Below the pieces are notes generated by a model. That model was not told the DNA's origin and did not search any database. It saw nothing but the letters and a program-made list of their open reading frames with translations. The translations under genes were made by a program, and so were the position numbers. Positions 1 to 5,832 of a stretch of 5,832 nucleotides of DNA are shown here, piece by piece. Numbering within the stretch: the stretch's first letter is position 1; each line of letters starts with the position of its first letter. Source of the DNA: a virus; IMG/VR virus record IMGVR_UViG_3300045988_024238, positions 1-5,832 of that record, one strand, 5' to 3'.

Positions 1-55
1 ATGTTAACTATTTCTATCGTTCCTCCAGTTGTTAGTTTATTTTCCATGTCGTATA
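1..55. repeat. Terminal redundancy, copy 1 of an exact 55-nt direct repeat (identical to 5778..5832). It marks a circular genome of unit length 5777 nt.
   Basis: Read directly: nt 1-55 (atgttaactatttctatcgttcctccagttgttagtttattttccatgtcgtata) recur base for base at 5778-5832. The capsid reading frame is continuous across the join. Confidence 0.95.
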
Positions 56-659
56 ATATGGACCTGTTGGTGAATGTTGTGTTTACGTATGCTGATTTTA
101 CAAGGTAGTAGAAGTCTTTTTCTTGTTTGTTTGCATAGAAATTTTTGAAGATATCCAAGTATGCTAGGCATGGTACTGCATTATTCATTAATATTGTGTC
201 TAAAAACCCGCTTTTCATGCATCTTTGACCCATGTATGCTAGTATACTGCTAGATGAATATGTTAGGTGCGTGCTGTCTGTTATTGTCTGAGTTGTTACT
301 GTTTGTTCAATTTGTGGTAATTTGACCTTGCTCATGTCCAATCCGACATTTAGTGCATTGTTGTGTAGCATTGCGTTGTATAGTCTGAATGGCGCTGTAA
401 AGATGTCTATTTGCATTTTGTAGCTACCGAATAGTGGTCCTACTGTTGGATGCGTCATTACTTTAGTATCAATATCAATGTCGAATGTATCTCCTGGTAG
501 CCCTATTAATTTCATACATGGTACCAGCGTTCCTACACCCATGCTTGACCTCCAGGCATATGATAAATTGTGTGTACTTCTGTTGTAGGTTTTTAGGTCT
601 ATTTTCATGGAATTTCCACCGCCTAGTGTGTTCTTTCCGATTGATTTTGTGATGCTCAT
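1..659 (-). CDS. VP1: Major capsid protein (Microviridae VP1 / F family), 5' portion. ATG at 659. It continues across the circular junction into 5777..4562, giving 1875 nt = 624 aa in total.
   Basis: Hand translation of the - strand from ATG 659 has no stop down to nt 1: MSITKSIGKNTLGGGNSMKIDLKTYNRSTHNLSYAWRSSMGVGTLVPCMKLIGLPGDTFDIDIDTKVMTHPTVGPLFGSYKMQIDIFTAPFRLYN...NRSILYD. It then runs in frame (659-47=612, divisible by 3) into the MENKL... ORF. The segment G.LVP...LPGDTF...F.AP.RL matches the conserved N-terminal jelly-roll region of microvirus VP1 (compare Chlamydia-phage GYLIP..LPGDTF..FFVPLRLIW). The ORF track misses it because the ORF runs off the window edge. Confidence 0.93.
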   Translation of the reverse strand, partial: MSITKSIGKNTLGGGNSMKIDLKTYNRSTHNLSYAWRSSMGVGTLVPCMKLIGLPGDTFDIDIDTKVMTHPTVGPLFGSYKMQIDIFTAPFRLYNAMLHNNALNVGLDMSKVKLPQIEQTVTTQTITDSTHLTYSSSSILAYMGQRCMKSGFLDTILMNNAVPCLAYLDIFKNFYANKQEKDFYYLVKSAYVNTTFTNRSILYDMENKLTTGGTIEIVN

Positions 660-874
660 TTTTCTTCTTGTTTATGTTTTATCTCTTCGTGAATTGTAAA
701 CATTTCTGCTGTCATTGCGAGAATCATGTCCCATTTTGGTGTGTCTATGTACTCTAATGCTTCTGTTTTTGTCTTGAAGTGCTGTTCTGTTGCTAGGTGC
801 TTCCCTACCGTTATGATGAAGTCGTTTTGTTCCTCGTTCGTTGGTCTTACTATAAATAAGTCTTTTATTTCCAT
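656..874 (-). CDS. Hypothetical protein, 72 aa, acidic C-terminus. Stop overlaps the VP1 start (ATGA).
   Basis: ORF on the coding strand. The start lies 1 nt after the stop of the preceding ORF (TAA A ATG) and the stop TGA 658..656 overlaps VP1 ATG 659..657. I recognise no motif. Confidence 0.65.
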   Translation of the reverse strand: MEIKDLFIVRPTNEEQNDFIITVGKHLATEQHFKTKTEALEYIDTPKWDMILAMTAEMFTIHEEIKHKQEEK

Positions 875-875
875 T

Positions 876-1076
876 TTATTCTTTGTTAAAAAGTTTTACG
901 CTTGTGCTGTCCGCTGTTGCTTCTCCGCTTGTTTTGTTCTCGATTGTTTGATTGCTTCCTTTGTTGTTTTTGCTAATTGCTATCATGTTTGTACAACTTA
1001 CTCCCAGCCATGTCAGGATAGCTGATAACACGGCTACGATAATGTTTTTAATTAGTTGTTTTGTTTTGTCACTCAT
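876..1076 (-). CDS. Small predicted lipoprotein, 66 aa precursor (signal peptide plus lipobox, Cys28)
   Basis: MSDKTKQLIKNIIVAVLSAILTWLGVSC|TNMI...: Lys-rich n-region, uncharged hydrophobic h-region, then L-G-V-S-C. This satisfies the classical SPase II rule ([LIVMFWSTAG]2-[LIVMFYSTAGCQ]-[AGS]-C, Cys within residues 15-35, no charged residue in the 6 preceding positions). The mature part is a polar 39-aa peptide. Confidence 0.6.
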   Translation of the reverse strand: MSDKTKQLIKNIIVAVLSAILTWLGVSCTNMIAISKNNKGSNQTIENKTSGEATADSTSVKLFNKE

Positions 1077-1227
1077 TATATATTTTTTTTATAGTTTGTA
1101 TCTCCCAGCTATTTTTTGCAAGTTCCTTTTCCCATTTTGCGATTTTGCTTAAATTGTCCTGCATTACTATTGTTCTTACTTCTCCCGTTCGGGCGTCCAC
1201 GATTTCGCAAACCCAGTTCCACATCAT
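1069..1227 (-). CDS. Hypothetical protein, 52 aa (below ORF-track cutoff)
   Basis: Hand translation: MMWNWVCEIVDARTGEVRTIVMQDNLSKIAKWEKELAKNSWEIQTIKKIYNE*. It fills an otherwise empty gap on the coding strand. Its last 8 nt (ATGAGTGA) overlap the start of the 66-aa ORF. Composition is protein-like with an amphipathic helical C-terminal half. Confidence 0.45.
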   Translation of the reverse strand: MMWNWVCEIVDARTGEVRTIVMQDNLSKIAKWEKELAKNSWEIQTIKKIYNE

Positions 1228-1230
1228 AAC

Positions 1231-1308
1231 TCATCTGTCTTTTAATGATAAAATTATTATTAACATGATAACACTTATTGTGAGTGTTGTTATTAAATAT
1301 CCTTCCAT
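1231..1308 (-). CDS. Possible 25-aa single-pass membrane micropeptide
   Basis: Hand translation: MEGYLITTLTISVIMLIIILSLKDR*. It starts 16 nt after the 82-aa ORF stop and ends 3 nt before the 52-aa ORF start, so it tiles exactly. It is very short and AT-rich, so it could be chance. Confidence 0.25.
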   Translation of the reverse strand: MEGYLITTLTISVIMLIIILSLKDR

Positions 1309-1324
1309 TGTTTCTCGTGAAACA

Positions 1325-1573
1325 TTATTCAAATGCTTTTAATAGTTTTTTTTGTAGTAAACTTTCTACTTCCCTTAGATTTTTTGTGTAGTAAACTTCC
1401 TCGAAGTTATCTATTGTTATTATCCAGCCTTTGTCTGTTTTTGTTGCGTAACCTACATTATCGCCCATTTTTATTATACCGTATTGTTTTTCTCCTGATG
1501 TTTCTAATTGTTTATATCGTCTAAGATGTATCGTTTCTGGCTTGTATGCTTTGAAATAAATATTTCTGTCCAT
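1325..1573 (-). CDS. Hypothetical protein, 82 aa, first gene downstream of the candidate promoter
   Basis: ORF on the coding strand with an A-rich leader and no SD. No recognisable motif. Confidence 0.65.
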   Translation of the reverse strand: MDRNIYFKAYKPETIHLRRYKQLETSGEKQYGIIKMGDNVGYATKTDKGWIITIDNFEEVYYTKNLREVESLLQKKLLKAFE

Positions 1574-1598
1574 AACTTCTATTTTTTTTGATTTGCTT

Positions 1599-1631
1599 CA
1601 AATTTATTGTATTTTTCCCGAAAGTACCAAA
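1599..1631 (-). promoter_or_regulatory. Candidate Bacteroidetes-type promoter: -33 TTTG (1631..1628) and -7 TAAATTTG (1606..1599), 21-nt spacer
   Basis: The + strand reads caaattta at 1599-1606, so the - strand reads TAAATTTG, matching the Bacteroides TAnnTTTG -7 consensus. The + strand reads caaa at 1628-1631, giving TTTG on the - strand. The site lies about 26 nt upstream of ATG 1573. An AT-rich inverted repeat (aaaaatct tt agattttt, 1629..1646) overlaps the -33 element. Confidence 0.4.
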
Positions 1632-1655
1632 AATCTTTAGATTTTTTAAGATAAT

Positions 1656-1698
1656 CGCAACTCTGTTGCGTTACAAGGGTATAGGGACGGTTAGTCCC
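1656..1698. other. Two short GC-rich hairpins: cgcaa-ctctg-ttgcg (1656..1670) and gggac-ggtta-gtccc (1684..1698)
   Basis: Perfect 5-bp stems with 5-nt loops, read directly. The first loop carries the AACTCTGTT 9-mer that recurs in the iteron array. A third hairpin, tcgcac-aga-gtgcga, lies at 1757..1771. Confidence 0.5.
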
Positions 1699-1713
1699 GA
1701 TAGCGTTAGCACC

Positions 1714-1866
1714 TTAGACAACTTCCACCTGCCGTTTGTTTTGTAGTTCGATTCCGTCGCACAGAGTGCGAGCTTCCTCTGCTCTTTTCAACCATGCCCA
1801 CGTAAAATTATCTGATACCACCTGCTGACAACTATCTTGCATGTTATTTGGAAACCCCGCTATCAT
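1714..1866 (-). CDS. Possible 50-aa ORF in the GC-richer island of the control region (below ORF-track cutoff)
   Basis: Hand translation: MIAGFPNNMQDSCQQVVSDNFTWAWLKRAEEARTLCDGIELQNKRQVEVV*. It is bounded upstream by an in-frame TAA and has an alternative start at Met9 (1842). It coincides with a stretch visibly richer in G+C than its very AT-rich flanks. A second TAnnTTTG match (TAGTTTTG, 2035..2028) lies upstream but has no clear -33 TTTG. Confidence 0.35.
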   Translation of the reverse strand: MIAGFPNNMQDSCQQVVSDNFTWAWLKRAEEARTLCDGIELQNKRQVEVV

Positions 1867-1873
1867 TATAATT

Positions 1874-1898
1874 TATATATTTTTCTTTTAAATATATA
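1874..1898. repeat. AT-only inverted repeat (tatatattt - ttctttt - aaatatata), candidate easily melted element
   Basis: 9-bp perfect arms at 1874..1882 and 1890..1898 with a 7-nt spacer. It is embedded in an almost pure A/T stretch (about 1862..1915) next to the iteron array. Confidence 0.5.
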
Positions 1899-1917
1899 TC
1901 TATATGATGATAATAGC

Positions 1918-1993
1918 CTGTTAATATTGTTCATAACTCTGTTAATAGCTTGAAATACAATTATTTAAGCTGTTAATAACTCTGTTCATAACT
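1918..1993 (+). repeat. Iteron array I: five copies of (C/T)TGTT(A/C)ATA(A/G/T)(C/T)
   Basis: GTTAATATT 1920, GTTCATAAC 1929, GTTAATAGC 1941, GTTAATAAC 1972, GTTCATAAC 1984. The 11-mer ataactctgtt is exact at 1933..1943 and 1976..1986. Copy starts are spaced 9, 12, 31 and 12 nt apart, roughly multiples of a helical turn. Confidence 0.6.
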
Positions 1994-2104
1994 TTTTATA
2001 ACTTCTGCCTTTAAAATTTGCTTTTCTCAAAACTATTTATATATAAAAATCAATTCTTAATAATGTGTTAAATTCTCAAATACTTTTCAACAACTTTTCA
2101 ACAT

Positions 2105-2156
2105 ACTTATTAACCGTTTTTGTCCACTTATTAACACAAAAAAAGCGGTTATTAAC
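2105..2156 (+). repeat. Iteron array II: three copies of (C/G)TTATTAAC spaced exactly 21 nt apart
   Basis: acttattaac at 2105..2114 and 2126..2135, and gttattaac at 2148..2156, with starts at 2106, 2127 and 2148. On the viral (-) strand these read GTTAATAA(G/G/C), the same quasi-palindromic GTTAnTAAC family as array I. The third copy sits in the terminator hairpin and contains the rep stop codon. Confidence 0.55.
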
Positions 2157-2160
2157 CGCC
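2138..2160 (-). terminator. Intrinsic (rho-independent-type) terminator at the end of rep
   Basis: The - strand reads gaaaaGGCGGTTAATAACCGCTTTTTTTgtg. The palindrome gcggtta-t-taaccgc (2145..2159) is followed by a T7 tract (the + strand A-run 2138..2144). The rep stop TAA (2154..2152) lies in the loop. The stem is short: 4-5 GC-rich pairs plus AT pairs. Confidence 0.55.
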
Positions 2161-3087
2161 TTTTCGTTGTTCTTTTTGATATTCTTTGAGTTTTTGAAGT
2201 TGTTTTTTATGTCGTTCTCTTTCCCATTCCTCATAGTTTTCGTTGTATAATTCTTTTGCTCGTTCCCGGTAGTAATTCAGGATATTGTTGTATTCTTCTT
2301 CATTGTCTATTGATACCTTTTCGCCGCAAATATATCTGTATCCTCTCTCTTGTTTTTCTATCCAAAGCTTTTCACGTTCTTCTTCTGAATATATTTTCTT
2401 TCTGTAGTATTCAGGTAAAGGTAATTCCTGGCCATTAGGTAGTAGGTAATGTTCGTTTGTTTCTTTGTTTTCCTTGAACTTATTGCGTATGCTGTTAAAA
2501 CTATTTTCATAGCCTTTTCCGATACCTGCGCTGCATAGTATTATTCCTATGTAGTTTCTGTCTATTGGGTTTTCTTTTAGCATGTATTTAACGACATAGT
2601 TTATTGTCTTACTATTGCACATGTTTCCTTGGAATACAAATCCGTATTTCCAATTATTGCGTACAAGTTCGGGATCTCCCCAGCAAATTCCGTGTAGATG
2701 TATTCTCCCTGTGTTTTCTCCTAGTTCTGTGATAAACCAGTGTTTTATTGAATGTTTTGTTTTCTTTCTGATTCTTTCTAGCATTCTTTTGACTGCCAGT
2801 TTACAAATCGAATCTCTGTCTTTTTTTGTGCTGTTTGCCTTAAGTTTTTCGTATTCTTCGTTTGATATTGTTAATGTCCAGAATGTAGCTTTTTCGGGAT
2901 TGTTTTTGATTTCTTCATTTAACCTTATTACCCATTCTCTCTTCCTTGCTTTCCTGCATTCTATGCATCTACCGCATTTTGCTGGTACTAATAATAAACG
3001 CCTATCTTCACAGACAGGCGCTTTAAAGTTATTTTTTTTGTTTGGTTGGTATTTTTTGTTTTGTATGTATTTAGTATATAAGCACAT
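2152..3087 (-). CDS. VP4: Rolling-circle replication initiator (HUH superfamily I Rep, Microviridae VP4 / gene A family), 311 aa from ATG 3087. An alternative upstream ATG at 3123 gives 323 aa.
   Basis: Motif 1 FWTLTI. Motif 2 RIHLHGICW (HUH; His codons at 2700..2692). Motif 3 with two Tyr, NYVVKYMLK (compare phiX174 A, YVAKYVNK). Cys cluster CGRCIECRKARKREW. ATG 3087 gives an MCLYTKY... N-terminus and lies 2 nt after the VP2 stop (TAA AT ATG). Confidence 0.93.
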   Translation of the reverse strand: MCLYTKYIQNKKYQPNKKNNFKAPVCEDRRLLLVPAKCGRCIECRKARKREWVIRLNEEIKNNPEKATFWTLTISNEEYEKLKANSTKKDRDSICKLAVKRMLERIRKKTKHSIKHWFITELGENTGRIHLHGICWGDPELVRNNWKYGFVFQGNMCNSKTINYVVKYMLKENPIDRNYIGIILCSAGIGKGYENSFNSIRNKFKENKETNEHYLLPNGQELPLPEYYRKKIYSEEEREKLWIEKQERGYRYICGEKVSIDNEEEYNNILNYYRERAKELYNENYEEWERERHKKQLQKLKEYQKEQRKGG

Positions 3088-3089
3088 AT

Positions 3090-4136
3090 TTATTTTCGTA
3101 TTGTTTTGCCGAAGCCAGCCCATTTTCCGAATATTGCGCTGATTATTGCTGTTAGTAATTTCCCGTATTTACCTTCTCCTCCTAAATCGTTAATTAGGTC
3201 GCTTAGTGCTTTGTCTTGTTCGAATTGCCATTTCTGTATAGCTGTTTCGTTTTTTGCTTGTTTAGCTTCTTCTACCATTTTGCCGAATACCGCTATTTTA
3301 CCGTTGGCAATTTCATCTAATGCGTCTGATAGTTTTATCGCTACCTCTTTGTCGTTTTTAGCTTCTTGGTATTCTTTTTGTGATATACCGTAATCGGCTA
3401 ACATTCTTTGTAGTTCGTTTTCTTTAAATAATTCTGAAAATCCTTTTGTCCACACGGTTGTGCCGTTTACTTCGCCTTGTAGTGTTATACCTTTTCTTAA
3501 CTCGTTCAGGTAGTTGTTGAATTCTATGTTTTTGCTTTCTTCGTTTGTTTTGTGTATCTGACTTGTGAGTGATTCTATTCTTTTTTCTGATTCTTTTACC
3601 TCTTGTTTATTTTTGGCTGTTTCAGACTCTATATTTTCTGTGTCAACCGTCATCAGTTTTGCTGCTTCTGCATTTGCTTTTGCCGCTTGTGCTTCTGTTA
3701 GTTGTTTTTGCGCTTCCATGGTTTGCCATTGTATTGCCATTCCTACCCCTGTTGATGCTGGCAGACCTACACCTGCTGCACTTCCTGCTCCTGCTGCGCT
3801 TCCTCCACTACCACCATTTCCGTATAGTAATGCTGGGTTTAGTCCTGCATTTTTTAGGTGTTCAACTTGGTTTTCATAGTTTGTGTAATCCCACATTTCT
3901 TTCGATAATTCTGTGCTGTATTGCGCTTGTTCCTTGTTGTATTTAGACTGTAAAGCCATGTATTCAAGTTGCCTTTGATGTTCTCTTTCTTCGGCTTCTC
4001 TTGCTTTCTTTTCTTTTCTTGAGCCTAAGCCTAATAGTGAGCCTATTCCGCTTAATGCTCCTGTGACTAGTCCTCCTACACCTCCTGTCAGACCTCCTAG
4101 TGCTGCGCTTCCTAATGCTGTACCTATATTTCCCAT
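3090..4136 (-). CDS. VP2: DNA pilot / minor capsid protein (Microviridae VP2 / H-like), 348 aa
   Basis: Gly/Ala/Leu-rich hydrophobic N-terminus (GTALGSAALGGLTGGVGGLVTGALSGIGSLLGLG). Conserved VEHLKNAGLNPALLYG motif followed by a second Gly-rich tract. Long charged, coiled-coil-like region (AQKQLTEAQAAKANAEAAK...). Sits between the capsid module and rep, as in gokusho/alpaviruses. Confidence 0.85.
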   Translation of the reverse strand: MGNIGTALGSAALGGLTGGVGGLVTGALSGIGSLLGLGSRKEKKAREAEEREHQRQLEYMALQSKYNKEQAQYSTELSKEMWDYTNYENQVEHLKNAGLNPALLYGNGGSGGSAAGAGSAAGVGLPASTGVGMAIQWQTMEAQKQLTEAQAAKANAEAAKLMTVDTENIESETAKNKQEVKESEKRIESLTSQIHKTNEESKNIEFNNYLNELRKGITLQGEVNGTTVWTKGFSELFKENELQRMLADYGISQKEYQEAKNDKEVAIKLSDALDEIANGKIAVFGKMVEEAKQAKNETAIQKWQFEQDKALSDLINDLGGEGKYGKLLTAIISAIFGKWAGFGKTIRK

Positions 4137-4144
4137 TTTTCGTA

Positions 4145-4258
4145 GCTTTTTTTAAAAGCGTTAGTTACTTAGTTCATATATAAGAGCACACACGTACTAT
4201 CGTGTGATTCTTTAGAAGTAAGGGACTTAGATAAGTCCCTTATGCTCATACGTGCTCT
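4145..4258. other. Structured intergenic region: three hairpins plus an enclosing helix
   Basis: gctttt-ttt-aaaagc at 4145..4159. cacacg-tactat-cgtgtg at 4189..4206. A 24-nt perfect palindrome, taagggactta-ga-taagtccctta, at 4219..4242. agagcac (4183..4189) is complementary to gtgctct (4252..4258). No T-tract follows on the coding strand, so it is not a canonical terminator. Confidence 0.6.
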
Positions 4259-4262
4259 GCCG

Positions 4263-4559
4263 TTATTCTGCTGGTTTTGTTTCTTCAGGTTTTGTTTCTT
4301 CAGGTTTTTTTATTCCTTTACTCTTAGCGATTTTGCTTGCGTTTGCTAAGTCCATTGCAGATTGTGCTATTTCCCATCTATCTGTTCTGATGTCGTATTC
4401 TGGTCTTACTCCATCCTTTTTCTCTGTATAGATAATTGGCGCACCGTCTGTAATTGGTTCGTTATTTTCTATTAGTTTTGCACATTTTTTTTCAATGCTT
4501 TGTCCTTCACTTGGTTCTATGTAACCTATGAATGTTGGCTTGTATTCTGTTTTTTTCAT
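4263..4559 (-). CDS. Small protein, 98 aa from ATG 4559 (the track ORF starts at 4631 and overlaps VP1). Function uncertain; its position suggests a scaffold-type (VP3-like) protein.
   Basis: MKKTEYKPTFIGYIEPSEGQ...PIIYTEKKDGVRPEYDIRTDRWEIAQSAMDLAN...KPEETKPEETKPAE. ATG 4559 lies 2 nt after the VP1 stop (TAA CA ATG), the same junction design as VP2/VP4. The scaffold idea rests only on position and size. Confidence 0.7.
   Translation of the reverse strand: MKKTEYKPTFIGYIEPSEGQSIEKKCAKLIENNEPITDGAPIIYTEKKDGVRPEYDIRTDRWEIAQSAMDLANASKIAKSKGIKKPEETKPEETKPAE
4273..4308. repeat. 15-bp tandem repeat (ggttttgtttcttca, 2.4 copies) encoding (KPEET)2KP at the C-terminus of the 98-aa protein
   Basis: Exact copies at 4273..4287 and 4288..4302, then a partial ggtttt at 4303..4308. 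Confidence 0.85.
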
Positions 4560-4561
4560 TG

Positions 4562-5832
4562 TTATAAGTTTGGTATTTGTTTTGCACTCATTACTCTTCT
4601 CGATTCTATTCCGAATCCTATTTGTACCCAAAAATTTTGGCTCTCTGTTGTTGTTTCAGCGAATATATAATTGTATTTGCCTGGGTCTATGTAACTTGTG
4701 TTGTCTATTTTATTGCTTGTGAAGTCTCCATTTTCAGGTTCGAATATTCTGTTTAACACCATGAATGCTTCATTTCCGTTTTCTGCGAATGTTCCGTATG
4801 TTTTGTTAAAGTTTGTCATATAGTTTATCCAGGCAACACTCTTTCCATATGAAACTTCTCCGCTTACCCAACCTGCTTCCCAGACTGTCAATAAATCCTG
4901 ATAGCCTATTCCGTCTAATGCTGGTTTATGTAAGTCGTTAAGTGTGATTAGTTCATTATCCCAGTCATTTCCCTGGCAATAGTCTACTCTTGGTGTTATT
5001 GATGCTATTCCGATAATATAACATGGTTCATTTACTTTAATATGTAGTTTACCACCTTTTTTTTGAGTGTTGATTCCTCTACCTGCTAGTGTTCCTAATG
5101 GCTCATCACCGCTTGCTGAATTTGATACTATTTCCTGAAATTCTATTTCAGTCGATAATCCTCCTTCGTACATTGGTGTCTCTGTATGCATGTTCCAGCT
5201 AGATGTATATACAGTTTCTACCCAATCTTGGTAAGTTCCTCCGCTGACTGCAATTCTGTTTAGCATATCATATACTTTTTTCGATAGGTTTAGCTGGTCT
5301 ATTGTGAATTTGTCACCCGTTGTACTGATAGCTGTTATTGCATTAATTCCGTTGTCCCCGTCTATCCATTCAGTATTTATCCAATTATTAAATATGTCAG
5401 ATTGATATGTCTTTAGGATTAGCCCGCATCCTGCTTCCTTTAAGTTTAATATTCCGTTTGCTTCTCCTAATACGTCTTGGAAATATTTGTTTGTAGTTCT
5501 ATCAATCTTGAATCGAGTTTCTCCTGCTTTTAATATGTTTTCTCTCAGCTCGTCTAGTGATGTAAGTCCTGCCTTCTGTATATACGAGTTGTTTTTGTAT
5601 CTTGCTTGCTCTCCAAATTTCCAATATTGCCCTCTCTTGAATGTTAGTAGTACATTGCTCCCCTTTTGCGTTGCCGTCCAGTATTTGTTAATTTGTGTGC
5701 TGTTGAGCCATTTACTTGTGTTTCCTTCTGTTTCAGTTCCATATACTTCACCTGACGAGTTCCATTGTTCTAGTGTCATGTTAACTATTTCTATCGTTCC
5801 TCCAGTTGTTAGTTTATTTTCCATGTCGTATA
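4562..5832 (-). CDS. VP1: Major capsid protein VP1, 3' portion (C-terminal 420 aa plus the duplicated junction). Stop TAA at 4564..4562.
   Basis: 420-aa ORF in the track. Its apparent Met (5824) is internal, equivalent to nt 47 of the first repeat copy. It is the longest ORF in the genome, and 624 aa agrees with Alpavirinae-like capsids, which are larger than gokushovirus VP1. Confidence 0.93.
   Translation of the reverse strand, partial: YDMENKLTTGGTIEIVNMTLEQWNSSGEVYGTETEGNTSKWLNSTQINKYWTATQKGSNVLLTFKRGQYWKFGEQARYKNNSYIQKAGLTSLDELRENILKAGETRFKIDRTTNKYFQDVLGEANGILNLKEAGCGLILKTYQSDIFNNWINTEWIDGDNGINAITAISTTGDKFTIDQLNLSKKVYDMLNRIAVSGGTYQDWVETVYTSSWNMHTETPMYEGGLSTEIEFQEIVSNSASGDEPLGTLAGRGINTQKKGGKLHIKVNEPCYIIGIASITPRVDYCQGNDWDNELITLNDLHKPALDGIGYQDLLTVWEAGWVSGEVSYGKSVAWINYMTNFNKTYGTFAENGNEAFMVLNRIFEPENGDFTSNKIDNTSYIDPGKYNYIFAETTTESQNFWVQIGFGIESRRVMSAKQIPNL
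5778..5832. repeat. Terminal redundancy, copy 2 (identical to 1..55)
   Basis: Exact 55/55 identity with the window start. A 55-nt overlap is typical of de Bruijn assembly of a circular molecule rather than a biological terminal repeat. Confidence 0.95.

Follow-up and report, generated by a model that had tools for sequence, protein, structure and literature searches.

Colicin lysis lipoproteins need no muralytic enzyme to make cells release their contents and undergo quasi-lysis. These bacteriocin release proteins and the microvirus protein described here are both tiny prolipoproteins whose mature peptide is short, polar, and uncharged and lacks an enzymatic fold, which makes the colicin proteins the closest analog of the mode of action proposed below. 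Colicin lysis proteins are plasmid-borne in Enterobacteria and have no glycosylation sequon, whereas the microvirus protein is phage-borne in Bacteroidota. The protein encoded in the window (the whole 5,832-nucleotide stretch of IMG/VR record IMGVR_UViG_3300045988_024238 that was analyzed) is without a Pfam match to Lysis_col (PF02402) at E ≤ 0.1.

T5 Llp and Cor (NCBIfam NF047972), which block FhuA-dependent phages, are likewise small phage lipoproteins predicted to face the periplasm, but the microvirus lipoprotein has no second cysteine for an Llp-type disulfide and the distribution of M15 peptidase genes argues against an exclusion role. The Rz1-type o-spanin is also a phage lipoprotein that is linked to lysis and has a mature part of about 40 residues. 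It differs from the microvirus protein, which is not proline-rich and has no intermolecular cysteine, i-spanin partner, or co-resident endolysin; no i-spanin-like ORF (a type II membrane protein with a coiled coil) was found in the window. What the microvirus protein shares with phiX174 E is small size, targeting to the membrane, a small phage genome, and a proposed lysis without a muralytic enzyme. E is an uncleaved transmembrane (TM) protein whose helix carries the functional residues and whose gene is embedded in another gene, whereas the microvirus lipoprotein has a free-standing gene, a lipobox, and conservation at the lipobox and the predicted periplasmic tail. The "protein antibiotics" E, A2, and LysM are unlike the proposed lipid-anchored peptide, which would act from the periplasmic side. 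Microviruses of the window's type have no phiX174 E homolog (PMC3091885), and the lipoprotein, if it is a lysis protein, would take the place of E. An M15 peptidase has been proposed as the endolysin of such microviruses (PMC3394797).

The 66-codon gene and its neighbors

The window holds a complete circular microvirus genome of 5,777 nt, and the features of the locus are collected in Table 1. The translated 66-aa ORF (MSDKTKQLIKNIIVAVLSAILTWLGVSCTNMIAISKNNKGSNQTIENKTSGEATADSTSVKLFNKE) overlaps the preceding 52-aa ORF by 8 nt (ATGAGTGA), with the stop of the upstream ORF lying over the start of the downstream one. A single nucleotide separates its stop codon from the next ORF, and that ORF overlaps the start of the capsid gene (ATGA). 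In the window's lineage this 72-aa ORF always lies between the lipoprotein (or M15 peptidase) gene and the capsid gene, and the gene order around the lipoprotein gene is kept in 14 close genomes. Downstream of a promoter-like motif, a chain of small genes takes in the lipoprotein gene and leads up to the capsid gene. The motif follows the Bacteroides-type promoter consensus; one match was found against 0.86 expected by chance, so that nothing but its position is suggestive. The lipoprotein would be expressed from the capsid gene's own tightly coupled transcription unit. None of the nine genes of the window has a Shine-Dalgarno sequence and all nine have A-rich leaders, and Rfam and tRNA scans of the window returned no match.

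Table 1. Features of the lipoprotein locus in window coordinates
Feature	Position	Strand	Remarks
66-aa prolipoprotein gene, complete, stop codon included	876..1076	-	ATG start; coordinates checked by translation
Signal peptide, residues 1-27	996..1076	-	n-region MSDKTKQLIK; h-region N11-V26; S27 at -1
Lipobox L24-G25-V26-S27-C28	993..1007	-	C28, predicted lipidated first mature residue
Mature polar peptide C28-E66, 39 aa	879..995	-	N6 T5 S5 K5; net charge +1
D56-S57-T58, Bacteroidota O-glycosylation sequon	903..911	-	D(S/T)(A/I/L/V/M/T)
Stop codon of the lipoprotein gene	876-878	-	
Upstream 52-aa ORF	1069..1227	-	kept in only some relatives
Downstream 72-aa ORF	656..874	-	phrog_3627, unknown function
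Promoter-like motif, Bacteroides-type, TTTG-N21-TAAATTTG	1599..1631	-	26 nt upstream of the first gene in the small-gene chain

Homologs, conserved synteny, and dN/dS confirm that the 66-codon ORF is a genuine gene under strong conservation and not a chance ORF. The protein has 259 close homologs at E ≤ 0.01, and a family profile search returned 971 at E ≤ 1e-3, almost all of them on microvirus contigs of 5-7 kb. The gene family spans hundreds of Bacteroides-type gut microviruses. The dN/dS ratio (Nei-Gojobori) is 0.29 for the signal part and 0.22 for the mature part, and a pS of ~0.45 means that the conservation is not due to a lack of divergence and reflects purifying selection. No paper on a microvirus lipoprotein was found in the literature library that was searched. 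Two other ORFs of this region were considered and discarded. A +1-frame ORF within the gene (MVRSKLY... in relatives) has only 12 codons in the window and arises from the conserved codons for TWLGVSCTNM, and a 25-33-aa TM ORF at 1231-1332 is missing from the relatives and was not counted among the lysis candidates.

The lipoprotein signal

A sequence-only reading of this DNA had described a small lipoprotein encoded by a microvirus, with a canonical signal (K-rich n-region, hydrophobic core, and LGVS-C28) and a 39-aa polar mature peptide, and the family-wide comparison bears this description out. PROSITE PS51257 calls for K/R in residues 1-7, no D/E/R/K in the 6 residues preceding -4, a small residue at -1, and Cys at +1, at position 15-35 of the protein. 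The window protein fits this pattern with lysines at residues 4, 6, and 10 of its n-region, the string L-G-V-S-C, and Cys at position 28. The background rate is low, with 46 of 6,208 other 40-120-aa ORFs in the six frames of related genomes (0.7%) fitting PS51257, compared to 81 of the 126 family matches; the remaining family matches mostly have a Cys at -3, apart from a few ORFs that are truncated or fused. A stricter lipoprotein regular expression was dropped, as it excluded most family members on account of a charge beyond the last K/R or a Q at -2.

The cysteine is present in 97/97 unique family sequences and the residue at -1 is Ser in 83, Ala in 9, and Gly in 5. The Cys and the small -1 residue persist in all homologs, even at 28-40% identity, and the Cys is invariant in a divergent set (A3) at 28-61% identity. 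A second, distantly related family (LP2) aligns at the same Cys (hhalign 81%, E 1e-5). The h-region drifts in sequence across the family while its length and hydrophobicity are kept, and the hydrophobic core ahead of the Cys spans only ~16-17 residues. A fixed Cys, a -1 position restricted to S/A/G, and a drifting h-region form the pattern of a lipoprotein and not of a plain TM anchor, and the 66-aa protein very probably has lipoprotein architecture, judging from these sequence features.

The alternative is an uncleaved N-in/C-out single-pass inner-membrane protein, like phiX174 E, a holin, or a pinholin. The window copy is hydrophobic beyond the Cys (I12-I34, 23 residues), and AlphaFold2 with a 64-sequence alignment returned one continuous helix over residues 3-37, as expected of an uncleaved anchor, plus a disordered tail (mean pLDDT 63; pLDDT <50 for residues 41-66), a model that does not distinguish a signal peptide from an anchor. 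A homolog carries the public automated annotation "SPP1 phage holin [Microviridae sp.]", and there are weak Pfam matches to Holin_SPP1 and Phage_holin_10 (E 0.05-0.07), although these lie far under the 27-bit cut-offs. A plain TM helix offers no rationale for the invariant Cys or the G/A/S-only -1 position. The segment after the Cys reads T-M-S-L-S-V-S-K-N-N in most subfamilies, a polar/apolar alternation that is not TM-like, and conservation resides in the polar tail and the sequon rather than in the helix. A canonical holin does not fit either, as an endolysin never co-occurs (0 with M15 in 199 loci). An uncleaved anchor is therefore improbable.

The mature peptide and its O-glycosylation sequon

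The mature peptide begins with a conserved amphipathic segment, C-T-x-[SM]-[LM]-[ST]-[IV]-x-K-N-N, followed by a variable linker rich in Asn/Ser/Thr/Gln and a C-terminal D-S-T-x-[IV]-x-[ILVF] motif. Of the 91 unique mature peptides, 90 have D-S-T at a fixed position, where shuffled sequences would give 15.4, and it is the sole invariant feature of the mature peptide besides the Cys. The corresponding tripeptide in the LP2 relatives is DSI, DTI, or DTL in 6/6. D(S/T)(A/I/L/V/M/T) is the O-glycosylation motif of Bacteroidota (PMC8550257, PMC12871550), where it is used only on non-cytoplasmic proteins (PMC12871550). D56-S57-T58 lies in a predicted non-cytoplasmic soluble segment, as sequons of Bacteroidota O-glycoproteins do, and Ser57 is probably O-glycosylated in a Bacteroidota host, going by the motif and its placement. 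The sequence-only reading contained no mention of D-S-T as a Bacteroidota sequon. The C-terminus was also likened to the β-signal of outer-membrane proteins, which was rejected on the spacing of its hydrophobic residues.

Family assignment and hosts

Relatives of the protein match Pfam DUF6486 (PF20096) and the NCBIfam "smalltalk protein" (NF033879), which have curated cut-offs of 22.7 and 24.7 bits, respectively, and describe the same family. Microviral relatives score 44-56 bits against these models. The window protein falls below both cut-offs, with 19.4 bits for "smalltalk" and no DUF6486 match at E ≤ 1, and is tied to the family only through profile searches, which when seeded with it reach P0134, P0167, L088-type, and P0311-type proteins that score 30-56 bits against both models. 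The models span the n-region, the h-region, and the lipobox Cys, but cover only 29-31 positions and have no assigned function. The entries as returned are silent on lipoprotein nature, the glycosylation sequon, and microvirus lysis. The family is already catalogued as DUF6486/"smalltalk", without function. A PDB sequence search gave only noise (E>0.2), and long multi-repeat profile matches (P0125, P0126, and P0142) proved to be spurious repeat matches.

A Bacteroides thetaiotaomicron homolog, named "smalltalk protein" by NCBI, lies within a microvirus prophage adjoining gyrA (GCA_052880575.1). This prophage represents a microvirus lineage other than the window's that carries the same lipoprotein gene family. 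GTDB genome scans with the lipoprotein profile and the capsid profile confirmed neither a prophage nor a host for the window's lineage. For the earlier suggestion that the lineage lives as proviruses in Bacteroidetes, the evidence comes from another lineage with the same gene family, and it was not confirmed in GTDB for the window's own. Bacteroidota is supported as the host phylum. Weaker relatives are located on bacterial contigs, where DUF4248 and HU-HIG genes flank them and the neighborhood has no phage genes, and an IMG/VR search with a P0155-type bacterial relative returned no match. An 8-kb contig with a homolog, considered as a prophage, proved to be a concatemer.

Either/or distribution with the M15 peptidase

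Across 199 loci, the lipoprotein gene is present in 123 and an M15 peptidase gene (a putative endolysin) in 40, and no locus has both. An ORF-independent motif scan of the M15 loci also detected the lipoprotein in 0/40, and the Peptidase_M15_3 assignments have Pfam E values of 1e-11 to 1e-18. A sample of 74 near-complete genomes of the window's lineage, drawn by capsid similarity only, contained 65 with the lipoprotein, 6 with LP2, 2 with M15, and 1 with none, so that exactly one of the three is found in 73/74. The M15 gene is spread over three separate capsid clades. In one lineage (L097) it fills the lipoprotein slot, directly upstream of the homolog of the 72-aa ORF and the capsid gene. In another M15 clade a conserved 29-aa TM ORF precedes M15 in 26/26 genomes, which marks this ORF as a holin-like partner and places M15 in a lysis cassette; the 29-aa ORF was also compared with "smalltalk"/DUF6486 as a possible relative and gave no match.

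Two clades of complete genomes have neither lipoprotein nor M15, which means that the lipoprotein is not the only alternative and the logic of one lysis gene per genome is incomplete. Among the 18 genomes with neither gene, only 4 have an embedded TM ORF that overlaps the pilot gene, and this ORF was put aside. A phylogeny-aware probability for the either/or pattern would be roughly 0.04 if ~65% of clades carry the lipoprotein, a support that is modest because there are only three independent M15 clades. This small number and the two clades with neither gene would suit some other envelope function, such as surface or glycosylation remodeling or lysogenic conversion, with the M15 anticorrelation a phylogenetic accident, and the presence of relatives in non-phage bacterial contexts and the functionless DUF6486/"smalltalk" entries are compatible with it. 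Such a function does not account for the M15 gene in the lipoprotein slot of L097 or the near-universal one-of-three pattern in the window's lineage, nor for the strong purifying selection on a gene kept in genomes that, at <6 kb, have little room to spare, and we regard it as quite unlikely.

The same distribution bears on superinfection exclusion or receptor masking, in which an envelope lipoprotein of infected or lysogenic cells stops related microviruses at adsorption or DNA entry. The molecule is of the right class, a small phage lipoprotein facing the periplasm, and the family is found in integrated Bacteroides prophages. Lipoprotein alleles are shuffled among capsid backbones, as is often the case for accessory host-interaction genes, but mature-peptide motifs are shared by lineages with capsid proteins only 21-28% identical and exclusion factors should track receptor specificity. 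The NCBIfam Cor model gave a marginal match in 1 of 22 members (E 0.026), which is insignificant, and PADLOC defense models had no meaningful match. Exclusion gives no reason for mutual exclusivity with an endolysin or for replacement in the same slot, while the presence of exactly one alternative in nearly every genome of the lineage resembles an essential function. Translation of the lipoprotein gene is also coupled to that of a lytic gene, capsid or Rep, and the gene is not a separate moron. Exclusion is unlikely on this balance, although it retains some plausibility.

A candidate lysis protein

No peptidoglycan hydrolase or known lysis family was detected in the lipoprotein-bearing genomes, the window included, and no hydrolase family appears among their recurrent accessory ORFs. 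This agrees with the sequence-only reading, which had recognized no lysis gene in the window genome. That reading had cast the protein as an exclusion or lysis-accessory factor and favored exclusion; the M15 distribution and slot turn the preference to lysis, its stated alternative, with the lipoprotein as effector and not accessory. The lipoprotein never occurs together with M15, the sole enzyme of these phages recognizable as degrading the cell wall, and M15 occupies its slot in one lineage, which makes the lipoprotein a lysis candidate. The lipoprotein family is the best candidate so far for the means by which Bacteroides-type gut microviruses burst the host cell. A lysis role for the protein is at most about an even proposition on its gene distribution and sequence.

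In the proposed mechanism, Sec would export the prolipoprotein, Cys28 would be lipidated, and signal peptidase II would cleave before it to leave a peptide of 39 residues, disordered for the most part and anchored in a membrane leaflet on the periplasmic side of a Bacteroidota cell. As a lysis effector, the lipoprotein would replace the M15 peptidase cassette, with or without its holin-like partner, of sister microviruses. It would constitute a single-gene, lipoprotein-type lysis protein with a design analogous to that of the colicin release lipoproteins. The lysis function above all is inferred, as are lipidation and glycosylation, and we assign a probability of roughly 0.5 to the full reading, in which the phage lysis effector is a lipoprotein that faces the periplasm and is probably glycosylated.

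Some observations weigh against lysis. Homology to characterized lysis proteins is absent, the holin matches being insignificant; a 39-residue peptide without an enzymatic fold gives no clue to its target; and the DUF4248/HU-HIG context of the weaker bacterial relatives is not obviously lytic.

A spanin- or disruptin-like outer-membrane lipoprotein could instead be a lysis accessory that finishes lysis started by a host autolysin or an unrecognized phage factor. The protein is a small lipoprotein of o-spanin size. Acidic export-type residues are absent after the Cys, as had been pointed out before, and the first acidic residue is at +19; without a Lol-avoidance-type or surface-export signal, the inner leaflet of the outer membrane is a plausible location. 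The lipoprotein-bearing genomes have neither an inner-membrane spanin partner nor an endolysin, the composition lacks the prolines and extra Cys typical of Rz1, and the gene is missing exactly where an endolysin is present, the opposite of what an accessory role predicts. We give this role little credence.

Two extensions of the lysis effector reading go further. The family may be the missing lysis gene of Bacteroidota microviruses and a new single-gene type that is lipid-anchored, O-glycosylated, and acts from the periplasmic side, which we put forward tentatively. The sequon might itself be the mechanism, with the peptide engaging or jamming undecaprenyl-phosphate-dependent O-glycosylation or other periplasmic envelope synthesis and starving peptidoglycan of its carrier lipid; this idea is speculative and a long shot.

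Significance

Few phages of the human gut are as abundant as microviruses and, to our knowledge, how microviruses exit the cell is understood only for phiX174. Alpavirinae-type genomes have no E homolog and only a minority have the M15 peptidase. As a conserved gene of 200 nt in alternation with M15, the lipoprotein gene is a concrete and cheaply testable lysis candidate, and both the B. thetaiotaomicron prophage copy and the cultivable B. fragilis microvirus phiHBP1 (M15 type) are available for comparison. The analysis supplies a function-level hypothesis for the DUF6486/"smalltalk" family, and a phage protein with a fixed O-glycosylation sequon of its host phylum can help to predict the hosts of uncultured microviruses. 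Phage lysis proteins served to confirm MraY and MurJ as targets, and if the microvirus lipoprotein causes lysis, whatever it acts on would likewise be a new weak spot of the Bacteroidota envelope.

Conserved features of the predicted lipoprotein

The 66-aa product reads MSDKTKQLIKNIIVAVLSAILTWLGVS followed by CTNMIAISKNNKGSNQTIENKTSGEATADSTSVKLFNKE, with the cut drawn before the Cys. This Cys is residue 28, the mature part is 39 aa, and the first acidic residue of the mature part lies no earlier than +19. The protein matches the PROSITE lipoprotein rule, as do only 0.7% of the other small six-frame ORFs in related genomes. Homologues at E ≤ 0.01 number 259, nearly all from 5–6 kb contigs, and Cys28, T22-W23-L24-G25, S27, T29-N30 and D56-S57 are invariant in the best 120. 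With synonymous sites about 45% different, the signal part has a dN/dS of 0.29 and the mature part one of 0.22, and the gene is clearly translated and constrained.

Position-wise counts were made on 97 unique family sequences from the fetched genomes. The Cys is conserved in 97/97; at −1 there are 83 S, 9 A and 5 G, and at +2 there are 93 T and 4 V, whereas the sequence of the hydrophobic core drifts freely. A fixed Cys following a small residue has no rationale in a plain transmembrane anchor, which favors a lipoprotein. The sequence-only reading had proposed a small lipoprotein and named Cys loss or a plain anchor as the outcome against it; these counts and the PROSITE match bear the proposal out.

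Conservation in the mature peptide is concentrated in two segments: C-T-x-S-[LM]-S-[IV]-x-K-N-N, with alternating polar and apolar residues, and [VA]-D-S-T-x-[IV]-N-[ILV] close to the C terminus. An AlphaFold2 model gives nothing beyond a long helix and a disordered tail. There is good support for the predicted architecture of a Sec/SPII signal, a Cys28 lipid anchor, and a short tail in the periplasm that is disordered and has a glycosylation site.

A profile search over 1.8 billion representative proteins returned distant relatives of 60–90 aa, and a second profile made from these recovered 971 proteins. In a 22-member alignment (28–61% identity), the Cys and the tail D-S are the only invariant columns. 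Some family members from microviruses score above the curated cut-offs of two models, NCBIfam NF033879 'smalltalk protein' (best 50.6 bits, cut-off 24.7) and Pfam DUF6486 (best 56 bits, cut-off 22.7); each model has ~30 positions and ends on the Cys. The window protein scores 19.4 bits against the 'smalltalk' model, under the 24.7 cut-off, and has no score against DUF6486; profile homology places it in the family, and neither database would name it. Another homologue bears the automated public record name 'SPP1 phage holin [Microviridae sp.]'; the matching Pfam scores are insignificant (E 0.05–0.07).

P0311 (67 aa), a relative from the profile searches, is the NCBI 'smalltalk protein [Bacteroides thetaiotaomicron]'. 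Its gene lies within a microvirus prophage in assembly GCA_052880575.1, ordered as 76-aa ORF, lipoprotein, Rep, capsid and the rest, and inserted after gyrA and a TPR gene. The same junction recurs in IMG/VR contigs L015 and L017, which with L203/L204 represent B. thetaiotaomicron and gut-metagenome prophages at one site downstream of gyrA and the TPR-repeat gene; in these loci the lipoprotein stop overlaps or abuts the Rep start. Weaker relatives of the P0155 type (L199–L202) combine a DSA sequon with a typical lipobox, LTSSC. Their contigs are bacterial, and on them they are flanked by a DUF4248 gene on one side and an HU-HIG DNA-binding gene on the other; a primase-like gene is near, and no phage or microvirus genes were found nearby.

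Lipoprotein alleles are uncoupled from the genome backbone. The window lipoprotein is 91% identical to those of L003/L004, whose capsid, pilot and Rep proteins are just 40–53% identical, and just 59–65% identical to those of L005–L014, whose capsid and Rep are mostly 75–87% identical (lower in L008–L010 and L012). Two allele types appear, from these identities, to have been swapped by recombination.

Genome layout

A 55-nt sequence repeat at the window ends indicates that the genome is complete and circular, with a length of 5,777 nt. All genes are on the minus strand and GC content is 36%. Rep is followed by a 580-nt AT-rich spacer and by successive small ORFs of 82, 52, 66 (the target) and 72 aa that lead back to the capsid gene. 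A Shine-Dalgarno sequence is present in 0/9 genes and an A-rich leader in 9/9; A-rich leaders without Shine-Dalgarno sequences are the Bacteroidota style of translation initiation. The closest GenBank records are unverified pig and mink fecal microviruses (76–78% nucleotide identity), in which the target ORF is unannotated or 'similar to hypothetical protein'.

Rep may start at 3123, overlapping the pilot gene end, or 12 codons later at 3087, where Rep of most relatives begins (MCLYTKYI); this later start may be the true one. The 72-aa ORF is the steadiest capsid-gene neighbor in the window's lineage, always follows a lipoprotein or M15 gene, and has the core LF.IRPTNEEQNDFIITVGKHLATE..F.T..EA..Y...P.WD. 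An ORF with a strong transmembrane segment (MEGYLITTLTISVIMLIIILSLKDR) between the 82-aa and 52-aa ORFs has no counterpart in relatives and is probably not a gene. In the spacer, a GC-rich block (50% versus 21–34% around it) recurs in relatives as the same nucleotides in pseudo-ORFs with shifting frames (MSHGSTKLSKVLTLSGLRAPIPLVRN...), and thus looks like a conserved noncoding element. As single-stranded DNA it is no more stable than shuffles (z −0.29); it contains the local hairpins GGGAC-N5-GTCCC and GCAAC-N3-GTTGC and might serve as an origin or as a site of the dif/att kind.

Coordinates of features in the window (plain positions) and in compared loci (L numbers)
Feature	Coordinates	Strand	Size	Remark
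Terminal repeat	1–55 = 5778–5832		55 nt	
Major capsid protein	659..1 joined to 5777..4562	−	624 aa	phrog_514; spans window ends
72-aa ORF	656–874	−	72 aa	phrog_3627
Target lipoprotein	876–1076	−	66 aa	
Transmembrane ORF	1231–1332	−	25–33 codons	probably not a gene
Promoter motif	1599–1631			Bacteroides type
GC-rich block	about 1650–1800			
Rep	2152–3123	−		PF23343
Alternative Rep starts	3087–3123	−		
DNA pilot protein	3090–4136	−		
VP3-like ORF	4263–4559	−	98 aa	
LP2	e.g. L089:5544–5762		59–72 aa	L081, L082, L089, L090, L093, L094
29-aa TM ORF	L130:5482–5571		29 aa	clade L128–L154, L174, L178, L181, L185
M15 peptidase	L130:5575–5883		102 aa	same clade
gyrA-site prophage	L203/L204, about 7700–13700			
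P0155-type relative	e.g. L200:617–826			

A fixed O-glycosylation sequon

PMC8550257 and PMC12871550 describe D-(S/T)-(A/I/L/V/M/T) as the general Bacteroidota O-glycosylation sequon, nearly always occupied in noncytoplasmic proteins; the glycan is assembled on an undecaprenyl-phosphate carrier, and its transfer takes place in the periplasm. S is additionally given at the third position in the review. The sequon occurs at one fixed position in 90/91 unique mature peptides versus 15.4 from composition-preserving shuffles, and the rare third-position changes (A, I, V, S) are all among the residues reported as accepted. Its conservation supports export of the tail, a Bacteroidota host, and a functional weight of glycosylation or of contact with that machinery. 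For the window's own lineage, too, the host is probably a member of the Bacteroidota, judged from the family shared with Bacteroides prophages, the sequon, the leader composition and a Bacteroides-type promoter motif that by count is not significant. Scans of GTDB genomes did not find a prophage of the window's lineage.

The lipoprotein and the M15 peptidase do not co-occur

Iterated HMM scans covered all ORFs of 199 loci: the window, genomes retrieved through the lipoprotein, 160 genomes chosen by capsid similarity only (two capsid groups), and phiHBP1, a cultivated B. fragilis microvirus. The lipoprotein was detected in 123, the putative endolysin Peptidase_M15_3 (M15; Pfam-confirmed) in 40, and both in 0. 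An ORF-independent motif scan placed the lipoprotein signature in 117/122 lipoprotein loci and 0/40 M15 loci; phiHBP1 has M15 and lacks the lipoprotein.

A second small lipoprotein-like family, LP2 (MKEEIKQFLKENW...FEGCGSTWKISGN...NDSI..NDTI), contains two conserved Cys residues, one of which follows G/S/A, and each protein carries one or two sequons (DSI, DTI/DTL). Microviruses with LP2 lack the main family. The two align on the Cys and the next strand-like segment (hhalign probability 81%, E 1e-5), a match that identifies them as distantly related.

Among near-complete genomes of the capsid-sampled set, the window's lineage (n = 74) has 65 with the lipoprotein, 6 with LP2, 2 with M15 and 1 with neither, so that nearly every member has exactly one of the three. 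The corresponding numbers for the phiHBP1/BMV-type group (n = 70) are 17, 0, 36 and 17. Two BMV-type clades of complete 6.2–6.9 kb genomes (L155–L165, L168, L170, L172, L176, L179, L189) lack the lipoprotein and M15, and a conserved small transmembrane ORF was not detected in them.

M15 falls in three separate clades of the capsid tree, and mutual exclusivity rests on these few independent cases. None of the 21 capsid clusters at 60% identity is mixed and clusters at 50% hold both states together, showing that the switch occurred between fairly close relatives. In L097, M15 is immediately followed by the 72-aa-ORF homologue and the capsid gene and so occupies the slot taken by the lipoprotein in the window, L099 and L043. 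The largest M15 clade has the order 57-aa ORF, 29-aa TM ORF, M15, Rep, against lipoprotein, 57-aa homologue, Rep in the sisters that carry the lipoprotein. These positions support replacement of one gene by the other.

The 29-aa single-TM ORF (MKSETKSKIWSAIIAAAVSLLTSIAQIFS) is present in 26/26 genomes of its clade and stops 1–4 nt before the peptidase gene; it shares bases, in a different frame, with the end of the 57-aa gene that precedes it. The two likely form a holin-endolysin pair, and this pairing supports M15 as a lysis enzyme. In genomes with the lipoprotein, no hydrolase or lysis family was matched by the recurrent accessory ORFs.

Discussion

The one-of-three pattern, with M15 in the lipoprotein's place, is most simply accounted for if the lipoprotein, LP2 and M15 are interchangeable answers to one essential task. 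For M15 this is most plausibly cell-wall breakdown during release, and we infer from comparative genomics that the lipoprotein also functions in lysis. The same pattern points away from superinfection exclusion, the function favored by the sequence-only reading. Its alternative, a lysis accessory, fares better in part: lysis is favored, and because no hydrolase is ever found beside it, the lipoprotein would act as an effector on its own (a single-gene lysis protein) and neither as a holin nor as an aid of the spanin type.

Colicin release lipoproteins permeabilize the envelope without muralytic activity and are the closest working analogy, although they have no sequence similarity to the target. 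The tethered 39-residue peptide might permeabilize the envelope in the same way. Alternatively, it could act as a 'protein antibiotic' and block an envelope-synthesis step that is exposed to the periplasm; because the sequon is fixed, the undecaprenyl-phosphate-dependent glycosylation route is one speculative target.

The founding work on Alpavirinae could not recognize an E homologue or other accessory proteins (PMC3091885), and an M15 peptidase acquired by a minority was proposed as an endolysin (PMC3394797). Our literature searches found no paper on a microvirus lipoprotein. The family is already catalogued as DUF6486/'smalltalk', yet uncharacterized. Three points appear to be new: the recognition that microviruses conserve it as a lipoprotein, the presence of the host's O-glycosylation sequon, and the finding that it and the M15 endolysin exclude one another. 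Together they offer a directly testable proposal for host lysis by Bacteroidota microviruses.

Follow-up and report, generated by a model that had tools for sequence, protein, structure and literature searches.

A clade of single-stranded DNA phages from human and animal guts carries two opposed arrays of DnaA-box-like 9-base sites downstream of the replication gene. At the level of sequence, the sites match the DnaA-box variants and their arrangement matches the oriC grammar of the presumed host order, and we put at about even odds (a probability of roughly 0.5) the reading that this region is a candidate host-DnaA-dependent, origin-like module for unwinding or priming. Since the motif resembles a DnaA site and has an AT-rich neighbour, the phage may possess a bacterial chromosome origin in miniature.

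The window (i.e. the whole 5,832-nt stretch of DNA analysed) comes from human gut and is a complete circular microvirus genome of 5,777 nt, with every gene on the minus strand. The rep gene (2152–3123, minus strand; stop codon at 2152–2154) encodes an HUH rolling-circle initiator matching PF23343 and phrog_942, with HLH and YVVKY motifs in alignment, and its true start is likely the MCLYTKY at 3087. A Bacteroidetes-type promoter (1589–1621, minus strand; TTTG-N21-TAAATTTG on the viral strand) lies upstream of the small-ORF/capsid operon and is kept in relatives; the Bacteroides promoter consensus is TTTG/TAnnTTTG. Between the arrays and this promoter is a conserved, GC-rich and hairpin-rich non-coding block (1640–1860, minus strand) containing AAGGTGCTAACGCT and a covarying hairpin, which is outside the array module. 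Rfam and tRNA scans of the window gave no matches. Given the promoter type, the human gut source, and the relatives that are integrated in Bacteroidales MAGs or binned with them, the host order is likely Bacteroidales.

The non-coding stretch after rep contains 11 directional sites with the consensus (G)TTATnAACA(G). Six form the left array (1919–2001; array 2 of the viral strand) and read TTATnAACA on the minus (viral) strand, all copies being TGTTnATAA on the plus strand; they lie at 1919–1927, 1928–1936, 1940–1948 and, after a gap, 1971–1979, 1983–1991 and 1993–2001, with start-to-start spacings of 9, 12, 31, 12 and 10. The five boxes of the right array (2084–2157; array 1 of the viral strand) read TTATnAAC(A/C) or TTTTCAACA on the plus strand and are found at 2084–2092, 2095–2103, 2107–2115, 2128–2136 and 2149–2157, spaced by 11, 12, 21 and 21 bp; on the viral strand they appear as three copies of GTTAATAA and two of GTTGAAAA. 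Orientation is uniform inside each array and opposite between the two, and the boxes are helically phased at one- and two-turn spacing (9–12 and 21 bp).

An AT-rich central spacer of ~80 bp (2002–2083) separates the arrays and holds one weak reverse-oriented site (2055–2063) as well as CCTTTAAAATTTG (viral strand CAAATTTTAAAGG), which is kept in the W clade and in relative L048; the L076 group has it in inverted form. Directly outside the left array is a 41-nt stretch (1865–1905) with two C and no G (95% A+T), a candidate DNA-unwinding element, and an AT-rich stretch occupies the equivalent position in every array-bearing relative. A trinucleotide-repeat flank with a short GC gap (TATATGATGATAATAG-CC; 1901–1918, plus strand) abuts the last left-array box. 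At the other end, the right-most box (2149–2157) also forms the apex of the terminator hairpin of the rep transcript, an overlap that the first-pass annotation had overlooked. This hairpin (2138–2159, minus strand), found in a terminator scan as GCGGTTAATAACCGC followed by T7, overlaps the rep stop codon and has the features of an intrinsic terminator, namely a GC-rich stem-loop and a T run right after the gene (site 2145–2159). It is invariant in W and L001–L007, and in L168 a compensatory change (GAGGTT..AACCTC) preserves both stem and T run.

The first-pass annotation had placed eight sites of a degenerate 9-mer in two clusters. Over both strands of the 5,777-nt genome, GTT[AC][AT]TAA[CG] matches exactly only at 1929, 1972, 1984, 2106, 2127 and 2148, and the sites at 1920 (GTTAATATT) and 1941 (GTTAATAGC) are copies with one to two mismatches. 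Both clusters lie where they had been mapped, and the true set is the larger one of 11 directional sites, which includes a sixth left-array copy (TTTTTATAA, 1993–2001) and two extra in-phase right-array copies (CTTTTCAAC, 2083–2091 and 2094–2102). The exact 11-mer duplicate was also recovered (TGTTCATAACT at 1928 and 1983), as were the 21-bp phasing of three right-hand sites (starts 2107, 2128 and 2149) and the adjacent AT inverted repeat (1874–1898), whose 9-nt arms (1874–1882 and 1890–1898) are 100% complementary; CTGTTAATA occurs exactly three times (1918, 1939 and 1970). Enrichment was checked, as had been proposed, against 5,000 dinucleotide-preserving shuffles of 1900–2165 (25% GC), none of which matched the observed counts. 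The exact core TTATnAAC (TTATNAAC) is seen 6 times against 0.21 expected (shuffle maximum 3; 0/5,000 reach 6), and TTATNAACA with at most one mismatch is seen 13 times in 266 bp against 1.48 expected (shuffle maximum 7; 0/5,000 reach 13). The array sites are real, non-random, directional and phased.

The proposed check of conservation showed that the arrays and their spacing recur in related microviruses. The ~300-bp module is present in about 17 genomes (the W clade, L168, L048 and L071/L076/L139/L149/L175/L189), which all fall within one Rep clade and whose proteins reach down to ~50–54% (Rep) and ~46–51% (capsid) identity with those of the window; most relatives have no such arrays. In a cross-clade alignment the box columns are 0.96 identical compared to 0.78 for inter-box columns (p=3e-7), and the sites are under purifying selection across the phage clade. 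Spacings of 9–12 and 21 bp and the array orientations are conserved in three sub-clades, and the right-array pattern 21,21,12,11 or 11,21,12,11 recurs in L071 and the L076 group. The clustered and phased arrays with their AT-rich spacer and stretch have an origin-like architecture, as the annotation had supposed, and recur in relatives. Its view of the quasi-palindromic core as the sign of a dimeric binder is not supported; the cross-clade consensus GTTATnAACAG is asymmetric and each array is uniformly oriented, as would suit a directional site of the monomer type. A coding origin of the 21-bp phase was considered, as a 52-aa ORF (2076–2234, minus strand) encodes the right array as the heptads VNNRFFC/VNKWTKT/VNKYVEK, and was rejected because stops interrupt this ORF in L001 and L014.

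The arrays also vary in copy number. A 21-nt unit is duplicated in the right array of L005 and L071, L014 has lost right-array sites 3–5, and L004 has no left array. Because L004 lacks one array and L014 most of the other, either array may be dispensable, or these genomes may be defective. A site-specific event as the source of the L004 deletion was rejected, its end points being plain TATA microhomology. A BLAST search of the module against plasmids and phages returned only chance-level matches and one known close relative. Clusters of TTATCAACA were also seen in the larger phage contigs L077, L119, L126 and L155.

The DnaA-box variants matched by the arrays are TTATCAACA, TTATTAACA and TTTTCAACA, which are found in low-GC bacterial origins including those of Bacteroidales. 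Each of the 13 sites differs by a single mismatch, A in place of C at position 6, from the Escherichia coli box TTATNCACA, in which the C at position 6 is read specifically. All sites of the window have A at position 6, and none is a perfect box of either published consensus (TTATNCACA, TTATCNACA); relatives carry perfect TTATCAACA boxes, by the T. tengcongensis consensus TTATCNACA, and TTATTCACA boxes. We refer to boxes with C at position 6 (TTATCCACA) as C6-type and to those with A, as in the phage arrays, as A6-type. Canonical TTATCCACA boxes also accompany tandem TTATnAACA pairs in other viral contigs, where their density up to 300 nt from such a pair is 16 times that elsewhere. Clustering, opposed directional arrays and an AT-rich neighbour, three sequence-level marks of an oriC-type DnaA region, are all present in the window.

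Bacterial DnaA-assembly regions (E. coli oriC, the B. subtilis incC basal unwinding system and T. tengcongensis oriC) resemble the phage module in their clusters of TTATnnACA-family boxes with 0–3 bp gaps or two-turn spacing, in their opposed groups and potentially openable AT-rich region, and in an end formed by a box pair, GC gap and trinucleotides. In T. tengcongensis the box consensus is TTATCnACA, an EMSA oligonucleotide has two boxed DnaA boxes, of which TGTTGATAA is one, and the 12 boxes are divided into two groups by an AT-rich spacer of 89 bp, the place where unwinding begins, like the two phage groups around an AT spacer (~80–90 bp). The low-affinity sites of E. coli oriC come in clusters of four, 2 bp apart, and are described as two oppositely oriented arrays in the title of Rozgaja 2011. 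Unlike these origins, the phage module belongs to an ssDNA phage of 5.8 kb that encodes its own HUH Rep, its boxes are almost all A6 with no perfect consensus box in the window, and there is no adjacent dnaA or dnaN.

The outer left end can be compared with the basal unwinding system (BUS), in which a box (pair) is followed, after no more than 16 bp, by at least three DnaA-trios (3'-NAN-5'); the flank grammar was set against the published BUS tables, which also give the trio orientation (PMC8287927). On the viral strand the window reads ...TTATGAACA-ATATTAACA-GGCT-ATT ATC ATC ATA, the complement of which (TAA TAG TAG TAT) provides four trios. In the 3'→5' direction away from the box, the plus-strand flank at 1901–1918 is CCGA TAA TAG TAG TAT or, alternatively framed, CC GAT AAT AGT AGT, where only GAT AAT fit; in L003 and L076 the trios are GAT/TAT AAT AAT. 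The flank is putatively DnaA-trio-like, the (.A.)x3 criterion being weak in AT-rich DNA and the pattern too permissive there to carry significance by itself. The sequence AACAGG(C/A)TAT(T/C)AT... is kept across clades and is in inverted position in L048, where the trinucleotide/AT flank is at the other end of the module and on the other strand, which points to action on duplex DNA.

Predicted oriC boxes beside DnaA-trios include TTATCAACA and TTTTCAACA in Porphyromonas gingivalis and TTATTAACA in Odoribacter, Clostridium tetani and C. botulinum, the Bacteroidales boxes deriving from a mismatch-tolerating algorithm rather than footprints (PMC8287927). The P. gingivalis oriC (DoriC ORI92530214, predicted only; PMC8287927) shares with the phage module a DUE-proximal box pair that is followed, after a short G/C gap, by trinucleotide repeats and then AT-rich DNA. 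In relatives, the phage end pair TTATGAACA-GTTTCAACA-GG agrees with TTATCAACA-GTTTCAACC-GAC... of this predicted oriC at 16/17 positions, and the relatives' AT-rich stretch aligns with the one that follows its box pair; the second box of the window differs, being ATATTAACA. Local alignment to the predicted oriC gives P<=0.003 for L003, L005, L076, L139 and L175, and P=0.16 for the window. The P. gingivalis oriC also mixes C6 boxes (TTTTCCACA, TTATTCACA) with A6 boxes, whereas the phage arrays are almost purely A6. Within the 7.7-kb P. gingivalis locus, the 575-bp intergenic region of this oriC holds 3/3 of the C6-type and 2/3 of the A6-type boxes.

We propose that the arrays are clusters of DnaA-box-family sites (directional 9-mers, TTATnAACA) that would be bound by Bacteroidales DnaA on the double-stranded replicative form. 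The module would then copy the layout of an oriC DnaA-assembly region, with opposed arrays of five and six boxes, a ~80-bp AT-rich spacer and a basal unwinding system, its outer left end running in the order box-box, GC gap, trinucleotide repeat and AT-rich stretch. Oligomerisation of DnaA-ATP along the arrays could melt the adjoining AT-rich stretch (about 1865–1905), and melting could in turn permit loading of host helicase and primase, so that the replicative form is primed or is copied in a theta- or plasmid-like way; alternatively, it may give Rep access to single-stranded DNA. We infer DnaA as the binder, along with the ensuing unwinding or loading and the benefit to the phage. No role for DnaA in any microvirus was found in the searchable literature. 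More tentatively, and at rather less than even odds, this may be a microvirus clade with a working miniature host origin, in which DnaA-box arrays are combined with a basal unwinding element and a melt site rich in A+T. Such phages would combine their own rolling-circle Rep with recruited host DnaA, could replicate in a theta- or plasmid-like manner, and could persist in a non-integrated carrier state; alternatively the miniature origin might serve for priming or for opening DNA for Rep, with replication coupled to the initiation potential of the host.

Mobile elements with host-initiator boxes include the first-step-transfer repeats of phage T5, in which the non-consensus TTATCAACA and TTATTAACA have been noted as DnaA-box variants. 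DnaA boxes are also present in plasmid replicons with P1, F and pSC101-type origins. These replicons are dsDNA and have one to few boxes that aid the plasmid Rep or whose role is obscure, in contrast to the 11 boxes in oriC-like layout on a microvirus.

Among the alternatives, the one with most in its favour, although we consider it unlikely, is that the arrays are Rep iterons and/or reiterated nick-site-like sequences forming a double-strand (+) rolling-circle origin. In rolling-circle replicating (RCR) plasmids direct repeats beside the nick hairpin bind the HUH Rep, and the RCR plasmid pMV158 has bind and nic loci with Rep iterons at its double-strand origin. The phage arrays lie immediately 3' of rep with the first copy within a hairpin, and RCR plasmid origins and the 30-nt phiX174 origin are similar in having an HUH Rep, tandem ~11-bp direct repeats by a hairpin and, on the displaced strand, a core similar to TTGATA; iterons are absent from the phiX origin, which is located within gene A. 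The nick core of phiX174 and pC194-type Reps is CTTGATA, cut after the G. Viral-strand right-array copies with TGTTGATAA or TGTTGAAAA contain TTGA(T)A, and the TTGATA in TGTTGATAA, resembling this core, counts against the DnaA reading. When 58–65 genomes were searched for a CTTGATA core or for a nick-site k-mer common to all, only coding k-mers and the arrays themselves emerged, leaving no conserved nick core elsewhere. A nick site is nonetheless disfavoured by the multiplicity of the TTGATA-like core in relatives' right-array copies and by the half of the copies on the complementary strand, which is not the expected Rep nick substrate; moreover, three of the five viral-strand copies in the window are GTTAATAA, with no G before the nick position.

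The 21-nt unit duplications and deletions in L005, L071 and L014 could result from reinitiation or termination at reiterated nick sites, but what the deletion end points show is plain microhomology (TATA and AAAT). The sequence of iterons normally changes along with the specificity of Rep, and GTTATnAACAG is the same across Reps only 49–55% identical to that of the window. The motif and end grammar match host oriC elements instead, and we know of no RCR double-strand origin in which two opposed arrays have five to six copies apiece. Since the array-bearing genomes form one Rep clade, which favours Rep iterons, this distribution may reflect co-inheritance of the arrays with Rep. The binder implied by the annotation, Rep or a small ORF product, is not supported, in view of the constant motif, the match to host DnaA boxes and the lack of any small ORF co-occurring with the arrays among the relatives.

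This last observation also bears on a second alternative, quite improbable in our view, in which the arrays are operator or architectural sites of another duplex binder (a host transcription factor, a nucleoid protein or an unrecognised phage product) that controls the downstream late promoter or Rep read-through, like the promoter-flanking iterons of plasmid partition and operator systems. Helical phasing, variable copy number and a location between the Rep terminator and the capsid-operon promoter would suit such a role, and in L048 and the L139/L149/L071 type the arrays are directly upstream of that promoter. In the W clade, however, 250–330 nt of unrelated GC-rich DNA separate the two. Pfam and PHROGs searches gave no DNA-binding match (no HTH or RHH) for the small ORFs: no relative has a homologue of the 82-aa ORF, the 52-aa ORF is present in W, L001 and L048 only, and a wider spread is seen for the 72-aa ORF and for the 66-aa ORF, the product of which we regard as a lipoprotein. 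No known regulator motif was recognised in the arrays, in contrast to the specific DnaA-box match.

We think it very unlikely that the inverted arrays function by folding in the packaged single strand, as a long imperfect hairpin serving as complementary-strand origin, with host RNA polymerase or primase acting in an sso-like manner or with DnaA boxes rebuilt in the stem, like the A site of the ABC primosome. Every ssDNA phage requires a complementary-strand signal, the arrays constitute nearly all of the non-coding DNA in L048, L139, L149 and L071, and a DnaA box in an ssDNA hairpin of M13 A-site DNA does support DnaA-dependent priming, so that DnaA-box sequences able to turn double-stranded in an ssDNA phage genome have a parallel. 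The viral strand of the window folds with array-array pairing at -31.3 kcal/mol compared to -19.4 for shuffles (z=-3.67), a score to which the terminator hairpin contributes part. The L139 module folds no better than shuffles (z=-1.23), and a long ssDNA hairpin was rejected as not conserved. The A site is a single box in a stable hairpin, whereas the phage pairing is imperfect, not maintained in relatives and without covariation support; the spacings of the two arrays are not mirrored, the variable centre bases of the two arrays are not complementary in the L076 group, where G faces G, and the L048 flank is on the opposite strand.

The reading that all or part of the region is a dif-like attP for integration by host XerC/D, as proposed for Bacteroidales microvirus proviruses, with att sites described in Krupovic and Forterre 2011, is barely credible and was rejected: the distant relatives L011 and L012 (Rep 44–46%) are proviruses with 28–29-nt dif-like direct-repeat flanks 180–250 nt after rep, in the same relative place, and the attP of Alpavirinae proviruses is likewise AT-rich and ATAA/TTAT-containing, but the array units are direct repeats, whereas a dif site has a 6-bp core between two inverted arms of 11 bp, the look-alike GGCTATTATCATCATATAGATATAT (~1885–1915) has no conserved right arm across relatives, no conserved two-arm ATAA-N6-TTAT site (~28 bp) was found across relatives, and, in a search of one genome per species, no integrated copies of the array clade were seen, the proteins of the window occurring only on contigs of ~2–6 kb.

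Microviruses are among the most abundant phages of animal guts, and to our knowledge no cis-acting replication element has been defined in those outside the phiX174 group. If the arrays are DnaA sites, they would be the first indication of a microvirus using the host initiator, and a fragment of ~300 bp is defined for tests of binding, unwinding, autonomous replication and priming. Phage boxes should then mirror the oriC boxes of the host, offering a new means of host prediction, and host-dependent initiation would be a possible route to persistence without integration. If Rep is the binder instead, the module would still be the first mapped origin-type element of this lineage.

The genome is circular and 5,777 nt long, the 5,832 bases including a 55-nt terminal redundancy, and because all genes sit on the minus strand this is the viral strand. 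It encodes a 624-aa major capsid protein (Phage_F, phrog_514) whose gene spans the contig ends, a 98-aa ORF, a DNA pilot protein (4136-3090), and an HUH Rep (3123/3087-2152; PF23343, phrog_942) with HLH and YVVKY motifs. The arrays lie in the Rep-proximal half of a 578-nt non-coding region (2151-1574), which five small ORFs separate from the capsid gene. Two hairpins, CACACGTACTATCGTGTG and AAGGGACTTAGATAAGTCCCTT, lie in the short gap that separates the 98-aa ORF from the pilot protein gene (4187-4245); for the first a terminator scan flags both strands, with the minus-strand match at 4187-4206. Assemblies of this genome come from human gut samples, and the intergenic module of a separate assembly record (L068) is identical. 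Directly upstream of the small-ORF/capsid operon, at 1589-1621 on the minus strand, is an element (TTTG, 21 nt, TAAATTTG) that we take, from its fit to TTTG-N21-TAnnTTTG, to be a Bacteroidetes-type promoter. An equivalent is present in every relative inspected, indicating a Bacteroidota host; Bacteroidales is the presumed host order on three grounds: this promoter, the presence of related genomes in Bacteroidales MAGs, and the gut origin of the samples.

The non-coding region contains two arrays of directional repeats. The degenerate iteron pattern of the first-pass annotation has six exact matches, all in 1929-2156 and none elsewhere in the genome, and the exact repeats and 21-bp phasing are present as described; the sites are real but their number was understated. 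Five copies make up the right array (2084, 2095, 2107, 2128 and 2149; plus strand), spaced 11, 12, 21 and 21 bp, and six the left array (starting at 1919, 1928, 1940, 1971, 1983 and 1993). Compared with 5,000 shuffles that preserve the dinucleotides of the local sequence (25% GC), TTATNAAC occurs six times (0.21 expected, shuffle maximum 3) and TTATNAACA with up to one mismatch 13 times (1.48 expected, maximum 7), both counts exceeding every shuffle. Orientation is uniform within each array, all left copies reading TGTTnATAA and all right copies TTATnAAC(A/C) on the plus strand, so that the proposed palindrome for a dimeric binder is not borne out. The tip of a GC hairpin (2145-2159) is formed by the right-most box. 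With the T7 that comes after it on the coding strand, this hairpin looks like an intrinsic terminator and overlaps the Rep stop codon; it is unchanged in close relatives and has a compensatory stem change in L168.

Sites and spacing are kept across array-bearing genomes. Among 58 Rep relatives from IMG/VR, enrichment of TTATnAAC after Rep is limited to the W clade (the window and its closest relatives, with Rep identities of 85% or more) and L048 (~54%), and the remaining ~45 genomes have 0-2 copies each. A pattern scan added L071, L076, L139, L149, L175 and L189, with 49-54% identity to the window in Rep, 46-51% in the capsid and ~32% in the pilot protein, and the module is also present in the mosaic genome L168; in a Rep neighbor-joining tree the array-bearing genomes form one clade. 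Both arrays are retained in porcine GenBank MT135366, at 80.6% identity over the non-coding region. The common viral-strand order is five TGTTnATAA sites (spaced 21,21,12,11 or 11,21,12,11), a 50-95-nt AT-rich spacer, 3 + 3 GTTATnAACAG sites, the flank AACAGG(C/A)TAT(T/C)AT.CATATA and an AT-rich stretch. Left-array column identity over 12 non-redundant genomes is 0.96 in box cores versus 0.78 between boxes (Mann-Whitney p=3e-7). L005 and L071 carry a duplicated 21-nt unit, and two possibly incomplete contigs that lack terminal redundancy are, compared with L007/L005, natural deletion variants with junctions at short, simple microhomologies: L004 lacks the entire left array (AAAGT/TATATATTTCTG) and L014 right-array sites 3-5 (GCAAAAT/ATTATTAAC). 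We conclude that the arrays are very probably real, selected, directional protein-binding sites. L048 has its trinucleotide/AT flank at the opposite end and on the opposite strand, with box-to-flank orientation kept, which argues for action on duplex DNA. The spacer (2002-2083) carries CAAATTTTAAAGG on the viral strand in the W clade and L048, and its reverse complement CCTTAAAATTTGG in L076, L139, L149, L071 and L189, which may point to a spacer signal that is inverted or symmetric.

The repeats resemble DnaA boxes, GTTATnAACAG differing from the classical GTTATCCACAG only in a free fifth position and A for C at position 6. In Thermoanaerobacter tengcongensis, oriC boxes follow the consensus TTATCNACA, and of the two DnaA boxes marked in an EMSA oligonucleotide one is TGTTGATAA; that oriC has 12 boxes in two groups, separated by 89 bp of AT-rich DNA in which opening and initiation take place. 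Variant boxes recorded in phage T5 are TTATCAACA and TTATTAACA. A supplementary table listing predicted origin boxes adjoining DnaA-trios by species (Pelliciari et al. 2021, PMC8287927) gives TTTTCAACA and TTATCAACA+GTTTCAACC for P. gingivalis, TTATTAACA for Odoribacter, Clostridium tetani and C. botulinum, and TTATCAACA as the Borrelia standard box. The 575-bp intergenic region of the predicted P. gingivalis origin, taken from metagenome contigs, holds TTTTCCACA twice, TTATTCACA, GTGGATAA and TGTCGATAA-ACC-TGTTGAAAA. One of its ends reads TTATCAACA-GTTTCAACC-GAC and continues into trinucleotide repeats followed by AT-rich DNA. The left array of most relatives ends likewise, with TTATGAACA-GTTTCAACA-GG, trinucleotide repeats and AT-rich DNA; this end matches the predicted P. 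gingivalis end at 16/17 positions (local-alignment P≤0.003 in five relatives), whereas the window, whose second box is ATATTAACA, gives P=0.16. Unrelated viral contigs show a 16-fold higher density of canonical TTATCCACA boxes close to tandem TTATnAACA pairs than away from them, a ratio driven by a few loci. Low-affinity DnaA sites of E. coli oriC occur in clusters of four, 2 bp apart, and the title of Rozgaja 2011 describes them as two oppositely oriented arrays. Two array-less relatives, L016 and L021, have two tandem copies of C6-type (C at position 6) DnaA-box-like ATTTCCACA with an 11-bp period ~90-125 nt past the Rep stop, and GAGGTTCTC-type tandem repeats across it.

We put the probability that DnaA binds the arrays at roughly 0.5-0.55. 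It is not higher because the window holds no perfect published-consensus box and the phage boxes are almost exclusively A6, where the P. gingivalis region mixes A6 and C6; because the Bacteroidales boxes and origin used for comparison are predictions and the DnaA-trio rule is permissive in AT-rich DNA; and because the arrays are confined to one Rep clade and include a TTGATA nick-like core.

These last two features favor the main alternative, unlikely in our judgment, that the arrays are Rep iterons or reiterated nick sites: the core, in viral-strand TGTTGATAA, resembles the phiX/pC194 nick site. A k-mer and CTTGATA-core search of 58-65 genomes yielded no alternative nick-site candidate. Among small phage ORFs, none co-occurs with the arrays or has a DNA-binding signature. 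The first-pass annotation is supported in part: the architecture is origin-like, but as binder the host initiator is a better candidate than Rep or a small phage protein. The viral strand of the window folds well (z=-3.67, to which the terminator contributes), but a conserved ssDNA hairpin is disfavored by the lack of such folding in the L139 module (z=-1.23), by unmirrored spacings, and by a variable center base non-complementary between arrays in the L076 group. A dif-like attP is rejected since the array-bearing clade lacks a two-arm site and a search of one genome per species gave no integrated copy of it. Distant relatives integrated in Bacteroidales MAGs (Bacteroides and Ca. Aphodosoma) have dif-like repeats at the equivalent position: proviruses L011 (3385-3412/9177-9204) and L012 (3162-3190/9142-9170) are bounded by direct repeats of 28-29 nt, such as TGGTTAACATAATGTAGATTATAATTCA, that lie 5.8-6.0 kb from each other, agreeing with the published XerCD model of Bacteroidales microviruses. 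A coding origin of the 21-bp phase fails, as the heptad-reading 52-aa ORF (2076-2234, minus; VNNRFFC VNKWTKT VNKYVEK) overlapping the Rep 3' end, open in several relatives, has early stops in L001 and L014 and is probably no gene.

Adjacent to the arrays is a GC-rich, hairpin-rich non-coding block (1640-1860, minus), better conserved than its flanks, with core AAGGTGCTAACGCT and, after it, a hairpin showing stem covariation (GGGAC/GTCCC in the W clade, GGGGC/GCCCC in L003, CTAGGGC/GCCCTAG in L008). It is common to L008, L009 and L015 (Rep ~50%), is absent from L048, L139, L149 and L071, has no Rfam match, and may represent the actual origin used by Rep, an origin for the complementary strand, or a small RNA. 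In L004 a further GC-rich insertion adjoins it (54-138, minus; GGCGTTACCCCTAAAGGGGTCGGGCTTTCCGC...), with homologs in L003, L006 and L007 and a sub-threshold match to Flavo-1 RNA (RF01705; 34.3 bits versus a gathering score of 42, E=0.0011). A 66-aa ORF (876-1076, minus), whose N-terminus LTWLGVSC resembles a lipobox, has 91% identity to its L048 counterpart against only ~52-54% for Rep, indicating that the non-coding/small-ORF module has recombined between lineages. Just upstream of the first small ORF, L008 has a perfect parS-like palindrome, GTTTCACGTGAAAC (~6010-6035), and the closely related L009 a different palindrome at that position.

In the mechanism we consider likeliest, host DnaA-ATP would occupy both opposed arrays on the replicative form and oligomerize, and from the terminal box pair and adjoining repeats would open the AT-rich stretch at ~1865-1905. 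The opened DNA might load helicase and primase for extra Rep-independent copying or priming, possibly in a plasmid-like carrier state, or might instead offer Rep a single-stranded substrate; we infer these downstream steps from the arrangement of the elements. No link between DnaA boxes and microviruses was found in the searchable literature, weak evidence of novelty. Read as DnaA sites, the arrays and their surroundings would constitute an oriC-type DnaA-box module carried by an ssDNA microvirus, a proposal that is directly testable.
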